Source of the DNA: a virus
Strand: one strand, 5' to 3'
Length of the DNA: 64,000 nucleotides
Virus genome (UHGV): UHGV-0054069
Positions 1-64,000 of the stretch are shown piece after piece. The notes under the pieces were generated by a model. The model was not told where the DNA came from and ran no database searches. It saw only the letters and a program-made list of their open reading frames with translations. A program made the position numbers and the translations under genes. Positions within the stretch are counted from its first letter, which is position 1, and each line of letters starts with the position of its first letter.

Positions 1-47
1 CCCCAGATAAAGAACTTTATTACTAACCTAAACTGGAGATTCAAAAA

Positions 48-305
48 ATGGCTACCATTAAAAACATCGTAATTACTGCAAAATCCCGTGATGATGCTCG
101 TGCAACTGCTAAAAAATTAAATGGTAAAGTGGTTGACAACGGAAAAGATTCTACTGTAAGATGGGGCGTAAAGACAGACAAAAAATTAACTCTTAAACAT
201 AGCTCTTACAATATGTTTAAAGGTGTAAAAACTATCGGTAACACTAACGTGTTTACAAAACAGGGTTACAAAATGCACTTAGCATTAATTGGCAATTTAA
301 TCTAA
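48..305 (+). CDS. hypothetical early protein
   Basis: ORF; conserved leader CCTAAACTGGAG at 27-38 with GGAG about 9 nt before ATG. Confidence 0.55.
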   Translation: MATIKNIVITAKSRDDARATAKKLNGKVVDNGKDSTVRWGVKTDKKLTLKHSSYNMFKGVKTIGNTNVFTKQGYKMHLALIGNLI

Positions 306-311
306 AAGTAC

Positions 312-340
312 TTTACATGGGGTTTATAAGTCGATAGTAT
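312..340 (+). promoter_or_regulatory. sigma70-like promoter (TTTACA-N17-TAGTAT)
   Basis: -35 at 312-317, -10 at 335-340, read directly; precedes leader of gene 392..904. Confidence 0.5.
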
Positions 341-391
341 AAGCCCCAGATAAAGAGCTTTACCAACAATCCTAAACTGGAGATTCAAAAA

Positions 392-904
392 ATGAAATCA
401 GTCGAAAGCACCTTTGAAGTTCAAAAAGAAAAATTTACTATCATCTTTGAAGCAATGAATGTTTATGAGCCTTCCCATTGTGTGGATAACTGGCAATTCA
501 CTGATGAGCATAAAGGAGGAGTTACAATCAAAGTTAAAAACTCAGAACGTAACGGCTACAAATATGCAATTCCTATGCACTATGCGCTTTCACAGCTTGC
601 CAGTGATTACGCAAAACAGGGAAGGGATAACCCATCATTAGCCGCTTACAAGAGCTTACAAGATGAACTAGAAAGGGATTTAGGGGCTAATAGCTACATT
701 CTATACGCCTCAGTAGTTGACGCTGAAGGCAACACGGTTTTAAATAGTTTTTCCCTTGCGTATGGTTTTGATTGGTGCTATCTTGACGGGGAAGATTTAG
801 ATTCACGCTTAAAAGAGGAAGTAAGCAATTCAGGTGCTGAAGAGGAAGTTTTAGAGCGCTTGGAAGATTTAAAAGATAGTGTGATGAATATCTTTAATAT
901 CTAA
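392..904 (+). CDS. hypothetical early protein
   Basis: ORF with conserved leader/RBS cassette (371-382). Confidence 0.6.
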   Translation: MKSVESTFEVQKEKFTIIFEAMNVYEPSHCVDNWQFTDEHKGGVTIKVKNSERNGYKYAIPMHYALSQLASDYAKQGRDNPSLAAYKSLQDELERDLGANSYILYASVVDAEGNTVLNSFSLAYGFDWCYLDGEDLDSRLKEEVSNSGAEEEVLERLEDLKDSVMNIFNI

Positions 905-910
905 AAGTAC

Positions 911-940
911 TTTACATGGGGGTTATCAAGTTGCTAAGAT
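911..940 (+). promoter_or_regulatory. sigma70-like promoter (TTTACA-N18-TAAGAT)
   Basis: hexamers read directly; followed by conserved leader. Confidence 0.45.
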
Positions 941-989
941 AGCCCCAGATAAAGAGCTTTACCAACAATCCTAAACTGGAGAATCTAAA

Positions 990-1280
990 ATGAAAATTCC
1001 TGCTAATGTACGCTCAAAGTTAAGCCAATTACTACAAAACATTTCTTTTGTAGAATCTCATAGACGTTCACAGGATGTTATAGAGTGGTATCATGGGAAG
1101 ATTAACAAGAAAGAAGTTTTAATCTGTATTTGGAACTTTCAAAAAGAACATGGCAAGCCATTGCTTCAGGTTGACATTTATGATAATACTAGCAAATCAG
1201 CAGTAAAATCAAAAGCTGATATGATTGATTCATATGAAATTAGTCACACTGGTAGATTATCACACGTTGGGAAGGTTTAA
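990..1280 (+). CDS. hypothetical early protein
   Basis: ORF with conserved leader (970-981). Confidence 0.55.
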   Translation: MKIPANVRSKLSQLLQNISFVESHRRSQDVIEWYHGKINKKEVLICIWNFQKEHGKPLLQVDIYDNTSKSAVKSKADMIDSYEISHTGRLSHVGKV

Positions 1281-1281
1281 A

Positions 1282-1608
1282 ATGTTACTTTCTGGTATCG
1301 CAATTCTGATTTCAATTGTGGCGCTATGTAAAGCTTATCAAGCCTCAGCATATGCAGATAAGGCCATCACAAGGAAAGTTAAAATAAACCTTGTAAGTAG
1401 CTTCTTAGAGCGTTTAAGCGTGGAACAATTACAACGTTTAGAGATGGGCTTCAGGTTTAAGGCAGACACTTATCAAATCAGTGATGTTTTATCCGGTAAC
1501 TTTGAGCTTGTTAATGATTACAATACGTTACTAAATGCTATTCAAGCTACTGATTTAAAAGAATATTATCCGGCTATTGCACAAGAAATTAATAAACGCA
1601 AAAAATAG
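1282..1608 (+). CDS. hypothetical small membrane protein
   Basis: start moved to in-frame ATG 1282 just after upstream stop, GGAAGG RBS; N-terminal hydrophobic segment LLSGIAILISIVAL. Confidence 0.45.
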   Translation: MLLSGIAILISIVALCKAYQASAYADKAITRKVKINLVSSFLERLSVEQLQRLEMGFRFKADTYQISDVLSGNFELVNDYNTLLNAIQATDLKEYYPAIAQEINKRKK

Positions 1609-1609
1609 C

Positions 1610-1638
1610 TTGCAAAGGCAAATCAAAACAAGTAAAGT
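1610..1638 (+). promoter_or_regulatory. sigma70-like promoter (TTGCAA-N17-TAAAGT)
   Basis: hexamers with 17 nt spacer; GC hairpin GGGGC..GCCCC in leader. Confidence 0.5.
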
Positions 1639-1690
1639 ACTCATCAACGGGGCAAGCAAGCCCCAACAATCCTAAACTGGAGAATCTAAG

Positions 1691-1963
1691 ATGTATACAA
1701 CTAATAATGGCAGAACTTTAAATGTAACTTTAAAGCACTATGTAGATGGTGTATTAAACTTTGAAGACTTGCAAGCAGAACAGCACTTGTTAAATTGGCA
1801 AGTAGCAGGATTACAAAAAACTGCCACCGGATATGGGAAGAAAATCCCTACATCGTGGAAAGTGCCCTATTTAGGTAAATTACGTAGAATTTATCAAGAT
1901 GTTTACAGCAATAGTGGTGTAAGTTACATTATTGTTAGCGGTAAAAAGTTACATCTTGCTTAA
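1691..1963 (+). CDS. hypothetical early protein
   Basis: ORF with conserved leader (1672-1683). Confidence 0.55.
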   Translation: MYTTNNGRTLNVTLKHYVDGVLNFEDLQAEQHLLNWQVAGLQKTATGYGKKIPTSWKVPYLGKLRRIYQDVYSNSGVSYIIVSGKKLHLA

Positions 1964-1971
1964 TAAAGTGC

Positions 1972-2000
1972 TTTACATGGGGTTTATAAGTCGATAGTAT
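1972..2000 (+). promoter_or_regulatory. sigma70-like promoter (TTTACA-N17-TAGTAT)
   Basis: near-identical copy of promoter at 312-340. Confidence 0.5.
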
Positions 2001-2050
2001 AAGCCCCAGATAAAGAACTTTATCACTAACCTAAACTGGAGATTCAAAAA

Positions 2051-2452
2051 ATGGCTACGAACAAAGATATAGCAGTACTGAAAGCACGTTTGACCGTTAA
2101 CCGTATTAATGCTATCACATCAACCGCACCAGATGAGGTTTTACATAACATTATCGGTAAAATTCAGGGTGTAATTTTAGACGTTGAAAACATCAGAGAT
2201 TCACTTGCAAATGTTGCACAGGGTGTTACACTTGACGGCGCACAATATGAAATGGCTGATATGCTTTCAAAGTCAAAAGTTCTTAATAAAGAATTAGACT
2301 TGAAAATGTTTCGATTTGCTATTAAAGTGTGGTTATCTGTTGAGTTTGATGCTAACTTTGCAATTGCTGATTTCTTTGCAACGTGGTTACAACGTAATTT
2401 AGAAAAGCAAGATTTTCAAGATATCTGCGATACAATTTACGCAGAACTTTAA
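2051..2452 (+). CDS. hypothetical early protein
   Basis: ORF with conserved leader (2029-2040). Confidence 0.6.
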   Translation: MATNKDIAVLKARLTVNRINAITSTAPDEVLHNIIGKIQGVILDVENIRDSLANVAQGVTLDGAQYEMADMLSKSKVLNKELDLKMFRFAIKVWLSVEFDANFAIADFFATWLQRNLEKQDFQDICDTIYAEL

Positions 2453-2459
2453 AAAACGT

Positions 2460-2488
2460 TTGACACTAATTTTTAGATAGATTAAAGT
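2460..2488 (+). promoter_or_regulatory. sigma70-like promoter (TTGACA-N17-TAAAGT)
   Basis: consensus -35, 17 nt spacer. Confidence 0.5.
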
Positions 2489-2543
2489 ACTCATCAACGG
2501 GGCAAGACAGAAGCCCCAACAATCCTAAACTGGAGATTCAAAA

Positions 2544-3101
2544 ATGAAATGCTTTCACGGAACTACTCAAGAAAATTTTGTAAACCTGCTGAGTGGTGGA
2601 GAAAAACCTTCAGGGGCTTGGAATTGCTCAGACAGTGACGGGTGTTTTTATGTTTACCCTGTTAGTAAGTTCTATGATGTAGAGGATATGGACGCAGAAC
2701 AAATCACTGAAGAGGGTATTAGAAACGCTATGGATAGCGCAAGTATCACAGCGGCTTTCCAGATGAAATCACAAAAAATAGTTATCTTGGAACTTGATAT
2801 TCCAGAAGATGAATTGCAAGATGACTGGAGCTGTGAGAATATGAAAGACGTTGCAAGCTTTACAGAACACTTTGATAAATCTTGGATTAAAAAGATTTAC
2901 ACAACTGATTTTAATGCTATGTATGCACCGTTTTTTGTACCTAACTTGAACAATAGAAATCTTGGCTATGTACCTGATGAATTACATAACATTGCTGTAA
3001 TGGTTCAACGTAGCGATGAGATGAGTAATGTTTATTGTGACATTTTCGAAAATATGCAATCTAATATCACAGAAAGCAATATAAACGACTTTACAGCATA
3101 A
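2544..3101 (+). CDS. hypothetical early protein with N-terminal HGT..GG motif (possible ADP-ribosyltransferase-like fold)
   Basis: ORF with conserved leader; N-terminus CFHGTTQENFVNLLSGG; function is inference only. Confidence 0.55.
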   Translation: MKCFHGTTQENFVNLLSGGEKPSGAWNCSDSDGCFYVYPVSKFYDVEDMDAEQITEEGIRNAMDSASITAAFQMKSQKIVILELDIPEDELQDDWSCENMKDVASFTEHFDKSWIKKIYTTDFNAMYAPFFVPNLNNRNLGYVPDELHNIAVMVQRSDEMSNVYCDIFENMQSNITESNINDFTA

Positions 3102-3127
3102 TCTATAGAATCTTACCAGTTAATTAA

Positions 3128-3147
3128 AAAAGCCCCGCACAGGGGCT
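3128..3147 (-). terminator. hairpin with U-run on minus strand (antisense terminator-like)
   Basis: AAGCCCCGCACAGGGGCTT preceded by AAAAAA on plus strand, i.e. hairpin+T-run on minus. Confidence 0.35.
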
Positions 3148-3164
3148 TACAAGAGGCTTAAAAC

Positions 3165-3401
3165 ATGTTAACAACAATCTATCTCATGCTTGCTGTATGC
3201 TCTGGGGCTAATGATTGCCATTATGGGGTTTTAGAATCCTTTGAAGGCACTAAACAAAATGCGGAAGAGGCTTGTAATATTGCTAGACAAGATTACCCCA
3301 AATCATCTAAAATGGGTTGCTACGTCTTACAAGGTGAAGACGAAAACACAGAATACTACGAAAATATTAATGAAGATGAATTTTTAGAGATTTACAAATA
3401 A
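3165..3401 (+). CDS. hypothetical small protein with N-terminal hydrophobic/signal-like segment
   Basis: ORF; AGAGG RBS; N-terminus MLTTIYLMLAVCSGA. Confidence 0.5.
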   Translation: MLTTIYLMLAVCSGANDCHYGVLESFEGTKQNAEEACNIARQDYPKSSKMGCYVLQGEDENTEYYENINEDEFLEIYK

Positions 3402-3406
3402 AGTAC

Positions 3407-3436
3407 TTTACATGGGGCTTAAAAGCTTGATACCAT
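3407..3436 (+). promoter_or_regulatory. sigma70-like promoter (TTTACA-N18-TACCAT)
   Basis: weaker -10; followed by conserved leader. Confidence 0.35.
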
Positions 3437-3477
3437 AAGCCCCAGATAAAGAGCTTTCCTAAACTGGAGTTTTCACA

Positions 3478-3624
3478 ATGTCAAATATAGTTGAAATGGT
3501 TTTTAATAATCCGGTATTCTCAGAGATGATTTTCTCGTTTATCATGATGTTACTTGTTAAAACCATGAAAAAAGCCGAAAAATTACACTCAAAGAAAAAA
3601 GCTATTGCAAACCGTTTTAAGTAA
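3478..3624 (+). CDS. small hydrophobic protein (48 aa), absent from ORF track
   Basis: ATG 3478 preceded by leader CCTAAACTGGAG (3458-3469); in-frame to TAA 3622-3624; MSNIVEMVFNNPVFSEMIFSFIMMLLVKTMKK... Confidence 0.4.
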   Translation: MSNIVEMVFNNPVFSEMIFSFIMMLLVKTMKKAEKLHSKKKAIANRFK

Positions 3625-3633
3625 AGATATAGT
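3605..3633 (+). promoter_or_regulatory. sigma70-like promoter (TTGCAA-N17-TATAGT)
   Basis: overlaps 3' end of small ORF 3478..3624. Confidence 0.5.
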
Positions 3634-3671
3634 ATCAATCAAGCCCACTTCCTAAACTGGAGAATCTGAAA

Positions 3672-4013
3672 ATGGCATACGTAACAATCATCACTGATAA
3701 AGAAAATTCCTCATGGTCTACACAAGTAAGCGATAGAATGTCGCCTATGCAATGCCTAAAATACTTTGAGCAATGGAACAAGGGGGAAGATGTAAGCCCT
3801 TTCCAAGTGATGCAAATTGTACACGTTGATAATGACGGTAACAAAACAACACTAAACAGCGAATACTATGCAACACGCTTTGAAACAAAAGCTAACATGA
3901 TGAAAGCATTACGTGAAAAAGGTTATAGTCACATAGCGGGGTTAATATGGAGTGACTTACTAAAATCACAGAGATTAACCTATGTCAAGACAGAAAAAAT
4001 CTTTATAAGCTAA
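3672..4013 (+). CDS. hypothetical early protein
   Basis: ORF with conserved leader (3645-3656). Confidence 0.6.
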   Translation: MAYVTIITDKENSSWSTQVSDRMSPMQCLKYFEQWNKGEDVSPFQVMQIVHVDNDGNKTTLNSEYYATRFETKANMMKALREKGYSHIAGLIWSDLLKSQRLTYVKTEKIFIS

Positions 4014-4141
4014 TCAATGACTTACAAAATTCTTTGAAAAAACTGTTGACAATACCCCTTGACATTGATAGATTTGTTCGAGGGGGTTTATCTAAAAGGG
4101 ATTCACTTAAAAGATTCTTTATAGATAAGCGTAAAAAGTAC

Positions 4142-4170
4142 TTGCAAAGGTCTAATCATATCTATATAGT
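4142..4170 (+). promoter_or_regulatory. sigma70-like promoter (TTGCAA-N17-TATAGT)
   Basis: hexamers read directly. Confidence 0.5.
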
Positions 4171-4209
4171 ATCTTCAAAAGGCAACTTCCTAAACTGGAG
4201 AATCACTAA

Positions 4210-4350
4210 ATGTTAGATATCATTAAAAACCCTATCCTTTGCGGTATGATTGTCTCTGTTGTGTTGCCATTAGCAATACTCATCATTGGTGAAATCTCAG
4301 ATAAACTTTTTGATAAAAAACTACTTGCAATACAGAATCAAAACAAGTAA
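4210..4350 (+). CDS. small hydrophobic protein (46 aa), absent from ORF track
   Basis: ATG 4210 after leader CCTAAACTGGAG (4189-4200); MLDIIKNPILCGMIVSVVLPLAILIIGEIS...; stop TAA 4348-4350. Confidence 0.4.
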   Translation: MLDIIKNPILCGMIVSVVLPLAILIIGEISDKLFDKKLLAIQNQNK

Positions 4351-4353
4351 AGT
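4325..4353 (+). promoter_or_regulatory. sigma70-like promoter (TTGCAA-N17-TAAAGT)
   Basis: -10 overlaps stop codon of ORF 4210..4350. Confidence 0.5.
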
Positions 4354-4415
4354 ATTTATCAACGGGGAGGGAGACTTCCCCACTAAAACAAAATTCCTAA
4401 ACTGGAGAATCTAGA

Positions 4416-4943
4416 ATGAATAAGTTCCAAGCAATTAATCATATCCGTTCCAATGCAGTAATGAGCAAGCCAGTAAAAGACACCTTCGAATTCCGCTGTA
4501 ATGATAAGTTGTTTGCAGTCATTACAAAAGGGGAAGATAAAAAGTATTATGTACATCGCCAAAACGTTAAGTTAGTAACAGCAGACAACTTTATGAAAGC
4601 TGTTGCAACAATCCTACCGGATTTTATGGAACTGGTAGCAGAACTTTGTGAACACTGCATCAAGTCATCAAAGGCAGAATTAAACCGCTTTAAAATGGCT
4701 TATGAGCGTTCTATCAAGTCCCATAACATGTATATCATGCCATTGGCTTTTGGTACTCAGGCAATGGGAACAGGTTGTCATCCTTTCCACCTTTACGATG
4801 TAGAAAGCATTTACCTTAGTGAGTCAAAAGATATTGATTTTAGTTTACAGTTAGGACAAGCATTAAATGATATGATTAAATTACACGAAAAATCCGTAAA
4901 AGATATGCAAAAAGAGCTTGACGAAATCATCGTAAATCTATAA
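4416..4943 (+). CDS. hypothetical early protein
   Basis: ORF with conserved leader (4396-4407). Confidence 0.6.
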   Translation: MNKFQAINHIRSNAVMSKPVKDTFEFRCNDKLFAVITKGEDKKYYVHRQNVKLVTADNFMKAVATILPDFMELVAELCEHCIKSSKAELNRFKMAYERSIKSHNMYIMPLAFGTQAMGTGCHPFHLYDVESIYLSESKDIDFSLQLGQALNDMIKLHEKSVKDMQKELDEIIVNL

Positions 4944-4946
4944 AGT
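4918..4946 (+). promoter_or_regulatory. sigma70-like promoter (TTGACG-N17-TAAAGT)
   Basis: within 3' end of upstream gene. Confidence 0.45.
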
Positions 4947-5003
4947 ACTTATCAACGGGGAGGGAATGACCTTCCCCAACAATCCTAAACTGGAGACTAG
5001 AAA

Positions 5004-5267
5004 ATGAATAATCAAGAAATCACTATCCTGTTACAAATCGGTACTGACAAAGAAGATATCCAACTTTGCAAACGTATTGAAAGTGATTGGTTCAACGGTG
5101 AAATCATCGCAGAATCTTATGAAGTAGTCGGATTCATGAATGGTGAAGTTGTAAGCCATTTCGGTTTAACTAAATCTGAAGCCGTTGCAAAGTATGACGT
5201 TTTATCTTGTGAGATTCTTACAAAATACAATGAAAAAAGACTTGCAACTTATGCAGCAATGAATTAA
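5004..5267 (+). CDS. hypothetical early protein
   Basis: ORF with conserved leader (4984-4995). Confidence 0.55.
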   Translation: MNNQEITILLQIGTDKEDIQLCKRIESDWFNGEIIAESYEVVGFMNGEVVSHFGLTKSEAVAKYDVLSCEILTKYNEKRLATYAAMN

Positions 5268-5270
5268 TAT
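5242..5270 (+). promoter_or_regulatory. sigma70-like promoter (TTGCAA-N17-TAATAT)
   Basis: hexamers read directly. Confidence 0.45.
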
Positions 5271-5333
5271 TACTTTCAACGGGGAGGGAGACTTCCCCAC
5301 TAAAACAAAATTCCTAAACTGGAGAATCTGAAA

Positions 5334-5585
5334 ATGGCTACTATCCGCGCAACTGTTAACAATTTTGGCTTCCATGTATTAGATGTTAAATTTGATATGG
5401 TTGGAACTGGTGATGCTTTCGGTATGATTGAAATGTGTCTGAAGGCAACTATTCAGGACTACAATCCATCGGAAACATTCTGGAAAGAAACTAAACAGGA
5501 AGTCTTAAAGGATGGTGTATCTTCTTACTATTGGGGTGATTCTCTTATCACGCTTTACTACCAAAAATTTGGTGTGATTAACTAA
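5334..5585 (+). CDS. hypothetical early protein
   Basis: ORF with conserved leader (5313-5324). Confidence 0.55.
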   Translation: MATIRATVNNFGFHVLDVKFDMVGTGDAFGMIEMCLKATIQDYNPSETFWKETKQEVLKDGVSSYYWGDSLITLYYQKFGVIN

Positions 5586-5626
5586 CAAGTCGCCGCAACG
5601 GGGCAAATAGCCCCAGACACCTTTAC

Positions 5627-5650
5627 AGCCCCTTAGATGGGGCTTTTTTA
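5627..5650 (+). terminator. rho-independent terminator
   Basis: AGCCCC-TTAGAT-GGGGCT followed by TTTTTT; ends the plus-strand early array. Confidence 0.7.
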
Positions 5651-5997
5651 CGTCTATGAGATAGAACTCTATACAGAACCCTTCCTAGAATCTTACCAGA
5701 CCTTTAGAACAATAACTCTATAGCTTACTCTATATCATCTTATCAAGTCAACTACAATATAAGCCCATAACCCGAAAGGGAAGGGCAATCCCTAAAACGC
5801 TCTATAACGCTCTATACGGGCTTATCATCTCATCTTAAGCAATCATATTAACCCACTCTAAAAAGCCCTTTATAGAGCTTTCTAGAGCCTTAAAAGAATC
5901 TTATAAGGGTATAAGCTTTATTATCTCGTTAGTATCTTGTGAATGGTTAAACAGGGGCTTGAAAGTTACTTAATAATGTGTTATGGGGAACTAAAAA

Positions 5998-6063
5998 GAG
6001 CTTAAAAGTAACGTAAAAGATGCTTAAAAGTAACGTAAAAGATGCTTAAAAGTAACGTAAAAG
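5998..6063. repeat. 3 tandem copies of 22-bp unit CTTAAAAGTAACGTAAAAGATG
   Basis: copies at 6001-6022, 6023-6044, 6045-6063 (third truncated). Confidence 0.85.
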
Positions 6064-6119
6064 TTAGCCCCCTTTACATTCTCTTAACAAAATCTTAACA
6101 AATGCAACATAGTTATGCT

Positions 6120-6600
6120 TATTAGAGACTTGTTAGCCCCTTGTTAAATCCTTGTTAGAGGTATGTTAAGAGCTTGTTAGACTCTTTGAAGTCCCTGTAT
6201 AAGCCCCTAGAAAGCCCTATAAAGAGCTATACAGGTAGTTGGGGTGTAGTTACTAGGGAGAACCTTAGAAGAGGCTATACAGAGCTACAGAGAGCTTTTA
6301 AGAGGGCTTTATAGAGAATCACTAAGAAGGGAAGGGAACTATAGACCAAGAGATAGTGACCATGTTAATAGTTTGTTAAAAAGGTTTAGAACTTGTTAGC
6401 ATCTTGTTAATTATCTTAACAAAATAACTCTTAAGATTTAACTATTTAGCAACTTATAAGCAACTTGTTAGACTCTTGTTAGTAATGTTACAGACTTGTT
6501 AAGCTCTTGTTAGTTCTGTTAAGAGACTGTTAAGGACTTTGAAGAGATGTTAAGAGCTTGAGAGAGTTGTTAAGAGATTGTTAATGATATTTTAAGATTT
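6120..6600. repeat. iteron-like arrays of CTTGTTAG / GTTAAG motifs at roughly helical spacing
   Basis: over 20 copies at about 10-12 bp spacing in two blocks (6130-6180, 6400-6600); no ORFs. Confidence 0.7.
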
Positions 6601-7189
6601 TGCAAAGGGGATGTTACAGGGCTGTTAAGGGCTACTAAGCAGATATACACCCTTTGTAGATATTTTTCAGATACTCCCAAGAACCTAAAAAGTGACCTAC
6701 CTAGTCTATTTTATAAAAATTTTATAGAACTGAATAACTATCTATACACTATCTTCTATAAAACAGGTAATAACAGGCTTATAAGATATCTTGTTAGTAA
6801 CGTGTTAGACCTTGTAGGATAAGCCTTTACAGGGAATACCTGTTTAGTGTTATATAACAGTCTATATAGAGGCTTAGTAATACCTAGTGATTCTGCTATA
6901 TAGGGTACTATCATTTACCTAGAGATTAAGATGGGTATAGGGGCTTCTAAGGGGGTAGAAAGAGGTTAGGAAGGTGATTGTATAGGGTTGATTAATGGTA
7001 GGCTTAGAAGGCTTTATAGAGGGATATATAGAGAGCACTATTTAGGGACTAAGATGCTATATAGATACTATATAATACTATATAGAGATGATGCTTAGAG
7101 AGGGTGTTTAGAAGGGTATAGATATTTTATCACATATCATGGTGACCCAAGATGAACGGAGTGAATCCCAAATTTTATAAAAATTAAAA

Positions 7190-7232
7190 AGCCCCTATGA
7201 GATAGATTCTATCGAATCCATTTTAAGGGGCT
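7190..7232 (-). terminator. candidate terminator (long-loop hairpin + T-run on minus strand)
   Basis: AGCCCCT..AGGGGCT with nested GATAGA/TCTATC hairpin; A-run on plus strand; just past stop of gene 7242..7913. Confidence 0.4.
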
Positions 7233-7241
7233 AAATATTAA

Positions 7242-7913
7242 TCAACACAAATTCTCTATGATTACTTGAATAGCTTGTTTTGTGGTATGGAAGAAGTGTG
7301 TAAAACCAGTACTGCTCTCTGTAACTTGAATCATAATCTGTGAACCCTTAACCGGATAAGTTTGTAAGCGGTAATGATTACCATTGATTACAATAGAGCC
7401 ACCTTCACCAATATGATTCAAATGTGTGATATCAACAAATTCTTCTTTGCCTGTGACCCTGATACAAACACCTTTGTTCACTCGTGAAGGGTTAATATCT
7501 TCCATAAATAGCATTATCTGTCCACCAAGAGACATCATAGAGACTTCTTTACGGTTCTGCTGTTTAACATACATCTCAAGTTTCTTCAAAGTATCTTCAT
7601 AGAACGGATAAGACTTCTTGACAAAGATACCTTCAAGTGGCTCTTTACCTGAGTCTTCTCGTTCCATCTTAAGTCGATTAACAAGTAATTCTAAAGACCA
7701 CTTCTCACTTTCATCAAGATATGTATTGATATCATCTAGACTCAGTACCAGATACTTTCTTTCAAGTTCAAACTTTTTCATCTCTATCAAATCCTTAAAA
7801 CATTTCTTAGTAATTGCTTCCCATTCTTCGGAGTTCTTCCGCTTCCTCTTCAGATGGGGAACCATATCTGTTAAGTTCTTCCAACTCTTCTTCAGTAGGT
7901 GTACCATAATCAC
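7242..7913 (-). CDS. hypothetical protein
   Basis: long ORF in minus-strand block. Confidence 0.55.
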   Translation of the reverse strand: MIMVHLLKKSWKNLTDMVPHLKRKRKNSEEWEAITKKCFKDLIEMKKFELERKYLVLSLDDINTYLDESEKWSLELLVNRLKMEREDSGKEPLEGIFVKKSYPFYEDTLKKLEMYVKQQNRKEVSMMSLGGQIMLFMEDINPSRVNKGVCIRVTGKEEFVDITHLNHIGEGGSIVINGNHYRLQTYPVKGSQIMIQVTESSTGFTHFFHTTKQAIQVIIENLC

Positions 7914-8395
7914 ATCTTAAGTTTGAAAGTATTTTTACCATTGACCTGAATATACCCATCATTTTCAACTATCCAGTGTGCGGTTGAGAATGCACTATAT
8001 GCGTTTGCTTCACCATAACCAATAAACTTACCATTACACCCACTTTCAATAAGTATTGTACCTACTGGTTCACCTGTACCAATGGTTTCTACAATATAGA
8101 GTGTGTTTAGCTTTATGGAGCTATCTTCAGTCTCTTCTTTGAAGCGTTCAGGTAGAGACATATCAAGCCCTTCAGTTATTACAGATTGCATGTAAGCTTC
8201 TGAACACTCCCAGATAAAGCTATGTAGAAGAACCTTTGCAGCATGTCTTGAACAACCAAATTCTGCAACGATATCTTTATACATATCGTCTTTAGTTCCA
8301 TTGTTAAGTAGAGCTTTACGTACTACCTCTTTAACACTCTTCATCGTTCCAATCCTCATCTCTCTCAATTTGAAACTCTTCAGGTAACTCTGCAA
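7910..8395 (-). CDS. hypothetical protein
   Basis: ORF; stop overlaps next start (ATGA). Confidence 0.5.
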   Translation of the reverse strand: MQSYLKSFKLREMRIGTMKSVKEVVRKALLNNGTKDDMYKDIVAEFGCSRHAAKVLLHSFIWECSEAYMQSVITEGLDMSLPERFKEETEDSSIKLNTLYIVETIGTGEPVGTILIESGCNGKFIGYGEANAYSAFSTAHWIVENDGYIQVNGKNTFKLKM

Positions 8396-23033: not shown

Positions 23034-24650
23034 TTGCAGAGGTGCTTAATGGACTTAAATGTTATTAAGCAGAAGCGAGTGGAAGATGTAAGGAAAGTCC
23101 TAGCAGGTGAGTTGGGGCTTTCTGAAGAAGTAAAAGATATTATCAAATCCTTTGGTAAAGACCCCTCTAAATTCCTTCCAACTCAAATTCTGACTTTATT
23201 AAGGTACACCCCAGACCAAGTAAGACTCATCTTTAAATTGATGACTGACAAGAACTATGTAGCTCCACAGCCTGGCTCTCAAGAAGTATTCTTGAATACC
23301 AATGCTGACTTGGTGTTATATGGTGGTGCTGCTGGTGCTGGTAAGACTGCTGCCCTTTTAATGGACTCTTTGAGATTCATTGATGACCCTAACTATAACG
23401 CTGTATATTTCCGTCGAAATACTACACAGTTACAAGGTGGTTTATGGCCAGCAGCTAAAAAGCTATTTGGTAAGTTTGGTGGAATCCCACACGAACAGAA
23501 AATGACTATTACGTTCCCTTCAGGAGCGACTATTAAGTTTACTTATTTGGAACTTGAAAAACACTCAGAAGGTCACCAAGGTATCGAATACTCAGCTATT
23601 TACTTCGACGAAGGTACACACTTCTCGGCTTCACAGATTTCATATCTTCAGACACGTTTACGTTCTGGTGCTGAAGGTGACTCATATATGAAGATTTCCA
23701 TGAACCCAGATAGAGACCACTTTATTTACGATTGGGTAGAACCATTCCTAGATGAAGAAGGTTATCCAGACCCGTCTAAATGCGGTAGGATTCGTTGGTA
23801 TGTTATGAGTGATGGTGTAATGGTTTCTGATTGGGACAAGAATAAGATTCTTGAAATGTTCCCTCTAGAGATTCCTCAAACATATACCTTTATTTCTGGT
23901 ACGATTGATGACAACCCAATTCTTGATTTCTTAGAACCTAAGTATCGTGGTAAATTGGAAAACAATACACCAGTTAACGTTGCTCGTCTTCGTTTTGGTA
24001 ACTGGAAAGCTCGTGCAGAAGGTTCAAACTATTGGCAAAGACAATGGTGTGAGATTGTTGATAGTGTTCCAGCAGACGTATTTGATGTTCGTGCTTGGGA
24101 CTTAGCAGCAACATTACCCTCAGAAGTTAACCCTAATCCTGACTGGACAGCAGGTGTGAAAATGGGTAAATCTAAAAAAGATGGTTGCTATTATGTAATT
24201 AACGTAGTAAGATTTAGAGATAGACCTTCTGGAGTTGAAACACAAATTAATATGACTGCTGAAGGTGATGGTAAACGTACTGGTATTTTTATCCCACAAG
24301 ACCCAGGCGCTGCTGGTAAATCCTACGCAACATCTCTTATTAGAAAACTTGCTGAGAAAGGCTATAGAGCAAGAGCTAAACCTACCAATAAAGATAAAGT
24401 TACCCGTTTTGCGGGTTTCTCTGCTGCTTCAGAAGCTGGTCTTGTTAAAATTGTTAGAGGCTCTTGGAATGAAGCTTATTTCCAAGAACTAGAAGGTTTT
24501 TGTGGTGATGGTCGTACTAAGGATGACCAAGTGGATGCTACCAGTGATGCTTTCAACAGTCTTAATGAAGTTAAACTATTCAAGCCACCTTCAATGGGTA
24601 CTCATACAGATATTGTAAGAAGTAATCCATACGAAGGGCTGAGATTCTAA
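23034..24650 (+). CDS. terL: terminase large subunit
   Basis: Walker A LYGGAAGAGKT; size and position before portal; start may be ATG 23049. Confidence 0.8.
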   Translation: MQRCLMDLNVIKQKRVEDVRKVLAGELGLSEEVKDIIKSFGKDPSKFLPTQILTLLRYTPDQVRLIFKLMTDKNYVAPQPGSQEVFLNTNADLVLYGGAAGAGKTAALLMDSLRFIDDPNYNAVYFRRNTTQLQGGLWPAAKKLFGKFGGIPHEQKMTITFPSGATIKFTYLELEKHSEGHQGIEYSAIYFDEGTHFSASQISYLQTRLRSGAEGDSYMKISMNPDRDHFIYDWVEPFLDEEGYPDPSKCGRIRWYVMSDGVMVSDWDKNKILEMFPLEIPQTYTFISGTIDDNPILDFLEPKYRGKLENNTPVNVARLRFGNWKARAEGSNYWQRQWCEIVDSVPADVFDVRAWDLAATLPSEVNPNPDWTAGVKMGKSKKDGCYYVINVVRFRDRPSGVETQINMTAEGDGKRTGIFIPQDPGAAGKSYATSLIRKLAEKGYRARAKPTNKDKVTRFAGFSAASEAGLVKIVRGSWNEAYFQELEGFCGDGRTKDDQVDATSDAFNSLNEVKLFKPPSMGTHTDIVRSNPYEGLRF

Positions 24651-24662
24651 TAGGTAGAAAGA

Positions 24663-26129
24663 ATGGCAGATATCACAGAAACACAAGAAAGCCTTCCTCC
24701 ATTCAGAATGGGTGAGGTTGGGAGTCTTGGCCTTAAAGTTCGTTCAGGAAGAATCTATGAAGAACCTAGACAGGCTTTAAGATTCCCAGAAAGTATTAAG
24801 ACTTTCCAACTTATGATGCGAGACCCAGCAGTAGCTGCATCTGTGAACATTATTAAAATGTTTGTCAGAAAGGTTAACTGGAGATTCGTACCACCGAAGG
24901 GTAAAGAGAAAGATGCGAAGCTAATTGAAAGAGCAGAGTTCTTCAACTCATTAATGAATGACATGGAGCATGATTGGGCTGACTTTATTAACTCTGTTAT
25001 GTCATTCTGTACTTATGGCTTCTGCGTAAATGAAAAGGTTTATAAGAAACGTCAAGGTAAGAAAGGTAAATATCCTTCCAAGTACAATGATGGTTTAATT
25101 GGTTGGGCTAAGTTACCAATCAGAAATCAGTCAACACTGGATAAGTGGTATTTTGACGCTGACTACAGAAAAGTTACTGGAGTTAGACAGAACCTGAGAA
25201 ATGTCTCTTATATTACTGGTGCAATTAATCTTGCAGAACAACCATTGACAAGAAAACTCCCTAGAAGTAAATTCTTGCTATTCAAGTACGATGATGAATA
25301 TGGAAACCCAGAGGGACGTTCACCACTCCTTAATGCTTATGTACCTTGGAAATATAAGGTTCAGATTGAAGAGTATGAAGCAGTTGGTGTATCAAGAGAC
25401 TTAGTGGGTATGCCTAAGATTGGTCTTCCACCAGATTATCTGGATGAGAATGCAGAACCTGAAAAGAAAGCTTTCGTGAAGTATTGCAAAGATATCGTGA
25501 ATGATTTAATTGCAAATGATAGAGCAGGTATTATCTGGCCTAGATTTATCGACCCAGAAACTAAAGAAGATATCTTTGAGTTCTCATTAGTTTCTAGACA
25601 GGGTGCTAAGGCTTATGATACAGGTTCAATCATTGACAGATATTCTAAGCAGATTATGATGGCCTTTATGTCAGATGTTCTTGCTATGGGACAATCAAAA
25701 TATGGTTCATTCTCTTTGGCAGACTCTAAGACAAGCTTGTTAGCAATGTCTGTAGATATTCTTCTGAAGCAAATCAAGAACGTTATTAACCGTGACCTAG
25801 TAGCACAGACTTACGCTCTGAATATGTGGGATGACGAAGAACACGTTGAGATTGTTTATGATGATATTGAAACTCCAGACCTAGAAGCTATTGGTGCTTA
25901 TATTCAGAAGACCGTTGCAGTTGGGGCTATGGAAGTTGATAAGCCATTGTCTGATAAGTTAAGAGAACATATTGGTTTACCACCTGCTGATTCATCTAAA
26001 CCTGTATCTGAAGAATTATCTCCTAACACTCAAAGTCGTTCTGGAGATGGTTATAAGACTGCTGGAGAGGGAACTGCTAAGACTCCTTCAGCAAAAGACC
26101 CAAGTACAGCTAACAAGGCAAACAAATAA
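24663..26129 (+). CDS. portal protein (putative)
   Basis: 488 aa directly after TerL and before prohead protease. Confidence 0.55.
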   Translation: MADITETQESLPPFRMGEVGSLGLKVRSGRIYEEPRQALRFPESIKTFQLMMRDPAVAASVNIIKMFVRKVNWRFVPPKGKEKDAKLIERAEFFNSLMNDMEHDWADFINSVMSFCTYGFCVNEKVYKKRQGKKGKYPSKYNDGLIGWAKLPIRNQSTLDKWYFDADYRKVTGVRQNLRNVSYITGAINLAEQPLTRKLPRSKFLLFKYDDEYGNPEGRSPLLNAYVPWKYKVQIEEYEAVGVSRDLVGMPKIGLPPDYLDENAEPEKKAFVKYCKDIVNDLIANDRAGIIWPRFIDPETKEDIFEFSLVSRQGAKAYDTGSIIDRYSKQIMMAFMSDVLAMGQSKYGSFSLADSKTSLLAMSVDILLKQIKNVINRDLVAQTYALNMWDDEEHVEIVYDDIETPDLEAIGAYIQKTVAVGAMEVDKPLSDKLREHIGLPPADSSKPVSEELSPNTQSRSGDGYKTAGEGTAKTPSAKDPSTANKANK

Positions 26130-26629
26130 TGGCAGAAGTTATCTCTATTTCAAATGCTACTAGAGTGCATTCCTATAGAGGTGTCTTAATTATCACTGAT
26201 GATTTAACTATAGAGGCTGGCTCAAGAGTCAGCCTATCAGGGTATATTAGTGGTGGTGGAACCTCTGACGTTTTCACTATTTGCAGGTTACTTGATGCTC
26301 CAATGAACGGAAATCCGTTTATTTCAAACAATTGTAGCGAAATTGTTAAAATTCCATTTGACAGTTCATGCCTTTTGGGTGTAAAGTTATATAACTGTGA
26401 GAATAAACGTGTTAACGTTAATAGTGTTGAAGCTGCTTTCATTACCATTGATACAGCATTTCAATCTCCAATGACAGTAAACAAGTCTACTAACAGACTT
26501 GAATACATTTTTTCACAAAATGATTACAAAGTACTTGTCAAAGGTAAAGTTTATGATATGATTGTAAATGTGGTGGATGAATCTGGTAACCATTCAACAG
26601 TCCTTAAACAAAAAGTAAGGTTTAATTAA
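26129..26629 (+). CDS. hypothetical virion-module protein
   Basis: ORF, start overlaps portal stop. Confidence 0.45.
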   Translation: MAEVISISNATRVHSYRGVLIITDDLTIEAGSRVSLSGYISGGGTSDVFTICRLLDAPMNGNPFISNNCSEIVKIPFDSSCLLGVKLYNCENKRVNVNSVEAAFITIDTAFQSPMTVNKSTNRLEYIFSQNDYKVLVKGKVYDMIVNVVDESGNHSTVLKQKVRFN

Positions 26630-26961
26630 TGGGAACATTAACTATTGATGGTAAGAATAAAATCCTAGCCACACTAACCCCGACGACTATTGTATTACAC
26701 AATGTAGACCCAACGGCAGACCCTACAGCAAATAAGGTTACTCAGCCAGTGGCTATCTTCTTTTCGGAACCTGATAACGGTCTAATTGCCTCAGAAGATA
26801 CGGTAAACATTACTGTTCCGGCTTCTGCAACGGTTTCACATTATAGCCTATGGGATGAGAATATCAAGTGCGTGGCAACAGGTGCTTTGAGTAAACCTCA
26901 GTTCTTTGCTGAAGAAGGTATCTATGTTATCTCTTCAGTGTCCGTTGACTTAAACAAATAG
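26629..26961 (+). CDS. hypothetical virion-module protein
   Basis: ORF, coupled. Confidence 0.45.
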   Translation: MGTLTIDGKNKILATLTPTTIVLHNVDPTADPTANKVTQPVAIFFSEPDNGLIASEDTVNITVPASATVSHYSLWDENIKCVATGALSKPQFFAEEGIYVISSVSVDLNK

Positions 26962-26972
26962 GGTGAGTAATA

Positions 26973-28313
26973 ATGAGTTCGAATATCTTCAGACTTGCTG
27001 ATAGATTATTCAACCAACCTTTACTAGCCACTGAATCATTAGCTCACTCAGCAGCGACTTATGTAAATAACCGCTTGCTAGGTGAAGTACAAGCAGCAGT
27101 AAACTTCGACAAACCTAAAGGTGAAGCAAGAAGTCTTTTAAAAGTTCAAGACGATATTGCTATCATCCCTATTATGGGTGGCCTAACACATCGTATGACA
27201 TTTATGGATGCTATGTGTACTGGTGGTCTGAGTTCTTATGAAGGTTTACGCAGAGGCTTCGATGAAGCTTTAGCAGATGAATCTATTAAGACTATCGTAC
27301 TGCATGTTGATTCAGGTGGTGGTGAAGCGTCAGGTTGCTTTGAGTTGGCACGTCACATCATGGCTTCAAGAGGCCAAAAGAAAATTATCGCTTATGTAGA
27401 TGAGTTCGCTTGTTCCGCTGCATATGCTCTTGCATCTTCTGCTGAAGAAATTATTGCTTCACCAGATGCAGACGTTGGTTCAATCGGTGTAATTATGGTT
27501 CACCAAGAATTGACAAGGGCTTTTGAAAAGAATGGCGTTACAATTAACGTTATTAAAGCTGGTGAGTTTAAAGGTATGGGTTCTCCCTTCCAAGCACTTT
27601 CAGAAGAAAGCAAAGAAAGACTTCAAAAGAGAATTAATGACACCTATTCAACCTTTACAGGTTTTGTAGCTGAGTCCCGTAGTATCTCTGAAGAAGCTGT
27701 AAAGAATACTGAGGCGAATGTTTATTCTGCTCAGGAAGCTCTTGAACTTGGTTTAATCAATTCAATCATGTCTCAAGATGATTTCTTAAATTACTTACAA
27801 GGTTCTGAAGAGGCTCCTGTAAGTTTAAACGTTAACAATTCAGGTGAAGAAATGACTGAACAAGAAAAGCAAGAACTAGAGGCTTTGCGTCTTCAGGTTG
27901 CTCAAATGAAAGCTAAAGAACAGGAAGCTACTCTGTCAGATTTAACTGGCAAGATTTCTGCTTCTGCTGAAGCTTTTGGGTTTGATGCAAAAGAAGCTGC
28001 AACAGCTATTTTAGGTGCTGGTCTTGATAACCCTCTGAGTGTTCTGTTTATGAATGCTATGGAAGGTGCTAACCAGAAACTTAATGAAACTATCGCGTCC
28101 CATGCTTCCGCAATGTCTGAGAAGGACTCAGAAATCACTAAGCTGAAAGAAACTGCTGGTGCTGTTCTGGAACACTCTACCGCAATGGAAGAAATCGGAA
28201 ATGACGGTGAAGCAGATTTGGAAGAAGAAGTAGAAGCTCCAAATGCTGATGCAAACACCGACCAACGCAAACTGGCTCTCCAGAATGCTTTGCAATCTCT
28301 TATCAAGAAATAA
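26973..28313 (+). CDS. prohead protease (S49/ClpP-like) with scaffold-like coiled-coil C-terminus
   Basis: HVDSGGGEASG and FACSAAYALASSA motifs; C-terminal half Glu/Ala-rich helical. Confidence 0.7.
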   Translation: MSSNIFRLADRLFNQPLLATESLAHSAATYVNNRLLGEVQAAVNFDKPKGEARSLLKVQDDIAIIPIMGGLTHRMTFMDAMCTGGLSSYEGLRRGFDEALADESIKTIVLHVDSGGGEASGCFELARHIMASRGQKKIIAYVDEFACSAAYALASSAEEIIASPDADVGSIGVIMVHQELTRAFEKNGVTINVIKAGEFKGMGSPFQALSEESKERLQKRINDTYSTFTGFVAESRSISEEAVKNTEANVYSAQEALELGLINSIMSQDDFLNYLQGSEEAPVSLNVNNSGEEMTEQEKQELEALRLQVAQMKAKEQEATLSDLTGKISASAEAFGFDAKEAATAILGAGLDNPLSVLFMNAMEGANQKLNETIASHASAMSEKDSEITKLKETAGAVLEHSTAMEEIGNDGEADLEEEVEAPNADANTDQRKLALQNALQSLIKK

Positions 28314-28325
28314 GGAACACAAATA

Positions 28326-28703
28326 ATGGCATATCCAGGTTTTACTAAATTAGGTGAAAGAGAACCTCTGAATGATATCATTCTATGGGAACAGATTACA
28401 CCAACTGGTCACTCTCGTAAAGAGTACGCTCCAGTAGCCAGCACAGAATACCGTGTAGGTGAAGTTCTGAAAGCTGACGGCTCTAAAGTAGCTGCTGGTC
28501 AAGAAGCTCAGGCTGACTCTGTTTGTATCGTAAACTTCTATGCAGACCTGCAACTGTCTTACCACGGTCAGTTGAAAGTTGTTGGTATCTACCGTGACGC
28601 TGAACTTAAGGACTTACTGACATTAGCAGATGGTGTTGATGCTGCTGCTGTTAAGTCTGCCCTGAAAGCAAAAGGTATTGATTTCGTACCAACTGGCCTG
28701 TAA
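28326..28703 (+). CDS. head decoration protein (putative)
   Basis: small protein between protease/scaffold and capsid gene, lambda gpD-like position. Confidence 0.4.
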   Translation: MAYPGFTKLGEREPLNDIILWEQITPTGHSRKEYAPVASTEYRVGEVLKADGSKVAAGQEAQADSVCIVNFYADLQLSYHGQLKVVGIYRDAELKDLLTLADGVDAAAVKSALKAKGIDFVPTGL

Positions 28704-28734
28704 TTAATAATAAGACATTCTGGAGAATTTTATA

Positions 28735-29841
28735 ATGGCATTAACTAATTCTGAAAAAAGCAGATTTTTCCTTGCTGACCTGACTGGTGAAGTCCAGTCT
28801 ATCCCAAATACTTACGGTTATATTTCCGGTTTGGGACTGTTCCGTTCTGCTCCACAGACTCAAACTACTTTCCTGATGGACTTGACAGATTGGGATATCA
28901 GCTTGCTTGATGCTGTAGACCGCACTAGTCGTAAAGCTGAAACAAGTGCGCCTGAACGTGTTAAGCAGATTAGCTTCCCAATGATGTACTTCAAGGAAGT
29001 TGAAAGCATCACTCCTGATGAAATTCAGGGTGTACGTCAGCCAGGCACTGCAAATGAACTGACTACTGAAGCAGTTGTACGTGCTAAGAAGCTGATGAAG
29101 ATTCGTACCAAGTTCGATATTACTCGTGAGTTCTTGTTCATGCAAGCCCTGAAGGGTAAAGTAATTGACGCTAACGGTGTTCTGTACGCAGACCTGTACA
29201 AGCAGTTCGATGTAACTAAGAAGACTATCTACTTCGACCTTGACAACCCGAACTCTGATATCGATGCGCACATTGAAGACCTGCGTATGCACATGGAAGA
29301 CGAAGCTAAGACAGGTACTGTAATTAACGGTGAAGAAATTAACATCGTTGTTGACAGAACTTTCTTCAGCAAACTTACCAAGCATCCGAAGATTCGTGAC
29401 GCATACCTTGCACAGCAGACTCCTCTGGCTTGGCAGCAGATTACTGGTTCTCTAAGAACTGGTGGTTCTGATGGTGTTCAGGCTCATATGAACACATTCT
29501 ACTACGGTGGTGTTAAGTTTGTCCAGTACAACGGTAAGTTCAAAGACAAGCGTAACAAGACTCACACTCTGGTGAGCATTGACGGTGTGTCTGATGTTAA
29601 TATTGGTGTAGGTCACGCTTTCCCTAACGTTGCAATGCTGGGTGAAGCAAACAACATCTTTGAAGTGGCTTATGCGCCATGTCCTAAGATGGGTTACGCA
29701 AATACTCTTGGTCAGGAACTGTACGTATTCGAATATGAAAAAGACCGTGACGAAGGTATTGACTTCGAAGCTCACTCTTACATGCTTCCATACTGCACAC
29801 GTCCTCAGTTACTGGTTGACGTTCGTTCAGACGCTGCTTAA
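28735..29841 (+). CDS. major capsid protein (putative)
   Basis: 368 aa after decoration gene; strong GGAGA RBS; codon usage typical of highly expressed gene. Confidence 0.6.
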   Translation: MALTNSEKSRFFLADLTGEVQSIPNTYGYISGLGLFRSAPQTQTTFLMDLTDWDISLLDAVDRTSRKAETSAPERVKQISFPMMYFKEVESITPDEIQGVRQPGTANELTTEAVVRAKKLMKIRTKFDITREFLFMQALKGKVIDANGVLYADLYKQFDVTKKTIYFDLDNPNSDIDAHIEDLRMHMEDEAKTGTVINGEEINIVVDRTFFSKLTKHPKIRDAYLAQQTPLAWQQITGSLRTGGSDGVQAHMNTFYYGGVKFVQYNGKFKDKRNKTHTLVSIDGVSDVNIGVGHAFPNVAMLGEANNIFEVAYAPCPKMGYANTLGQELYVFEYEKDRDEGIDFEAHSYMLPYCTRPQLLVDVRSDAA

Positions 29842-29862
29842 TACAGATAAGGAGGGTTATTA

Positions 29863-30312
29863 ATGTGTTACACAGGCGACCCAGCCAATAACCCTCTTGA
29901 TAGAGTTAGAATCCTCTGCACCGATACTGACAATAATGAATTACTTATTGAACAGTCGGTGCTTGAGTGGTTCTACCAAGAATCTGGAAAGGATGAAAAG
30001 AAAGCAGCCATCAAAGCTCTTAAATATTTACTCTTTCAAGTAGCCAAGATGGGAGATGAGAAAGTTGGTGGTGTTTATTTACGTAACTCTTCCAGATTCA
30101 AATCTCTAAAAGCTGCATATGACGACCTAGTTAAAAGCTCTGTTAATGGTATCCCTTATGCGGGAGGTATTAATCAGTGTGACATTGATATGCGTCGTCA
30201 AAATCCTTGCTCTGTCAAGAAATATACTGAATACGGTGATGCTGCACGTTATGATGGTAGAGATTACTGCGAACGTGTGAATGGTGTATTTGTTATCGAG
30301 CGAGATGAATAA
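29863..30312 (+). CDS. head completion / connector protein (putative)
   Basis: position. Confidence 0.4.
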   Translation: MCYTGDPANNPLDRVRILCTDTDNNELLIEQSVLEWFYQESGKDEKKAAIKALKYLLFQVAKMGDEKVGGVYLRNSSRFKSLKAAYDDLVKSSVNGIPYAGGINQCDIDMRRQNPCSVKKYTEYGDAARYDGRDYCERVNGVFVIERDE

Positions 30313-30794
30313 TGGTTAAAAGGGTTATTCACCCCGCTAGAGCTAAATTAGTCGGGGCTATGAAGAACTTGCATACGGCTAATGCTCAAGTTGGGTATTT
30401 TCAAGAACAAGGTCAACATAGCTCTGGTTTTTCTTATCCTGCTTTAATGTATTTACACGAAGTTATTGGGGTTCCCTCTGCTTCTGGTAAAGTTTATCGT
30501 AGGCTGTTTGAAATTACTATGATGTTATCTCGACAGACCTTGTTAGAGCAGACTAAGAAGAATCTCTATAAGCAATTAAACAGTCTTAATACTGACCCCT
30601 CAGATACTTTAGAAGCATTTGCAAAGAGTGCTCAGAAAGCAATTAAAAGAGGTTTTGGTAATACGGCTATATTACCTCCTAATGCTCCATCTACAGTTAA
30701 AAAGAAAGGCTTTAATGCCCCTCTTGTGGAAACTGGAGATTTACGAGATAACCTTGCTTATAAAATCTCTACAAAGAAAGGTATTAAGAAATGA
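30312..30794 (+). CDS. head-tail joining protein (putative)
   Basis: position, coupled overlaps. Confidence 0.4.
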   Translation: MVKRVIHPARAKLVGAMKNLHTANAQVGYFQEQGQHSSGFSYPALMYLHEVIGVPSASGKVYRRLFEITMMLSRQTLLEQTKKNLYKQLNSLNTDPSDTLEAFAKSAQKAIKRGFGNTAILPPNAPSTVKKKGFNAPLVETGDLRDNLAYKISTKKGIKK

Positions 30795-31192
30795 GGCTCT
30801 TGAACAGACACAGCTTTGTAGTTAAACGTAAGGTCTCTGAAGATGGTTATTACAATAACGATGGTGATTGGGTAGCTTCTCAGGATATTATAGCAATTAA
30901 CTGCAAAGGTAATATCCAACCTTATATCAAGGGTTCTGTAAAGAATGGTACTCAGATTGTTTTACCTGAAGGTATCAGATTAACAGATACAAGAATCCTT
31001 TTCACTGTAGCTAAATTAAGGACGTCTGATGACGTTGATTGGACTGAAGCTGATATTGTTATGATTGATGGACACGAATACGAAGTCTTCATGATGATGG
31101 ATTGGTCTGAACAATTAGCTCACACATCCCATTATGAATATATCATCATTAGAAGGGATAAGATGAATGCAGTTAGAAACAGCAGAACTTGA
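30791..31192 (+). CDS. head-tail joining protein (putative)
   Basis: position. Confidence 0.4.
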   Translation: MRLLNRHSFVVKRKVSEDGYYNNDGDWVASQDIIAINCKGNIQPYIKGSVKNGTQIVLPEGIRLTDTRILFTVAKLRTSDDVDWTEADIVMIDGHEYEVFMMMDWSEQLAHTSHYEYIIIRRDKMNAVRNSRT

Positions 31193-31766
31193 AAAGGGGA
31201 TTGTTAGAACTTTGGTAGATGTTATCGGTCACCGTTTAGCAAGAGATAAGAATAACAGACCAAACGTTATTAGGGCTTACCCTTCTGACAATTCTAATGA
31301 CAAAGGTTTAAAACCTGACCAGCCATTTATTACGGTTTATTGTCAAGATGCTACCACTCCTTATGGATGGGTTCTTGATAAGTTTGTGGAAGACGATGTA
31401 GTTTGTTACAGAATTGCTTTTCAGATTCCAGTATTAATTACCGTAAATGGTAAAGGTGCTCACAGTATTATGCTGGAGCTAAAACAAAGATTAGAGATGA
31501 GTACGACAAGAGATTTATTAGCTCAAGAGACAGGTGCTTCAGTACTTGACACAGGGGCTATCCCAAATGACTACACTTATCTCAACACAGACTTTGAAAA
31601 TTCTGCACCTCTTGTTGTAACCCTTGTAAAAAATTCAGTATTAAAAGATGAACATGGGAGTATTATTGAACATGTCATTGTGGATGGTGAATTGGTTTAC
31701 GAGGAAGGACAGGAGCCACCAGAATATACTATCCATCTAGATGTAGACTCCAAAGGGGTAAAATAA
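31167..31766 (+). CDS. tail completion protein (putative)
   Basis: position. Confidence 0.4.
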   Translation: MQLETAELEKGIVRTLVDVIGHRLARDKNNRPNVIRAYPSDNSNDKGLKPDQPFITVYCQDATTPYGWVLDKFVEDDVVCYRIAFQIPVLITVNGKGAHSIMLELKQRLEMSTTRDLLAQETGASVLDTGAIPNDYTYLNTDFENSAPLVVTLVKNSVLKDEHGSIIEHVIVDGELVYEEGQEPPEYTIHLDVDSKGVK

Positions 31767-33119
31767 ATGTGGAATCCAATTGTTAATGTAGATATTACAT
31801 TGAACACAGCAGGGACTACAAGAGAAGGTTTTGGTTTACCATTATTCCTTGCTTCAACAGATAACTTTGAAGAAAGAATCCGTGGTTATACTTCATTAAC
31901 AGAAGTGGCTGAAGACTTTGATGAAAGTACCGCTGCATATAAAGCTGCAAAACAGCTATGGAGCCAAACTCCAAAAGTAACTCAACTGTATATTGGTAGA
32001 AGAACTATGCAATATACCGTTTCTATTCCTGACACAGTTGCTGAAGGAAGTGAATATTCATTAACAGTTGCTATTGGTGGTGGTGTTTCTCAGCCATTCC
32101 AATACACTGCAAAAGAAAGTGACACAGCACTTATTGTCTTGAGTGAGTTTAAATCACAGATTGAAGCAAGCCCAACAATTAAAGATGGTGTGAATGTTAG
32201 TGTAACAGGTACTGGTGCTTCTGCGACGATGATTATTACTAAAGCTGGTGATAATGATTTCGTAAAAGTAACATCTATCACGGCTACAACATCTATTGCA
32301 GCTACAACTGCTGACACAGCTTCCGCTGCTCTGGCATCCATCGAAACTTATTCAACAGACTGGTACTTCATCTCAGCAGAAGACAGAACTCAACAGTTTG
32401 TCTTGGCAATGGCTTCAGAGATTCAGGCTCGTAAGAAGATTTTCTTTACAGCTAATGCTGACGTTAAAGCTTTGCAAGGAACTGAATTAGCCTCTGCAAC
32501 CGATGTTCCGGCACAGTTAGCTAAAAATAAGTACACTCGTACAGTTTGCTTGTGGCATCACACATCTGAGTATGACTACCCAGAAATGGCTTACATCGCA
32601 TATGGAGCACCTTATGATGCAGGTTCAATTGCTTGGGGTAATGCTCAATTAACTGGTGTTGCAGCATCTCTACAACCTGCTAATCAGAGACCTCTGACAA
32701 GTATTCAGAAGTCAGCTTTAGATGCACGTCACTGTAACTTTATTGACCTTGATGGTGGTGTTCCAGTGGTTCGTAGAGGGATTACTTCTGGTGGGGAATG
32801 GATTGATATCATCCGTGGTGTTGACTGGTTAGAATCAGACCTGAAAACTTCTCTGAGAGACTTGCTAATTAACCAGAAGGGTGGTAAGATTACTTATGAT
32901 GATACTGGTATTACCCGTATTCGTCAAGTCATTGAAACCTCTCTACAAAGAGCAGTCAACAGAAACTTCCTGTCATCTTACACAGTTAATGTTCCTAAAG
33001 CCTCTCAAGTTGCTTTAGCAGACAAGAAAGCACGTATCCTGAAAGATGTTACCTTCGCAGGTATCTTAGCAGGGGCTATCTTGGATGTTGACTTGAAAGG
33101 TACAGTGGCTTACGAATAA
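31767..33119 (+). CDS. tail sheath protein (putative)
   Basis: 450 aa before small tube-like protein, chaperone pair and tape measure. Confidence 0.35.
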   Translation: MWNPIVNVDITLNTAGTTREGFGLPLFLASTDNFEERIRGYTSLTEVAEDFDESTAAYKAAKQLWSQTPKVTQLYIGRRTMQYTVSIPDTVAEGSEYSLTVAIGGGVSQPFQYTAKESDTALIVLSEFKSQIEASPTIKDGVNVSVTGTGASATMIITKAGDNDFVKVTSITATTSIAATTADTASAALASIETYSTDWYFISAEDRTQQFVLAMASEIQARKKIFFTANADVKALQGTELASATDVPAQLAKNKYTRTVCLWHHTSEYDYPEMAYIAYGAPYDAGSIAWGNAQLTGVAASLQPANQRPLTSIQKSALDARHCNFIDLDGGVPVVRRGITSGGEWIDIIRGVDWLESDLKTSLRDLLINQKGGKITYDDTGITRIRQVIETSLQRAVNRNFLSSYTVNVPKASQVALADKKARILKDVTFAGILAGAILDVDLKGTVAYE

Positions 33120-33134
33120 TAGAGGTAAATTGGA

Positions 33135-33581
33135 ATGGCTATGTATCAGCAATATTCCCCTAAAGACGTTGTATGTAGCTGGAACGGCATTGCTATCGAA
33201 GGCTTTGCCCCAGACTCATTCTTGCGTCTACAGAGAACATCACCACTTGTTACACCAGTTGTAGGTGCAGGTGGTCAAGTAGCTCTGACAAGAAATGCAG
33301 ACAAGACAGGTACGATTGAGATTGAGCTAATGCAGACTTCTCTATCAAACCAGATGCTTTCTGCAATTCAAGCTAAACAAGATGACATGGAACTTGAAGA
33401 AGATATCTCATCTAACTTTGTAATTTACGACCCATCCGGTTCAGTTCTGGCAACAGGTATTAATGCTTGGTTGCAAGAGCTTCCACAGATTGAATTAGGT
33501 CGTGACCAGAACTCGAAAACTTGGATTTTCGGTTGTGAGAAGTTAGATTACACTTCAACAATCCCTGCATCAAGCGTTTAA
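33135..33581 (+). CDS. tail tube protein (putative)
   Basis: position and size. Confidence 0.35.
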   Translation: MAMYQQYSPKDVVCSWNGIAIEGFAPDSFLRLQRTSPLVTPVVGAGGQVALTRNADKTGTIEIELMQTSLSNQMLSAIQAKQDDMELEEDISSNFVIYDPSGSVLATGINAWLQELPQIELGRDQNSKTWIFGCEKLDYTSTIPASSV

Positions 33582-33657
33582 CAAATCCTAATAAGGGGGA
33601 GACTGTAAAAGGTCTTCCCCTTTTGTGTTTTTATAGCATAACTTTTAAGGAATCACA

Positions 33658-34065
33658 ATGAAGACTGAAACAAAACATATTAATGGTAAGAAGGTGACAA
33701 TTGTCCTTCTTGGTGCAAGAGATGGTATCAAAATTTCTATGAAGCTTGGTAAGGTCGTTGTACCCACCTTTGCTCAGATGATTACTAGTCTTGCTGGTAA
33801 AGATGGGAATCCAGAAACTCCTAAAGTCCCTTTCAAAGAACTGGTAGAGGCTTGCTTTGACAGAATTGATGAGTTAGATATTGACTCAATGGCAGAATTA
33901 CTATTTCAGGGGGCAACTGTTAATGACTTCCCACTGAAAATTGATAGTTACTTCCAAGCAAACTACGGTGAATTTATTGACTTCTTAGCCTTTGCTTTGG
34001 AGGCAAACTTCGGAAGTTTTTTCGAGGCAAGCATTTTCAAAAGCCTAACTTCTCAGGAAGCTTAA
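33658..34065 (+). CDS. tail assembly chaperone (putative)
   Basis: small acidic protein immediately upstream of tape measure. Confidence 0.35.
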   Translation: MKTETKHINGKKVTIVLLGARDGIKISMKLGKVVVPTFAQMITSLAGKDGNPETPKVPFKELVEACFDRIDELDIDSMAELLFQGATVNDFPLKIDSYFQANYGEFIDFLAFALEANFGSFFEASIFKSLTSQEA

Positions 34066-34073
34066 AGTATGTT

Positions 34074-34301
34074 ATGCAGACCCCGCTGACTGACGGGGCT
34101 GTAGAATCAACTTATGAAGAAGCAGATGAGATGAAATTTGTGCTTGCCATTTATGGAATGGAAGGGTGTAAAGAAACACTCGACCAACTTTTCTCAATGA
34201 CTTTCGTTGACCTATTATCTCTTCGTCAATATCTGGAAATCCAGAAGTCATATAAAGAAGAAATGGCCTATAACGAACTCAGAAAGGCAGGTAAAATTTA
34301 A
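34074..34301 (+). CDS. tail assembly chaperone partner (putative)
   Basis: position. Confidence 0.3.
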   Translation: MQTPLTDGAVESTYEEADEMKFVLAIYGMEGCKETLDQLFSMTFVDLLSLRQYLEIQKSYKEEMAYNELRKAGKI

Positions 34302-36532
34302 TGGCACAGTATACAGTTGATAGTTTTATTGTAGAACTTGGATTCAGTGAAAAGGTTGTAAAAGGTTTACAGAGAGTTGAAAAGATGGCTATGCAATCTG
34401 CTCAACGTATCGAGAAAAACATTAACAAAGCCTTTGACGTGAAGCCTAATAAAAGTTCTCAAGAAGCTCTAAACAGACTTGTTAAAAATGCTCAGACTGC
34501 TTCGGGCAGAATCAATAAATCCCTAAACAAATCTCTCAATTTAGATTCCCAAGGTGTTAAGTCTCTTCGTAAATTAGAGACACAGGGGAAGAAGACAGCC
34601 AAAGAAATTAATAAGGCTCTAAGACAGGCTATGAATGTTGATGGTAAAGTCAAGATTCGTGGTGTTGGTAGAGGCCGTGGTAATTCTAATCCTCCAATTG
34701 GTGGAGGTTCACCAAGAGTTAGACCTGATATTGCTCAGAGACAAATGGAAAGGATGTTTAATAACAACTTCTACTCTGGCCTTACTCGTCGTCTTGAAAC
34801 TATTGGTGGACAGGGTAACCAAATGGCTGCTTCTTTCAGAGGCAACTTGCAAGGAATCTATAACAAGTATAAAGGGAGTGGTAAGGTTGGTGAATATGAG
34901 ATGGAAGTTAAAAAACTCATTGACACAACCAAACGTTGGGTTATTGCAGAAAATGCTAGACTTAAGGCAGTCAGGGAGTCAGCTTGGCTACAGGATAGAG
35001 CAAACTCTTCACTAAGACAGTTAATTGGTGGTTTTGTTTCTGCCTATGCTTTGTTAGAATTAGCTCAGAAGACAATTGATGCAGGTGTTAAAAGACAGTC
35101 TGCACAGTTAGCCTCAACAGCTATCTTTGGAGCAGATACACAACAAGCTAGAATGTTCGCTGCTACGTTCGCTCACCAGATTGGTCAGAACTATACAGAC
35201 ACTATGAAGCAGTACTCAAACTTCGCTGCTGGTGCTCAACCTGCACTTGGTTTTGAAGGTACTCAGGAGTTTTATAAGAATGCTGCAATGTTCTCTCGTA
35301 TTAGAGGGGCATCTGATGAAGACTTGAAAGGTATCATGGTTGCTTTCCAGCAAATGGCATCTAAGGGTAAAGTTCAGGCTGAAGAACTTCGTGGTCAGTT
35401 AGGTGACCGTTTGGCAGGTGCTGTTCAGTTGTTCTCTGATGCTATTGGTAAGACTCCACAAGAACTTGATAAATTGATGCAGGATGGTAAGCTACTTGCT
35501 AAAGACGTTCTTCCAAAAGTCTCTGAGAAGATGAGAGAATTGGTTGACGCAGCAGGTGGTATGAATGCTGTATCTAAGCAGACTGCTACATCAATGGGCC
35601 AAGCAAAAGCTATGTGGGATAACACCTTAGTGGCTCTCTTCAACAGCTCTAGTGAGGGTATCTCACAGTTGTCTAACTCCGTTGCAATGTTCTTGCAAGG
35701 TTCCCTTGGGGCTACTGAAGCTCTTGGGACTGGTATTGACTACCTGTTAAAAGGTGCTAGTAACCTTCTGGACTTCATCACAGATATTATGTATCGAATC
35801 TCTGGACTGTACTACCTAGCAATGGGATACTACAGTGATTTAGGTGCAAGTCAACAGAAACTTATCAAGGAATCTGCTGAGTTAGTTGCAACGTTTACTG
35901 CTATCGGTGTTGCAATTGCAGCTATCACGAAAGTTGCTAAAATCTTCGGTGGTACTGTAGCATTTGTCAAGAGTATTTTTGAAGAAGGTATTTTGGCTAA
36001 GATTGCTCAAAAGCTTGGTCTGACAACCGCAGCAGAGACAGTAGCTACAACGGCTGGTGTAACAGGAACTAGAATGGCTCTTGGTGTAGGTGGTTCTGCA
36101 CTTATGATTTCAAGTTCGGCTGACCCAAATGCTGGGAAGAGATTTAGTGATGTTAATACACCAAACCCTTTCAACGAAGCTATTGCTGGGGTTACCAATG
36201 CTAAACGTCCGATGTTCTTTGACCAAAATGGACAGTTGAGGTTCGCACAATATACCACTGACACTTCTGGAAATATTCAGAGAGTGGATAATGGATTGTC
36301 AAATTGGGATATCATCATGAACAACCTGTCTGAGTCTTTAAACAACTTTGCAACTAAGTTTAACCAGACACCAATGATGATGAGTCCATCTGGATTCCCA
36401 TTACAAACTAAGCAGACGCTTAATGTTTCCTTTAATCTGGATGGTAAGCAGATTGCTAATAAAATGGTGGATATCACTAATAAGAGTCAGGAAGATATTC
36501 TGTTAAGTTCTAGCTACCCAGAGGATGAATAA
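34301..36532 (+). CDS. tail tape measure protein
   Basis: 743 aa, Ala/Gly/Gln-rich, helical, hydrophobic glycine-rich segment; canonical position. Confidence 0.65.
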
Positions 36533-37337
36533 TGTTATGGGATAACAACATGCAAATCAAGTATTCTGGAAAGGATGGTATTTATTTCCATCTGAGGGAT
36601 AATGTAGATGCTTTCCTTACACTATCTGCAACAGAAAACATGGAGTATGACTCACCTATGTTGGTGACAACTCAATCGGTTCAAAGTGGTCAAACAGTCA
36701 CAGATAACGTACAGCGTTCTCCAAAGACTATTTCCATTAGTGGTGTTGTTGTAGTGGGCTACGAAGGTAGCCTTCTATTAACTCGTCAAGGTCAACTTGT
36801 AGAGAACTTCATTAGCACAGTTGAAACGTGGAGAGACCAGAAACAGATTATTTCAATTGTCTGTAAAGATGGTATCAAGATTGATGATTCTATTATTACA
36901 CAGTTTAAAGCTTCGAAGGAACATACAATTGCTAATGGTCTTCGTATTCAGATGACCTTTCAAGAAATTAACTTTAAAGCTGTAGTTGGGACAACTGATG
37001 TTTCTGCTGCAACTGGTAAAACATCGACGACAAAAGATGATGGAGTTACTTCTAAGAAGAATACAGGTAACACTACAACATCTATTGGAAATGGTAAACT
37101 GAACTGTCAACTATTATATGACTTGCGAGCTAACGGAGTAAGACCACTTTCTAGTGCAGAACAGAAAGCTTTAGGTAATTGCGGTCTTTCTGCAAACACT
37201 AGTAAAGGTGTTACATCATTTAGTGATAAAGCTAACGCTGATGCTGCAAGTGCAATTAGGCAGTCTCAACTTACTGCTGGTGAAGGTAATGCACTTAAGA
37301 CTCATTCTGTAAACCCTAACAAAAAAGGAACTTACTA

Positions 37338-37338
<1 letters not shown>
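36532..37338 (+). CDS. tail/baseplate protein (putative)
   Basis: position. Confidence 0.4.
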
Positions 37339-39293
<1,955 letters not shown>

Positions 39294-39294
<1 letters not shown>

Positions 39295-39710
39295 TGAAGA
39301 CAGATTTTGCAATTAATCTTGGTGGAGACTACGTAGCGAAAATGGGTAATGACTCTGTATACGTAGCCCACGGAGATTTAAAAATTACGGGTAATCAAAT
39401 TAGAATTATCCCAGAAGATGATAAAGCTACACAGGTAGCACAGAGATTACATATTAGGTGTCTTCTAAGGGCTGGAGAAGTGTTCTTTAATACCTCTGCT
39501 GGGTTCCCTTATTTGCAGCTTGCTAAGTTTAAACAGAAGACCTCTATTTTTGATAATTATATGAAAGGTTACCTTGTTGAAACGAGAGATGTAACAAACA
39601 TCTACAACTACTCTTCAACAATGGACAATGCAATGAGAAAAGTGTCAGTCAGATTTAATGCAACGACAACTGCTGACAATGTTGAAATTAATACAGAGGT
39701 AAACATTTAA
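39294..39710 (+). CDS. baseplate wedge protein, gp25/gpW-like (putative)
   Basis: 138 aa before large baseplate protein. Confidence 0.35.
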
Positions 39711-41179
39711 TGGCTGGATTAACAAATACAGGTTTACAAACAAAAAGATATCAAGAAATCTTGGATGATGTTAAAGCAAGTCTGTATAGAGATATCTCAC
39801 CAAACCTTGATGTTTCTGAAGATAGCGAACTTGGGTTATTCTTAGCTTCTGTTTGCCGAGGTCTTGCAGACGTTCATGAAATCTTGTCAGAAATCTATGA
39901 TGGTGGTACTATTGACAAAGCTGAAGGATTCAGTTTAGATGATGTAACAGCTTTGAATGCTGTATACAGATATGTGGCACAGGCTACAAGAGGTCAAGCT
40001 GAGTTCACTGGTAATTCTGGTGCTCCTGTACCAGCCACTACAAGATTAAGAAGCACAGCAGGTAACATCTTTTACCCTGTGTCAACTTTCACACTGACTC
40101 CATCTTATTGTGTAGAGGCAAACTTAGAAGTTAACTCTTTACGAACAGATGCAAACTATGTCATTATCATTGACAACATTGAGTATTCATATCAGCCGAC
40201 TAGCTCTGACACCATTACAACATTGCTACAGAAACTTGCAGACTCTATCAATGGTGGTATTGTTGCAAAGGCTGAAGTTATTAATGATGGTTCAGTGCTA
40301 AGAATTTATAAAGACACTGGAGATATCATTGCCAGAACTAACCCTATGGTTGTGACTGCAACGACATTCTTAACATTTACAAAGATTACCTCAATCAGTG
40401 ACGTTGTAGCAGATGAAACTGGAGCTATCCAGACTCTGGCAGGAACCTTGATTGAGATTGAAACAACTGTAGATGGTCTTGACAGTGTTTTCAACAGATA
40501 TGACTTGACAACTGGTCGTGATGAGGAAACTGACACAGAACTGAGACAACGTTACTTAGAATCTTTGGCTGTTACTGGTGTGGGTACTCTGGATGCTATT
40601 GTAGCTGCTGTAAAGAGAGTTCAAGGTGTGTCTGACGCTTCTGGTGTAGAGAATGACACTGAGACAACAAACTCTGATGGTCTTCCTCCGAAGTCTTTTA
40701 AGATTGTTGTAGTTGGTGGTCAGAATGATAATATTGCACAGGCAATCTGGGACACGAAACCTGCTGGTATTCGCCCATTTGGTTCAATCTTTGGGACTGC
40801 ATATGACTTAGGTTCTCTCCCTCATGATGTTTACTTTAGCAGACCAATGCCTAAATATGTTTTTGTCAAGGTTGCTTACTCTCTTTACGATGAAGAAACT
40901 CTTAACATCCCTGAACAGGATATTCACGACAGGATTGTTCAAGGCATTAATGCCTATGGTAGAACATTGAAAGTGGGTAATGATGTAATCCCTAATAGAA
41001 TCTATGGACATATCTATGATGTGATTCAAGGTATTGAAATTAATGAGATTAAGGTTGCACTCTCAAATAACCAAGCAATCCCACCTGCTGAGGGCCAGTA
41101 CACTACTTCAAGAATCACTATTGATGGTGACCAGTACACTGTTTGGGAAAGCTCACAGTATACAATTGCCAAGGAGTAA
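39710..41179 (+). CDS. baseplate J-like protein (putative)
   Basis: 489 aa, position. Confidence 0.35.
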
Positions 41180-41181
41180 CA

Positions 41182-42039
41182 ATGTTTAAAAAGATTGAAA
41201 ACTTTTATGAGAAAACATTGGACGAAAGAACTGTAACTCAATTCAAAGACAAGTTTATCTACACAAGCCTATTGAAATCTATCACAGATGAGTTACAATT
41301 ATTAGAGGATATTAGTAATCAGTTATATACTGAAAGGAATATTCGTGTAGGTGTTGGCACACAACTTGATAACATCGGGGCTTTAATTAAAGTCCCTAGA
41401 CCTATTGGTGCTGATGATGACACTTACAGAGCTATCCTCTACATTCAAATTTTCTTAAGACGTTCTGACACTACACCAAGCTTTTTACAAAAAGCTGTCA
41501 TGACTCTTTACGATGCCTCATTCAGCCAGATTTTTGAGCATATTACGCCAAATACTGGTGGGATTGTTGTCCGTGTAAACACTCGTAATAATGTGTTAGA
41601 TACAGCATACACGCTTTCTAAGATTGCTGCAACAACTATTGGTTCAGCAGTTATCCTTAGAGATGTTACCTTAAATGGTACTGCTTGGACTCCTGTAGAG
41701 GTTGCTGATTCATCTCTGGCAATCACTGATGAGAGCAACAACTGGTTCGTAACCAACACTAACAAGGGTCTAATTACGAACAACACAGGTGGCTCCCTAG
41801 AAGCAAATAAATTAGGTAGTTTTGCAGATGCAGGTGTAAGAGATGGTTATGTCAGAGTTGATAAAACTGGTGGCAGTGCCAGTAAAGATTATTTAAAAGT
41901 CAGCAAAACAAACAATAGCAACGACTATTTTATTGCTGGTAAAGAAACAGTAGCGGGTGGTGATTATGGGGTTATGGCAGAAGTCGCCCAAATCGTCAAA
42001 GGCAGAAAAGATAAATCTCAACAAGAAGGAAGTTCATAA
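41182..42039 (+). CDS. baseplate/tail fibre-associated protein (putative)
   Basis: start moved to ATG 41182 with AAGGAG RBS. Confidence 0.4.
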
Positions 42040-42338
42040 TGTCTCTTTCATGGTCTACAGACACAGTGGATGCTGATGGTAACCAGCTTAAAGTTTTACC
42101 ACCTCCAGAAATTCAAGCCACTGGCCTATTAAGGGGTGAGCCTATGGGTCGTCAGTGGTTCAACTATATTATCAACTATTTGCTTAATAAAGTAAATGGT
42201 ACGGTTGGAGAGGTTCGTTCATTTGCTACGGAGCAACCTGATTTAGTTGCCAATGGTTGGGAATTAATTGACACAGTAACAGGGACTGCACACACCAGCA
42301 CTACTAACCTTTACACATATGAATATAAAGGGAGCTAA
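42039..42338 (+). CDS. hypothetical tail protein
   Basis: position. Confidence 0.4.
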
Positions 42339-42340
42339 TA

Positions 42341-43516
42341 ATGGCAGTCGGTGAAATTCAAATTAGTGCATTACCTCAAGCCTCATTACCTATTGATTTA
42401 AGTGATATCTTTCACCTTAAGCAAGGTATTGAGGATAGGCGATGCACACTTGAGCAATTACTTGCTCCACACGCATCTTTGAGAAATAACCCACACGGTG
42501 TTACAAAGGTTCACGTAGACCTTGGGAATGTTGTTAATGCACTCCAATTAGTGGCTGCTAATAACTTGTCAGATGTGGTCAGTGTTGAAGAGGCTAGACA
42601 GAATCTTAATATTCTATCAAGTGATGAAGTCAATACTCTTATCCAGAACCACATTAATGACAAGAATAATCCTCACAACACCAACAAGATTCAAGTAGGT
42701 TTGTCTAATATCCAAAACTGGACATATTCAAACTCTTATTCTGAAGATGCTGATAAGTATGCTACTGCAAAAGCTGTGAATGCTTTATATAGAGCTATTC
42801 AGGATAGCTATCCAATTGGTACTATTCATTTATCAGTTAACCCTGCGAACCCAACTACATATTTACTTTGTGGTGGTACTTGGGAGTTAGTTTCTAAAGG
42901 AAGGTCTCTTGTTGGTTATGACACAGATACAAGACCTGTAGAATCAGTATTTGGTTCTGCTACTGCAACACTTACACAAAATAACATTCCAAGTCACACA
43001 CACTCTGTGTTGCTAACTGGTGGTGGGCACTCTCATAATGCAACAGTAGTAATTTCTAGCTTTGACTATGGGATTAAGAACACATCAAGTTTTGATTATG
43101 ATTCTAAGGCCACAAATGACTCTGGAAGCCACGCTCATAACGTTAATGGTTCTGTAAGCAGTGCTGGTAGCCACAGCCACAGGATTCCATTGAGGGGTTC
43201 TGACAGGGGTGGTGTGAACGCTATCACAGCATCGGCTGATGCAGGTATTGGTAATGCGTCATATACAGACTTTGATGGGGTTCATACACATACATTCAAC
43301 GTTAACTCTTCAGTTGGTGGTAACCACTCTCACAGTGTGTATATTGGAGCACATGGACACAGTGTTGTAATTGGTTCGCATGGACACTCTGGTACTGTGA
43401 CAGTTCAATCTTCTGAACACACTCACTCAGGAACAACTGGTGCATTTGGTGCTGGACAAGCATTTAATATTGAGCAACCTTCTTATGTTGTATATGTTTG
43501 GAAGAGAACTGCGTAA
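42341..43516 (+). CDS. tail fibre protein with C-terminal HxH repeats
   Basis: repeated HxH (SHTHSV, GHSHNA, SHAHNV, SHSHRI, VHTHTF, NHSHSV, HGHS) and C-terminal ..YVVYVWKRTA. Confidence 0.6.
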   Translation: MAVGEIQISALPQASLPIDLSDIFHLKQGIEDRRCTLEQLLAPHASLRNNPHGVTKVHVDLGNVVNALQLVAANNLSDVVSVEEARQNLNILSSDEVNTLIQNHINDKNNPHNTNKIQVGLSNIQNWTYSNSYSEDADKYATAKAVNALYRAIQDSYPIGTIHLSVNPANPTTYLLCGGTWELVSKGRSLVGYDTDTRPVESVFGSATATLTQNNIPSHTHSVLLTGGGHSHNATVVISSFDYGIKNTSSFDYDSKATNDSGSHAHNVNGSVSSAGSHSHRIPLRGSDRGGVNAITASADAGIGNASYTDFDGVHTHTFNVNSSVGGNHSHSVYIGAHGHSVVIGSHGHSGTVTVQSSEHTHSGTTGAFGAGQAFNIEQPSYVVYVWKRTA

Positions 43517-43561
43517 TTATTTTATAAGGGGCTACACAGCCCCTAGAAAGAGGATTTATAA

Positions 43562-45937
43562 ATGGCTGAATATAAGCTAAGTGAGCTAAACAGTATTGAC
43601 ACAGTTCGCTCAGAAGATTTACTTCACCTAAGAATTATCAAAAGGTCTGATATGCTAGGTGATGAAGACCGTAAAATGACCTATGCAAATTTCCTTGCCT
43701 CTTTCAAACTAGAAAGATTCTTACAACTAACTGGTGGGGATATGACAGGGAATCTTGGCATCGTCAAATTAAGATACGGTGGAAAAGACTTATTAGACCC
43801 AACAGGTTCTTCTGAGGTTATTCTCGGTGACACTGCCAAGACCTTTAGAATTAATGCGAGTGCTTTAAGATTAACTGTAAACGATGCCACAAGGTCTGCA
43901 ACAGTTTATCACACACTTAATAAACCATCTCCTAATGAATTAGGTATGAGAACTAATACTGAAAATGATGCAAGATATGCTATGAAGGAAACTGAAAATA
44001 CTTTCTTGGCAAGACAAATCATTAATATCAACGGTGTTGGTCTAACACTTAAAAGTATCTTACCAGATGGTGGAGCATATATTGAAGCAAGGGACTCAAA
44101 TAATGCTTTGAGATTCACAGTTGGTAACTTGACTTCTGGTACTGATGTTACATTAGTTAATAGTAAGGGTGCTACGTTGACTCTTGGCACAAACTCTGTT
44201 AGTGTTGATAAGAATTTTGAAATCAATGGACAGGTTCAGCCTAATAACTGGAATAACCTTGATGCAAGATTCTTTACACAAACTGCTGCTGACCAGAGAT
44301 TTGCAAAACTTAATGCAAGTAATAACTTTGTTGGGGTTAACAACTTCAATGGTAAGACTTATGTTATTGCAGATAGTAATGCACTTAACTTAAGAGCGGT
44401 TACAGAGAATGCTGCATTATTTATGCGTGGTTATAACAGTGCTGGGACAGGAACTTGGTATGTAGGTCAACCAGATGGTACGCAGTCTGAGATTGTTTTA
44501 GCAAACCAGATGACAAATGTTAACTTGAAAATTGCTACAGAGTTTTCATTTAACAAAGCTATCAATGTAGCTGGTCAGGTAAAACCAAGTGACTTTTCTA
44601 ACTTTGATACAAGATATGTTCCAAGCTCTTTGACGAACGTTCTTGCAAGAACTAATGCTGCAAACGTTTTTACTAGTCCACAGACTATCAATACTGACAG
44701 CGACAATCCTTTTAGACTACAGGCAACAGTACAAGACTCTGGAATCTACATGTCTGCACATAATGCTAATGGGGGCAGGAGATGGTGGTTGGGTATTGGT
44801 GATGCTGGTCAAAACAATGTGGTACTTAACAATGATGTAACAGGAAAGGCAATCAATATTGGTACTGATTTAGATGTGAATACACATGTGAATATTGTTG
44901 GACAAGTAAGACCAAGCGATTGGTCAAACTTTGACTCAAGATACTACACACAATCTGCTTCAAACTCAAGATATATGTTGTCTGGTGTATCTGGAACGGG
45001 AACAGAAGTTGGTGATACAACAGGTATTGCTTGGAATTCAAAAACAGGTTTGTACAGTGTTACAAATTCAACTGGTGGGTCTACTCACTTAGTTTACCAA
45101 ATGTACCTTGGAGTTGGTGCATCTACACCGACTGCACAGTTTAAATTTAACTACAAGAATACTGGAATCTATTATAGAACAGCAAGGGATGGATTTGGTT
45201 TTGAAGAGGTTTGGGCTAAAATCTACACAGACCAAGACAAACCTACACCCTCTGAACTTGGTGCTTACACCAAGGCTGAAGTAGACCAACGTATTGCTTC
45301 CGCTGTAACTGATGCTACAGACCTTAAGAAAGTGTATCCAGTTGGTATTGTGACGTTCTTTGCTTCTAATGTCAACCCAAATACAGCTTTCCCAGGCACT
45401 ACTTGGACTTACTTAACTGAGGGTGCAAACAGAACTATTAGGATTGGTTCTGAAAATGGCTCTGATGTGAAAGGTCTTGGTGGTGCTGATACGGTTGCAT
45501 TAAGTGTTGGTCACATCCCTGCACACACTCACGGCTTCTCTGGGACAACTTCTTGGTTTGACTATGGAACTAAGTACACAGATGGTCAGGGTGCTCACGA
45601 CCATGACAGAGGTAATATGGAAATCTCTGGTAACTTTGGATGGTTTAGAAGTGATAATAACTCGTTCTACGTTGCAGACGGTGCTTTTGCAATGAGTGGT
45701 AGCCAAGGTGGGCATAGCTGGACAGGTTCTAACTTCACTTATGGTGCGCCAGTTAACTTCTATGCTTCCAGAACTTGGACAGGTAGAACAAGTTGGGGAG
45801 GTGCTCATGCTCACGGTGTAGGCATTGGTGGACACAACCACACATTCAGTGGTGACACTGGTGCAACTGGTTCTGGTGCAGCATTCAGTGTTCTTAACAC
45901 TTACATTAAACTAATGGCTTGGGTAAGAACTGCATAA
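43562..45937 (+). CDS. long tail fibre protein with internal repeats and C-terminal HxH motifs
   Basis: three ~90-aa repeats (V.P..W.N.D.R); C-terminal AHTHGF, AHDHD, AHAHGV, HNHTF; ends ..AWVRTA like the preceding fibre. Confidence 0.6.
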   Translation: MAEYKLSELNSIDTVRSEDLLHLRIIKRSDMLGDEDRKMTYANFLASFKLERFLQLTGGDMTGNLGIVKLRYGGKDLLDPTGSSEVILGDTAKTFRINASALRLTVNDATRSATVYHTLNKPSPNELGMRTNTENDARYAMKETENTFLARQIININGVGLTLKSILPDGGAYIEARDSNNALRFTVGNLTSGTDVTLVNSKGATLTLGTNSVSVDKNFEINGQVQPNNWNNLDARFFTQTAADQRFAKLNASNNFVGVNNFNGKTYVIADSNALNLRAVTENAALFMRGYNSAGTGTWYVGQPDGTQSEIVLANQMTNVNLKIATEFSFNKAINVAGQVKPSDFSNFDTRYVPSSLTNVLARTNAANVFTSPQTINTDSDNPFRLQATVQDSGIYMSAHNANGGRRWWLGIGDAGQNNVVLNNDVTGKAINIGTDLDVNTHVNIVGQVRPSDWSNFDSRYYTQSASNSRYMLSGVSGTGTEVGDTTGIAWNSKTGLYSVTNSTGGSTHLVYQMYLGVGASTPTAQFKFNYKNTGIYYRTARDGFGFEEVWAKIYTDQDKPTPSELGAYTKAEVDQRIASAVTDATDLKKVYPVGIVTFFASNVNPNTAFPGTTWTYLTEGANRTIRIGSENGSDVKGLGGADTVALSVGHIPAHTHGFSGTTSWFDYGTKYTDGQGAHDHDRGNMEISGNFGWFRSDNNSFYVADGAFAMSGSQGGHSWTGSNFTYGAPVNFYASRTWTGRTSWGGAHAHGVGIGGHNHTFSGDTGATGSGAAFSVLNTYIKLMAWVRTA

Positions 45938-45945
45938 TTACCTTG

Positions 45946-45974
45946 TTGACTAACTGTCAAGATGGTGTTAATAT
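45946..45974 (+). promoter_or_regulatory. sigma70-like promoter (TTGACT-N17-TAATAT) overlapped by palindromes
   Basis: TTGACTAACTGTCAA palindrome and GATGGTG..CACCATC inverted repeat. Confidence 0.5.
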
Positions 45975-46023
45975 TTCTTAGTAGGTATTCTCACCATCTT
46001 GGCTCAAGAAGTAAGGTGATTAA

Positions 46024-46218
46024 ATGCCAACCATTCTAGCAATCCTCTTGAAAAATCTTGGGGCATTCTTCTGGAAGCTTCTACTTTCTCTTCTTAGCGA
46101 ATACATGATTGAAAAAGTGTTCTTCAAGCTTGCAAGATACCTTGCGAGTAAAACAGACACACCTATTGATGATGAATTTGTAGATACCTTGGAAAAGGCT
46201 TTTAAGGGTGAAAAATAA
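46024..46218 (+). CDS. small hydrophobic protein (holin-like candidate)
   Basis: 64 aa, N-terminal hydrophobic helix TILAILLKNLGAFFWKLLLSLL. Confidence 0.35.
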   Translation: MPTILAILLKNLGAFFWKLLLSLLSEYMIEKVFFKLARYLASKTDTPIDDEFVDTLEKAFKGEK

Positions 46219-46592
46219 TGAAGTGGATTGAAGAGGCTTTTAAGAACAACATTGGTGCAATTGTTGTAGGTATTTTCAGTGTAATTGGTATGTACACTAC
46301 GATGCAGGTCTCTGATGGAAAGCAAGAAGTTTCTATCAACACAAAGTTACAACAGTTGGATGGTTACTCAAAAGGTAACTATTCAGCTATTCGTGATTTA
46401 CAGTCTGATATGAAACTCCTTCAGTTAGGGATGGAAAACCAGAAAGTGCAGTTAGAGAACGTTAAAGGTGAAAACGCTAAGTTGACCAAAACCCTTGATA
46501 AATTCTCAGATAGTGTGAACAACTTAGCACAGTCTGTATCAGCTTTACAAGCAATTACCGAACAAAATACACAGAATGCTAAAAAGAAATAA
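46218..46592 (+). CDS. membrane-anchored coiled-coil protein (i-spanin-like candidate)
   Basis: N-terminal TM (IGAIVVGIFSVIGMY) then coiled-coil-like region. Confidence 0.35.
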   Translation: MKWIEEAFKNNIGAIVVGIFSVIGMYTTMQVSDGKQEVSINTKLQQLDGYSKGNYSAIRDLQSDMKLLQLGMENQKVQLENVKGENAKLTKTLDKFSDSVNNLAQSVSALQAITEQNTQNAKKK

Positions 46593-46596
46593 TGCT

Positions 46597-46626
46597 AAGG
46601 CTCCCGTAAAAAGGAGCCTTTTTTGT
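46597..46626. terminator. bidirectional rho-independent terminator
   Basis: GGCTCC-CGTAAAAA-GGAGCC flanked by A-run and T-run; between convergent genes. Confidence 0.7.
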
Positions 46627-46628
46627 AT

Positions 46629-47528
46629 CTACTTACCTACTGACAAGGGAGCTTCAATCTTACCAGCATGTCGGTAATCTTTCAAGCCACCTATAAAGTC
46701 ACTTGCTGTTAAGTGTTTCAGGTCATCAATACTGTTTAACTCAACATCAATCTCAAATTTAGGTGCTGGGTAATCTTCGTTACCTAACAACTGATAAACT
46801 TGCTGCATATGGTTCAGGTAAATCTGGGTATCACCAAAAGTACCAACAAGATAACGTGGAGTTAAACCTGTCATCTTACAAAGCACATGTAGGATAAACC
46901 CATAAGATGCAATGTTAAAGGGCAAACCTAAAAATGTGTCGCATGAACGCTGATACCATTTCAAGTCAACCTCTCCAGTATTCGAGATATAAATCTGGAA
47001 AAGTACATGACAAGGGGCTAATGCCATAGAGTTGCTTGAGATATCTGCTGCATTCCATGCGTTAACCAGCATGTAACGGTCTGTAGGAGACTTTTTCATC
47101 TTATCCACAAGATTACTCAACTGGTCAACGACAACCCCACCATGCCCCTCAAAAGCCCTCCATTGGACACCATAGATTCGTCCACCTGCATCTTCCAACC
47201 AATCATTTTCAGTTGCATAGGTTGTCTTTAACCAACGTTCAAAATCATCTGTCCAGATAGTCCAACGCTCTCCATCGTTCTCTCCCCAAGTTCTGTAACG
47301 TAAATCACCCAACTTGTTTTCACCATTCAAAAACCACAATGCTTCACCGATAACTTGACGCATAAAGGTTTGCTTTGAAGTGATTAACGGGAAACCACTA
47401 CGCATATCAAAACGAAATTCTGGAGGTGCAAACGTTGTAACAACCTTTCCAGTTCTTGTTTTACGTTCTTCCCCAACAGAAAGAACATGGTTGAGAATCC
47501 CTTTGTAACTTATATCTGCTTGTGACAT
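46629..47528 (-). CDS. thyA: thymidylate synthase (ThyA family)
   Basis: ALAPCH active-site Cys motif and QRSCDTFLGLPFNIASY; Asn in PFNIAS as in canonical ThyA. Confidence 0.85.
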   Translation of the reverse strand: MSQADISYKGILNHVLSVGEERKTRTGKVVTTFAPPEFRFDMRSGFPLITSKQTFMRQVIGEALWFLNGENKLGDLRYRTWGENDGERWTIWTDDFERWLKTTYATENDWLEDAGGRIYGVQWRAFEGHGGVVVDQLSNLVDKMKKSPTDRYMLVNAWNAADISSNSMALAPCHVLFQIYISNTGEVDLKWYQRSCDTFLGLPFNIASYGFILHVLCKMTGLTPRYLVGTFGDTQIYLNHMQQVYQLLGNEDYPAPKFEIDVELNSIDDLKHLTASDFIGGLKDYRHAGKIEAPLSVGK

Positions 47529-47529
47529 A

Positions 47530-48075
47530 TTAGAAACGTCCTCTTACTTGTGGAACATAAATGTTGAATACAACGCTGTCATCTTTCGATGGTTTTGACT
47601 GTATTCTAGCAAAAGTTGACTCATCATACAAGTACTCAAAGAAACCCTTATAAGGCAGCTTCACAGTTGCTTCTTCAGTCACTTCACGGATATATGTTTG
47701 ACAAATTGCATCTGCATATGGTAAAGCTTTGATAAGAATACCTGCTCCACCAATTATACAAACATCTTGCTCAATACTACTATCCAGATGTTTTAAGAAT
47801 GCCCCAAAAGCGTCTGGGTGAACCTTAGCAAACATTACATCTTCTCTACCAAAATCTATACCTTCATACGGTAATGAGTTTGTCAGAACAAGATTATCAC
47901 GGTCTGGTAAAGGTTTACTTCCAAGACTCTTGAAAGTGTCATTACCCATAACTACCAATTGACCTGTAGTAATCTTCTTGAACTCTTGCATATCTTGCTT
48001 ATTACGAGGCCAAGGCATACCAGAGGGGCAACCAAACTCCCCGTTAAGACCGTTTGCAAAAACCAATTTAATCAT
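47530..48075 (-). CDS. folA: dihydrofolate reductase
   Basis: GMPWP..QLVVMG..T..S motifs typical of DHFR; adjacent to thyA. Confidence 0.8.
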   Translation of the reverse strand: MIKLVFANGLNGEFGCPSGMPWPRNKQDMQEFKKITTGQLVVMGNDTFKSLGSKPLPDRDNLVLTNSLPYEGIDFGREDVMFAKVHPDAFGAFLKHLDSSIEQDVCIIGGAGILIKALPYADAICQTYIREVTEEATVKLPYKGFFEYLYDESTFARIQSKPSKDDSVVFNIYVPQVRGRF

Positions 48076-48344
48076 TGTGTGAACCCTTTTACAATAAACC
48101 AGTTAGCAATATTCTTCACAGTTTTTACTGGATGGAATACTAAGCGTGGTTGTGGTTGATAACTGCCATAAGCCCAGAAAGAGATGATGTTGTCACAATC
48201 AGTGCAACGTGTGTACTCTTCTGCTACGTTCCCTGCCACAATCTCTGTAATCTCACCTTGGAAATTTGTACCCCCACAATGGGGGCATTTTAGAGGTTCA
48301 CCATCTTGGTTGTAGCATTGCTCAAACTTCTCAAAAAGTTTCAT
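48072..48344 (-). CDS. zinc-ribbon protein
   Basis: CPHCG..CTDCD Cys pairs. Confidence 0.5.
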   Translation of the reverse strand: MKLFEKFEQCYNQDGEPLKCPHCGGTNFQGEITEIVAGNVAEEYTRCTDCDNIISFWAYGSYQPQPRLVFHPVKTVKNIANWFIVKGFTQ

Positions 48345-48862
48345 TTTTTGTTTACCTTAAAAGTTTGCTGGATATCAACTACGAAGTCTAAATCATCACA
48401 CTCACTTGATAGGAAATCTTCAAAGTGTTTTGGTATAAAACTTAGGAAATCCATAGAACCCAAATCACCTACTAAGCGAATGTAATAATCGTTCTCGCAA
48501 GTTGCATTAACTACATGTCGGCCTATGTATGGCTTCACAACCTCTCTGATATCATCTATGAAGATGTTCAAAATAGCTTTGAAGGATTTAGGGTATTGAG
48601 TACCTTCATACAAGTCAATGCTGGCTTCAGTCTTTACAGAGATTGATTTAGCATCTCTGAACTCGGTTGAGAAAAGATGAGTGGGGAGAATACAAAGTGA
48701 ATCTCCAGTATCTTCATCGACCAACTCAATAGTCCCTGCATCATAGCTAGTTTCAATCAGTATTTCACCCTCTTGTGACTTTTTGGTTTCAAGGTGAGTG
48801 GTGATAATACCTCTCAACATTGATGCTTCTGGGAGCAGTAAGTTGATTCCAATCTTTTGCAT
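48341..48862 (-). CDS. hypothetical protein
   Basis: ORF. Confidence 0.5.
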   Translation of the reverse strand: MQKIGINLLLPEASMLRGIITTHLETKKSQEGEILIETSYDAGTIELVDEDTGDSLCILPTHLFSTEFRDAKSISVKTEASIDLYEGTQYPKSFKAILNIFIDDIREVVKPYIGRHVVNATCENDYYIRLVGDLGSMDFLSFIPKHFEDFLSSECDDLDFVVDIQQTFKVNKK

Positions 48863-48863
48863 G

Positions 48864-49367
48864 TCATACCTCTACAAATGTTTGCTTCACGTTATCGTAT
48901 GAGTAGAATTTTATACACTTTTGAGTATTCCAGTCAACCTTTTCTTTGTAAGAGATACCTTTTGAGATTCTCTTACCAAGAGTTTGATAGATGATATCTC
49001 GCAGCTTTCTGTACTCAGGTGCATCATCTAAAACTTTTGCATCTGTAGTTGCCTTGTAACCGTCTATGGAACGTTGATTCCAATCCTGCTGAGTTGGTGA
49101 CATTGGCTTGTAAAGCTGTGGTAGATGATTGTAAAGCATGTTACCTTCTTCTAAAGCAAGCTTCAGTTGGTGAAGGTACTCATTCAAACGACCATCCTCT
49201 TCAAGCCACTCATACAGAGACTGTAAAGCCCCTAGATTGTTGTTGTAATGGGCAGCACGTTTTACAGAACCCTTGTCAGTACGATAAGGTGACTTTGGAA
49301 GACTCAGTATCTGACCTTTCAAAACGTTGAATCCAAAGACCAAATCTATTTTCATGGGAAGAGACAT
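48864..49367 (-). CDS. hypothetical protein
   Basis: ORF. Confidence 0.5.
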   Translation of the reverse strand: MSLPMKIDLVFGFNVLKGQILSLPKSPYRTDKGSVKRAAHYNNNLGALQSLYEWLEEDGRLNEYLHQLKLALEEGNMLYNHLPQLYKPMSPTQQDWNQRSIDGYKATTDAKVLDDAPEYRKLRDIIYQTLGKRISKGISYKEKVDWNTQKCIKFYSYDNVKQTFVEV

Positions 49368-49717
49368 TTGATATCCTCATTTTTAAAAGTGAATGTTGTG
49401 TAGTTAGTACCATCAACATTTAACCAGATAGCTTTCACAGAAACACCATCAAGGTTGTTGTACAGTTCTTTAACAAACGTATTTCGAACATCATGAGCAC
49501 AGGTTGTCTCAAGTTTAATGTTAGAAATGGCTGAACCAATAGTCATGTAGCCAGCTACACGACTCTTCTCAGTATGCTTGATTCTTCCTTCTTGATACAT
49601 CTGCTTCAGGACTCCCAAGAGTTCTTCACCAAATGACTTCTCAGCACTCGTCGGTTTCCCGTAGAAACCAAGTGCAAAGTTGTCGTTGAAAATTGCATTC
49701 TTACGTTTCATAATCAA
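49352..49717 (-). CDS. hypothetical protein
   Basis: ORF. Confidence 0.5.
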   Translation of the reverse strand: MIMKRKNAIFNDNFALGFYGKPTSAEKSFGEELLGVLKQMYQEGRIKHTEKSRVAGYMTIGSAISNIKLETTCAHDVRNTFVKELYNNLDGVSVKAIWLNVDGTNYTTFTFKNEDIKCLFP

Positions 49718-50013
49718 TCTGCCTTACTTAAGTTGAAGTTTAAACCAAGTTTATCACAAACACTAATCATGTAGTCAAGAGAAACTTTACCGCTACCGTT
49801 TAAGATGTTTGAAACTCTTGCTTGAGAAATCTCACAAATCTTTGCTACCTGAACTTGTGATAGATTGTTTCTTTTCATGTGAATGTGTAGTTTCTCAGAG
49901 ATATAGAACTTCATCTCATCCACATCCATTCCAGCTATGTATGCTTCCATTTCAGACTCTCTATCAGCTTCCCAATCATCTTGGGGTGCATAAGGGTCGA
50001 AGACTTTATTCAT
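49714..50013 (-). CDS. helix-turn-helix DNA-binding protein (XRE/Cro-like)
   Basis: LSQVQVAKICEISQARVSNILNG helix-turn-helix signature. Confidence 0.6.
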   Translation of the reverse strand: MNKVFDPYAPQDDWEADRESEMEAYIAGMDVDEMKFYISEKLHIHMKRNNLSQVQVAKICEISQARVSNILNGSGKVSLDYMISVCDKLGLNFNLSKAD

Positions 50014-50209
50014 CCTTCTTCCTCCGTTTACGCGAAGTGTCTATTAAGGAATCTATACTGGTTGCTCTTACATTCTCACGAGTCCCGTTGACGAAGTGGT
50101 CTAGAGCCTCTACAACTGTATTAAAATCCTTAGCCCAAACTCTGTAAATAACTACTCCATCGTCGTCAACAACTTCACCATAGTCGATTCTACAGATGTT
50201 CTTTTTCAT
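50006..50209 (-). CDS. hypothetical small protein
   Basis: ORF. Confidence 0.45.
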   Translation of the reverse strand: MKKNICRIDYGEVVDDDGVVIYRVWAKDFNTVVEALDHFVNGTRENVRATSIDSLIDTSRKRRKKDE

Positions 50210-50586
50210 TGTGGCAGACCCATGCAGTGACGGTTGATGATAAAGTACTCAAACCCATCTAAAACAGACTGTGTAACACGTTCTTCTACAGCTTTAGTTT
50301 CAGAAATCTGTTCAGAACTTAGCACATCAATATTCTCAGAAACCATCATATCAGCCACATCGTTGTAGTAACCACCCATAGTGTGGTAGATGAGGTCAGT
50401 TGTACGGTCTGTCATTTCCTGAAAAGTTTCTTGAGTGATTGGTTTAGTTAACTCTCCAGACTTAGAAACAATCTTTTGAGAAAGCTCACAAGACTCCAGT
50501 TTAACTTTACCGTAGTCCACATTTGGCATTACTGCATAAGCATTGAAGCTTAGTGCTGCAAAGAGACATAGTGCAATCTTTTTCAT
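50206..50586 (-). CDS. secreted protein with signal peptide
   Basis: start set at MKKIALCLFAALSFNAYA (GGAGG RBS); cleavable signal-like N-terminus. Confidence 0.5.
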   Translation of the reverse strand: MKKIALCLFAALSFNAYAVMPNVDYGKVKLESCELSQKIVSKSGELTKPITQETFQEMTDRTTDLIYHTMGGYYNDVADMMVSENIDVLSSEQISETKAVEERVTQSVLDGFEYFIINRHCMGLPQ

Positions 50587-50743
50587 AATTACCTCCAAAC
50601 TAACTAGTGGGTTCCTATATAATATCTTGTATATTGCTAGTATACCCACTAAGAATCTCATGTCAACAACTTTCTACATGTATAACCAAGAGAAAAATAA
50701 GATACCGATAATCACTACTGCAATTGCAATCCCCATAGTGTAA

Positions 50744-51844
50744 TCACTCATAATCTCTAATAACAAGCCCAACAGGGAACTGTAAAGACCCCTTACGAGT
50801 CATCTTCTGGAACTGAACCGTCAGAGGTTTACCGATAAACTCTTCAGGATGTTCAGCAAGATACTTCTTCTTCTCATGGGTAGTTTTCCATGAAACATCT
50901 ACAAAGATGTTAGGAAGAGTCTCTACAACGAACTTACCATGCCCCCGCTTATCAGTCTTCACACCAGTAACTTTAAACTCCTCTGTGTGCATCTTCTTGT
51001 GTTTAATCAGGAAGTATGAACGGTGACCACACTCATAGAAGGATTCTGGGGAGATTGAACGGTACATTGCCCCTTCAAACTTCAGCTTAACCCAATTATC
51101 ATGTGCTTTGTCGAACTCTTCCCAAGAATTAACACGGATAGTCTGTACAGGAACAACCCTGCAAGCTTCACCAAGTTCAACAAGAGGTGAATTGTCAATA
51201 ACTTCACGACGCTCAGGCCAAGACTTGGTATTATCACAGATATCATACCAGTAGAACTTAAGAAGGTGACGGTCTGGATTGTCAGTATTCTTAATCATGG
51301 ATACAATATCCTCTAAGTCCCAACCATGAGCGTAAATCTCACCATCAAAATCTTCAACTTGTGGGTGACACTTCAGCATTAGTAACAAATCTGGGATTAG
51401 CTCTGCTGGTACATTATAAACAGTGTTTTCACGAGAATAAGCCGTGAAGCTTACTGTATCAACATCTCTTGAAATCCTGCAACGAACACCATCAAGTTTA
51501 GGTTGAGCGTCAGCAGGGAAATTCAGGTATTTTGCGTGACTAATCTTTACAGCATCGTGAGCAAGCTGTACACCAACCTTTTCAACGTTCTCTGCTTCAG
51601 ACTTTGTGTAAGCATAACCTTTACGGTCTACTTGCTTCTTGTACTTTGCAGAAACTTCAAAGAGAGCTTGCTGTTCAGCGTTACGCTCATTCTTTTTACC
51701 GATGTTCTTCGGTTCTGCTGTGTACTCTTCAAACATCATTTTGCCGTTCTCTTTACCGTAAGTGGTAACCACCTTGTCACCTACAGCAACACACGACCAA
51801 ACGTTAAAGGAACCATCTTTGTTTTGTTTGTACAGAATTGTCAT
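50744..51844 (-). CDS. lig: ATP-dependent DNA ligase
   Basis: motif I PKLDGVR (KxDGxR). Confidence 0.8.
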   Translation of the reverse strand: MTILYKQNKDGSFNVWSCVAVGDKVVTTYGKENGKMMFEEYTAEPKNIGKKNERNAEQQALFEVSAKYKKQVDRKGYAYTKSEAENVEKVGVQLAHDAVKISHAKYLNFPADAQPKLDGVRCRISRDVDTVSFTAYSRENTVYNVPAELIPDLLLMLKCHPQVEDFDGEIYAHGWDLEDIVSMIKNTDNPDRHLLKFYWYDICDNTKSWPERREVIDNSPLVELGEACRVVPVQTIRVNSWEEFDKAHDNWVKLKFEGAMYRSISPESFYECGHRSYFLIKHKKMHTEEFKVTGVKTDKRGHGKFVVETLPNIFVDVSWKTTHEKKKYLAEHPEEFIGKPLTVQFQKMTRKGSLQFPVGLVIRDYE

Positions 51845-52379
51845 TTGTCTTTCTCTCCCACACCTTTTTTAATTTTTCAACAGAAACAATGTTTCCAGAT
51901 TGAGTCATCGCATTTCCAGACAAAGAGAAGAAACTCTCTGGGAATGGTAATTCTAACTTAGAATAAAAATCATAGTAAGAACCACCTGACTCTCTGTATG
52001 CAATCTTCAGACTACCATTATGTCTATACGAAAATAAGACAAGAGAACCGTCTGGGTATTTTAAGCATTTTCCAAATTGTTTCTTGTACAAGTAGTCAGC
52101 AAAATCAATGTATAAATCCTTTAAATACTCAGAGACATTCTCAACTTGTCTTACACCGAGATTTTTGCAAATATGTTCGTATTTTAGATAATCAAACCTA
52201 TATGGTGTTGCTCCAGTTTCATGTAAGAATTTTAGTACAGCGAGTTTTACAGGTTGATACATTAATGGGTTTGAGTATTGCCTTTTCTTCTCTTGATACC
52301 AAGGTATTGAGTAGCTTTGATAGGCCATTCTCAGGTTACTGTAAGACTCTCTAAATCTATCCTCTTCACTCATTTTCAT
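51804..52379 (-). CDS. hypothetical protein
   Basis: ORF. Confidence 0.5.
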   Translation of the reverse strand: MKMSEEDRFRESYSNLRMAYQSYSIPWYQEKKRQYSNPLMYQPVKLAVLKFLHETGATPYRFDYLKYEHICKNLGVRQVENVSEYLKDLYIDFADYLYKKQFGKCLKYPDGSLVLFSYRHNGSLKIAYRESGGSYYDFYSKLELPFPESFFSLSGNAMTQSGNIVSVEKLKKVWERKTNDNSVQTKQRWFL

Positions 52380-52578
52380 TACCCTTTTAAGTAAACGCGT
52401 ACAACTTGTTTGTCGTTGTCAGTCTCAAACTTATGTGTGACTCTTTCGACTTCATAGCACCACCCATCAACCTCAACAGTCTCCTCCCTTTCGTGGGATA
52501 ACTGGATTACGTTGTGCTACGGTCTCATTTTGAAGGATGATTATGTGGTTGTGAATGAAATTTACCAGTACTCTTATT

Positions 52579-52824
52579 TCAATACCCTTCATCAATAACT
52601 GTTACACTTTGAGTGCTACTTCTACCAACTTTAGAGGTAGTTGTAGTTTGTGAATTTGGACAACGAACAACTACCAAGTCTCTATTAATCATGGAACCAT
52701 TCAGACGATAGATTGAGCAATCCTTCATCTCTGGAGGAAGTGTGTAACTCCCTTCTTTGTTATCGTAGCTTGGGTTACAGCCAGTTATAAAGAGCACTCC
52801 AAGTGCAATGATTGTTTTCCACAT
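52579..52824 (-). CDS. small lipoprotein
   Basis: lipobox LFITGC at N-terminus (MWKTIIALGVLFITGC). Confidence 0.55.
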   Translation of the reverse strand: MWKTIIALGVLFITGCNPSYDNKEGSYTLPPEMKDCSIYRLNGSMINRDLVVVRCPNSQTTTTSKVGRSSTQSVTVIDEGY

Positions 52825-53084
52825 AGTTGTTTTCCTTTTTCACAGTTTTCTTCGTAACCTTCTTGGACGGTCTTGTAAAGTTCATTGAAAGTTTCTTCTT
52901 TCACTGGCTTTACAGATTTTGTTTTACATAAGTCCAAGTACCATTGATAATCTAATCCACGACACCACGCTTCAGACACAAAAGAAATCTGAGGGTTTAT
53001 GTGTCGGATTATTGATAAACCAGCCTCTTCTTTACTGCTCATTTTGATTTCTCCAAAACTCAATGTCAATAAGTTCCTGTGCAA
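52785..53084 (-). CDS. hypothetical protein
   Basis: ORF. Confidence 0.4.
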   Translation of the reverse strand: MHRNLLTLSFGEIKMSSKEEAGLSIIRHINPQISFVSEAWCRGLDYQWYLDLCKTKSVKPVKEETFNELYKTVQEGYEENCEKGKQLCGKQSLHLECSL

Positions 53085-53247
53085 TGCTTCTCATGTTACC
53101 TTTCAAGAAAACCTTTTCAGAGTTAGGTAGGCTTGCATTATCAATGAGTCTATTCATTCTGTCAAAAAGAGTTTTCTTCCGATTCTTGATAGTCTCTTTT
53201 GAAGCCCCTTGCATCATGGCGAGATGGGTTCTTCCACGGTGACTCAT
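53032..53247 (-). CDS. hypothetical protein
   Basis: ORF. Confidence 0.4.
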   Translation of the reverse strand: MSHRGRTHLAMMQGASKETIKNRKKTLFDRMNRLIDNASLPNSEKVFLKGNMRSIAQELIDIEFWRNQNEQ

Positions 53248-53444
53248 AGATGCTCCCCTTTAAGGTAACCTGTTTTATCCTTGATAATCTTGCCTCCAGC
53301 AATAAAAATATCAACCTTGTAAAGATTTTCATTAGAAATCTTGAGGTGTTTATGGCTACTACAAATAATGATGCACATGGACTCAATCTCACTTTGCGAG
53401 TATCCAGCACATTGCAGTTGAACTTCAATTTCTGAAATAGTCAT
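53244..53444 (-). CDS. hypothetical protein
   Basis: ORF. Confidence 0.4.
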   Translation of the reverse strand: MTISEIEVQLQCAGYSQSEIESMCIIICSSHKHLKISNENLYKVDIFIAGGKIIKDKTGYLKGEHL

Positions 53445-53505
53445 ATAAGTCTCCTATACAATATATAGTATATGGTACTCTTCCATGAGCACCTTGTCAA
53501 CACTA

Positions 53506-56205
53506 TTAGTGGACTTCAAGCCACGATTTACCAACCTTACCAGTACCCGTTACCAAAGTATCCTTCTTCAGTCCCAAGTTTTTAGAAGCTTGACCATAAT
53601 ACCAGTCAGTTACTGCCTTAACTTCTGCTGTCATGCTTTCTGGACATTCCCAGCTTGTTTCGTCGTGGTAAGCACAAAGTAAACGAGCACCGATAGCTGG
53701 CTTACGACCATTTAGTTTCATCAAACCTTCATCAATCATACGACGACAAGCAAGGTTTATTGCTTCATTCTGAACTTGTGCTTCTGAACCCATCAACAGA
53801 TAGTTCAAGAGTTTGTGTGGAGATTTACACCACAACCACGCCCCAGCAACCTGAACAAATCCACCTTTAGCAATTGCAGCAGTTTTACCAAAGACCTCTT
53901 CAAGAGCTTTCTTAGTTGCTTTAAAGTCAGCTTCTAAGTTATCAATCAGTTTCTTAATCTTCGGCAAACGAACAAAGTAAGTCTGCTTAGTCAATGCACC
54001 TTCTTGAGTAGTTGAAGCTTTGATGGTCTTAGCAAACTTCTCATCACCCGCACCGAACAGCAGTGCATAGATACCGTTTTTAGCTTTTTTACGACCCTTA
54101 CTAATCTCGTGAAGAAGATTCTCATCCTGAGTCATACGACAAGTCAAGATATCCTGCTCATCATTCAAGCTGAAGTAAATACTGTTCAGTGTGTGAGCAT
54201 CAGTGCCTGAATAGACTACGTACAAGTCGTTTTCAGAGTCATAACGCAGATACTTGTCAACTTCTGGGTTAAGGTATTCGTCGAAGTGTTTGCAGTAATA
54301 ACGACCATCTTCTTGACGAATAAACTCAATTTCTTCCTTACCTTCTGTTACTGCTTTGGTGAACTCTTTATCACCCATAAAGTTACACAGTAACACAAGC
54401 TGTGCAGAGTTCATATCAACGGATACTACGTTGGTTCCTTCTTCACAAATCCAGACTGCCCTCATTGGTTCCCCGTAAACAGCAGCCCCAGAAGGTACGT
54501 TCACAATACCATACTGTGTCATACGACCAGTTGAAGTACCAAACACCATTGCACCAGCACTCAAGCGACCATCTGGACGAATCTGGTTTAACCAACCTTT
54601 CTCGTCATCTTTTGAGTTCTCAATAGTTCTACGTCGGTGCATCAAAGTATAGTACTTCGCAATCTTTTGTCCAAGTTCACCTTCAATGGTGTCATAAGAA
54701 GATTCAGTAAGTTTAGGTGAAGTACGAATCAAGCAAGGCTCAAGCAAATCTGTGTACTTCCTAACAGACCAGTTATGCTCAATGTAATGAACCCCTTCAT
54801 GCTCAATGTAGTTCAATCCACAACGTTCAACCATCTCATCCCACTTAGGATGTTTACGAATCATCTTCTTATTATCTTTGAAGCGACATACCTTGATTGG
54901 ACGGTTATCAGAATCCTTTTTGTAGTTCCAATCATCAGGAATCCAGCCAACAGATTTCAAGTATTCCTTCACCACTGCAACCTGAGTCATACGTGAAACT
55001 TCAAACTCAATTGGTGTATAAGGTGCATCAACAAGACCTGTGTAACGGCTTGACTCCATTTCAAAGTGATTTACTACGTGGTTATTGTAGTACTTCACAG
55101 TTTTAACTGTCTTAACTGGCTTCCAATCCTTACACTTCTTGCCAGCCTTAGCATTCAACTCATTGCAGATTGCACGAGCATCTTTCATTGCTACAAAACC
55201 TTCCCTGTACTCTTCACCAGTGACAGTGTTAGTTGGAGTGTAGCAATTACGTTTCTCAATGTTGAAAATCTTTGTAGTTGGTTTCCCATATGGCTTGATA
55301 GGGTACGTCTTCAGTTCCCCTTCACGCATCTGCTCACGATACTTTGTCTTTGGATACTTTGTGATACGTTTCAAACCATCTACATGACCAAATGTTTCAA
55401 CATACTCATTCCATGCCTTGGCAAACTCTTCACCAGTTACTTTACCTTTCGTCTTAATAGTCGGAGGTAAGAACGGTTCAACTTCAGAGGCTAACTCAGA
55501 AGTCATCTTATCCAGTTCTTCTACACAGGACTTCATAAGGTCAATGTTAGCTTTCCAACCATTAATAGCTTGTTGACTCATCCAGAAAGAAGTCTCTTTA
55601 GCTCGCATGTAGGTTTCGTAAGTATCTACACCACACTTCTTAAGCTTAAGGTATTCATTATCCATAGCACGTTTTGCTTTGGCGTTGATTCGAATATCCT
55701 CAACAACACGGTTAAGAATATCAGCGTTCCACACACCCCACTCTTCAATCTCTGGTTTACGAACACCAACACGAGCACCCCATGCAGCCAAGCCATGAGC
55801 ACCTTTGTAACCTTTTGGTGTAGGTCTATCCATCCACTGCACACGAGATTGTATAAGTGAATCCTGAAAGAAGTCACTCCAAGGTTTACACTTAGGATTA
55901 TCAAAGTTCCACAGGTCAGGTGCAATATGGTTGAACACCCACCAGTCATAACCAAGACCATTGTGGATACAAAGGCGTTTGGCTTTCAATGCAAACTCCA
56001 CACCTTCACGCAAACCACCTTTGATGTATTTTGTATACTTGTGACCAAGGATAGGCTCATCAGTGAAAACCCACACAGCAGGTTCATCACTATCATCTTT
56101 GTAATCTGCGAATGCCATAACGTGAGCTTTTGTAAACTCAAGCAGCAACCCGTCAGTTTCTGTATCACCAACCAAATGTAAGTTTTCAAAATCTACATTG
56201 TTCAT
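53506..56205 (-). CDS. DNA polymerase, family A (T7 gp5-like) with 3'-5' exonuclease domain
   Basis: Exo I DTETDGL; polymerase motifs YALLFGAGDEKF and AYHDE. Confidence 0.9.
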   Translation of the reverse strand: MNNVDFENLHLVGDTETDGLLLEFTKAHVMAFADYKDDSDEPAVWVFTDEPILGHKYTKYIKGGLREGVEFALKAKRLCIHNGLGYDWWVFNHIAPDLWNFDNPKCKPWSDFFQDSLIQSRVQWMDRPTPKGYKGAHGLAAWGARVGVRKPEIEEWGVWNADILNRVVEDIRINAKAKRAMDNEYLKLKKCGVDTYETYMRAKETSFWMSQQAINGWKANIDLMKSCVEELDKMTSELASEVEPFLPPTIKTKGKVTGEEFAKAWNEYVETFGHVDGLKRITKYPKTKYREQMREGELKTYPIKPYGKPTTKIFNIEKRNCYTPTNTVTGEEYREGFVAMKDARAICNELNAKAGKKCKDWKPVKTVKTVKYYNNHVVNHFEMESSRYTGLVDAPYTPIEFEVSRMTQVAVVKEYLKSVGWIPDDWNYKKDSDNRPIKVCRFKDNKKMIRKHPKWDEMVERCGLNYIEHEGVHYIEHNWSVRKYTDLLEPCLIRTSPKLTESSYDTIEGELGQKIAKYYTLMHRRRTIENSKDDEKGWLNQIRPDGRLSAGAMVFGTSTGRMTQYGIVNVPSGAAVYGEPMRAVWICEEGTNVVSVDMNSAQLVLLCNFMGDKEFTKAVTEGKEEIEFIRQEDGRYYCKHFDEYLNPEVDKYLRYDSENDLYVVYSGTDAHTLNSIYFSLNDEQDILTCRMTQDENLLHEISKGRKKAKNGIYALLFGAGDEKFAKTIKASTTQEGALTKQTYFVRLPKIKKLIDNLEADFKATKKALEEVFGKTAAIAKGGFVQVAGAWLWCKSPHKLLNYLLMGSEAQVQNEAINLACRRMIDEGLMKLNGRKPAIGARLLCAYHDETSWECPESMTAEVKAVTDWYYGQASKNLGLKKDTLVTGTGKVGKSWLEVH

Positions 56206-56266
56206 TTTAACTCCCTCTCAAATCATACTGCTTAACACCCTACTCCAATTTTTATGAAAAAGCAAG

Positions 56267-56295
56267 TTGACAAAGCACTTGACAAGGTGTTAATC
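56267..56295 (+). promoter_or_regulatory. candidate promoter with tandem TTGACA boxes
   Basis: TTGACA at 56267 and 56279; weak -10. Confidence 0.35.
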
Positions 56296-56464
56296 TTTGC
56301 GGAGTGGGTTTTATCTTAATAGACTCTCTTTACAGGTTAACTATACAGATTCTTTAAAACCCTTAAAAGATTTTTAATAGCCTTTTAAAAGCTTTAAAGT
56401 TATACGTATAGAATACGTAAAGATAAGAGATTAAAATCTTTATAGAAACTTAGTAGAGGCAATT

Positions 56465-56887
56465 ATGCAGAGGATGTACATTCACCCAGATATACAAAAC
56501 TTCATTGATGCTTTAGAGAAACTTGAAAGGCTTGACTTAGAAGCACAGAAGGAATATGCTTTCCATCATCGACGTATGGTTGATGTGCAGCATGAGATAG
56601 AGTTGTCAGAAGGGTACGACGATAAGATGAAGTGTTCAGTCTTTGAGCACATGAAAGAGATATCTTCAGAAAGACGTAAAGCAAAAGATACTATCTTTTT
56701 GATAGATACCTTAAAAAATAAGTTGCAAAATGGAACGGATTTAGATAGTCTATCACAACTGCTTCAGGATGCAGAGAATACATGGGACAGGAATTACTTC
56801 CCAAGGTCTGAAAAAGGACTTGACTTCTCTTCACAAGAAAGCTTAAGATTATCACGACTAACTATTAACAAAATGAGAGAGAATTAA
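56465..56887 (+). CDS. hypothetical protein
   Basis: ORF, AGAGG RBS. Confidence 0.55.
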   Translation: MQRMYIHPDIQNFIDALEKLERLDLEAQKEYAFHHRRMVDVQHEIELSEGYDDKMKCSVFEHMKEISSERRKAKDTIFLIDTLKNKLQNGTDLDSLSQLLQDAENTWDRNYFPRSEKGLDFSSQESLRLSRLTINKMREN

Positions 56888-56888
56888 T

Positions 56889-57692
56889 ATGACTACTGTA
56901 AATGAAATGCTGTCCTCAAAAGGTATTGATAGTAACTTTATGCTCAATACAATTGAAAGTCTTGCTATTGTAATGCGTAGCAACACATTCAGTTCCAAGG
57001 TAATGCCTGAATCATATCAGGTTAATGGAGATATCTCTGATGAGTCAGCGTTTCGCTCACAAGTTAAACTCCTTCTAAGTGACCGTAAACTCGCTCTGGC
57101 ATCTGTAGCGGTTGGTGTAGATGCCTTTGCTGGTTATATCTTTGATAACATGCAGACTGGTGACTTTAAAGTTCTTTCTGAGGAAGAGAAAGAAGGAATC
57201 CTTAACTTCTCTGAAGATGCTACCTTTGAGCTGATTATCAACTCAATTGCAAGTGTTATGGCTGTTCTTGAGAAGCGTGTTCAAGATAAACTTCCACGCT
57301 ATGAACAACTTGATTGGGGATTCGTAGATATCTTTGAACGAGTGCAGGAGATGGTGACCCTTACTAGTGAGCAACTTAAAGAGGTTGTTGAGCGTGAAGC
57401 TGAACATGGCATTGATGAGATTCAGGTTAAACTTACTGCATTGGTTCCATCAATCATCACTGTAATGGGTATCCACGCTCTGTTTGAAGTCGCTCAACTG
57501 ATTGATGCACCTATTGAGTTTGTTGAACAGATTGCTGGTGATGTAAGTGGTGAAGCACTACGTGAAGTCATTATGCAGACTGGTGCAGCAGTACTCCAAG
57601 AGAAAATTGCTATCCACTTCGGTGATGAGTTTGTTGAGACTCTTCAGGCTATCTCTGAAAAAGAAAAACTGGACTCTAACCAGATTCACTAA
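56889..57692 (+). CDS. hypothetical protein
   Basis: ORF, coupled. Confidence 0.55.
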   Translation: MTTVNEMLSSKGIDSNFMLNTIESLAIVMRSNTFSSKVMPESYQVNGDISDESAFRSQVKLLLSDRKLALASVAVGVDAFAGYIFDNMQTGDFKVLSEEEKEGILNFSEDATFELIINSIASVMAVLEKRVQDKLPRYEQLDWGFVDIFERVQEMVTLTSEQLKEVVEREAEHGIDEIQVKLTALVPSIITVMGIHALFEVAQLIDAPIEFVEQIAGDVSGEALREVIMQTGAAVLQEKIAIHFGDEFVETLQAISEKEKLDSNQIH

Positions 57693-57750
57693 TACAATTG
57701 TTTCCCCAAAGCCTCCTTAATTGGGGGCTTTTTATTATGAGAGGTATATT

Positions 57751-58488
57751 ATGAAGAGTATTATTGCATTCACTGGTAAGGCACGTTCTGGTAAAGACAC
57801 TTCCTGCACCATCGTTAAGAACCACTTGATTGAAGAAGGCTACGCTGTTAAAGTCTTTGCGTTCGCAGATAATCTTAAAGCAACTGCTGGAGATATCTTT
57901 GACTTAGATTGGCAAGACTTGTATGGTGACACCAAAGAGAAACCTCAGAAATTTGACTTAACTTTCTCAAATGTGCATAGTAACGTTAAATATTCTTTCT
58001 TCAGACACTTGAAAGATAAAGGTATACATAATGATGAGAAACTTTGTGGTGAAATCACAGACAGACTTATCAAAGAACTGAAGAAGGTTGCTAAACCGAC
58101 TCTCTTAACAAGGATGGGTTTCAGGAATGAATACATCTTCTCTTCACGACAAATCCAACAAGTTTGGGGTAGTGAGGTTATTCGTAAAATCCTTGGGGAG
58201 CGTTTCTGGATTATTGACCTTGCAGAAAGAATGGAAAAGTTTTATGGTGAAATAGAAAGAAAAGGCCACATTCCAGTAATCCTAATTTGTGATTTGAGGT
58301 TTGATATTGAAGCGGAATTTCTCAAGAGCTATAATAGTCAAATCATCGAAGTGACCAGAAATGGTATTGAGCAGGTTGCTTCACATCATTCTGAAAAAGG
58401 TATCTCTCCACGATTCGAAAGAGATTTTATTCAGAATAACGGAACAATAGATGAGCTTGCAGATAAATTGAAAGTCATCATAAAATAG
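57751..58488 (+). CDS. deoxynucleoside monophosphate kinase
   Basis: start at MKSIIAF; P-loop FTGKARSGKDT, N-terminus matches T4 gp1-type dNMP kinase. Confidence 0.7.
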   Translation: MKSIIAFTGKARSGKDTSCTIVKNHLIEEGYAVKVFAFADNLKATAGDIFDLDWQDLYGDTKEKPQKFDLTFSNVHSNVKYSFFRHLKDKGIHNDEKLCGEITDRLIKELKKVAKPTLLTRMGFRNEYIFSSRQIQQVWGSEVIRKILGERFWIIDLAERMEKFYGEIERKGHIPVILICDLRFDIEAEFLKSYNSQIIEVTRNGIEQVASHHSEKGISPRFERDFIQNNGTIDELADKLKVIIK

Positions 58489-58495
58489 AGAGATA

Positions 58496-58693
58496 TTGAA
58501 GATGAGAGATAATAACTTGAAAGTTGTTGACCACCGTAGTGTAGCACTCTCATCTCTTTCTAAAGAAGTAATGATGGAGCGACTTGAAAGGGTCGCTTCT
58601 CGTCGGAAAGAGATTGCAGAAGAGATTCATGAATTAGATAAGATTGAAAACGGTCTTAAAGAAGAATTGCGTCGTAGAGGTGTCAATGGCTAA
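58496..58693 (+). CDS. hypothetical small protein
   Basis: ORF. Confidence 0.4.
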   Translation: MKMRDNNLKVVDHRSVALSSLSKEVMMERLERVASRRKEIAEEIHELDKIENGLKEELRRRGVNG

Positions 58694-60674
58694 ACCAAGA
58701 AAATTAAAAGAAGCTGGTCAGTTTGTAGGTCACTGTGCTTGTCCAAAATGTGGTTCTTCAGATGCAGGTTCGATTTATCATCATGACGATGATTCATATT
58801 CAATGACTTGCTTTAGTTGTGGCAAGGGATTTCCAGAGTGGGATTTTGATAAAGGTCAAATTGTGAGCACTATGTCTACAGGTTCTGATAGTAAAAATCG
58901 TAAGTTTCGTGGTATGGATTTAGATGATGTTAAAGAAAACCTCGAAGCAATGGATTTAAAAGACAGGAAGATTCCTGCAAAGGTTTTAGAACGTCTTGGT
59001 ATTAAAGTTGACGTAGATGAGAATGGAGATATTGACGCTCATTTCTATCCAACTTATAAGAAAGATGAAGATGGGAAATTGAAGCATGTTGGTTATCGAG
59101 TTCGTCACAAATACCCTGATGACCACCCCAAAGAACAGCTTCGTGGTAAGTTAAAAGACTTCTCAGGTGGTGTAGGTGATATTAAAGGTGAACTGGCGAT
59201 GTTCGGTTCATGGATTGCACCTGAAGGTGGTAATCGCTTATTCATCTGGGAAGGTGAGATGGAATGTGCTACAGCAGTCTATATGACTTCTTTGGCAATT
59301 AAGGATAAGTCACGTAGAAAGAACTACTGTCACGTATCTGTCCCATCTGGTGCAAACGTTAAGTCTATCAAGGAGAACTATCAGTACATCACATCCTTTG
59401 ATGAGATTTACCTTTGCTTCGACAACGATGAAGCAGGTGCCAAGGTAACTAAGGAAGCTGCTGGTATCCTTCCTATTGAAAAGGTTCGACTGTTCCAGTA
59501 CCCTGAAGGTGTCAAAGACCTTAGCGAGTGGTGGACTAAATTCTTTAAAGACAAAGATACAGTCTTAGAAGGGTTTAAGCAGAGAATCTATAATGCACCT
59601 CGTTACTGCCCTGCTGGTATTAAGAACTTTGCAGACGGTTTCGAAGCAATGAAGAATCGTGGTCAGATTCCTTTGATTCCTTTTCCAGAATCTTTCGGGG
59701 ATTTGAACAAGTTAACTTATGGTGGTTATGGGTTAGGCGAAATCACTACACTGGCTGCACCGTCATCTGTTGGTAAATCTGCCTATACTCGTGAAATGAT
59801 TTATACAGCATGGAAAGATACTGAGTACAACATTGGTGTAATTCCAGTGGAGGACACTTATGAAGAACTTATGGAGATGCTCTGTGCAATCCACCTTAGT
59901 AAGCAGATTTCAGAGATTCCTTACGATGAACGTAATTGGGATGAATTGAAGGTAGCACACGCAGAACTGTCTAAAGGTCGCCGTATCCACATCGTAGACC
60001 ACCAAGGGGCAATTGACCAAGATAACCTGCTGGAGTTTGTTGACTACCTTGTTAACAGTTTAGACTGTAAGATTATTATTCTTGACCCTATTACGTTGGC
60101 TCTGTCACGTTCTGATACGGATGAAGAGGAAGTATTGTCTGAACTATTGCGTCGTTGCAAACGCTACCAGTATGCACAGGTAAACGTCTGTCACGTTCGT
60201 AAAAGTGCAGGTGGTCAGAAGGCTAACTCTGAAGGTGGTGATATCTCCGAAGAGGATATCAAAGGTTCTGGTGCATACTTCCAGATTTCCATGAACAATA
60301 TTTTGTTAATGCGTAACAAGGTTGACCCAGACCCTGTTAAGAAAAACTTAACAAAAATCAAGTTAACTAAATGTCGTCGTCATGGTAAATCCACTGGTAT
60401 TGCTGGTCACACTTGGTATAACCCAGAGACAGGCCGTCTTATCAAGGCTGCTGGTTGTGGTGTTGATATTGATGGTGCAGCAGAGAATATCCGTCAGCAG
60501 TTTGGTATTGGTAATGCCGAAGACCATTATGATGACACTATGCCACACTATGAAGATGAAGTATTTGACCGTGACACTGGAGAGTTGTATACTCAAGAAC
60601 AACGTCAGAGTTCTACAATCCCTCCTGTAATCAATGAGGATGGTGATGATGACTGCCCGTTTGAAACTGACTGA
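58686..60674 (+). CDS. primase-helicase (T7 gp4-like)
   Basis: N-terminal Zn ribbon CPKCG..CFSCG, TOPRIM-like middle, Walker A AAPSSVGKS. Confidence 0.8.
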   Translation: MAKPRKLKEAGQFVGHCACPKCGSSDAGSIYHHDDDSYSMTCFSCGKGFPEWDFDKGQIVSTMSTGSDSKNRKFRGMDLDDVKENLEAMDLKDRKIPAKVLERLGIKVDVDENGDIDAHFYPTYKKDEDGKLKHVGYRVRHKYPDDHPKEQLRGKLKDFSGGVGDIKGELAMFGSWIAPEGGNRLFIWEGEMECATAVYMTSLAIKDKSRRKNYCHVSVPSGANVKSIKENYQYITSFDEIYLCFDNDEAGAKVTKEAAGILPIEKVRLFQYPEGVKDLSEWWTKFFKDKDTVLEGFKQRIYNAPRYCPAGIKNFADGFEAMKNRGQIPLIPFPESFGDLNKLTYGGYGLGEITTLAAPSSVGKSAYTREMIYTAWKDTEYNIGVIPVEDTYEELMEMLCAIHLSKQISEIPYDERNWDELKVAHAELSKGRRIHIVDHQGAIDQDNLLEFVDYLVNSLDCKIIILDPITLALSRSDTDEEEVLSELLRRCKRYQYAQVNVCHVRKSAGGQKANSEGGDISEEDIKGSGAYFQISMNNILLMRNKVDPDPVKKNLTKIKLTKCRRHGKSTGIAGHTWYNPETGRLIKAAGCGVDIDGAAENIRQQFGIGNAEDHYDDTMPHYEDEVFDRDTGELYTQEQRQSSTIPPVINEDGDDDCPFETD

Positions 60675-60927
60675 TAGTTATATTAAGGAGGGCTTCACGC
60701 CCTTCTATTCAGAGAGTAGTACTAAACATTTTGCAAAAGAATGCTTGACGAAGATTGAAGATTTCGCTAAAGTACTAATCAACAAGGGGCATGATGTTAA
60801 TTTTGAGCATCAAAGCCGTAAAGATAAAGATTTGTTTGCACTGTCAATTGACCATGCCGATACAATTTATCTTTTCACCTTGACTTTAAAAACATTTGAA
60901 TATGAAATATATCGGAGCACAAAATGA
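60634..60927 (+). CDS. hypothetical protein
   Basis: ORF; start uncertain. Confidence 0.35.
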   Translation: MRMVMMTARLKLTDSYIKEGFTPFYSESSTKHFAKECLTKIEDFAKVLINKGHDVNFEHQSRKDKDLFALSIDHADTIYLFTLTLKTFEYEIYRSTK

Positions 60928-61148
60928 AACACTCTAAAGCATTTGAAGCAGTATTTGGCGATTCCATGAAAGCAACTGCTGGTAAGTCTGCTGCACATTA
61001 CCAAATGAAGCGAGTTCGCAATGGTAAGACTGCTCGCAAAGCTGCTAAGAAAGCTGCTTAAAATGTTTGACAGGGGAGTATGAAGCATGTAATATTGTAC
61101 TCCCAATAAGATTTGAATTGATAGTTAATTTGAGAAAGAGGTATTAAA

Positions 61149-62003
61149 ATGTCTAAAGTTGTTAAAATGAAATCTCCGGTAGAAAAATACAACGGTAAAG
61201 AACTGGAAACTTATCGTTATCTGCTGAAAGATGTTTGGTTCTACTACCTAAATACTATTCCACGTCCTCAGAAGGGTAAGTCTGTAGACAAGCATTTCCC
61301 AGGCAAAGATTGCAACTACAGTGTTTCTATTCTTGCAAAAGACGGTAACAAACTCTTTAAAGAGTTCACCAAGTCTAAAAAGAATCCTGATGGTTGGGAT
61401 AAGGTCACTACAGAGACTGTTGATGCAGATGACTTTGAAGAGAAGTTTGGTTGTGAGCCTCCATTCGAAGCTGACACTTATTACATTCTGAAGGTTAGCC
61501 GTTCAGCAGCTTATAAAGATGGTGCTGTATGGTCAGCAAAACAGAGTTTCCCTGTAATGCTTGTTGAAGAACTGAATGGTAAACGTGTTGCGGTTAAGCA
61601 GCCTATGAAGAAAATTAAGGCAGCAAAATCTGACAAGCATGACGATGACAAGACCTACGATGTAGTTTGTCCAGATATTGCAGTTGGTAACGGTTCTTTT
61701 GGTAGTGTGATTCTTTCGACTCACTTCTACACCTTTGAAGGTAACGTTCTGACTAAGCCAATTCAGGAGCAGTTTATCATTGATACTCTGGTTCCATACA
61801 CTGGTGGTACTGGTGGTGCAACCGAGACTGAACTTGATGAAGACGAACTGGCACTGCTTGGTCTCGCAGGTGTTGAAGATAACGGTGAAATCTCTGAAGA
61901 AGATGCAAAAGATTCTGATGAAGATAAAGGTAGCGATGACGATGATGACGATGACCTGCCAACACCGGATGATGACGAAGACGACTTTGATACTGAAGAT
62001 TAA
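61149..62003 (+). CDS. single-stranded DNA-binding protein (T7 gp2.5-like candidate) with acidic C-terminal tail
   Basis: C-terminus DDDDDDDLPTPDDDEDDFDTED; position in replication module. Confidence 0.5.
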   Translation: MSKVVKMKSPVEKYNGKELETYRYLLKDVWFYYLNTIPRPQKGKSVDKHFPGKDCNYSVSILAKDGNKLFKEFTKSKKNPDGWDKVTTETVDADDFEEKFGCEPPFEADTYYILKVSRSAAYKDGAVWSAKQSFPVMLVEELNGKRVAVKQPMKKIKAAKSDKHDDDKTYDVVCPDIAVGNGSFGSVILSTHFYTFEGNVLTKPIQEQFIIDTLVPYTGGTGGATETELDEDELALLGLAGVEDNGEISEEDAKDSDEDKGSDDDDDDDLPTPDDDEDDFDTED

Positions 62004-62066
62004 TTATCAGTAGTTACTACAAAGCCCTGTACAGAACGTATGGGGCTTTTTCGTATGGAGGGTACA

Positions 62067-63107
62067 ATGAATCAATATACACTTACAAAGCTCCCAGAAA
62101 GCGTTACACACGTCTTTATTGACGCAGACAGCATTGCTTACAAGGGTGCTTGTGTAGTTGAAAAAGCAAAGTACAAGTATGTGAATAGACTTACCGCTGA
62201 AGAGTCTGATGACTTTGATAGTGCTAAGTTAGCTTCACAATGGTTAGCTGACCAGAGAGTTCTTACAGAGGAACTTGGACTTGACTTTGATGAAGATGAA
62301 TGGGAAAGACAGACTTGGAAGGAAGCCAAGAGCGAAAAAGAAGCTATTATGGCGACTCAGCAGGTTCTTCAAGAATGGCTTAAAGTTGTCGGTAAAGAGC
62401 GTCAATGGATGGGTTACCTGACTGAGAAGGGTGTTCACAAACACAAAGACATTAAAGGTCTTGAACATCAATATCAAGGTAACAGGAAAGATGCGGTGAC
62501 ACCTACGCACCTAGTTGCTTGTCGTGAGTATCTTCTGTCACGAACTGAGTTTAAGCTTCTCAAAGGTGGCTTTGAAGCTGACTCAATCGTTATTGCAAAA
62601 GCTGAAAAGATGGGTAAAAAAGCTGCTCTTATGAGTATTGATAAAGACCTTCGTCAAGCTGAAGGGACATATTGTATTGATATGACTTATGAGAAAGCAC
62701 CACTTATCTTTATTGCTGATAATAACGTTGGAGAGATTTGGGATTGCCCTATCAAATCCAAACCAAAAGCTAAGAAGACAGTCGGAGTAGGCTTCAAATT
62801 CCTCTGCTATCAAGCTGTAGCAGGTGATAATGCAGATAACTACTTTGGCCTTAAGGGTGCTGGTAAAGTTGCTGTAATGAACGCTCTGGAAGGTAAAACA
62901 ACCTACAGAGAATGTTTAGATGCTGTTTATGAGTTGTATGCAAAGAAAGACTCTTACACCTATGTGTCGTGGGACGGTCAAACAATTACCAGAACACCTT
63001 TAGAGTTAATGCACCAGCACTTCTGGATTGCATACCAAGAGCGAAATCCAAAGGATGATTTCACGTTTGAAAAATATGGATGGGAGCCTACTATGAATGA
63101 AGATTAA
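62067..63107 (+). CDS. 5'-3' exonuclease / flap endonuclease (T7 gp6-like)
   Basis: start at MNQYTLT (GGAGGG RBS); acidic clusters FIDADSIAYKGA, SIDKDLRQAEG, GDNADNYFGLKGAGKV. Confidence 0.65.
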   Translation: MNQYTLTKLPESVTHVFIDADSIAYKGACVVEKAKYKYVNRLTAEESDDFDSAKLASQWLADQRVLTEELGLDFDEDEWERQTWKEAKSEKEAIMATQQVLQEWLKVVGKERQWMGYLTEKGVHKHKDIKGLEHQYQGNRKDAVTPTHLVACREYLLSRTEFKLLKGGFEADSIVIAKAEKMGKKAALMSIDKDLRQAEGTYCIDMTYEKAPLIFIADNNVGEIWDCPIKSKPKAKKTVGVGFKFLCYQAVAGDNADNYFGLKGAGKVAVMNALEGKTTYRECLDAVYELYAKKDSYTYVSWDGQTITRTPLELMHQHFWIAYQERNPKDDFTFEKYGWEPTMNED

Positions 63108-63597
63108 AGGTTTCGGTAATTGCCCTGTTTATGGTCATTGGGTATCTTTATGCGGGGAAGTTGACCCAGCTAAACTGTTCGGGTTTGTCTACCTAGTCTA
63201 TTGTAAGAAAACTGGACAGTATTACATTGGTAAAAAGCAGTTCAATAGTATCACTAAGAAGAAGGTTGCTGGAAAGACCAGACGTAAGGTTGTCACCAAA
63301 GAGAGTGACTGGATGGTTTACCAGACTTCTTCTGAGTACATTAAGAAAGATATTGAAGCTTTTGGTATGAAAGAGTTTGACTTCTACATTGTGCAAACCT
63401 ATTATACACGAGGTGGGTTAGTCTATGGAGAAGCAAATCTCCAACATAAGTTCGATGTTATGACAAAAAGGATTGACTCGAAACTCAGACTCTTCTACAA
63501 TGCCAATATTGCAGCTATCAAGTTCCTTACAAAAGAAACTTATGAAGAAGCTGAGAAACGTATTAACAAAATCATGAAACTTAATGAGAGAGAATAA
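63097..63597 (+). CDS. GIY-YIG-like nuclease (candidate)
   Basis: FVYLVYCKKTGQYYIGKK followed by Arg/Glu-containing region. Confidence 0.4.
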   Translation: MKIKGFGNCPVYGHWVSLCGEVDPAKLFGFVYLVYCKKTGQYYIGKKQFNSITKKKVAGKTRRKVVTKESDWMVYQTSSEYIKKDIEAFGMKEFDFYIVQTYYTRGGLVYGEANLQHKFDVMTKRIDSKLRLFYNANIAAIKFLTKETYEEAEKRINKIMKLNERE

Positions 63598-63811
63598 GAT
63601 TATGTTTAACAAACTTAAGAATGACCACGTAGCTAAAATTGACAGCCATATTGCAGCACTGAAAGATGCAATCGTCAAAGCTAAAGCAGCTACGGAGTCC
63701 GAAATGGAGGCTCTTGAGTCCCAGATTCAGCAACTGATTAACAAACGTGTTGAACTGAAAGGCCGACTGGATTATATTGAGTCTCAGCAGAAACTATTTC
63801 AGGAGGTTTAA
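63584..63811 (+). CDS. hypothetical coiled-coil protein
   Basis: ORF. Confidence 0.45.
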   Translation: MRENKIMFNKLKNDHVAKIDSHIAALKDAIVKAKAATESEMEALESQIQQLINKRVELKGRLDYIESQQKLFQEV

Positions 63812-64000
63812 TGTTTAATTCCAGAGAATCCGTTTTAACTTGGAATCAGCGTTGTGGTAATACCCCGTTGACTCCTTATACACATGATTACTGGTCTTCA
63901 ATGCGTAGTCAAGCACTTTGCATGTTAGAAGAAGCCAAAGAGCTTTTGAAAGCGGTTGATGAAAAAGACCCTATTGAGGCTCTTGATGCTCAGGCAGATT
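63811..64000 (+). CDS. hypothetical protein, 5' partial (runs off window)
   Basis: AGGAGG RBS then ATG 63811; open to window end. Confidence 0.35.
   Translation, partial: MFNSRESVLTWNQRCGNTPLTPYTHDYWSSMRSQALCMLEEAKELLKAVDEKDPIEALDAQAD

Follow-up and report, generated by a model that had tools for sequence, protein, structure and literature searches.

Promoter-early stem-loop (PeSL) cassettes have been described in T4-like myoviruses (Arbiol et al. 2010, PMC2839356; Comeau et al. 2014, PMC4122927), and the crossovers that rearrange them fall between the -10 hexamer and the Shine-Dalgarno (SD) sequence or ATG. Cluster K mycobacteriophages carry start-associated sequences (SAS; Pope et al. 2011, PMC3203893). 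RegB/S1 sites of phage T4 follow the consensus GGAGRAYARAA and carry information 3' of the GGAG but none 5' of it (Durand et al. 2006, PMC1702504). The repeat that we describe here is not new: the same 26-bp repeat was published in 2015 for the relative Mordin, whose authors also made the comparison with SAS (PMC4611695). This prior record had been overlooked in an earlier note on the present DNA.

We analysed a stretch of 64,000 nucleotides (the window) from a Felix O1-like myovirus (Ounavirinae, Mooglevirus). Positions 1-5650 are the distal portion of an array of ~15 units, which are self-contained early-gene cassettes built from a host sigma-70-type promoter, a GC hairpin, a conserved box and a small ORF. 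In all Felix O1-like myoviruses, the upstream neighbours of the array are rIIA, rIIB, a vs.1-like gene, pnk and a macro-domain gene. The array is closed by an intrinsic terminator at 5627-5652 (+ strand; stem plus T-run), which is the only canonical one on the + strand of the window, and a terminator is annotated at the equivalent position in Moogle and Mordin. For Felix O1, RT-PCR signals of ORFs 13, 16, 20, 21 and 22 were reported to be maximal at 5 min (PMC3185647).

The interval 48-5585 contains 14 ORFs on the + strand, all of them small. They are ORF A (48-305; 85 aa, phrog_5089), B (392-904; 170 aa, phrog_4190), C (990-1280; 96 aa), C' (1282-1608; 108 aa), D (1691-1963; 90 aa), E (2051-2452; 133 aa), F (2544-3101; 185 aa), F' (3165-3401; 78 aa), G (3478-3624; 48 aa), H (3672-4013; 113 aa), I (4210-4350; 46 aa), J (4416-4943; 175 aa), K (5004-5267; 87 aa) and L (5334-5585; 83 aa), the final gene of the array. 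The earlier note had placed the box ahead of every small gene, which holds for 12 of the 14 and fails for C' and F'. ORF C' is probably translationally coupled to ORF C, because it starts 1 nt past the ORF C stop codon; F' has its own hairpin (3130-3148) and an AAGAGG SD upstream.

The repeat itself proved to be real, with 12 copies rather than the 13 claimed. Its 12-nt core, CCTAAACTGGAG, is invariant in all 12 copies, and the 13-mer CCTAAACTGGAGA occurs exactly 11 times and once with a single mismatch (at 3458, ending in GGAGT), always on the + strand. Boxes start at 27, 371, 970, 1671, 2030, 2524, 3458, 3651, 4189, 4396, 4984 and 5313. The remaining matches to the 13-mer in the window need two mismatches and are chance-like; shuffled windows gave on average 1.9 matches with up to two mismatches and never reached 14. 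Information content falls within 3-4 nt on both flanks of the core. The last four bases, GGAG, are the SD sequence, and the 8 nt 5' of them, CCUAAACU, are conserved in 12/12 copies, as had been noted before. Ribosome pairing does not explain the box, because its complementarity to 16S rRNA does not extend beyond GGAG; the earlier statement that conservation exceeds what ribosome binding needs is borne out.

The gap between the 13-mer and the ATG is 7-8 nt (within the N6-9 proposed earlier), which places the ATG 8-9 nt after GGAG, whereas the distance from the box to the -10 hexamer varies from 17 to 43 nt. The box is absent from the other gene starts of the window (0/58). It is tied to the start codon, not to the promoter, and the constant distance to the ATG together with the variable distance to the -10 supports an element that acts at the level of RNA or translation.

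Promoter-like hexamers, predicted by consensus match (TTTACA or TTGCAA, N17-18, TAnnnT), precede 11 of the 12 boxes, nine with a 17-nt and two with an 18-nt spacer, in agreement with the sigma70-like promoters previously suggested for most of the genes. A permissive promoter scan showed no overall enrichment (35 vs 26.7±4.8 in shuffles). Nine cassettes have GC-rich hairpins (-8 to -14 kcal/mol). Five of these hairpins lie in the leader, at its 5' end (type B), the position given in the earlier note for some of the genes; four others span the promoter spacer and the -10 (type A) and had been missed.

All cassettes lie on the + strand. Cassette 0 (1-47), the first, is truncated by the window edge and retains the 3' arm of a type A hairpin (CCCC, 1-4), followed by the leader AGATAAAGAACTTTAT and the box at 27-38. 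Type A comprises cassettes 1 (306-391; -35 TTTACA 312-317, -10 TAGTAT 335-340, 17-nt spacer, hairpin 319-347 over spacer and -10, box 371-382), 2 (905-989; -35 TTTACA 911-916, -10 TAAGAT 935-940, 18-nt spacer, hairpin 918-946, box 970-981), 4 (1964-2050; -35 1972-1977, -10 TAGTAT 1995-2000, hairpin 1979-2007, inverted repeat GATAAAG-AA-CTTTATC 2009-2024, box 2030-2041) and 6 (3402-3477; -35 3407-3412, -10 TACCAT 3431-3436, hairpin 3414-3443), the leader of which is 9 nt shorter and the box of which (3458-3469) is followed by T instead of A. Type B comprises cassettes 3 (1609-1690; -35 TTGCAA 1610-1615, -10 TAAAGT 1633-1638, leader hairpin GGGGC..GCCCC 1649-1664, box 1671-1682), 5 (2453-2543; -35 TTGACA 2460-2465, -10 TAAAGT 2483-2488, leader hairpin 2499-2517, box 2524-2535), 9 (4325-4415; -35 TTGCAA 4325-4330 within ORF I, -10 TAAAGT 4348-4353 including the ORF I stop codon, leader hairpin 4364-4381 with a GAGA loop, box 4396-4407), 10 (4918-5003; -35 TTGACG 4918-4923, -10 TAAAGT 4941-4946 including the ORF J stop codon, leader hairpin 4957-4977, box 4984-4995) and 11 (5242-5333; -35 TTGCAA 5242-5247, -10 TAATAT 5265-5270 including the ORF K stop codon, leader hairpin 5281-5298, box 5313-5324). 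The type C cassettes 7 (3605-3671; -35 TTGCAA 3605-3610 within the upstream ORF, -10 TATAGT 3628-3633, box 3651-3662) and 8 (4142-4209; -35 TTGCAA 4142-4147, -10 TATAGT 4165-4170, box 4189-4200) have no GC hairpin. Among 52 distinct type A sequences, 51 retain the core stem; the Erwinia lineage shows a double change from G-C to U-A, and the -10 fits TAnnnT without exception.

The box is also predicted to fold. A mini-hairpin, (U)CC-UAAACU-GG(A), is the local minimum free energy structure in 8 of 11 leaders, where the G's of the SD would be unpaired with a probability of only ~0.01-0.1, and every box variant is predicted to form it (-0.9 to -3.6 kcal/mol). Predicted structure is stronger in the array leaders than in 52 other ribosome-binding regions (-2.6 vs -0.8 kcal/mol). 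True covariation was not found in the mini-hairpin, the core pairs of which are invariant; its flanking U-A pair is present in about three quarters of the copies only. The two co-existing box variants differ by one added U-A pair, and the variant with the U/A paired insertion may represent a single event.

Compared with Moogle, Mordin and SUSP2, box identity in orthologous cassettes was 1.00, while codon position 3 gave 0.59-0.66 and position 2 gave 0.87-0.93. Against Felixounavirus, box identity was 0.94-0.96 and codon position 3 identity 0.51. The comparison demonstrates a constraint on the box that is stronger than at second codon positions and shows purifying selection. The exact core was found in 171 copies over 29 Ounavirinae loci, and the extended box occurred in IMG/VR in contigs of 62-91 kb only. 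Judged from these records, the box is specific to the array and to Ounavirinae.

Gene content of the relatives varies by whole cassettes. ORF G is missing from Moogle, ORF I from Moogle, SUSP2 and PC79-13, and the presence of ORF K varies, with ORF O in its place in ESh22. Synteny-block ends lay in intergenic regions in 36 of 39 cases, and 29 of the 39 were ≤15 nt from a box (expected: 8.7%). These statistics alone are no proof of crossover there, because a block would end at the box in any case where nothing beyond it is conserved. Stronger evidence comes from three chimeric cassettes. Each of three independent events shows the same pattern: 5' of the box, the cassette in the window equals the left cassette of the relative, and 3' of the box it equals the right one. 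The two flanking cassettes have the box alone in common (14-17 nt). The Q/R cassette insertions of SUSP2 and PC79-13 have their junction at cassette 5, the P insertion of ESh22 at cassette 9 and the O insertion of SFPB at cassette 11. The alignments thus demonstrate that the box is the nucleotide-level junction for insertion, deletion and replacement of cassettes between relatives, an aspect that the earlier note had not considered.

We favour, with moderate confidence, the explanation that the box is a standardized translation-initiation module doubling as a recombination linker, in PeSL-type cassettes with an SAS-like start box. On the mRNA, the box would standardize initiation, and its weak hairpin of 3-4 bp, with the SD in the 3' arm, could insulate initiation from the downstream ORF. 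On the DNA, its 12-17 nt of shared identity would act as a linker for short-homology recombination that shuffles genes. This explanation provides no sequence-specific partner for the invariant 8-nt stretch. Such a partner is argued for by that stretch and its sharp edges, which exceed the usual needs of ribosome binding or homologous recombination, and a common post-transcriptional control site at the box is possible. A dedicated trans-acting factor could recognize the box as its operator or target and coordinate all array genes after transcription (shut-off or activation), similar to the action of T4 RegB/RegA or to the operator hairpins of RNA-phage coat proteins. Besides the 12 invariant nucleotides, the strength of constraint and the lack of further 16S complementarity, the conserved UAAAYU loop on a short SD-containing stem resembles such an operator, and the two variants one U-A pair apart point the same way. 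As in T4, where GGAG is the SD of many early genes, an A-rich spacer follows, and the 3' context, GGAGAAUCUAA or GGAGAUUCAAA, agrees with the RegB/S1 consensus at 9 of 11 positions. However, tblastn searches for RegB and RegA gave no homologue in either the window or the remainder of the genome of the closest relative (Mooglevirus), and neither a candidate protein nor an antisense RNA was found. Moreover, RegB requires a single-stranded site without 5' information (PMC1702504), whereas the box is predicted to be partly paired and its extra conservation lies 5' of GGAG. The RegB precedent invoked earlier is therefore not upheld, and the factor could be a phage or host RNA-binding protein or endoribonuclease unrelated to RegB/RegA. 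We consider a trans-acting factor rather unlikely; it is compatible with the favoured module-and-linker explanation, not exclusive of it. In a set of 50,697 phage records, all RegB matches were T4-like among the matches listed. A single protein of the subfamily, phiEa104 gp007, is annotated as 'predicted RegB'; this was rejected, as it is a homologue of T4 Vs.1.

The three indel junctions inside the box, between cassettes that share just 14-17 nt, and the sharp end of its conservation would also fit a DNA site for site-specific, integron- or homing-like cassette recombination, with the ribosome-binding position being secondary. Genes for HNH and GIY-YIG endonucleases are present in these phages, but the relatives have no annotated integrase or recombinase. 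The fixed phase to the ATG, the internal SD and the exclusive use of the coding strand are expected of an RNA signal, and PeSL crossovers of T4-like phages occur at similarly short homologies with no dedicated enzyme known. Such a DNA site appears improbable. That the repeats merely remain from the recent tandem duplication of a single promoter-leader, with a functionless box, would agree with the cassettes forming a few clearly related types and with a 29-nt hairpin present in two identical copies in the window. Yet the box is unchanged between flanks that have diverged, the ORFs downstream are mutually unrelated, and an identical box across genera with synonymous sites near 60% identity contradicts duplication alone, which we regard as very improbable.

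Since the box is an exchange junction, we group the array with the PeSL-type mobile regulatory cassettes. In both systems, intergenic units are reiterated across a hyperplastic region of small ORFans, each with an AT-rich stretch holding the upstream stop codon and a sigma-70-like early promoter (TTTACW-N17-TAYWAT in T4/PST, TTTACA-N17/18-TAnnnT here). In both, a GGGG...CCCC stem-loop lies between -35 and -10 or across the -10, an SD plus ATG follows at the 3' end, the units delimit what is inserted, deleted or replaced among close relatives, and crossovers map between the -10 and the SD/ATG. The present carriers, however, are Ounavirinae and not Straboviridae; two extra architectures occur, with the hairpin in the leader or omitted, and exchanges have their junction at an invariant 12-nt box adjoining the SD. 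No hairpin of the cassettes is followed by a U-tract, and the terminator function demonstrated for PeSLs is therefore only putative here. With SAS, the box shares a short, asymmetric, highly conserved sequence with the SD core inside, a few nt upstream of the ATG, in 11-19 copies per genome and a single orientation, only ahead of non-structural genes with large intergenic gaps, and with conserved positions unable to pair with 16S rRNA. The two elements are not related in sequence (GGGATAGGAGCCC in SAS vs CCTAAACTGGAG), and SAS occur in temperate siphoviruses of a different host phylum, whereas virulent myoviruses are the carriers here. SAS have their SD flanked by GGG and CCC, while here it would form the 3' arm of the predicted mini-hairpin and the box is additionally a recombination junction. 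Taken together, by function and anatomy, the array matches PeSL-type mobile regulatory cassettes with an added SAS-like element.

We searched nucleotides 1-6000 by megablast and obtained 252 matching phage records, all Felix O1-like (Ounavirinae). The best match was Shigella phage SFPB (95.7%; Mooglevirus), followed by the Citrobacter phages KMM4 and Moogle and Escherichia phage SUSP2. Upstream of the small-gene array (1-5650 in the window), annotated relatives have rIIA, rIIB and genes for a 182-aa secreted protein, a polynucleotide kinase, spanins and a macro-domain protein. An intrinsic terminator closes the array in these phages, and about 1.6 kb of non-coding DNA comes next. The relatives carry two further cassettes 5' of the window's array; the window begins within it. 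A location beside the physical genome end, considered via phage UAB_Phi87 (terminal repeats of 608 bp; PMC4837284), was dropped, as the UAB_Phi87 record begins in the tRNA region and was uninformative. The 14 array ORFs (46-185 aa) yielded no Pfam family, and the ten scanned against PHROGs matched function-unknown families only. Codon position 3 was far less conserved than positions 1 and 2, and we therefore regard these ORFs as real genes. The gene content of the array differs among relatives. Papers comparing Felixounavirus genomes, and those on PhageMaP (Bas63), yielded nothing specific to these cassettes.

Several other features of the window were recorded. Between the array terminator and a leftward gene block lies a 1.65-kb ORF-less stretch (5590-7240) with 11-bp-periodic iterons (CTTGTTA at 6118-6200 and 6380-6640; TAAAAG-NNNNN at 5992-6063) and numerous CTATA(G/C)AG-type repeats; repeat_regions are annotated there in phage ekra. 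This stretch looks like a replication origin or a packaging/terminal region. ARAGORN placed a cluster of 24 tRNA genes at 17514-22600. A tRNA-like element at 17598-17669 was called by Rfam and not by ARAGORN, and some ARAGORN calls (e.g. 17758-17834) were missed by Rfam. Directly upstream of the cluster, 15864-17348 encodes a 494-aa protein with DUF2828 (E 1e-25) and DUF7788 (E 1e-43), which corresponds by position to Bas63 gp130, a protein that the PhageMaP preprint reports to be Ro60-like and to counter the Ppl defence system.

The earlier note had counted 13 copies of a conserved leader element, one before every small gene. We found 12, all on the + strand: CCTAAACTGGAGA occurs 11 times exactly and once ending in GGAGT. 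This box precedes 12 of the 14 + strand ORFs in 48-5585; the exceptions are ORF 1282-1608, which begins 1 nt past the upstream stop, and ORF 3165-3401, which has its own hairpin and Shine-Dalgarno sequence (SD). With two corrections, to the count and to 'every', the observation is real. Matches to the motif with ≤2 mismatches numbered 14, against 1.9±1.5 in shuffles. The segment before ORF 3165-3401 (3102-3164) contains TCTATAGAATCTTACCAG and a hairpin, AAGCCCCGCACAGGGGCTT (3130-3148), which on the minus strand has the form of a terminator. Just past the array terminator (5683-5699) there is a near copy, CTAGAATCTTACCAG.

Alignment of the leaders gave a 12-nt core, made up of CCUAAACU and the SD GGAG, that is invariant in all 12 copies, and the information content collapses within 3-4 nt on each side. 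The claim that conservation exceeds what ribosome binding needs was borne out, the complementarity of the box to E. coli 16S rRNA ending at GGAG. The 13-mer ends 7-8 nt 5' of the ATG; its distance to the start codon is constant, and that to the -10 hexamer ranges from 17 to 43 nt. None of the 58 other gene starts in the window has the box, and their SDs are diverse. Relatives carry 10-15 copies each, on the coding strand and in the array only. The intergenic regions of the array measure 47-196 nt. In orthologous cassettes of Moogle, Mordin and SUSP2, the 12 nt of the box were 100% identical, compared with 82-92% for the 14 nt 5' of it, 87-93% for codon position 2 and 59-66% for codon position 3. 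Against Felixounavirus, the box was 94-96% identical and codon position 3 51%.

Among 29 Ounavirinae loci, the box variants were CCTAAACTGGAG (171 copies), CCTTAAACTAGGAG (58) and CCTAAATTGGAG (24); CCTTAYAAAGGAA is a further form beside the first two, and Erwinia phages carry CCTTATAAAGGAA and CCTTAAACAGGAA. The 19-nt extended box was confined in IMG/VR to contigs of 62-91 kb. Scanning IMG/VR with CAGATAAAGAGCTTT gave mostly single chance matches, and only multi-hit contigs of about 81-90 kb were used. By these comparisons, selection maintains the box as a discrete element coupled to translation.

The earlier note had also ascribed a sigma70-like promoter with a 17-nt spacer to most cassettes. 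A -35/-10 pair was present in 11 of the 12, with spacers of 17 nt in nine and 18 nt in two; the promoter of the twelfth is cut off by the window edge. As a permissive promoter scan was overall not significantly above shuffles, the argument for these promoters rests on position and cross-genus conservation. Each cassette ends at its 3' side with SD and start codon and holds the upstream stop in its AT-rich 5' end. Three architectures could be distinguished. Type A runs from TTTACA through a GGGG...CCCC hairpin containing the -10 to AGATAAAGAGCTTTACC and the box. In type B, TTGCAA or TTGACA-N17-TAAAGT, with the upstream stop often inside the -10, is followed by a GC hairpin at the 5' end of the leader, in agreement with the hairpins noted earlier for some leaders, and then by the box. 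Type C consists of TTGCAA-N17-TATAGT, a short hairpin-less leader and the box.

The G-run/C-run stem-loops of type A lie at 319-347, 918-946, 1979-2007 and 3414-3443 (+ strand). Across four genera, the TAnnnT -10 inside the hairpin was kept in 52/52 distinct type A cassettes and the six-pair core stem in 51/52 distinct sequences. The fifth stem pair is U-G, C-G or U-A, and the Erwinia lineage shows a compensatory double change from G-C to U-A. None of the cassettes has a U-tract 3' of its hairpin, and the sole canonical + strand terminator is at 5627-5652. Immediately 3' of the -10 of type A, where transcripts are predicted to begin, we noted an inverted repeat, GATAAAG-NN-CTTTA(T/C)C (at 349-364 and 2009-2024, in further type A cassettes, and at 9040-9060 in the Erwinia phage phiEa104 locus). 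Its centre varies (GAGC, GAGA, GAAC), and its conservation reaches from phages of Salmonella, E. coli and Shigella as far as those of Erwinia. The repeat may form a hairpin at the 5' end of the RNA or be an operator to which a dimeric protein binds. At three type B promoters (4325-4353, 4918-4946 and 5242-5270), the upstream ORF contains the -35, and its TAA stop forms part of the -10 (TAAAGT or TAATAT). The predicted type B promoter thus codes for the C-terminal residues of the preceding protein (..LLAIQNQNK* in ORF I), and ORF 3' ends are partly cassette sequence.

We ordered the box-led ORFs by family in seven genomes and found that the differences were whole cassettes. Moogle has neither N nor A, some genomes lack G and I, K is variably present, and O, P, Q and R occur as insertions or substitutions. 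When the window was compared with nine relatives, 36 of the 39 internal ends of synteny blocks were intergenic (21% expected) and 29 fell within 15 nt of a box (8.7% expected), with neighbouring blocks overlapping on the box. The K-L cassette of the window equals K-O of SFPB up to the box and O-L of SFPB from the box on. The same chimeric pattern was seen for the E-F cassette against E-Q/Q-F (SUSP2) and E-R/R-F (PC79-13), and for the I-J cassette against I-P/P-J (ESh22). In all three events the flanking cassettes differ in type and share only 14-17 nt around the box. Since the switch falls in the box, the moving unit comprises the ATG, the ORF, the next promoter with its hairpin, and the box. 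Orthologues within Felixounavirus can bear different box variants (e.g. gene L in VSe11 and ekra), which shows that exchange between variants is continuing.

Two irregular regions were seen. In Mordin, a half cassette, AAGCCCCAGATAAAGAGCTTTACCAA, is fused directly to a complete type A cassette upstream of Mordin_124 (2140-2250 of our Mordin locus), a scar such as recombination between cassettes would leave; half units of this kind were named '1/2 PeSLs' in the papers on promoter-early stem-loop (PeSL) cassettes. The unusually long 196-nt intergenic region at 4014-4209 holds an extra promoter-like TTGACA-N17-TAGATT (4046-4074) as well as an inverted repeat, CCCC...GGGGG, whose polarity is opposite, and tiny ORFs are annotated there in ESh22. 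It may be a degraded cassette left by deletion.

Extended pairing of the box with 16S rRNA, as in an epsilon-like enhancer, was rejected: there was no complementary stretch of ≥7 nt, and leader-16S duplex energies were weaker than those of shuffles. A search of the rest of the window for an RNA antisense to the box gave only chance 2-mismatch matches within coding regions, and Rfam detected no known RNA family in 1-7300, either at the gathering threshold or at E≤1. With ViennaRNA, a mini-hairpin, (U)UCC-UAAACU-GGA(G), was the local minimum in 8 of 11 predicted leaders; the SD G's were unpaired at a probability of about 0.01-0.1. All box variants of the subfamily fold alike (-0.9 to -3.6 kcal/mol); the commonest alternative variant has one U and one A more, adding one base pair, and single-insertion intermediates between the two commonest variants were absent among 229 copies. 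The array leaders were also more structured than 52 other ribosome-binding regions of the phage (-2.6 vs -0.8 kcal/mol). Because the core pairs are invariant and the flanking pair varies without compensation, the predicted mini-hairpin is plausible but short of demonstrated.

The earlier note had proposed a shared post-transcriptional control site with the T4 endoribonuclease RegB as precedent. The RegB/S1 site is an 11-nt single-stranded GGAGRAYARAA that carries its information 3' of GGAG, with none 5' (PMC1702504). Although GGAGAAUCUAA and GGAGAUUCAAA of the array match 9 of these 11 positions, the strong conservation in the array lies 5' of GGAG, and the GG is predicted to be paired. A search with T4 RegB gave 1,138 phage records, those listed being T4-like; tblastn with T4 RegB and RegA (E<1) found neither in the window, SFPB 33-72 kb and the other loci, which together span a whole Mooglevirus-type genome. 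The RegB precedent thus failed on both site and enzyme. The phiEa104 record labels gp007 (2983-3495) 'predicted RegB', but this protein and its homologues in SFPB, Moogle and VSe11 are 33% identical to T4 Vs.1 (E 2e-14), carry a signal peptide and weakly match an SLT transglycosylase domain, and they resemble neither T4 RegB nor the solved RegB structure. Another relative has such a Vs.1-like gene at 3456-4004. The label is likely an annotation error; the name may have been carried over because Vs.1 adjoins regB in T4. The most interesting possibility is a dedicated trans-acting partner of the box. The box, as a UAAAYU-loop mini-hairpin holding the SD, would then be a recognition element for a phage or host factor that either controls all the early accessory genes of the array as one post-transcriptional regulon or, on the DNA, catalyses integron-like cassette exchange in a virulent phage. 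We consider this reading rather improbable.

Taken together, the findings favour a set of exchangeable early-gene cassettes, and two known systems resemble it. In the PeSLs of T4-like phages, stem-loops lie between -35 and -10, and crossovers fall between -10 and SD/ATG. The array shares with them a predicted sigma-70-like early promoter (17-18 nt spacer, 11 of 12 units), a G-run/C-run stem-loop between -35 and -10 or over the -10 in type A, SD and ATG at the 3' end of the unit with the upstream stop at the AT-rich 5' end, clustering in a hyperplastic region of small ORFans with variable gene content, and indels or replacements bounded by units with crossovers between -10 and ATG. It differs in the type B hairpin, which sits downstream of the -10. 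In Felix O1, several of the array ORFs peak at 5 min, and 57-bp and 39-bp direct repeats were given without interpretation (PMC3185647); we recognise these as the type A promoter with its hairpin and as a type B promoter. On sequence grounds, we conclude that with this array the Ounavirinae possess mobile early-gene cassettes of the PeSL type. Among the papers mentioning PeSLs in the searched library, none linked them to Felix O1-like phages. The Mordin record annotates its repeats as repeat_regions; motif and concept were already published, and what is new, a modest advance, is the link between them and the nucleotide-level junctions. Such variable early genes usually include host-takeover and anti-defence functions, and Felix O1-like phages are used in typing, biocontrol and therapy; knowing the exchange unit helps in mining and engineering these genes.

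The start-associated sequences (SAS) of cluster K mycobacteriophages are the second counterpart. Like them, the box is a 12-13 nt asymmetric motif with an SD core, on the + strand only, in many copies per genome, restricted to array (non-structural) genes with large intergenic gaps, and with conserved positions unexplained by 16S rRNA pairing. Its sequence differs, however, and does not match the SAS consensus GGGATAGGAGCCC by homology; the box is an analogue of SAS and not a member. The function of SAS, a question open since 2011, was still untested as of November 2025 (PMC12699233), and an analogue in enterobacterial phages would ease testing. If the box were a recognition element, SAS-like elements would thereby gain their first function, and this in a genetically tractable phage of E. 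coli, Shigella or Salmonella. Our preferred reading is that the SAS-like start box serves both as a selected translation-start element and as a recombination junction. The PeSL principle, by which the regulatory DNA of small self-expressing cassettes is the linker for gene shuffling, would then reach beyond T4-like phages to the Felix O1 subfamily, with the exchange point narrowed to an element of 12-17 nt in which the ribosome binds as well.

Follow-up and report, generated by a model that had tools for sequence, protein, structure and literature searches.

What is the function of 1.6 kb of gene-free DNA, dense in short repeats, in a phage genome? The region in question (positions 5650-7240) lies in a 64-kb window, which is the whole stretch of DNA analysed here and belongs to an Ounavirinae (Mooglevirus-like) phage. 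The best DNA match was Citrobacter phage Michonne (Mooglevirus), with 94.6% identity. An earlier note, made from the sequence alone, had offered a replication origin, a partition site or a packaging-recognition region as explanations. We read the region as the collapsed concatemer junction of a linear genome with short direct terminal repeats (DTRs), the phased arrays being putative cutting and packaging signals, and give this reading a probability of roughly 0.65. For the gene-free 1.6 kb, such signals are more likely than a replication origin, and a partition site is implausible for a virulent DTR phage.

Gene-free interval and its flanks

The statement that the region holds no ORF of at least 60 aa proved correct: the longest ORF in 5650-7240 has 52 aa (6756-6914, minus strand). 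The interval is the largest gap between ORFs of at least 70 aa in the window (1657 nt), the tRNA cluster excepted. Stop codons were not enriched in the region, with 282 stops in the six frames where dinucleotide shuffles gave 288 ± 9; its longest stretch free of stops was 82 codons (shuffle mean 64). The lack of ORFs is unusual only against the coding density of the phage and is normal for the composition of the region itself, which has a GC content of 34.3% vs 39.0%. The genes next to the region fall into PHROGs without an assigned function, and none gave a significant Pfam match. PDB sequence searches with two proteins, a DUF7217 protein and a 223-aa neighbour, gave nothing significant (best E = 0.95).

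Terminators noticed earlier on both flanks were recovered. The rightward gene block is closed by an intrinsic terminator on the plus strand (5627-5650), with a stem-loop at 5627-5644 followed by a T-run, and the leftward block by one on the minus strand (around 7185-7232; fold −22.8 kcal/mol, z = −3.47, with a downstream U-run). Both are annotated at homologous places in Michonne and Moogle. The gene blocks are convergent in the window, as had been described. They are the two terminal blocks of a linear genome and both point outwards; circularised assembly joined them, and the rightward block would reach to the genome's physical right end.

Short hypothetical ORFs are annotated here in some GenBank records (Michonne gp111, ESh19), which would favor a region encoding small proteins or a non-coding RNA. 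We consider this extremely unlikely. Both flanking terminators point into the region, and base autocorrelation detected no 3-nt periodicity in it. Rfam searches at gathering and permissive thresholds gave no match in the region up to E = 1; the only Rfam matches in the window were 23 tRNAs, all outside it. A sigma-70 promoter scan showed no excess in the region (5 found vs 8.0 expected), and conservation tracks 6-nt cores and not a reading frame. Short "hypothetical proteins" that annotations place within the junction are doubtful, and the one that was checked (in Michonne) had no counterpart among the ORFs of the window.

Homology with mapped genome ends

Exact terminal repeats occur at both ends of the genomes of SeKF_63 (613 bp), E9 (580 bp) and Pr103Blw (581 bp). 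These repeats come from three laboratories and have identical boundaries, starting with GCCCCCTTAACA and ending with TTAAGGGCTACC; their starts and ends align to positions 6067 and 6636 of the window. The annotated DTR of UAB_69 also aligns end to end with 6067-6636. For UAB_Phi87 a 608-bp DTR was shown by Bal31 digestion and run-off sequencing (PMC4837284), and PhageTerm gave DTRs of 581 bp for Pr103Blw (PMC8303462) and 613 bp for Ro111lw (PMC6454146). The repeats of these Felix O1-like phages (UAB_Phi87, Pr103Blw, Ro111lw, SeKF_63, E9 and UAB_69) are homologous to the segment studied here and have the same boundaries and the same terminal gene blocks, where the comparison with UAB_Phi87, whose record (JN225449) does not begin at the DTR, rests on the UAB_69 annotation and the matching length class. 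The PhageTerm class of the relatives is the T7-type DTR.

By this homology, 6067-6636 is shown to be the predicted DTR of 570 bp, present as a single copy in the collapsed sequence and assigned via the repeats of the relatives. The same homology gives the predicted order of the junction as right-end flank, DTR and left-end flank, in which the right end would close with a non-coding tail (5650-6066) and the left end would open with a non-coding leader (6637-7240). Of the functions proposed earlier, the packaging-recognition region gains support, as the central 570 bp are homologous, boundary to boundary, with DTRs that were defined by PhageTerm or annotated in relatives. A second copy of 6067-6636 was not found in the 64-kb window, and none of the Mooglevirus records examined carried copies of the repeat at both ends. 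The junction is 77-96% identical across three genera vs 48-93% for the neighbouring genes. Its flanks behaved similarly, with identities of 77-95% in three genera for the right-end flank and 76-95% across genera for the left-end flank.

DTRs as such are familiar features. The internal architecture of this one appears to be undescribed in the literature searched, in which phased arrays, stepwise lengths and inverted boundary sites were not reported for Felix O1-like DTRs. The Felix O1 genome paper gives other direct repeats, this region being absent, and a PhageMaP study of Felixounavirus Bas63 is silent on this intergenic region. A comparison with Pseudomonas phage PaP1 was tried and rejected, as its record carries genes at the start and is not comparable. 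The junction shows where genomes of this phage group should be opened and how they should be oriented; many records in the databases begin at an arbitrary point or are missing the repeat.

Phased arrays and boundary sites

The core motif TGTTAR occurs 24 times (about 3 expected), 21 times on the plus strand and three times inverted, which agrees with the more than 20 motif copies counted previously. Its positions are 6131-6175 (spacing exactly 11), 6363-6623 (best period 10.3, R = 0.89), 6792 and 6803. For TGTTA, 25 copies were found in the region where 3.0 are expected, and for CTTGTTAG eight where 0.06 are expected. The second motif family is present as well, with ten forward and nine inverted copies of TATA[ACG]AG. 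Two blocks of repeats had been described and both are real, but the second was drawn too narrowly and covers 6363-6633 instead of 6400-6600. The claim of helical phasing was borne out by a 10-11 nt period with z up to 9.2 in 400-nt windows. This period is unique within the 64 kb, the helical signal being 0.187 in the region and 0.069 at best elsewhere. Base autocorrelation at lags 10 and 11 was 0.372 and 0.385; controls averaged 0.26 and did not exceed 0.29.

The right-end subterminal flank (5650-6066), unique sequence just outside the DTR, is built of 10-11 nt units of the CTCTATA, CTTTATAG and TCTTAAG type, mostly opposite in orientation to those of the left-end flank. It contains a 22-bp tandem repeat, AAAAGATGCTTAAAAGTAACGT, in 3.2 copies (5994-6063; TRF score 133, 97% matches), which abuts the left DTR boundary and differs in copy number among relatives (21 or 43 nt absent). 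Inside the DTR, array A (6120-6190, plus strand) consists of five CTTGTTAR units at exactly 11-nt spacing (R = 1.00, period 11.0), bordered by degenerate units on both sides. A central block (6195-6320) with TATAAAG, TATACAG and CTAGAAAG units follows. Near this block, close to the DTR midpoint, the centers of inverted 8-mer pairs across the junction reach their peak: the bin 6290-6340 held 22 pairs vs 10.9 ± 2.6 in block shuffles, and none of 300 shuffles reached 22. Array B (6363-6633, plus strand) comprises 14 TGTTAR units with a best period of 10.3 nt, degenerate units (TGTTAC, TTTGAAG and TTTTAAG) and a non-repeat element, AAGATTTTGCAAAG, at 6594-6607. The left-end subterminal flank (6637-7240) is G-rich on the plus strand, with TATAGAG and TTAGAAG units and two copies of TGTTAG at 6792 and 6803.

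The sequences at the two DTR boundaries are conserved in ten phages of three genera. The left boundary reads ...ACGTAAAAGTTA^GCCCCCTTTACATTCTCTTAACAAAATCTTAACAA (6052-6103, plus strand), with YTAACA present twice in inverted form, at 6084 and 6095. The right boundary, ...GTTAAGGGCTACT^AAGCAGATATACA (6604-6652, minus strand), gives CTGCTT^AGTAGCCCTTAACA on the minus strand, which is similar to the left site. From the alignments with relatives we infer cuts between 6066 and 6067 and between 6636 and 6637, each with a margin of ± 3 nt; depending on genus and annotation, reported cut positions are 1-4 nt apart. Each boundary looks like an inverted copy of the other, the similarity being modest: the local inverted similarity of both ends scored 36 vs 19.9 ± 4.0 in shuffles, with a shuffle maximum of 37.

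The length of the DTR among relatives changes in steps of about 10.7 bp. Length classes of 558, 568-9, 578-80, 589-90, 600-2 and 611-3 bp were found in 43 records, and further relatives add lengths of 623-5 and 633 bp. The stepwise lengths fit slippage within the arrays, and gain or loss by whole units would also keep both cut sites in the same rotational register. The quantisation could be a by-product of slippage alone. Taken further, only the two cut sites would be functional and the arrays would be satellite-like DNA, produced by replication slippage at gene-free ends. The whole-unit differences between DTR length classes, the variable copy number of the 22-bp tandem repeat and the free variation of the spacers between the TGTTAR cores are in line with this explanation. 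We nevertheless regard it as quite unlikely, as the cores are 91.5% conserved vs 73.2% for the remaining DTR (p = 4e-11) and conservation of the junction exceeds that of the flanking genes in three genera. Moreover, the order and spacing of TGTTAAG units are kept in Kolesnikviruses, where the remaining junction cannot be aligned. These phages have DTRs of roughly 440 bp with a homologous TGTTAAG block inside; with the Erwinia and Hafnia Kolesnikviruses, only array B could be aligned. In Erwinia phage phiEa21-4 the architecture recurs, with another motif in the flanks (14 copies of CTTCTAA).

Helically phased direct repeats, here with periods of 11.0 and 10.3 nt, and an AT-rich intergenic location are also shared with the iteron origins of lambda and plasmids. 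The phased repeats could thus be iterons of a replication origin that is, or lies in, the region, with a phage initiator opening a nearby AT-rich stretch. The helically spaced direct repeats, which number over 20, the high AT content and the strong conservation would suit an origin, and in some DTR phages an origin lies close to one end. No positive support was obtained for this option of the earlier note, and we judge it unlikely. Neither a DnaA box (up to one mismatch) nor an IHF consensus is present in 5600-7300, and no recognisable initiator is found among the adjoining genes, all of which are of unknown function. The GC skew, which had been suggested as a check, flips sign at every switch of transcription direction; it is confounded by this direction and gave no origin signal. 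The contiguous units of about 11 bp are atypical of iterons, which measure 17-22 bp. Finally, the repeats and the mapped genome ends fall at exactly the same place, so the presence and conservation of the repeats are already explained without an origin.

Terminase, candidate recognition protein and proposed duplication of the repeat

The junction is expected to be a substrate of the large terminase subunit (TerL; 23034-24650, plus strand), identified by Pfam Terminase_6N and Terminase_6C and by PHROG 979. This enzyme has about 95% amino acid identity with TerL of Felixounavirus (FO1a, EcSzw_1), and the same level was found with the TerL of phages whose ends were mapped; identity with Kolesnikvirus TerL is 68%. 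The TerL of Felix O1-like phages falls in a DTR cluster (PMC4837284), and by sequence the enzyme studied here belongs to this DTR-making clade.

According to earlier descriptions, Felix O1-like phages have no small terminase (PMC3185647, PMC4837284). Gene neighbourhood suggests that a DUF5681 protein of 123 aa (15483-15854, plus strand; Pfam DUF5681) may be the terminase recognition factor, making it a candidate small terminase or recognition subunit. In unrelated phage contigs, genes for distant DUF5681 homologues immediately precede a TerL gene and either overlap or abut it. Among the seven distant homologues examined, the gene adjoins that of TerL in four and lies 2.4 kb upstream in one more, while the homologue P0051 has no adjoining terminase gene; here the distance is 7 kb, also upstream of TerL. 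A basic motif at the N-terminus of the protein is invariant, and two long helices are predicted. Its structural model (pLDDT 68) shows a basic disordered N-terminus followed by the two helices, and a Foldseek search with this model gave no significant match, small terminases occurring only among the non-significant ones.

In the mechanism that we propose, replication would yield concatemers with one DTR copy between genomes. TerL and a recognition factor would then assemble on the helically phased arrays, bound through TGTTAR inside the DTR and through CTCTATA and TATAGAG-type units, opposite in orientation, on the flanks. Since the units are one helical turn apart, a bound protein would lie on one face of the DNA or wrap it. 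The two inverted boundary sites would be nicked on opposite strands, at G(T/C)TA^GCCCCCTT(T/A)ACA on the top strand of the left boundary and at GCTT^(A/G)GTAGCCCTTAACA on the bottom strand of the right boundary. Strand-displacement or fill-in synthesis over 570 bp could subsequently provide each daughter genome with its own copy of the DTR.

A staggered-nick scheme is the classical proposal for T7, and the duplication by staggered nicks and fill-in proposed here is similar. Dunn and Studier in 1983 and the T3/T7 packaging literature reportedly describe for T7 and T3 a concatemer junction in which a 160-bp terminal repeat lies between the short-repeat arrays SRL and SRR, with pac sites. The shared features are a short exact DTR, short-repeat arrays at the junction and a repeat that must be duplicated when concatemers are processed. 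The phage studied here differs in that its arrays occupy the DTR as well, follow a helical period of 10-11 bp and cover 1.6 kb. It is a myovirus with a Terminase_6-type terminase that is not homologous to T7 gp19. Right-end formation in T7 involves a promoter and an origin, whereas the junction here has no promoter excess.

In the cos region of lambda, a symmetric nick site (cosN) is accompanied by cosB, where the small terminase has repeated R sites and IHF bends the DNA. The likeness lies in the repeated recognition elements beside symmetric nick sites on opposite strands, which are proposed here. The proposed nicks are about 570 bp apart, compared to 12 bp in lambda, and would give a filled-in repeat instead of cohesive ends. 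Furthermore, the junction has no IHF consensus and about 24 core repeats vs three.

The arrays might instead bind a host or phage protein unrelated to packaging, for protection of the ends from exonucleases, for pausing of DNA entry or for silencing of readthrough. Tandem 10-11 bp units recall the sites of OmpR/PhoB-type regulators, and about 1 kb of phased, AT-rich, non-coding DNA is present at each physical end. A precedent comes from T5, where a large repeat-rich non-coding part of the left terminal repeat is reported to act as an injection stop signal (bioRxiv 10.1101/866236). That stretch resembles the one described here, but the T5 repeat is about 10 kb long and carries genes. Consensus boxes for PhoP, PhoB or OmpR were absent from the region, as was the Chi consensus, and two-step injection of Felix O1-like phages was not reported in the literature searched. 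With the lack of promoter excess mentioned above, this makes a role unrelated to packaging highly unlikely.

How terminases of DTR myoviruses find and duplicate genome ends is poorly understood. A conserved junction with a defined core motif, stepwise lengths and a candidate recognition protein makes this question testable by simple experiments. The junction also defines a cis element for packaging and transduction vectors in a group of phages that is widely used in biocontrol of Salmonella, E. coli and Shigella.

Returning to the packaging reading, we put forward a more specific version tentatively, as a possibility that is less likely than not. The whole 1.6-kb junction would be a scaffold of about 150 helical turns, bound or wrapped by the oligomeric DUF5681 protein as a hitherto unannotated small terminase, that holds the inverted nick sites in fixed rotational register about 570 bp apart. 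If true, the scaffold would explain why DTR length changes only in whole turns, would account for a Watson-type staggered-nick duplication of the repeat and would be the first defined recognition system of a DTR-packaging myovirus that has no recognisable small terminase. With 570 bp, the repeat predicted here is among the shorter length classes of Felix O1-like DTRs.

Phased repeats between two gene blocks

The region at 5650-7240 is the largest ORF gap of the window, the tRNA cluster aside. As the earlier note had claimed, no ORF of at least 60 aa is present; the longest spans 52 aa. This lack of ORFs matches what the region's own composition predicts and is unusual solely by comparison with phage coding density. 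Terminators occur on both flanks, at 5627-5644 on the plus strand and at ~7185-7232 on the minus strand (a hairpin with a U-run), and the gene blocks on either side point toward the region, in agreement with the convergent arrangement noted before. A non-coding RNA or small ORFs as the content of the region are contradicted by the short ORFs and by the absence of a 3-nt coding signal in base autocorrelation, and Rfam and promoter scans of the region gave no support. Short hypothetical proteins are annotated within the junction in the records of Citrobacter phage Michonne (gp111, L001 6910-7110, ~window 6620-6820) and ESh19-22. For gp111, the sole one checked, no counterpart ORF was found in the window and its location is among the repeats, which makes an annotation artefact probable. 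A 119-aa ORF at 8418-8777 (+), within a minus-strand gene block, is probably spurious.

The dense motif families and helical phasing of the earlier note were recovered quantitatively. The region holds 21 forward and 3 inverted copies of TGTTAR, 10 forward and 9 inverted copies of TATA[ACG]AG, and 8 copies of CTTGTTAG against 0.06 expected. Base autocorrelation reached 0.37-0.385 at lags 10-11 (control maximum 0.29), with further peaks at ~21-22 and ~31-32. The helical signal, scanned over 400-nt sliding windows, rose to z = 9.2, and no comparable signal was found elsewhere in the 64 kb. AG dinucleotides at 10- or 11-nt spacing were four- to five-fold enriched, other spacings showing no enrichment. 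Two TGTTAR arrays were delimited: array A (6131-6175) with a period of exactly 11 nt and array B (6363-6623), whose period was best fitted at 10.3 nt. No support emerged for host response regulators as binders of these arrays; a consensus-box search of the region had no matches.

That the region is, or also holds, a replication origin, one of the functions proposed in the earlier note, is unlikely and has no positive support: it contains no DnaA or IHF boxes and no initiator gene was recognisable among the neighbours. GC skew over the window, a check of the kind suggested in the earlier note, returned no origin signal. The skew switches sign at every change of transcription direction (~7, 15, 46 and 56 kb) and therefore offers no means of placing an origin in this phage.

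Homology to mapped terminal repeats

The finding region matched 255 phage records, nearly all of them Ounavirinae with a handful of exceptions, the best being Michonne (Mooglevirus) at 94.6% identity. The window further contains 23 tRNA matches (an Rfam scan in which only tRNA matches were reported), a Terminase_6-type large terminase (TerL) gene at 23034-24650 and a Mu-type portal gene at 24663-26129. Taken together, these matches identify a virulent myovirus of the Felix O1-like group whose genome is predicted at ~88-90 kb. Its TerL is ~95% identical to that of Felixounavirus and 68% to that of Kolesnikvirus.

The packaging-recognition option of the earlier note was supported by homology to terminal repeats mapped in relatives. 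A sensitive search returned several relatives whose records started or stopped within the homologous region, and one record was annotated there as 'short direct terminal repeat region'. With the 570-bp segment as query, records from different laboratories began at position 1 and extended to 569. The PhageTerm-defined 581-bp direct terminal repeat (DTR) of Pr103Blw (PMC8303462) aligns to window 6067-6636. Exact terminal repeats were found in SeKF_63 (613 bp), E9 (580 bp) and Pr103Blw (581 bp), with identical boundaries, GCCCCCTTAACA at the start and TTAAGGGCTACC at the end. UAB_69 carries an annotated DTR at the homologous position, a 608-bp DTR was demonstrated in UAB_Phi87 by time-limited Bal31 digestion and run-off sequencing (PMC4837284), and that of Ro111lw measures 613 bp (PMC6454146). 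Kolesnikvirus DTRs are ~440 bp long (PMC8928762); these phages match the query solely in the TGTTAAG block, which falls within their DTRs.

Based on this homology, the TerL identity and the conserved boundaries, we assigned 6067-6636 as the predicted DTR, 5650-6066 as the putative non-coding right-end tail and 6637-7240 as the putative non-coding left-end leader. The DTR is present as a single copy, so the assembly behind the window sequence had been circularised or collapsed; the units described as convergent are two terminal gene blocks, both read outwards.

Conservation, length steps and boundaries

Across three genera the three junction parts were 76-96% identical to the window, and the four genes on each side 48-93%. 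When the window DTR was compared with six phages from other genera, TGTTAR core positions were 91.5% conserved versus 73.2% for the remaining DTR positions (p = 4e-11), the spacers between cores being freely variable. The junction of Erwinia phage phiEa21-4 (Kolesnikvirus; 1.19 kb, non-coding) aligns over just ~130 nt at ~73% identity. It nevertheless shows lag-11 periodicity (0.369) and 14 copies of TGTTAA, 8 of TGTTAAG, mostly in the DTR with spacing similar to the window. Its right-end flank unit differs, being CTTCTAA in 14 copies of single orientation (L006 1125-1680). The retained DTR motif and changed flank unit suggest two recognition specificities, one alone conserved across genera. 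This conservation of junction, cores and architecture contradicts neutral satellite DNA as an explanation of the arrays.

The DTR lengths of 43 relatives fell into classes of 558, 568-9, 578-80, 589-90, 600-2 and 611-3 nt, in steps of 10.5-11.5 nt; further relatives had 623-5 and 633 nt. Over ~45 phages (558-633 bp) the classes lie ~10.7 bp apart, as if helical-turn units were gained or lost. A tandem repeat directly outside the left DTR boundary differs by 21 or 43 nt among relatives.

Boundary sequences were conserved in ten phages of Mooglevirus, Suspvirus and Felixounavirus, reading inwards ...G(T/C)TA^GCCCCCTT(T/A)ACA...TCTTAACA on the top strand at the left and ...CTGCTT^(A/G)GTAGCCCTTAACA... 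on the bottom strand at the right. Reported cut positions lie 1-4 nt apart between records. Inverted local similarity of the terminal ~50 nt of each end was modest (score 36 versus 19.9 +/- 4.0 shuffled) and clearer in the Erwinia phage than in the window. We infer that the two boundaries may be a single site present in both orientations. For inverted 8-mer pairs, the centres peaked at 6290-6340, close to the DTR midpoint at 6351 (22 pairs versus 10.9 +/- 2.6 in block shuffles). The flank units, CTCTATA-type on the left and TATAGAG-type on the right, are opposite in orientation and in strand composition.

Proposed packaging model and candidate recognition protein

The feature is an instance of the short DTRs already known from Felix O1-like phages, experimentally documented in a neighbouring genus and annotated in several records. 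Functionally the T7/T3 concatemer junction is its closest likeness and lambda cos a looser one. A staggered scheme with repeat-filling synthesis was classically proposed for T7. Our model takes homology to mapped repeats, core conservation, helical phasing and stepwise lengths as observed; the remaining steps are proposed. Terminase and a recognition factor would assemble on a single DNA face of the phased arrays, the two inverted boundary sites would be nicked on opposite strands, and synthesis across 570 bp would give each genome its own repeat copy. Whole-turn length changes would hold both boundary sites in register; slippage alone would yield the stepwise pattern too.

Felix O1-like phages have been reported with a large terminase only (PMC3185647, PMC4837284). 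A 123-aa DUF5681 protein is encoded at 15483-15854 (+), annotated just as 'hypothetical' or 'DUF5681' in each of the records listed, out of 297 phage records that encode it. In unrelated metagenomic contigs, four distant homologues (P0045, P0046, P0050, P0053) lie directly upstream of the TerL gene, overlapping or abutting it, and P0041 precedes TerL and a Mu-type portal by 2.4 kb; P0051 is not beside TerL and one further contig was too short to judge. The family has an invariant N-terminal basic motif, KG.SGN..GRP.G..N. The predicted structure (pLDDT 68) is disordered at the N-terminus and then forms two long helices; a fold search with this model gave no significant match, small terminases appearing solely among weak ones. 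The protein is a candidate for the 'missing' small terminase of these phages, a reasonable lead and not a result.

The searchable literature yielded no description of phased arrays that occupy the repeat and its flanks, a genus-specific flank motif, stepwise DTR length variation, inverted boundary contexts or the DUF5681 candidate. Junction anatomy, length steps, boundaries and this candidate make the system modestly interesting, easily testable and unsurprising.

The phage appears mosaic. Its junction has its nearest match in Michonne (94.6%) and shares just 86% identity with ESh21, but identity to ESh21 reaches 99.8% for TerL and 99.2% for the DUF5681 protein. A Ro60-like RNA-binding protein (PHROG 850; DUF2828 and DUF7788) is encoded at 15864-17348 (+), shortly upstream of the tRNA-match cluster at 17514-22597; in the PhageMaP preprint some Bas63 'tRNAs' were speculated to be Y-RNA-like.

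Follow-up and report, generated by a model that had tools for sequence, protein, structure and literature searches.

The tandem repeat near position 6,000 of the 64,000-nucleotide viral sequence UHGV-0054069 (hereafter the window) is an array of seven 11-bp units which stops 3 nt (TTA) before the base that matches the left physical end of related phage genomes. We estimate a probability of about one half that this array is an accessory, slippage-prone platform for protein binding and DNA bending, used in the cutting of the genome terminus and in packaging. We show below the anatomy of the array, its position relative to the termini of relatives, its variation in copy number and its pattern of conservation, and we infer protein binding to it and a role in cutting. 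Short repeat arrays at phage termini are an already known kind of element, and the array of the window belongs with them. No description of this array, or of the spacer around it, was found in the searchable literature on Felix O1-like phages; some GenBank records carry a bare "repeat_region" tag at the array.

Anatomy and predicted curvature of the array

Direct reading of the window showed that the 22-bp unit CTTAAAAGTAACGTAAAAGATG stands in 2.86 perfect copies on the plus strand between 6001 and 6063. The two full copies occupy 6001–6022 and 6023–6044, and they are followed by a shortened third copy, CTTAAAAGTAACGTAAAAG, at 6045–6063. This confirms the original prediction of a perfect tandem 22-bp repeat with an incomplete third copy, except that its start had been placed at 5998, 3 nt too early, the perfect 22-mers beginning at 6001. 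The sequence TGCTTAAAAG was found only in copies 2 and 3, copy 1 having GAGCTTAAAAG instead.

Each 22-bp unit is made of two 11-bp sub-units. Tandem Repeats Finder reported a period-22 array at 5994–6063 (3.2 copies, 97% matches, score 133) and an overlapping period-11 array at 6003–6064. In an 11-nt register there are seven in-phase cores, TAAAAAG at 5992 and TAAAAG at 6003, 6014, 6025, 6036, 6047 and 6058, and the 5-nt spacers between them are TAACG and ATGCT in alternation. The array therefore runs in a single register from 5992 to 6063 on the plus strand, with TAAAAAGAGCT as its first unit. The pattern TAAAAG-N5-TAAAAG has five matches in the window, all of them inside the array, against 0.06 expected. 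The repeat is a real and non-random feature of this genome.

The same units contain seven AAAA(A) tracts at exact 11-bp spacing, and these qualify as phased A-tracts, with tracts of at least four bases recurring about once per helical turn. Because there is one core per helical turn, all the cores, and the A-tracts with them, lie on one face of the helix, and strong intrinsic curvature is predicted. In a dinucleotide wedge model, whose values are to be read as relative, the 80 bp centred at 6020 had a bend of about 87 degrees, as against 27 ± 15 degrees window-wide. By this relative measure the array ranks third in curvature among the segments of the 64 kb, at the 99.9th percentile.

The array adjoins the putative genome end

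Previous studies have reported short terminal repeats in relatives of the window phage. The Felix O1-like phage Pr103Blw has a short direct terminal repeat of 581 bp (PMC8303462), and short terminal repeats were assigned by PhageTerm in four Philippine Felixounaviruses (PMC11737134) and in Erwinia Kolesnikviruses (PMC11984208). For Felix O1 itself short terminal repeats were only inferred, and its genome paper lists other repeats (PMC3185647).

Three GenBank records of relatives contain exact terminal repeats, namely I14.1 (581 bp), E9 (580 bp) and ZX4221 (591 bp). These repeats start at GCCCCCTTAACATT and end at GGGCTACC / GTTAAGGGCTACC; two of the three records come from one laboratory, where the ends were called by PhageTerm and not by biochemistry. 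Alignment placed their boundaries at window positions 6067 (left) and 6636 (right). Because the start and the end of the relatives' repeat align there, the window phage would have a direct terminal repeat of 570 bp at 6067–6636 on the plus strand, from GCCCCCTTTACATT to GTTAAGGGCTACT. Its left physical terminus would be at 6067, with the cut between 6066 and 6067, and the right boundary of the repeat would be at 6636. This terminus is placed by homology, the window being 77–80% identical to the records with proven repeats.

Another record gives independent support for the left end. The record of Erwinia phage vEam_PM_27 opens with an Illumina adapter tail, TCCGATCT, joined to GCCACTTTTACATT / GCCACTTTTACATTTCG, and GCCACTTTTACATTTCG is the homologue of the window from 6067 onward. 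Only the left end of this record was used, as 21 nt are missing between its right end and the homologous boundary on that side. Several GenBank records start or stop within the spacer tract, among them the three in which both copies of the repeat are present. Two records that break in this region were set aside as evidence for the terminus: that of Citrobacter phage KMM2, of the same genus, ends within it through a 64-nt assembly overlap and not at physical ends, and that of Salmonella phage BPS15Q2 starts 14 nt to the left of the boundary and is without a terminal repeat.

The last unit of the array is thus separated from the putative left terminus by a linker of three nucleotides (6064–6066, plus strand), which is TTA in the window and TTA or CTA in relatives. 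By homology to I14.1, E9, ZX4221 and vEam_PM_27, the array would adjoin a virion DNA end, the property looked for in a terminase or terminus site. This adjacency to a genome end, which was invisible to the reader who made the original prediction, is the most informative property of the array.

On the other side of the putative cut lies a nearly invariant terminus-proximal block, GCCCCCTTTACATTCTCTTAACAAAATCTTAACAA (6067–6102, plus strand). It contains TCTTAACAA twice, 11 bp apart, at 6082–6102, inside the putative terminal repeat, and it is still recognisable in vEam_PM_27 as GCCACTTTTACATTTCGTTAACAAC. Slightly further inside the repeat, at 6117–6181 on the plus strand, there is a second array of 11-bp period, made of five to six copies of CTTGTTAG/CTTGTTAA. 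The 11-bp arrays inside and outside the repeat are different, and the putative cut site would thus have an unlike phased array on each side. The right boundary of the repeat, between 6636 and 6637, is crossed by a block at 6528–6649 (plus strand), the sole part of the spacer that could be aligned to Erwinia (Kolesnikvirus) and Hafnia phages.

Variation and conservation among relatives

Our comparison covered Felixounavirus, Mooglevirus and Suspvirus genomes in GenBank and IMG/VR, which gave 30 distinct arrays. At the homologous position the number of in-phase units ranges from about 2 to about 20: it is 2 in HY02, 3 in Michonne and SUSP1, 5 in Sf17, 7 in the window phage, 14 in KEP2 and 20 in FG1m. 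With head-to-tail units whose copy number differs between relatives at one locus, the array is a variable-number tandem repeat. Sf17, which is 96.5% identical, has one 22-mer fewer than the window and Michonne has two fewer; the three perfect 22-mers of the window are a recent expansion. The wide variation in copy number shows that most units are dispensable.

In all 30 arrays the insertions and deletions are of whole units, and the 11-bp units at the locus are always in phase. We rejected this constant register as evidence of function, for whole-unit slippage gives it automatically.

The end of the array next to the terminus is conserved. Every array examined in the three genera has ACGTAAA(A/T)(G/A)(T/C)TA at its end, followed directly by GCCCCC. 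The junction AAAGT(A/T)ACGTAAA(A/T)(G/A)(T/C)TA|GCCCCCTT, which includes the junction-proximal unit, is invariant or nearly so, as is the start of the terminal repeat over about 45 nt, the interior of the array being the variable part. Within the units (180 in total, 42 of them distinct), positions 10, 1 and 3–6 are conserved as C, T, A, A, A and G, with T or G at position 11; positions 2 and 7–9 are free. From these conserved and free positions, the repeating entity is an 8-bp core, C-K-T-W-A-A-A-G, with a 3-nt spacer. Such per-position conservation fits a binding site, and suggests one that recurs at each helical turn in preference to mere recent duplication.

The Kolesnikviruses of Erwinia differ in this respect. 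They keep the terminus sequence and have no TAAAAG array beside it; they possess TTCTAAG arrays, also with an 11-bp period, at more than 100 nt from the terminus. Because the terminus is kept there without the array, the array is clade-specific and cannot be the essential determinant of cutting.

These observations bear on a rival explanation, that the array is a neutral, slippage-prone repeat without a function of its own. The spacer around the genome end would tolerate repeats, polymerase slippage would lengthen and shorten the array, and its place beside the terminus would merely follow from its lying in the only large non-coding tract. A neutral repeat would account well for the spread from about 2 to about 20 units that close relatives show, for the recent expansion relative to Sf17 and Michonne, for the conserved register and for the Kolesnikvirus terminus that does without an array, and other short periodic repeats abound in the 1.65-kb spacer. 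It accounts less well for the retention of at least 2–3 units in all the genomes examined from Felixounavirus, Mooglevirus and Suspvirus, for the invariance of the junction-proximal unit, and for core positions that stay conserved as the spacer positions vary across 42 distinct units; moreover, the 8-bp core with its 11-bp spacing is conserved at other loci too. We consider neutrality rather unlikely.

Genomic context

The window phage belongs to the Felix O1-like myoviruses (Ounavirinae, Mooglevirus-like). Over the 1.65 kb that surround the repeat, it shares 92–94% identity with Shigella phage KPS64 and with Citrobacter phages Michonne and Mordin (Ounavirinae, Mooglevirus), and 76–80% with some 200 Felixounavirus records. 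The array lies inside an ORF-free tract, 5586–7241, the second-largest of the window after that of the tRNA cluster, and this whole spacer is built of short periodic motif arrays with a period of 10–11 bp. The GC content of 5001–7000 is 0.34–0.37, like that of the adjoining DNA.

To the left of the spacer is a plus-strand block of small genes, whose last ORF ends at 5585 and which is closed by an intrinsic terminator at 5627–5644 (plus strand). To the right, a minus-strand gene block ends at 7242 (last ORF 7242–7913) and is closed by an intrinsic terminator, AGCCCCT...AGGGGCT followed by TTTTT, at 7185–7232 (minus strand). Both terminators are annotated in Michonne, and the genes flanking the array encode small proteins of unknown function. 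As the two terminator-ended blocks converge, the array is located between converging transcription units.

Our σ70 promoter scan found four promoter-like sites in 5400–7400, where 6.5 were expected, and hence no enrichment. None of them lies within 6001–6063, the nearest ending at 5977. A search with Rfam covariance models gave no match at E ≤ 1 in 5400–7400. The array is neither a known RNA family nor a promoter.

This has consequences for the analogy with phage T4 that the original prediction had drawn from TGCTT. The T4 MotA box is (a/t)(a/t)(a/t)TGCTT(t/c)A, centred at −30, with a σ70 −10 element 11–13 bp downstream. If the array were a middle promoter element of this kind, TGCTT would stand at −30 for a MotA-type activator, and ATGCTTAAA, present in two of the three 22-mers, does match the core of the box loosely. 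The likeness is confined to the TGCTT pentamer in the window phage and its closest relatives; other relatives carry GGGCT, TAGCT, AGGCT or TGGTT in its place. There is no −10-like element at the right distance and no promoter-like site in 6001–6063, and the next 1.2 kb downstream holds no gene, being ORF-free up to a terminator of the opposite orientation. A MotA-type reading is effectively refuted, and the analogy fails.

The context also bears on the possibility that the repeats are iterons of a replication origin, in which an initiator would bind to the helically phased 22-bp direct repeats and the DNA would be bent. In their length of about 20 bp, direct orientation, helical phasing and predicted curvature the 22-bp repeats do resemble iteron origins such as lambda ori, P1 and pSC101, and they lie in a very large non-coding tract of the window. 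However, the array really repeats every 11 bp, and relatives differ about ten-fold in the number of these units, which is unusual for iterons. No initiator gene adjoins the array, the flanking genes being the small ones described above; a reading of the region gave no DnaA boxes, and its composition, with the same GC content as neighbouring DNA, gave no unwinding element. Siting between converging terminators and without a promoter also speaks against an origin, and we regard this explanation as very improbable.

The 8-mer core and its dimers elsewhere in the window

The 8-mer CTTAAAAG, which relatives preserve as the core of the array unit, has 21 matches in the window against 5.1 ± 2.2 expected, a number reached in none of 100 shuffles, and it is the commonest among the 840 8-mers that share its composition. 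Of its 21 sites, 13 are in ORF-free DNA, which makes up 11% of the window (p = 4e-8). With the big spacer left out, the proportion is 8 of 16 (p = 3e-5).

The core also occurs as dimers of 11-bp spacing. Outside the array, CTTAAAAG-N3-CTTWWWAG was found at 4106, 5889 and 56362 (the last with one mismatch), and with the array included it has nine matches against 0.07 expected. The dimer CTTAAAAGAATCTTATAAG (5889–5907, plus strand) consists of two units 11 bp apart and lies about 95 nt to the left of the array; none of the 21 aligned genomes differs in it, its flanks being variable. The dimer CTTAAAAGATTCTTTATAG (4106–4124, plus strand), also conserved in relatives, is 60 nt downstream of a tandem TTGACA-N7-TTGACA promoter. 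At 56362–56399 (plus strand), the leader that follows tandem TTGACA promoters has CTTAAAAGATTTTTAATAGCCTTTTAAAAGCTTTAAAG, the dimer with one mismatch. The leader of the gene for a DUF5681 protein (15381–15459, plus strand) contains the near-dimer CTTAAAAGACTCTTCTAAAAAG and a perfect palindrome, CTTAAAAG-C-CTTTTAAG, at 15443–15459. Other contexts of CTTAAAAG are heterogeneous, including a hairpin (3418) and positions beside ribosome-binding sites (8868, 33642 and 52384).

The recurrence of an element phased at 11 bp is real, and it is plausible that one factor binds both the array and the dimers. The recurrence of the core in two divergent promoter regions, as first proposed, was borne out: CTTAAAAG is present at 15381, 15443 and 15452 (the last on the minus strand) and at 56362, and both regions are divergent intergenic ones with TTGACA promoters. 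The idea of a shared binding site held in part, in that the motif is enriched, favours ORF-free DNA and forms conserved dimers, but the array is not at a promoter. Likewise, the enrichment could be verified and a fixed position relative to promoters could not, for in the promoter regions the copies follow the −35 hexamers at distances of 50, 60 and 95 nt and so stand in transcript leaders, not at −30.

These data raise another possibility, that a regulatory or nucleoid-type protein of the phage or the host binds CKTWAAAG once per helical turn, both in the array and in the leader dimers. Such a protein would bind the leaders of σ70-driven operons, for instance so as to shut off or modulate early transcription, and the array would be a high-capacity site or a sink for it; this would be compatible with a role in packaging. 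It is the shared-binding-site idea of the original prediction in a generalised form. The enrichment and intergenic location of CTTAAAAG agree with it, as do the excess of dimers (at 4106, 5889 and 56362, with the near-dimer at 15381), the conservation in relatives of those equivalent to 5889 and 4106, and the perfect palindrome in the DUF5681 gene leader. No candidate regulator was identified, though; the distances to promoters vary and the contexts are heterogeneous, and part of the enrichment comes from the AT-rich composition of intergenic DNA. A regulator also leaves unexplained why the large array is sited exactly at the terminal-repeat boundary, and we judge this alternative to be quite unlikely. 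Similar dimers in promoter leaders mean that the binding factor, if there is any, may not be a packaging protein.

Proposed role and candidate packaging proteins

In the reading that we prefer, a platform for terminus cutting and packaging, the array in replicating concatemers would directly border, on the outer side, the cut or nick that makes the left genome end, and in the virion it would lie just inside the right-hand copy of the repeat. A packaging or end-processing protein would dock on the array and position a nuclease at the conserved TTA|GCCCCCTT(T/A)ACATT junction. Together with the different 11-bp arrays inside the repeat, the array would recall pacL and pacR around a pac cut. Copy number would drift by replication slippage because only the junction-proximal units would matter.

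The docking protein could be a small terminase subunit. The window encodes a large terminase subunit (Terminase_6N and Terminase_6C; 23034–24650, plus strand) and a portal (24663–26129), and there is no annotated small terminase in the window phage. By gene order, the candidate for the small subunit is the DUF5681 protein of 123 aa (15483–15854, plus strand), whose gene is the first of a late-looking plus-strand operon. A distant metagenomic phage encodes a DUF5681 homologue whose gene overlaps that of the large terminase at its start, the place classically taken by a small terminase; marine relatives have the same gene layout as the window. A sequence search of the PDB with this protein yielded no terminase. 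Its AlphaFold model is mediocre (pLDDT 67), with a basic N-terminal arm and a helical hairpin, and a Foldseek search of the PDB with the model gave no informative fold match. The DUF5681 protein is the best positional candidate for a putative small terminase, and for the docking protein.

A bolder version joins the packaging and regulatory readings. A single phage protein, with the putative DUF5681 small terminase as the candidate, would read CKTWAAAG units placed once per helical turn, mark the left repeat boundary for the terminase through the expandable array and, through the conserved leader dimers, throttle σ70-driven operons including its own, whose leader has the CTTAAAAG palindrome. 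If so, this dual-role protein would tie the switch from early to late expression to the start of packaging. We offer this as a speculation that is very probably wrong.

Comparison with known systems

The closest known architecture is the concatemer junction of T7. We checked the T7 sequence (NC_001604) and found arrays of YCTAAAG heptamers on both sides of its 160-bp terminal repeat. Both T7 and, by homology, the window phage have short direct terminal repeats, and in both, arrays of a short A-rich core (CCTAAAG, CTTAAAG and CATAAAG in T7) adjoin the terminal repeat in non-coding DNA. The flanking arrays of T7 are reportedly the SRL and SRR of Dunn and Studier. Their role in concatemer processing or packaging is presumed and not firmly established. 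The T7 heptamers are irregularly spaced (~11–18 bp) and occur on both sides, whereas the array of the window is strictly of 11 bp, head to tail, within 3 nt of the left boundary, and about ten-fold variable in copy number among relatives. The two phages are unrelated, the window phage being a myovirus with a large terminase of T4-type fold, a Mu-like portal and, presumably, only the host RNA polymerase.

In Bacillus phage SPP1 the pac site (pacL-pacC-pacR) has repeated boxes on which the small terminase G1P docks, and one flank has phased A-tracts and curvature. As may be the case in the window, the SPP1 cut site lies between two different sets of short repeated boxes. However, SPP1 is a headful packager whose pac is cut once per concatemer, and the window phage would, by homology, have exact ends with a terminal repeat. 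The motifs are unrelated.

The pac site of P1 has 4 + 3 hexamers beside the terminase cut and uses Dam methylation, and cosB of lambda has R sites and an IHF bend beside the cut. In both, DNA bending is part of the mechanism and the repeats are fixed in number and essential. The array of the window differs from them in that its copy number is free. Four features set it apart from T7, SPP1, P1 and lambda alike: the strict head-to-tail phasing at 11 bp, the distance of 3 nt from the end, a copy number that ranges about ten-fold, and a genus that keeps the terminus without it. From iteron origins it differs in its true unit of 11 bp, its highly variable number, and the lack of an adjacent initiator gene or unwinding element.

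Implications for Felix O1-like phages

Felix O1-like phages are widely used in the typing, detection and biocontrol of Salmonella and E. coli. On the formation of their genome ends, the searchable papers give no more than the existence of short terminal repeats. With termini at TTA|GCCCCC and GGGCTAC(C/T)|AAGCAG, the packaging region would be concretely defined, for use in genome engineering, in-vitro rebooting and the correct opening of assemblies. To our knowledge, the choice and duplication of ends in terminal-repeat phages with exact ends have been well studied only in T7 and T3. A clean phased array beside the cut, with about 2 to 20 units in nature, could make these phages a useful second system unrelated to T7 and T3. 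General interest is modest, and the practical use is for a widely used group of phages. The variation in array copy number is a ready marker for strain typing and a likely cause of assembly breaks; many GenBank records of the group are opened arbitrarily or broken inside this region.

Periodic arrays in the ORF-free spacer

Analysis of the 1.65 kb ORF-free spacer (window 5586-7241) revealed that it is a mosaic of motif arrays throughout, with a period of 10-11 bp. A CTCTATA array lies at window 5716-5816 and is followed by the CKTWAAAG array at 5889-6063, a TCTTAACAA array at 6082-6102 and a CTTGTTAG array at 6117-6181. About 20 copies of TGTTAAG (6363-6636) take up the right-hand half of the terminal repeat as inferred, and a CTATATAG array occupies 6855-7090.

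Window 6528-6649 straddles the point at which the terminal repeat stops on its right side, where GGGCTACT meets AAGCAGATATACA. Within the spacer, only this block could still be aligned with phages of Erwinia (Kolesnikvirus) and Hafnia at the DNA level, and the end-processing signal that is best conserved may reside in it.

Promoter leaders and the DUF5681 gene

Three promoters (window 4046-4065, 15331-15350 and 56267-56286) share an unusual tandem TTGACA-N7-TTGACA, and units of the type CTTAAAAG, the 8-mer core of the CKTWAAAG array, were found in the leader 50-95 nt after each of them. At window 15443-15459, CTTAAAAG-C-CTTTTAAG forms a perfect palindrome, and 24 nt further on the DUF5681 gene, which encodes a candidate small terminase, has its start codon. 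One CTTAAAAG is also contained in a GGGGCTTA/TAAGCCCC hairpin at window 3400-3460, a stretch homologous to an intergenic direct repeat of 57 bp described for Felix O1 (CTTTACATGGGGCTTAAAAG...TAAGCCCCAGATAAAGAGCTTT).

In an unrelated metagenomic phage (L045, 4001-5540), large-terminase genes are overlapped by DUF5681 genes directly upstream, and the gene layout of the window is common to marine Felix O1-like relatives (L049/L050). These gene positions suggest that DUF5681 is a putative small-terminase family, so far unrecognised.

Database records of relatives

In the GenBank entry for Erwinia phage vEam_PM_27 (PP079184.1), positions 1-8 are TCCGATCT, an Illumina adapter remnant. Although a contaminant of the record, this remnant helps in the present analysis because it marks a true DNA end. 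The two ends of the Citrobacter phage KMM2 record (GenBank OP902295.1) are a 64-nt assembly overlap within the terminal repeat. This repeat-rich region of double coverage seems to be the break point in many assemblies of the Felix O1-like group. Phage vB_EcoM_I14.1 (GenBank PP892526.1) is placed in Tequintavirus (Demerecviridae) by its record taxonomy; judged by its sequence it is a Felixounavirus, and the paper on this phage agrees.

Other features of the window

A total of 24 tRNA genes are clustered at window 17514-22600. Inside the cluster is a tandem duplication of 272 bp (20689-21244), whose two copies are 76% identical and which takes in a tRNA 3′ end and a small ORF.

Intrinsic bending in the window is predicted by the wedge model to be strongest at 8945 (about 100 degrees per 80 bp) and 53170 (about 90 degrees per 80 bp). 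The bend at 8945 coincides with a short tandem repeat that lies between genes, at 8946-8974.

Follow-up and report, generated by a model that had tools for sequence, protein, structure and literature searches.

Short and long tail fibres of a Felix-O1-like Mooglevirus with predicted T4 gp37-type HxH tips

Among Ounavirinae phages, the Mooglevirus Sf14 and the Felixounavirus Bas63 have been the subject of published cryo-EM and AlphaFold work (PMC11821841, PMC12609058). Sf14 carries two fibre sets folded back along the tail, with single-protein fibres, and its genome was reported to contain no homologues of Mu-type chaperones (PMC11821841). Mass spectrometry detected its fibre proteins gp52 and gp53 in virions, and they were docked as fibres of 430 Å and 630 Å, respectively. 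Residues 31-36 of the short fibre were assigned to the baseplate-binding region, the HxH motif was discussed for the tail needle and not for the fibres, and the LPS outer core was hypothesized to be the receptor (PMC11821841). For one Mooglevirus, resistance has been mapped to genes of the LPS core (PMC12671091). In Bas63, whose tail fibres are about 52% identical to those of Sf14, a structurally conserved N-terminal baseplate-binding domain was described, and both fibres comprise a collar, a six-stranded needle with di-histidine motifs, and a small head, from which the chain runs back to the collar (PMC12609058). The collar-needle-head architecture is already published for these sister phages. 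In the tip of T4 gp37, domain D11 (residues 882-1009) is inserted into domain D10 (residues 811-881 and 1010-1026); D11 holds seven Fe ions, and H929 and H931 are essential (PMC6957217). Because the range of bacteria that a phage can infect is set by its tail-fibre tips, the location of the receptor-contacting residues matters for host-range engineering in Shigella and E. coli phages.

We analyzed a 64,000-nt stretch of the virus genome UHGV-0054069 (the window). Sequence comparison identifies its positions 42341-45937 as the short and long tail fibre genes of a Felix-O1-like Mooglevirus (subfamily Ounavirinae), a Shigella/E. coli phage. The DNA of this locus is 98% identical to Shigella phage ESh22 and 94.7% (about 95%) identical to Sf14. 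A first-pass annotation, made from the letters alone, had placed two fibre proteins in this span, and its coordinates are exact: the ORFs are 42341-43516 (391 aa) and 43562-45937 (791 aa), both on the + strand. Its reading of the products as two tail fibres is borne out by PHROG matches (short fibre, phrog_2097 tail fiber, E 5.5e-126; long fibre, phrog_4277 tail fiber, 1289 bits over the full length) and by the orthologues found in Sf14 virions. Neither protein matched a family in NCBIfam. Sf14 gp52 (391 aa) and gp53 (792 aa) are encoded in the same order as here (Subramanian et al. 2025, PMC11821841), and Bas63, compared by its published description, has the same two-fibre arrangement of STF gp26 and LTF gp27 (Sci Adv 2025, PMC12609058). 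The surrounding gene order (wedge, wedge, 99-aa protein, short fibre, long fibre, 64-aa protein, holin) agrees with the Sf14 and Bas63 wedge components. Both window proteins correspond to the Ounavirinae fibre pair in sequence and length, and their genes likewise follow those of the baseplate wedge in the same order. The genes and the predicted parts of their products are:

42341..43516, + strand: short tail fibre gene; 391-aa ORF, orthologue of Sf14 gp52, matching Bas63 STF gp26 in position and length
42341..42778, + strand: N-terminal part of the short fibre (aa 1-146); baseplate-binding region with an EDRRCT motif, and shaft
42779..42994, + strand: first collar part of the short fibre (aa 147-218), corresponding to T4 gp37 D10 residues 811-881
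42995..43426, + strand: needle and head of the short fibre, inserted into the collar (aa 219-362), from alignment to 2XGF
43427..43516, + strand: closing collar part of the short fibre (aa 363-391 plus stop codon), ending ...YVVYVWKRTA
43562..45937, + strand: long tail fibre gene; 791-aa ORF, orthologue of Sf14 gp53, matching Bas63 LTF gp27 in position
43946..44947, + strand: three tandem shaft repeats of the long fibre (aa about 129-240, 241-352, and 353-462), from Pfam gp37_trimer, internal BLASTP, and MAFFT
44984..45319, + strand: knob of the long fibre similar to phage Mu tail fibre S (aa 475-586), Pfam gp37_C, PF12604
45320..45523, + strand: first collar part of the long fibre (aa 587-654), from BLASTP to the short fibre, hhalign, and Foldseek
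45524..45841, + strand: short needle and enlarged head of the long fibre (aa 655-760), from alignment to 2XGF
45842..45937, + strand: closing collar part of the long fibre (aa 761-791 plus stop codon), ending ...IKLMAWVRTA

The short fibre is 95-100% identical to Sf14 gp52 in every 20-aa block but one (85%). Its shaft contains the motif NNPHxxxKxxVxLxNxxN twice (aa 49-67 and 109-127). The first collar part is defined by Pfam Gp10_C (PF21939, 62.8 bits on this protein against a gathering cutoff of 27) and by alignments to 2XGF, 2FKK, and 5HX2; AF2 models it with a pLDDT of 83-93, and the closing collar part with 89-91. The long fibre is 95-100% identical to Sf14 gp53 over most of its length; it departs from gp53 in a cassette around aa 380-440, where identity drops to 25-45%, and to some extent at aa 700-720. 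HxH positions and C-termini are identical in the Sf14 and window fibres. N-terminal similarity between the two window fibres was not significant by BLASTP (E 0.91), although an EDR(R/K)xT motif is common to both N-termini.

Three internal repeats had been noted in the long fibre from the outset, and their number holds: Pfam gp37_trimer (PF20744) covers three stretches (E 8.9e-44, 147.9 bits against a cutoff of 21.7), which match one another at 27-28% identity (E 1e-9 to 1e-14). Their period, given as ~90 aa, is about 110 aa. The repeats are anchored by GQVxPx[ND][WF]xN[LF]DxR[FY] at aa 223, 338, and 447; they emerged from masked segment searches, self-BLAST of the whole long fibre having returned the diagonal only. 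The knob that follows scores 65.3 bits with gp37_C (E 5.5e-18, cutoff 22.5), and aa 475-581 match the phage Mu tail fibre S (PDB 8JU3, E 5.8e-22). The Mu counterpart is part of a fibre assisted by a separate chaperone, whereas here the region forms an internal knob upstream of the T4-type tip. Gp10_C reaches 24.6 bits on the long fibre (E 5.4e-5), just under the 27-bit cutoff, and is assigned in precomputed annotation to nearly all homologues of the long tip; hhalign pairs the closing collar segment with the C-terminus of the short fibre.

Comparison with the T4 tip domains had been proposed as a check on the first-pass reading, and both fibres match 2XGF, the crystal structure of the T4 gp37 tip (short fibre, aa 147-363, phmmer E 4.7e-23; long fibre, aa 632-767, E 1e-3). 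In the short fibre, the C-terminal 245 aa make up the part matching this tip. All seven Fe-coordinating HxH motifs of T4 (883, 915, 929, 966, 980, 989, and 998) lie opposite short-fibre motifs between 230 and 347; the motifs at 219 and 360 are extra relative to T4, at the collar end. In the long fibre, four of the seven are aligned (T4 883, 915, 980, and 989), so the T4 register is complete in the short fibre and partial in the long. The short fibre and T4 gp37 also have in common the 9-residue spacing HxHxVxIGxHxHxVxIGxHxH on the return strand, and the FDYGTK stem motif of T4 recurs in the window fibres. Both C-termini align with the ...NYIVRLA of gp37 (hydrophobic-x-R-x-A). The chain returns to the collar in each fibre, with collar sequence on both sides of the needle (aa 147-218 and 363-391 in the short fibre; 587-654 and 761-791 in the long).

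The collar halves additionally match T4 gp10 (2FKK, E 2.9e-7; Foldseek probability 0.89-1.00), as does the long-tip model against gp10 in 5IV5 (Foldseek E 8.5e-4, probability 1.00). T4 gp10 and gp11 have the collar C-terminal strand motif of the window fibres without an inserted HxH needle, and gp12 has one HxH. The AF2 monomer models reached a mean pLDDT of 69 for the short fibre (79-sequence alignment) and 66 for the long tip (39 sequences), falling below 50 in both heads and at aa 706-730 of the long fibre; fold searches with these models gave no significant match to 2XGF. The sequence homology, the conservation of the HxH histidines, and the published work on Sf14 and Bas63 support the view that both fibres end in a T4 gp37-type HxH tip of common evolutionary origin.

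The short fibre contains nine HxH motifs, at aa 219, 230, 264, and 278 on the predicted ascending strand and at 315, 329, 338, 347, and 360 on the descending strand, with 18/18 of their histidines within the last 175 residues. The long fibre contains four (aa 655 and 679 ascending, 749 and 758 descending). Such arrays far exceed what shuffled sequences produce: 1.5 motifs were expected in the short fibre (0/20000 shuffles reached nine) and 0.26 in the long (0/20000 reached four), or 0.44 when only the last 200 aa of the latter were shuffled (7/20000). The first-pass annotation had thus recognized genuine arrays, but not their size, which it put at about 7 and about 6. Those two figures are the numbers published for Bas63, where 7 HxH occur in the STF and 6 plus an HHxH in the LTF (PMC12609058), compared with 9 and 4 here. 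Across homologues, the HxH histidines are retained in 50-78 of 79 short-fibre and 26-39 of 39 long-tip sequences, whereas histidines outside the motifs are poorly kept (H58 in 5/79, H718 in 1/39). Within the needle they are the best-conserved residues, and the positions between them vary. A His-poor insert of 67 aa (RGNMEISG...ASRTWTGRTSW) separates the two HxH pairs of the long fibre; it is larger than the 28-aa tip of T4 gp37 (residues 932-959), and the homologue alignment marks it as an alternative head type.

From these data, both proteins are very probably Mooglevirus tail fibres, likely homotrimers, with the N-terminus on the baseplate wedge and a T4 gp37-type far end that would contact the host surface, probably the LPS core; the two fibres may divide the labor between them. 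Each chain is predicted to form a globular collar, with the fold of T4 gp10, gp11, gp12, and gp37 D10, interrupted by a long beta-hairpin that would run out to a small head and back to the collar, and such a path would give a six-stranded needle in the trimer. At each HxH, the three chains would contribute six imidazoles to a single metal ion on the three-fold axis (Fe2+ in T4), which predicts nine metal sites in the short fibre and four in the long, with its larger, His-poor head. We infer this coordination by homology for both needles. The chain would then re-enter the collar, with the conserved ...W-x-R-T-A as its last strand. Receptor-contacting residues would accordingly lie not at the C-termini but at the hairpin turns, in the head loop between the ascending and descending strands of the short fibre (about aa 281-314) and, in the long fibre, at about aa 682-748. 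The Sf14 paper puts a 'C24-like' region mid-fibre (PMC11821841), whereas a T4-type hairpin topology would put that stretch at the physical tip.

The needle might instead be held by hydrophobic packing and hydrogen bonds alone, HxH being a compositional or structural feature of beta-strands that binds no metal. The number of motifs ranges from 0 to 13 among 146 diverse representatives (pairwise identity ≤50%) and from 3 to 19 among homologues, which makes individual sites dispensable, and three of the seven T4 sites are lost in the long fibre. This explanation is nevertheless unlikely, given that conservation falls on the needle histidines while intervening residues drift, and that these histidines align one-to-one with the essential, Fe-binding histidines of the T4 crystal structure. 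Michonne also retains nine HxH in total despite splitting them differently between the two strands, a pattern consistent with selection for axial-site number. For the 391-aa protein, a role as a gp10-like baseplate component and not a receptor-binding fibre is suggested by its sole Pfam name, 'Baseplate structural protein Gp10, C-terminal domain', and by T4 gp10 being the best fold match of its model. However, the gp37 tip is by far a better match than gp10, the alignment to it spans the HxH needle, a feature that T4 gp10 does not have, and cryo-EM has shown the Sf14 and Bas63 orthologues as 430 Å fibres along the sheath (PMC11821841, PMC12609058); we consider the baseplate assignment barely credible.

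The tips of the two fibres could also owe their likeness to a recent duplication within the phage lineage, with W(K/V)RTA as a tag peculiar to that lineage, such as a signal for assembly or for recognition by a chaperone. The genes are adjacent, their C-terminal modules are homologous, and both proteins end in W-x-R-T-A; the first-pass annotation had quoted these ends correctly (...YVVYVWKRTA and ...LMAWVRTA) and had taken them for a shared tag linking the pair. Equivalent ends, though, occur in T4 gp10 (...RWIRIA), gp11 (...FERTA), and gp37 (...IVRLA), and 96 of the 146 representatives end in W-x-R-x-x, 40 of them literally in WKRTA. Among homologues of the short fibre, R389 is invariant and Y385, W387, and A391 are at least 90% conserved, as are the C-terminal W and R in the alignment of long-tip homologues. 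By sequence, W-x-R-T-A is the last strand of the gp10/gp11/gp37 collar domain and is not special to this fibre pair. A common origin of the tips stands at the family level, at which hhalign of the two tip families gave a probability of 100% (E 2.7e-46). It does not extend to closer kinship: short and long tips are 28% identical (BLASTP, E 1e-12), whereas tail-fibre and baseplate proteins from Erwinia, Photorhabdus, and Pantoea genomes share 43-50% identity with the long tip, which argues against a recent duplication. Duplication combined with a lineage-specific tag, already largely refuted by these comparisons, is very improbable, and we rejected it.

The preferred reading, in which each fibre carries a homologous T4-type tip, leaves some differences from T4. 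In T4, gp37 forms the distal portion of a fibre built from four proteins, whereas a single protein makes the whole fibre here, and gp37 requires the chaperones gp38 and gp57A. Scanning the flanks of the fibre genes revealed no chaperone gene among the neighboring ORFs; those of 64 and 124 aa downstream had no matches beyond PHROGs of unknown function, and one carries a putative-holin annotation. Folding may therefore differ from that of gp37. Dedicated chaperones are an accessory feature of T4 and lie outside the definition of the fold.

The two-fibre reading with T4-type tips is supported but ordinary, and because the architecture is textbook T4 biology already published for Sf14 and Bas63, it brings no conceptual change. 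The practical gain is a corrected map, with receptor-binding residues predicted at the hairpin turns and the supposed C-terminal tag recognized as a buried structural strand of the collar. Two features of the long fibre have, as far as we found, no published description: the swap of the cassette that differs from Sf14, and the His-poor head. The cassette, about 60 aa long, lies in the third gp37_trimer repeat, mid-shaft, and separates the window phage, ESh19, ESh21, ESh22, and KMM2 from the Sf13-19 group. Among these otherwise near-identical Moogleviruses it is the only swapped piece of either fibre, and the metal-needle tip is not swapped, which suggests a possible host-range role for a lateral knob on the shaft. 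We offer only tentatively, as a doubtful possibility, that this knob and not the tip sets host range, and that the long fibre represents a second, His-poor head type on a shortened four-site needle, folding without a recognizable gp38-like chaperone. Tail-fibre proteins from other phages and from a Citrobacter genome carry the same 67-aa head.

DNA identity is 98% to Shigella phage ESh22 and ~95% to Shigella phages Sf13–Sf19, members of the genus Mooglevirus (subfamily Ounavirinae). Exactly two plus-strand ORFs occupy 42341–45937, and ORFs in other frames or on the opposite strand are all short (≤113 aa). The two fibre ORFs are orthologues of Sf14 gp52 (here the short fibre) and gp53 (the long fibre), published as two long tail fibres (PMC11821841, Feb 2025). 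The gene order, identical to that around the Sf14 fibres, comprises a baseplate J-like wedge (489 aa), a wedge (298 aa), a 99-aa protein, the short and long fibres, a 64-aa protein, and a putative holin; thymidylate synthase and DHFR follow on the other strand.

Features of the fibre locus and of the compared Citrobacter phage Michonne sequence (L006)
42039–42338, 99-aa ORF (phrog_4141, unknown function) immediately preceding the short fibre gene
42341–43516, + strand, short fibre gene (ORF, 391 aa)
43527–43544, hairpin in the fibre intergenic spacer (AGGGGCT-acac-AGCCCCT, 7 bp, GC-rich)
43562–45937, + strand, long fibre gene (ORF, 791 aa)
44684–44942, mid-shaft cassette (long fibre aa ~375–460, third gp37_trimer repeat)
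L006 642–1850 and 1896–4256, Michonne short and long fibre genes

By position, the 99-aa ORF matches the Bas63 'LTF platform' gp25 and Sf14 gp51, the latter entered as 'homolog of T4 gp11?' and absent from the mass spectrometry detections (PMC11821841). The 45-nt spacer between the fibre genes contains a Shine-Dalgarno-like AGAAAGAGGA and the 7-bp hairpin, which lies directly 5' of the long-fibre ribosome-binding site, is not followed by a T-run, and might influence how much short fibre is made relative to long fibre. Among the ORFs flanking the fibre genes, none was a gp38-like or Mu-type chaperone gene, a real difference from T4, which encodes chaperones. Just past the long-fibre stop codon and before the 64-aa ORF, a promoter-like site (TTGACT, 17 nt, TAATAT, extended TG) and a 10-bp inverted repeat (CAAGATGGTG ... 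CACCATCTTG) overlap one another (45946–46003).

Both fibres show sequence similarity to the T4 gp37 receptor-binding tip of known crystal structure (2XGF), and the first-pass interpretation of two tail-fibre tips is supported. The short-fibre match (aa 147–363, E 4.7e-23) aligns all seven T4 HxH motifs (883, 915, 929, 966, 980, 989, and 998) with short-fibre motifs 230, 264, 278, 315, 329, 338, and 347; motifs 219 and 360, without a T4 counterpart, sit at both collar-proximal hairpin ends. In T4 gp37 the seven sites hold iron, and changing H929 or H931 to alanine abolishes plaque formation (PMC6957217). The 9-residue register of the T4 return strand (HxHxVxIGxHxHxVxIGxHxH) is retained here too. 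The short-fibre flanks of the needle match the T4 gp10 C-terminal domain (2FKK, E 2.9e-7), and the region belongs to Pfam family Gp10_C (62.8 bits, cutoff 27). Predicted monomer models had a mean pLDDT of 69 (short fibre) and 66 (long tip), with heads below 50.

The first-pass annotation correctly reported HxH arrays in both fibres, yet its numbers (~7 and ~6) did not hold: we counted nine in the short fibre (aa 219, 230, 264, 278, 315, 329, 338, 347, and 360) and four in the long fibre (aa 655, 679, 749, and 758). Both are in large excess over shuffled sequences (1.5 and 0.26 expected, respectively), and 0 of 20000 shuffles reached either count; with shuffling confined to the His-rich last 200 residues of the long fibre, 7/20000 reached four. 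Each of the 18 motif histidines of the short fibre was kept in 50–78 of 79 homologues, the most divergent being 26% identical. Of the 39 long-tip sequences, all had H655 and H657, and 26–36 kept each of the remaining motif histidines. Non-motif histidines were poorly kept (H58 in 5/79 short-fibre and H718 in 1/39 long-tip sequences). The Michonne short fibre also carries nine HxH, distributed as three ascending and six descending compared with four and five here, as would be expected if the axial-site total is what is conserved.

Distinct from the HxH array, the motif NNPHxxxKxxVxLxNxxN occurs twice in the short-fibre shaft, at aa 49–67 (42485–42541) and 109–127 (42665–42721); its histidines H52 and H112 are kept in 60/79 and 57/79 homologues. 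The central tail needle (38653–39294, 213 aa, orthologue of Sf14 gp47), without a match in the PHROG search, bears its own di-histidine motif, read elsewhere as a spike iron site (PMC11821841, PMC12609058).

The 2XGF match of the long fibre is weaker (E 1e-3) and aligns its four HxH with T4 883, 915, 980, and 989. A 67-aa His-poor stretch separates motifs 679 and 749; T4 gp37 has a 28-aa tip there, together with the two sites nearest to it. The Michonne long fibre has six HxH, and its head is 0–20% identical to that of the long fibre here at aa 680–740. Upstream of the tip of the latter, aa 475–581 resemble tail fibre S of phage Mu (8JU3, E 5.8e-22) and match PF12604. The proposed common origin of the two tips holds, judging by sequence, as a distant relationship: BLASTP aligned them at 28% identity over 242 columns (E 1e-12), and profiles built from homologues of each aligned with 100% probability (E 2.7e-46) from the collar YP(I/V)G motif through to the final amino acid; two additional needle segments are present in the short-fibre family. 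Recent duplication within the phage is unlikely because the long tip resembles tail-fibre or 'baseplate' proteins from Erwinia, Photorhabdus, and Pantoea genomes (43–50% identity) more than it resembles the short tip. The relationship is better explained by shuffling of domains between fibre genes.

The shared C-terminal ending, ..W(K/V)RTA, was quoted accurately in the first-pass annotation, but is not special to the pair. T4 gp10, gp11, and gp37 end in ...YRWIRIA, ...YHFERTA, and ...NYIVRLA; among 79 short-fibre homologues R389 was invariant, and Y385, W387, and A391 were each at least 90% conserved. A full HMMER scan with short-fibre aa 147–391 against 1.84 billion cluster representatives recovered 5786 proteins at E ≤ 1e-3 (286 at E ≤ 1e-10). 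Among the 146 newly listed in the best 150 matches, 96 ended in W-x-R-x-x (literally WKRTA in 40) and 32 in IVRLA. In T4 gp37, the needle D11 (882–1009) is inserted into the collar D10 (811–881 and 1010–1026) (PMC6957217). Given this layout and the family-wide C-terminus, the ending is the closing strand of the collar, which rules it out as part of the receptor-binding surface; its occurrence across the family likewise rules out a link peculiar to the two fibres.

The long fibre contains three internal repeats, as first noted, with a period of ~110 rather than ~90 aa, since the anchor GQVxPx[ND][WF]xN[LF]DxR[FY] recurs at aa 223, 338, and 447. Pfam gp37_trimer matches the three stretches (E 8.9e-44), which share 27–28% identity in masked segment searches (E 1e-9 to 1e-14). 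The mid-shaft cassette is the only fibre piece strongly divergent from Sf14 (25–45% amino acid identity at aa ~380–440, compared with 95–100% for most of the rest). It occurs at >98% DNA identity only in ESh19, ESh21, ESh22, and Citrobacter phage KMM2, and at 87% in E. coli phages REP8–12, and may represent a host-range cassette away from the tip.

We hypothesize that each fibre protein forms a trimer anchored to the baseplate wedge by its N-terminus, where the motifs EDRRCT and EDRKMT are located (PMC11821841); a baseplate-binding domain of conserved structure is described for Bas63 (PMC12609058). Both fibres would be folded along the sheath until deployment, as reported for Sf14 and Bas63 (PMC11821841, PMC12609058). 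At the distal end, three chains would build a needle of six strands held together by metal ions on its axis, putatively nine in the short and four in the long fibre, with the hairpin turn (aa ~281–314 and ~682–748, respectively) contacting the receptor. The receptor is likely LPS core, because a waaH-linked resistance mutant is described for a related Mooglevirus (PMC12671091) and the Sf14 authors hypothesized LPS outer core (PMC11821841).

The tip reading is correct and already known, since the Bas63 account gives essentially the same inference with the first-pass HxH numbers (PMC12609058). For Sf14, gp52 was described with a gp10 C-terminus-like domain and gp53 with a 'T4 gp37-like distal tip', HxH being mentioned for the central needle only (PMC11821841). 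The undocumented remainder is minor: the counts of nine and four sites, the family-wide C-terminus, the His-poor long-fibre head, and the divergent mid-shaft cassette. Elsewhere in the window, a plus-strand tRNA cluster (17514–22600) comprises 24 genes (among them three for Leu and two each for Met, Lys, Gln, Arg, and Ser), compared with a cluster of 18 reported for the related Mooglevirus Henu12 (PMC12671091).

Follow-up and report, generated by a model that had tools for sequence, protein, structure and literature searches.

The ThyA superfamily takes in the thymidylate synthase (TS) of Escherichia coli, ThyA (EC 2.1.1.45), and phage enzymes that hydroxymethylate dUMP or dCMP. Position 177 (E. 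coli numbering) is an experimentally established pyrimidine-specificity switch in these proteins (PMC8670742; PMC6400193). Asn or Asp at this position corresponds to a uracil or a cytosine target, respectively, but the residue does not split methylation from hydroxymethylation. A published signature at the third residue before the catalytic Cys consists of Asp in hydroxymethylases and Leu in TS, and the D145N mutation in T4 dCH abolishes hydroxymethylation (PMC6400193). The C-terminal tail of the E. coli enzyme seals the active site for hydride transfer, and dCH is without this tail (PMC6400193). The pairing of a TS gene with a dihydrofolate reductase (DHFR) gene is a further mark of a true TS, because only TS yields dihydrofolate (PMC4528723; PMC6400193). 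The T4 dCMP hydroxymethylase gp42 shares the superfamily and the catalytic Cys and Tyr with the protein described here, but differs in having the cytosine-specific Asp179, Asp145 at −3 from the Cys, no C-terminal tail and a length of 246 aa. The dUMP hydroxymethylases, represented by SPO1 gp29 and its PaMx11/M6-like and ViI-like homologues, have in common with it the superfamily fold, the catalytic Cys, Glu58, Tyr94, Arg166, Asp169 and Asn177. The closest described systems, however, are the td/frd genes of Felix O1-like phages, namely ESh22/ESh21, Citrobacter phage Moogle (gp52-gp53), Salmonella phage UAB_Phi87 and Felix O1 itself, whose genome paper described both genes as DHFR and TS (PMC3185647). 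Hundreds of related phages carry an annotated frd-td pair.

The window, which is the whole 64,000-nucleotide stretch of DNA that was analysed, comes from a Mooglevirus (Felix O1-like, Ounavirinae) phage and is 96.5% identical at this locus to Shigella phage ESh22. Its ThyA-family protein is 98.3% identical to that of ESh22 and 88% to that of Moogle. The Felix O1-like relatives have genes of equal length (181 and 299 aa) in the same order, with the same convergent holin/tail-fibre neighbours and terminator position, and depart from the window only by strain-level sequence divergence. DHFR and thyA were found in identical order in all 20 listed of the 245 matching related phage records, and the locus is therefore not a chance feature. 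We consider it very probable that a Mooglevirus/Felix O1-like phage here carries an ordinary frd-td module (DHFR and thymidylate synthase), which encodes a genuine TS and goes together with ordinary thymine.

The layout also resembles that of T4, in which the DHFR gene is directly 5′ of the TS gene on one strand with stop and start abutting or overlapping. In the window, the DHFR stop codon TAA (47532-47530) is separated by a 1-nt gap from the thyA ATG (47528-47526). An earlier note on this DNA had placed DHFR immediately downstream of the ThyA-family gene; the adjacency holds, but since both are encoded on the minus strand, DHFR is upstream of thyA in transcription and downstream only in plus-strand coordinates. 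T4-like features in the DHFR include the sequences MIKLVF and IGG..L..ALPYAD, and T4 Td shares with the TS of the window an insertion after Trp80 and the lack of Trp83. T4 differs in having a group I intron in td and the separate dCMP hydroxymethylase gp42, while the window has neither an intron nor a second ThyA-family gene. T4 Td also retains Arg127, His207 and the canonical MAV C-terminus. The stop of a small upstream ORF overlaps the DHFR start, which shows that DHFR and thyA come last in a compact leftward operon of early/middle genes, DNA polymerase and ligase genes among them. The terminator hairpin sits between thyA and a convergent late gene (46218-46592, plus strand), and the operon ends there (Table 1). 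The phage genome has a G+C content of 39%. A scan for sigma-70-like promoters returned 13 sites against 13.3 expected by chance, and with no excess over chance we claim no promoter for the operon.

Table 1. Coordinates of genes, signals and active-site features at the DHFR-thyA locus
Feature	Position	Strand	Evidence and remarks
thyA/td, ThyA-type thymidylate synthase, 299 aa	46629..47528	−	ORF; PF00303; TIGR03284; phrog_160; AF2 model
frd/folA-like, type I dihydrofolate reductase, 181 aa	47530..48075	−	ORF; PF00186; phrog_316; directly 5′ of thyA
thyA Shine-Dalgarno AGAGGA	47539..47544	−	Sequence reading; within 3′ end of DHFR gene
Bidirectional intrinsic terminator, G+C-rich hairpin	46597..46620	both	T-runs on both strands; found on both
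90-aa Zn-ribbon ORF	48072..48344	−	phrog_2993, function unknown; stop overlaps DHFR start (ATGA)
Asn205 codon AAC (= E. coli Asn177, uracil-specifying), in LGLPFNIASY	46914..46916	−	Alignment; invariant in 27 homologues
L170-A-P-C173	47010..47021	−	Alignment; catalytic Cys 47010-47012; Leu at −3, 47019-47021
C-terminal tail I291-E-A-P-L-S-V297-G-K299	46632..46658	−	= E. coli I258...I264 + 2-residue extension
Tyr152 codon, in place of E. coli Arg127 (second dimer-interface phosphate-binding Arg)	47073..47075	−	Alignment; clade-wide

The earlier note had recognized a ThyA-family protein with Asn in a PFNIAS motif, and the ORF was recovered at exactly the coordinates in Table 1, with Asn205 as the residue concerned. 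The protein matches PF00303 over its full length (2-266 of 266, E 1.3e-74, 251 bits, far above the Pfam gathering cut-off) and phrog_160 at 6e-97. It scores 215.9 bits against the NCBIfam TS equivalog TIGR03284, above the cut-off of 108.35. The TS controls also pass at 202-455 bits (E. coli ThyA 455, T4 Td 299.7), while all six hydroxymethylase-type controls fail at 30.6-59.2 bits (SPO1 gp29 58.2, PaMx11-like 58.2, ViI-like 34.0, T4 gp42 30.6, JL gp159 43.4, AB434P2 59.2). Identity is 36% to E. coli ThyA and about 38% to T4 Td. An AF2 model, built from an input alignment without the E. coli sequence, has a pLDDT of 93.1 and a pTM of 0.92. The 50 best Foldseek matches of this model in the PDB are all TS, and it superimposes on E. 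coli TS with a TM score of 0.93-0.94 and an rmsd of 2.1 Å. The fold, the catalytic Cys-His, Glu58, Tyr94, Arg21/126/166, Asp169, Asn177, Tyr209 and the C-terminal tail are all shared with the E. coli enzyme, from which the protein differs by the insertion after Trp80, here about 20 residues long.

The alignment with E. coli ThyA places each active-site residue: R25 (R21), E62 (E58), W92 (W80), Y119 (Y94), R151 (R126), C173 (C146), H174 (H147), Q193 (Q165), R194 (R166), S195 (S167), D197 (D169), N205 (N177) and Y237 (Y209). C173, H174, E62, Y119, D197 and Y237 are all invariant across 27-28 homologues, and the essential phosphate-binding Arg set is present as R25, R194 and R151 (R21, R166 and R126′). 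Leu170, at −3 from the catalytic Cys, is in the TS state, this position being Asp in all six hydroxymethylase-type proteins, and His174 and Gln193 are likewise in the TS state. In the tail, I291, A293, L295, S296 and V297 correspond to E. coli I258, A260, V262, A263 and I264. The comparison that the earlier note had proposed, an active-site alignment with ThyA and with dCMP and dUMP hydroxymethylases, thus puts the protein of the window in the TS state.

The neighbouring gene is an intact DHFR by the same kinds of evidence. Its product matches PF00186 with an E value of 1.7e-23 and 83.5 bits (gathering cut-off 25) and phrog_316 at 8e-50, and among the best 60 of its 116 PDB matches all are DHFR. 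Conserved residues (E. coli numbering) are W22, D27, F31, K32, T46, L54, R57, G95-G96 and T113, among them the catalytic Asp27, the folate-binding Phe31, Leu54 and Arg57, and the NADPH-binding Gly95-Gly96 and Thr46. Arg44 and Tyr100 are replaced by Asn and Leu, against Ala and Leu in T4 Frd. The DHFR gene has a dN/dS of 0.23-0.27 against ESh22 and Moogle. Taken with Leu170, His174, Gln193, the intact tail and the TIGR03284 score, this intact coupled DHFR bears out the earlier reading of the protein as a genuine thymidylate synthase.

The analysis shows which genes these are, the states of their active sites, the fold, the synteny, the selection and the absence of detectable modification genes, and the products and the physiological role of the two enzymes are inferred. 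ThyA would convert dUMP and 5,10-methylene-tetrahydrofolate into dTMP and dihydrofolate by reductive methylation. The co-translated DHFR would then return dihydrofolate to tetrahydrofolate with NADPH, and the one-carbon unit would be reloaded by the serine hydroxymethyltransferase of the host. Together with the ribonucleotide reductases and the dNMP kinase of the phage, the pair may supply more dTTP for replication of a genome containing ordinary thymine. The PhageMaP paper on phage Bas63 makes no mention of thymidylate synthase or DHFR essentiality.

The protein does depart from canonical TS at several positions, with Arg127 replaced by Tyr, His207 by Gln and Trp83 by Asp, and with an extra C-terminal Gly-Lys (G298-K299). 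The fourth phosphate-binding Arg (R127′) is accordingly missing, its place being taken by Tyr152. In canonical TS, the free carboxylate of the terminal hydrophobic residue helps active-site closure. Tyr127, Asp83 and the C-terminal sequence APL[S/L]VG are common to about 68 of the best 120 homologue clusters, the most distant of these at 42% identity, with position 127 across this phage sub-clade being Tyr and rarely Asp, Gly or Asn, and with the chain always extending at least one Gly beyond the canonical terminal residue. The Ounavirinae enzyme belongs to this conserved phage ThyA sub-clade, and Tyr127, Asp83 and the Gly extension could alter active-site closure, a proposal that we regard as very unlikely. 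If it were true, the enzyme might differ in its kinetics or half-of-sites behaviour, respond differently to antifolates or be leaky to water and, in the extreme case, release some 5-hmdUMP alongside dTMP. Linkage to DHFR is not universal in this sub-clade, since a marine contig with a distant member has, at the DHFR position, a 190-aa ORF without similarity to DHFR; in one metagenomic contig with a distant member, DHFR lies 1 kb from thyA.

The same three departures at highly conserved TS positions, with the extended and possibly blocked C-terminus, could also be read as marks of a decaying or catalytically impaired TS relic in a phage that depends on host ThyA. We find this highly doubtful. 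The thyA gene has a dN/dS of 0.05-0.09 against ESh22 and Moogle, which indicates strong purifying selection, and 36 active-site and core positions are invariant in an alignment of 28 sequences, E. coli ThyA among them. The departures are themselves conserved in the clusters described above, which argues for a stable functional sub-clade and not for decay. Structures of R179A, R179K, R179T and R179E mutant TS are present among the PDB matches, and T4 Td, a proven TS, has Asn at position 83 and likewise no Trp. Replacement mutants of Lactobacillus casei Arg179, the equivalent of E. coli Arg127, reportedly keep activity, and this highly conserved but reportedly non-essential Arg is not counted here as a defining feature of TS.

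A different reading takes the ThyA homologue for a dUMP hydroxymethylase of the SPO1 gp29 type, through which 5-hydroxymethyl-dUTP would enter the phage DNA and leave it hmU-modified or hypermodified. The earlier note had held that hydroxymethylases usually carry Asp in place of the Asn. This is right for the dCMP type, as in T4 gp42, but wrong for the dUMP type, where SPO1 gp29 and its homologues in hmU-hypermodifying phages (PaMx11-like, ViI-like and Bacillus phage JL) all have Asn. Because dUMP hydroxymethylases keep Asn177, Asn alone excludes only a dCMP-type enzyme and not an hmU pathway. Ruling out hmU-type modification instead takes the −3 residue, the residues at 147 and 165, the state of the C-terminal tail and the genomic company of the gene, that is, whether it is partnered by DHFR or by 5-HMUDK, dCMP deaminase or dTTPase genes. 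Two further points fit the dUMP hydroxymethylase reading: the C-terminus runs two residues beyond the canonical end, and the phage encodes a dNMP kinase (PF21448) while relatives carry a MazG/PRA-PH-like pyrophosphatase, enzyme classes that also occur in hmU pathways (PMC8989533). Against it, the dUMP hydroxymethylases (SPO1 gp29, JL gp159, PaMx11-like and ViI-like) have Asp at −3 from the Cys, Asn at +1 and Asn165, where the protein of the window has Leu, His and Gln, and the gp29 type has GANxxxF in place of the intact LPFNIASY. The gp29-type proteins are 346-406 aa long with a long C-terminal helical extension (382-407 aa for dUMP hydroxymethylases in the literature; PMC4528723), whereas the protein of the window has 299 aa and a TS-type tail. 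It is only 19-25% identical to the dUMP hydroxymethylase types, and their 34-58 bits against TIGR03284 compare with its 216. A tblastn search with SPO1 gp29 gave no Ounavirinae among the best 60 of 1330 records. The gp29-type genes adjoin genes for 5-HMUDK, aGPT-Pplase, dCMP deaminase and HD or dUTPase proteins and have no DHFR, and none of these features is found in the window; an enzyme that releases tetrahydrofolate would have no use for an intact DHFR next door. The reading is therefore very improbable, and it was rejected because of the signature residues and the HMM scores and also because of protein length and genomic context.

The genomic company was searched by tblastn with 25 queries from the hmU/hmC loci of PaMx11-like, ViI-like, SPO1 and T4 phages, with the ThyA of the window as control, against the window, 43 kb of ESh22 and the whole Moogle genome (E<0.1). 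Only the ThyA locus itself, one per genome, and a weak P-loop match to the dNMP kinase were returned. In these three targets there were no proteins of the 5-HMUDK/aGPT-Pplase clusters, dCMP deaminases, dTTPase or dUTPase homologues, T4 dCTPase, beta-glucosyltransferase or Dam, at a BLAST-level sensitivity that can overlook modification genes of high divergence in the numerous hypothetical ORFs, and with about 24 kb of the phage genome beyond the window judged through relatives alone. The Moogle annotation has no modification gene among its entries. The earlier view that the locus gives no sign of a hydroxymethyl-pyrimidine pathway thus stands.

A dCMP-directed hydroxymethylase or methylase making modified cytosine has practically no chance of being correct. 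Only the shared ThyA fold speaks for it; such enzymes are common in phages (PMC8670742). Asn205 in place of Asp, Leu170, the presence of the tail, His147 and Gln165 where T4 gp42 and the AB434P2 enzyme have Thr and Met, and the failure of tblastn to detect a glucosyltransferase or dCTPase in the window, ESh22 and Moogle led us to reject it, and the sequence in effect refutes it already. The result is mainly a negative one, with which the locus drops out as a candidate DNA-modification system of the window. Simple hmU blocks few restriction enzymes. In the sister genera, from which the supporting restriction and RM evidence comes, EcoRV and SpeI both cut the DNA of the Felixounavirus UAB_Phi87, and an in-silico digest served to identify the SpeI fragments (PMC4837284).

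The ORF listing, Pfam and PHROGs matches and a motif with Asn205 bear out the two genes that the earlier note placed at 46629-48075, and together they are a textbook phage dihydrofolate reductase (DHFR)-thymidylate synthase (TS) module. Over the 3 kb around the locus, identity is 96.5% with Shigella phages ESh22 and ESh21 (Ounavirinae, Mooglevirus) and 79-85% with other Moogle/Felix O1-like phages; G+C content in the window is 35-43%. The locus is matched by 245 phage records, and in the best 20 of these "thymidylate synthase" and "dihydrofolate reductase" are annotated beneath the match. The module is not new, as its annotation exists in hundreds of relatives, and these genes were so described already in the Felix O1 genome paper (PMC3185647).

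Features of the DHFR-thyA locus and its surroundings (replaced residues and position 83 in E. coli ThyA numbering)
Feature	Position	Strand	Details
Tail fibre protein	43562-45937	+	791 aa; convergent late gene
Holin-like gene	46218-46592	+	Convergent late gene
G+C-rich hairpin	46597-46620	both	T-runs on both strands; 8 nt beyond thyA stop; faces convergent late genes
thyA	46629-47528	-	299 aa; Pfam Thymidylat_synt, E 1.3e-74, full length; phrog_160 (TS)
Gly298-Lys299	46632-46637	-	Two residues past usual C-terminal residue of canonical TS
Asn205	46914-46916	-	Motif LGLPFNIASY
Tyr152	47073-47075	-	For Arg127 of canonical TS
Asp95	47244-47246	-	At position 83; differs from canonical TS
Gln235		-	For His207 of canonical TS
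DHFR gene	47530-48075	-	181 aa; Pfam DHFR_1, E 1.7e-23; phrog_316 (DHFR)
Zn-ribbon ORF	48072-48344	-	90 aa; CxxC...CxxC; directly upstream of DHFR, 4-nt overlap with its start; phrog_2993 (unknown function)

The preference of ThyA homologues for uracil or cytosine is set by position 177 (PMC8670742). The comparators, described as verified or accepted enzymes, were E. coli ThyA, spliced T4 Td, T4 gp42 (dCMP hydroxymethylase, dCH), SPO1 gp29 (dUMP hydroxymethylase), Bacillus phage JL gp159, and the ThyA homologues adjoining thymidine-hypermodification clusters in two phages, one a PaMx11-like phage of Pseudomonas and the other a ViI-like phage of Salmonella. Once these are aligned, position 177 is Asn in every dUMP-type hydroxymethylase and Asp in dCMP-type enzymes only. 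Because dUMP-type hydroxymethylases also carry Asn, this residue rules out hmC-type but not hmU-type chemistry, and by itself Asn177 would be no proof of a TS. The criterion of the earlier note, Asn in place of Asp, therefore excludes the former chemistry only; its conclusion of a genuine TS with no sign of hydroxymethyl-pyrimidine modification stands, but needs further discriminators. A 220-aa protein of Agathobaculum phage AB434P2 (OP172633.1; L017:1399-2061) is annotated "deoxyuridylate hydroxymethyltransferase" but shares Asp177, Thr147 and Met165 with T4 gp42. This hydroxymethylase appears to be directed at dCMP, not dUMP, so the annotation is probably wrong.

The hydroxymethylation signature described for the T4 dCH ternary complex is an Asp at position -3 from the catalytic Cys, where TS has Leu, and the D145N mutation in T4 dCH abolishes 5hm-dCMP formation (PMC6400193). 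In the active-site alignment with ThyA and both hydroxymethylase types, a check that the earlier note had proposed, Asp occupies this position in all six hydroxymethylase-type proteins, and Leu in the window ThyA (L170-A-P-C173), Moogle TS, E. coli ThyA and T4 Td. The window ThyA is likewise in the TS state at position 147, directly after the catalytic Cys (His; Asn/Thr in hydroxymethylases), and at position 165 (Gln; Asn/Met in hydroxymethylases). Position 147 was among the top two discriminating positions in the MetaGPA study (PMC8670742). E. coli TS has a C-terminal tail that closes off the folate site so that hydride can be transferred, while dCH has no tail (PMC6400193); the window ThyA retains it (I291-E-A-P-L-S-V297). 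Its length of 299 aa compares with 346-406 aa for the dUMP hydroxymethylase types (comparators; see also PMC4528723). The NCBIfam equivalog TIGR03284 (cut-off 108.35 bits) cleanly splits the two classes: the window ThyA (215.9 bits), E. coli ThyA (455), T4 Td (299.7) and three distant members of the sub-clade discussed below (202-227) pass, and SPO1 gp29 and the PaMx11-like protein (58.2 each), AB434P2 (59.2), JL gp159 (43.4), the ViI-like protein (34.0) and T4 gp42 (30.6) fail. The window ThyA shares 36-38% local identity with E. coli ThyA and T4 Td, versus 19-28% over shorter stretches with hydroxymethylases. An AlphaFold2 model (27 homologues; mean pLDDT 93.1, pTM 0.92) has thymidylate synthases as all of its best 50 PDB matches, with a TM of 0.93-0.94 and an rmsd of 2.1 Å to E. 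coli TS.

The partner gene and genomic company agree with a true TS. Dihydrofolate is a product of the reductive TS reaction only, so a true TS is expected to have a coupled DHFR, which hmU phages lack (PMC4528723; PMC6400193). The window DHFR retains Trp22, Asp27, Phe31, Lys32, Thr46, Leu54, Arg57, Gly95-Gly96 and Thr113 (E. coli numbering), shares its deviations with T4 Frd (Arg44 not conserved; Leu for Tyr100), and has only DHFRs among the PDB matches listed. Purifying selection acts on both genes (dN/dS against ESh22 and Moogle of 0.05-0.09 for thyA and 0.23-0.27 for DHFR). A single ThyA-family locus is present in the window, in the complete genome of Moogle and in the 43 kb of ESh22 that were compared, and tblastn (E<0.1) over the same three gave no match to PaMx11-type hypermodification-cluster proteins, ViI-type neighbours, SPO1 dCMP deaminase or gp22.1, or T4 dCTPase, beta-glucosyltransferase or Dam. 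No modification enzyme appears in the curated annotation of Moogle, which does include ribonucleotide reductases, glutaredoxin, dNMP kinase, a MazG/PRA-PH-like pyrophosphatase, NAMPT and PRPP synthetase. As for sister genera, EcoRV and SpeI both cut the DNA of UAB_Phi87, with SpeI fragments identified via in-silico digest (PMC4837284), and Bas63 is described as "remarkably sensitive" to several restriction-modification systems. Together with the Felix O1 gene descriptions, these reports lend the ordinary reading indirect experimental support.

From family knowledge, Cys173 would attack dUMP at C6, and CH2-H4folate would pass its methylene to C5. The C-terminal tail would then close the site and exclude water, permitting hydride transfer from folate C6 and yielding dTMP and dihydrofolate. 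DHFR would regenerate tetrahydrofolate with NADPH, host SHMT would reload the one-carbon unit, and the phage dNMP kinase (57721-58488) and host NDP kinase would complete the route to dTTP. Extra dTTP capacity plausibly benefits an A+T-rich phage genome (~39% G+C) in a ~50% G+C host.

The sole mildly novel angle of the locus is the TS sub-clade to which its ThyA belongs, in which no biochemically characterised member is apparent. Tyr127 (rarely Asp, Gly or Asn), Asp83 and an "...APL[S/L]VG" end with at least one extra Gly recur in about 68 of the 120 best homologue clusters, all phage or metagenome sequences with identity down to 42%. The oddities of the window ThyA are thus conserved sub-clade traits, not decay. 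A bacterial 279-aa group retains Arg127 and "...MAV", and His207Gln is limited to the closest Ounavirinae. It is very improbable that these changes alter the reaction product. T4 Td, a proven TS, likewise lacks Trp at position 83, and the Arg127 equivalent of L. casei, Arg179, tolerates replacement; R179A/K/T/E mutant structures exist in the PDB. In a distant member (marine metagenome contig L011, ERZ17173245), a 190-aa ORF (3457-4029) overlaps the thyA start, the position of DHFR here. Its product has no Pfam match and resembles neither the window DHFR nor T4 Frd to any detectable degree; a PRA-PH/MazG-like gene and one for a dNMP kinase lie nearby.

DHFR had been placed immediately downstream of thyA; the adjacency holds, but on the coding strand DHFR lies upstream. 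A single nucleotide separates its TAA stop (47532-47530) from the thyA ATG (47528), which has a Shine-Dalgarno AGAGGA 10 nt upstream. Given the abutting genes, the hairpin past thyA and the convergent late genes, DHFR and thyA are the end of a leftward operon that also holds DNA polymerase and ligase genes. T4 likewise has frd then td, with stop and start overlapping, and Moogle and UAB_Phi87 share this gene arrangement. The best sigma-70-like site of the region (50639-50666, minus strand; TTGACA-16-TATACT, 11/12) may be a promoter of the leftward genes ending in DHFR-thyA; the total sigma-70-like count in the scan was not above chance. The site covers the point at which a 151-aa ORF (50206-50661, minus strand) is annotated to begin; the real start of this ORF may be an internal Met, where a signal-peptide-like stretch begins (MKKIALCLFAALSFNAYA). 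The Zn-ribbon ORF weakly matches the Lar restriction-alleviation family, below the Pfam threshold (E 0.0035; 18 bits versus a cut-off of 28.6). No Pfam match was obtained for the 191-aa ORF that separates the genes for ligase and DNA polymerase (51804-52379, minus strand), and only several short ORFs are annotated in the corresponding stretch of ESh22. His-x-His motifs recur near the C-terminus of the tail fibre (HTHGFSG, HAHGVGIGGHNHTFSG) and recall the metal-binding motifs of other phage fibres. Elsewhere in the window, 24 tRNA genes cluster at 17514-22600, all on the plus strand, as is typical of Felix O1-like phages (21 are annotated in Moogle). A SegE-like GIY-YIG homing endonuclease ORF (63097-63597, plus strand; PF19835, E 5.8e-27) adjoins the exonuclease gene; at about this place ESh22 has an annotated HNH-motif protein.
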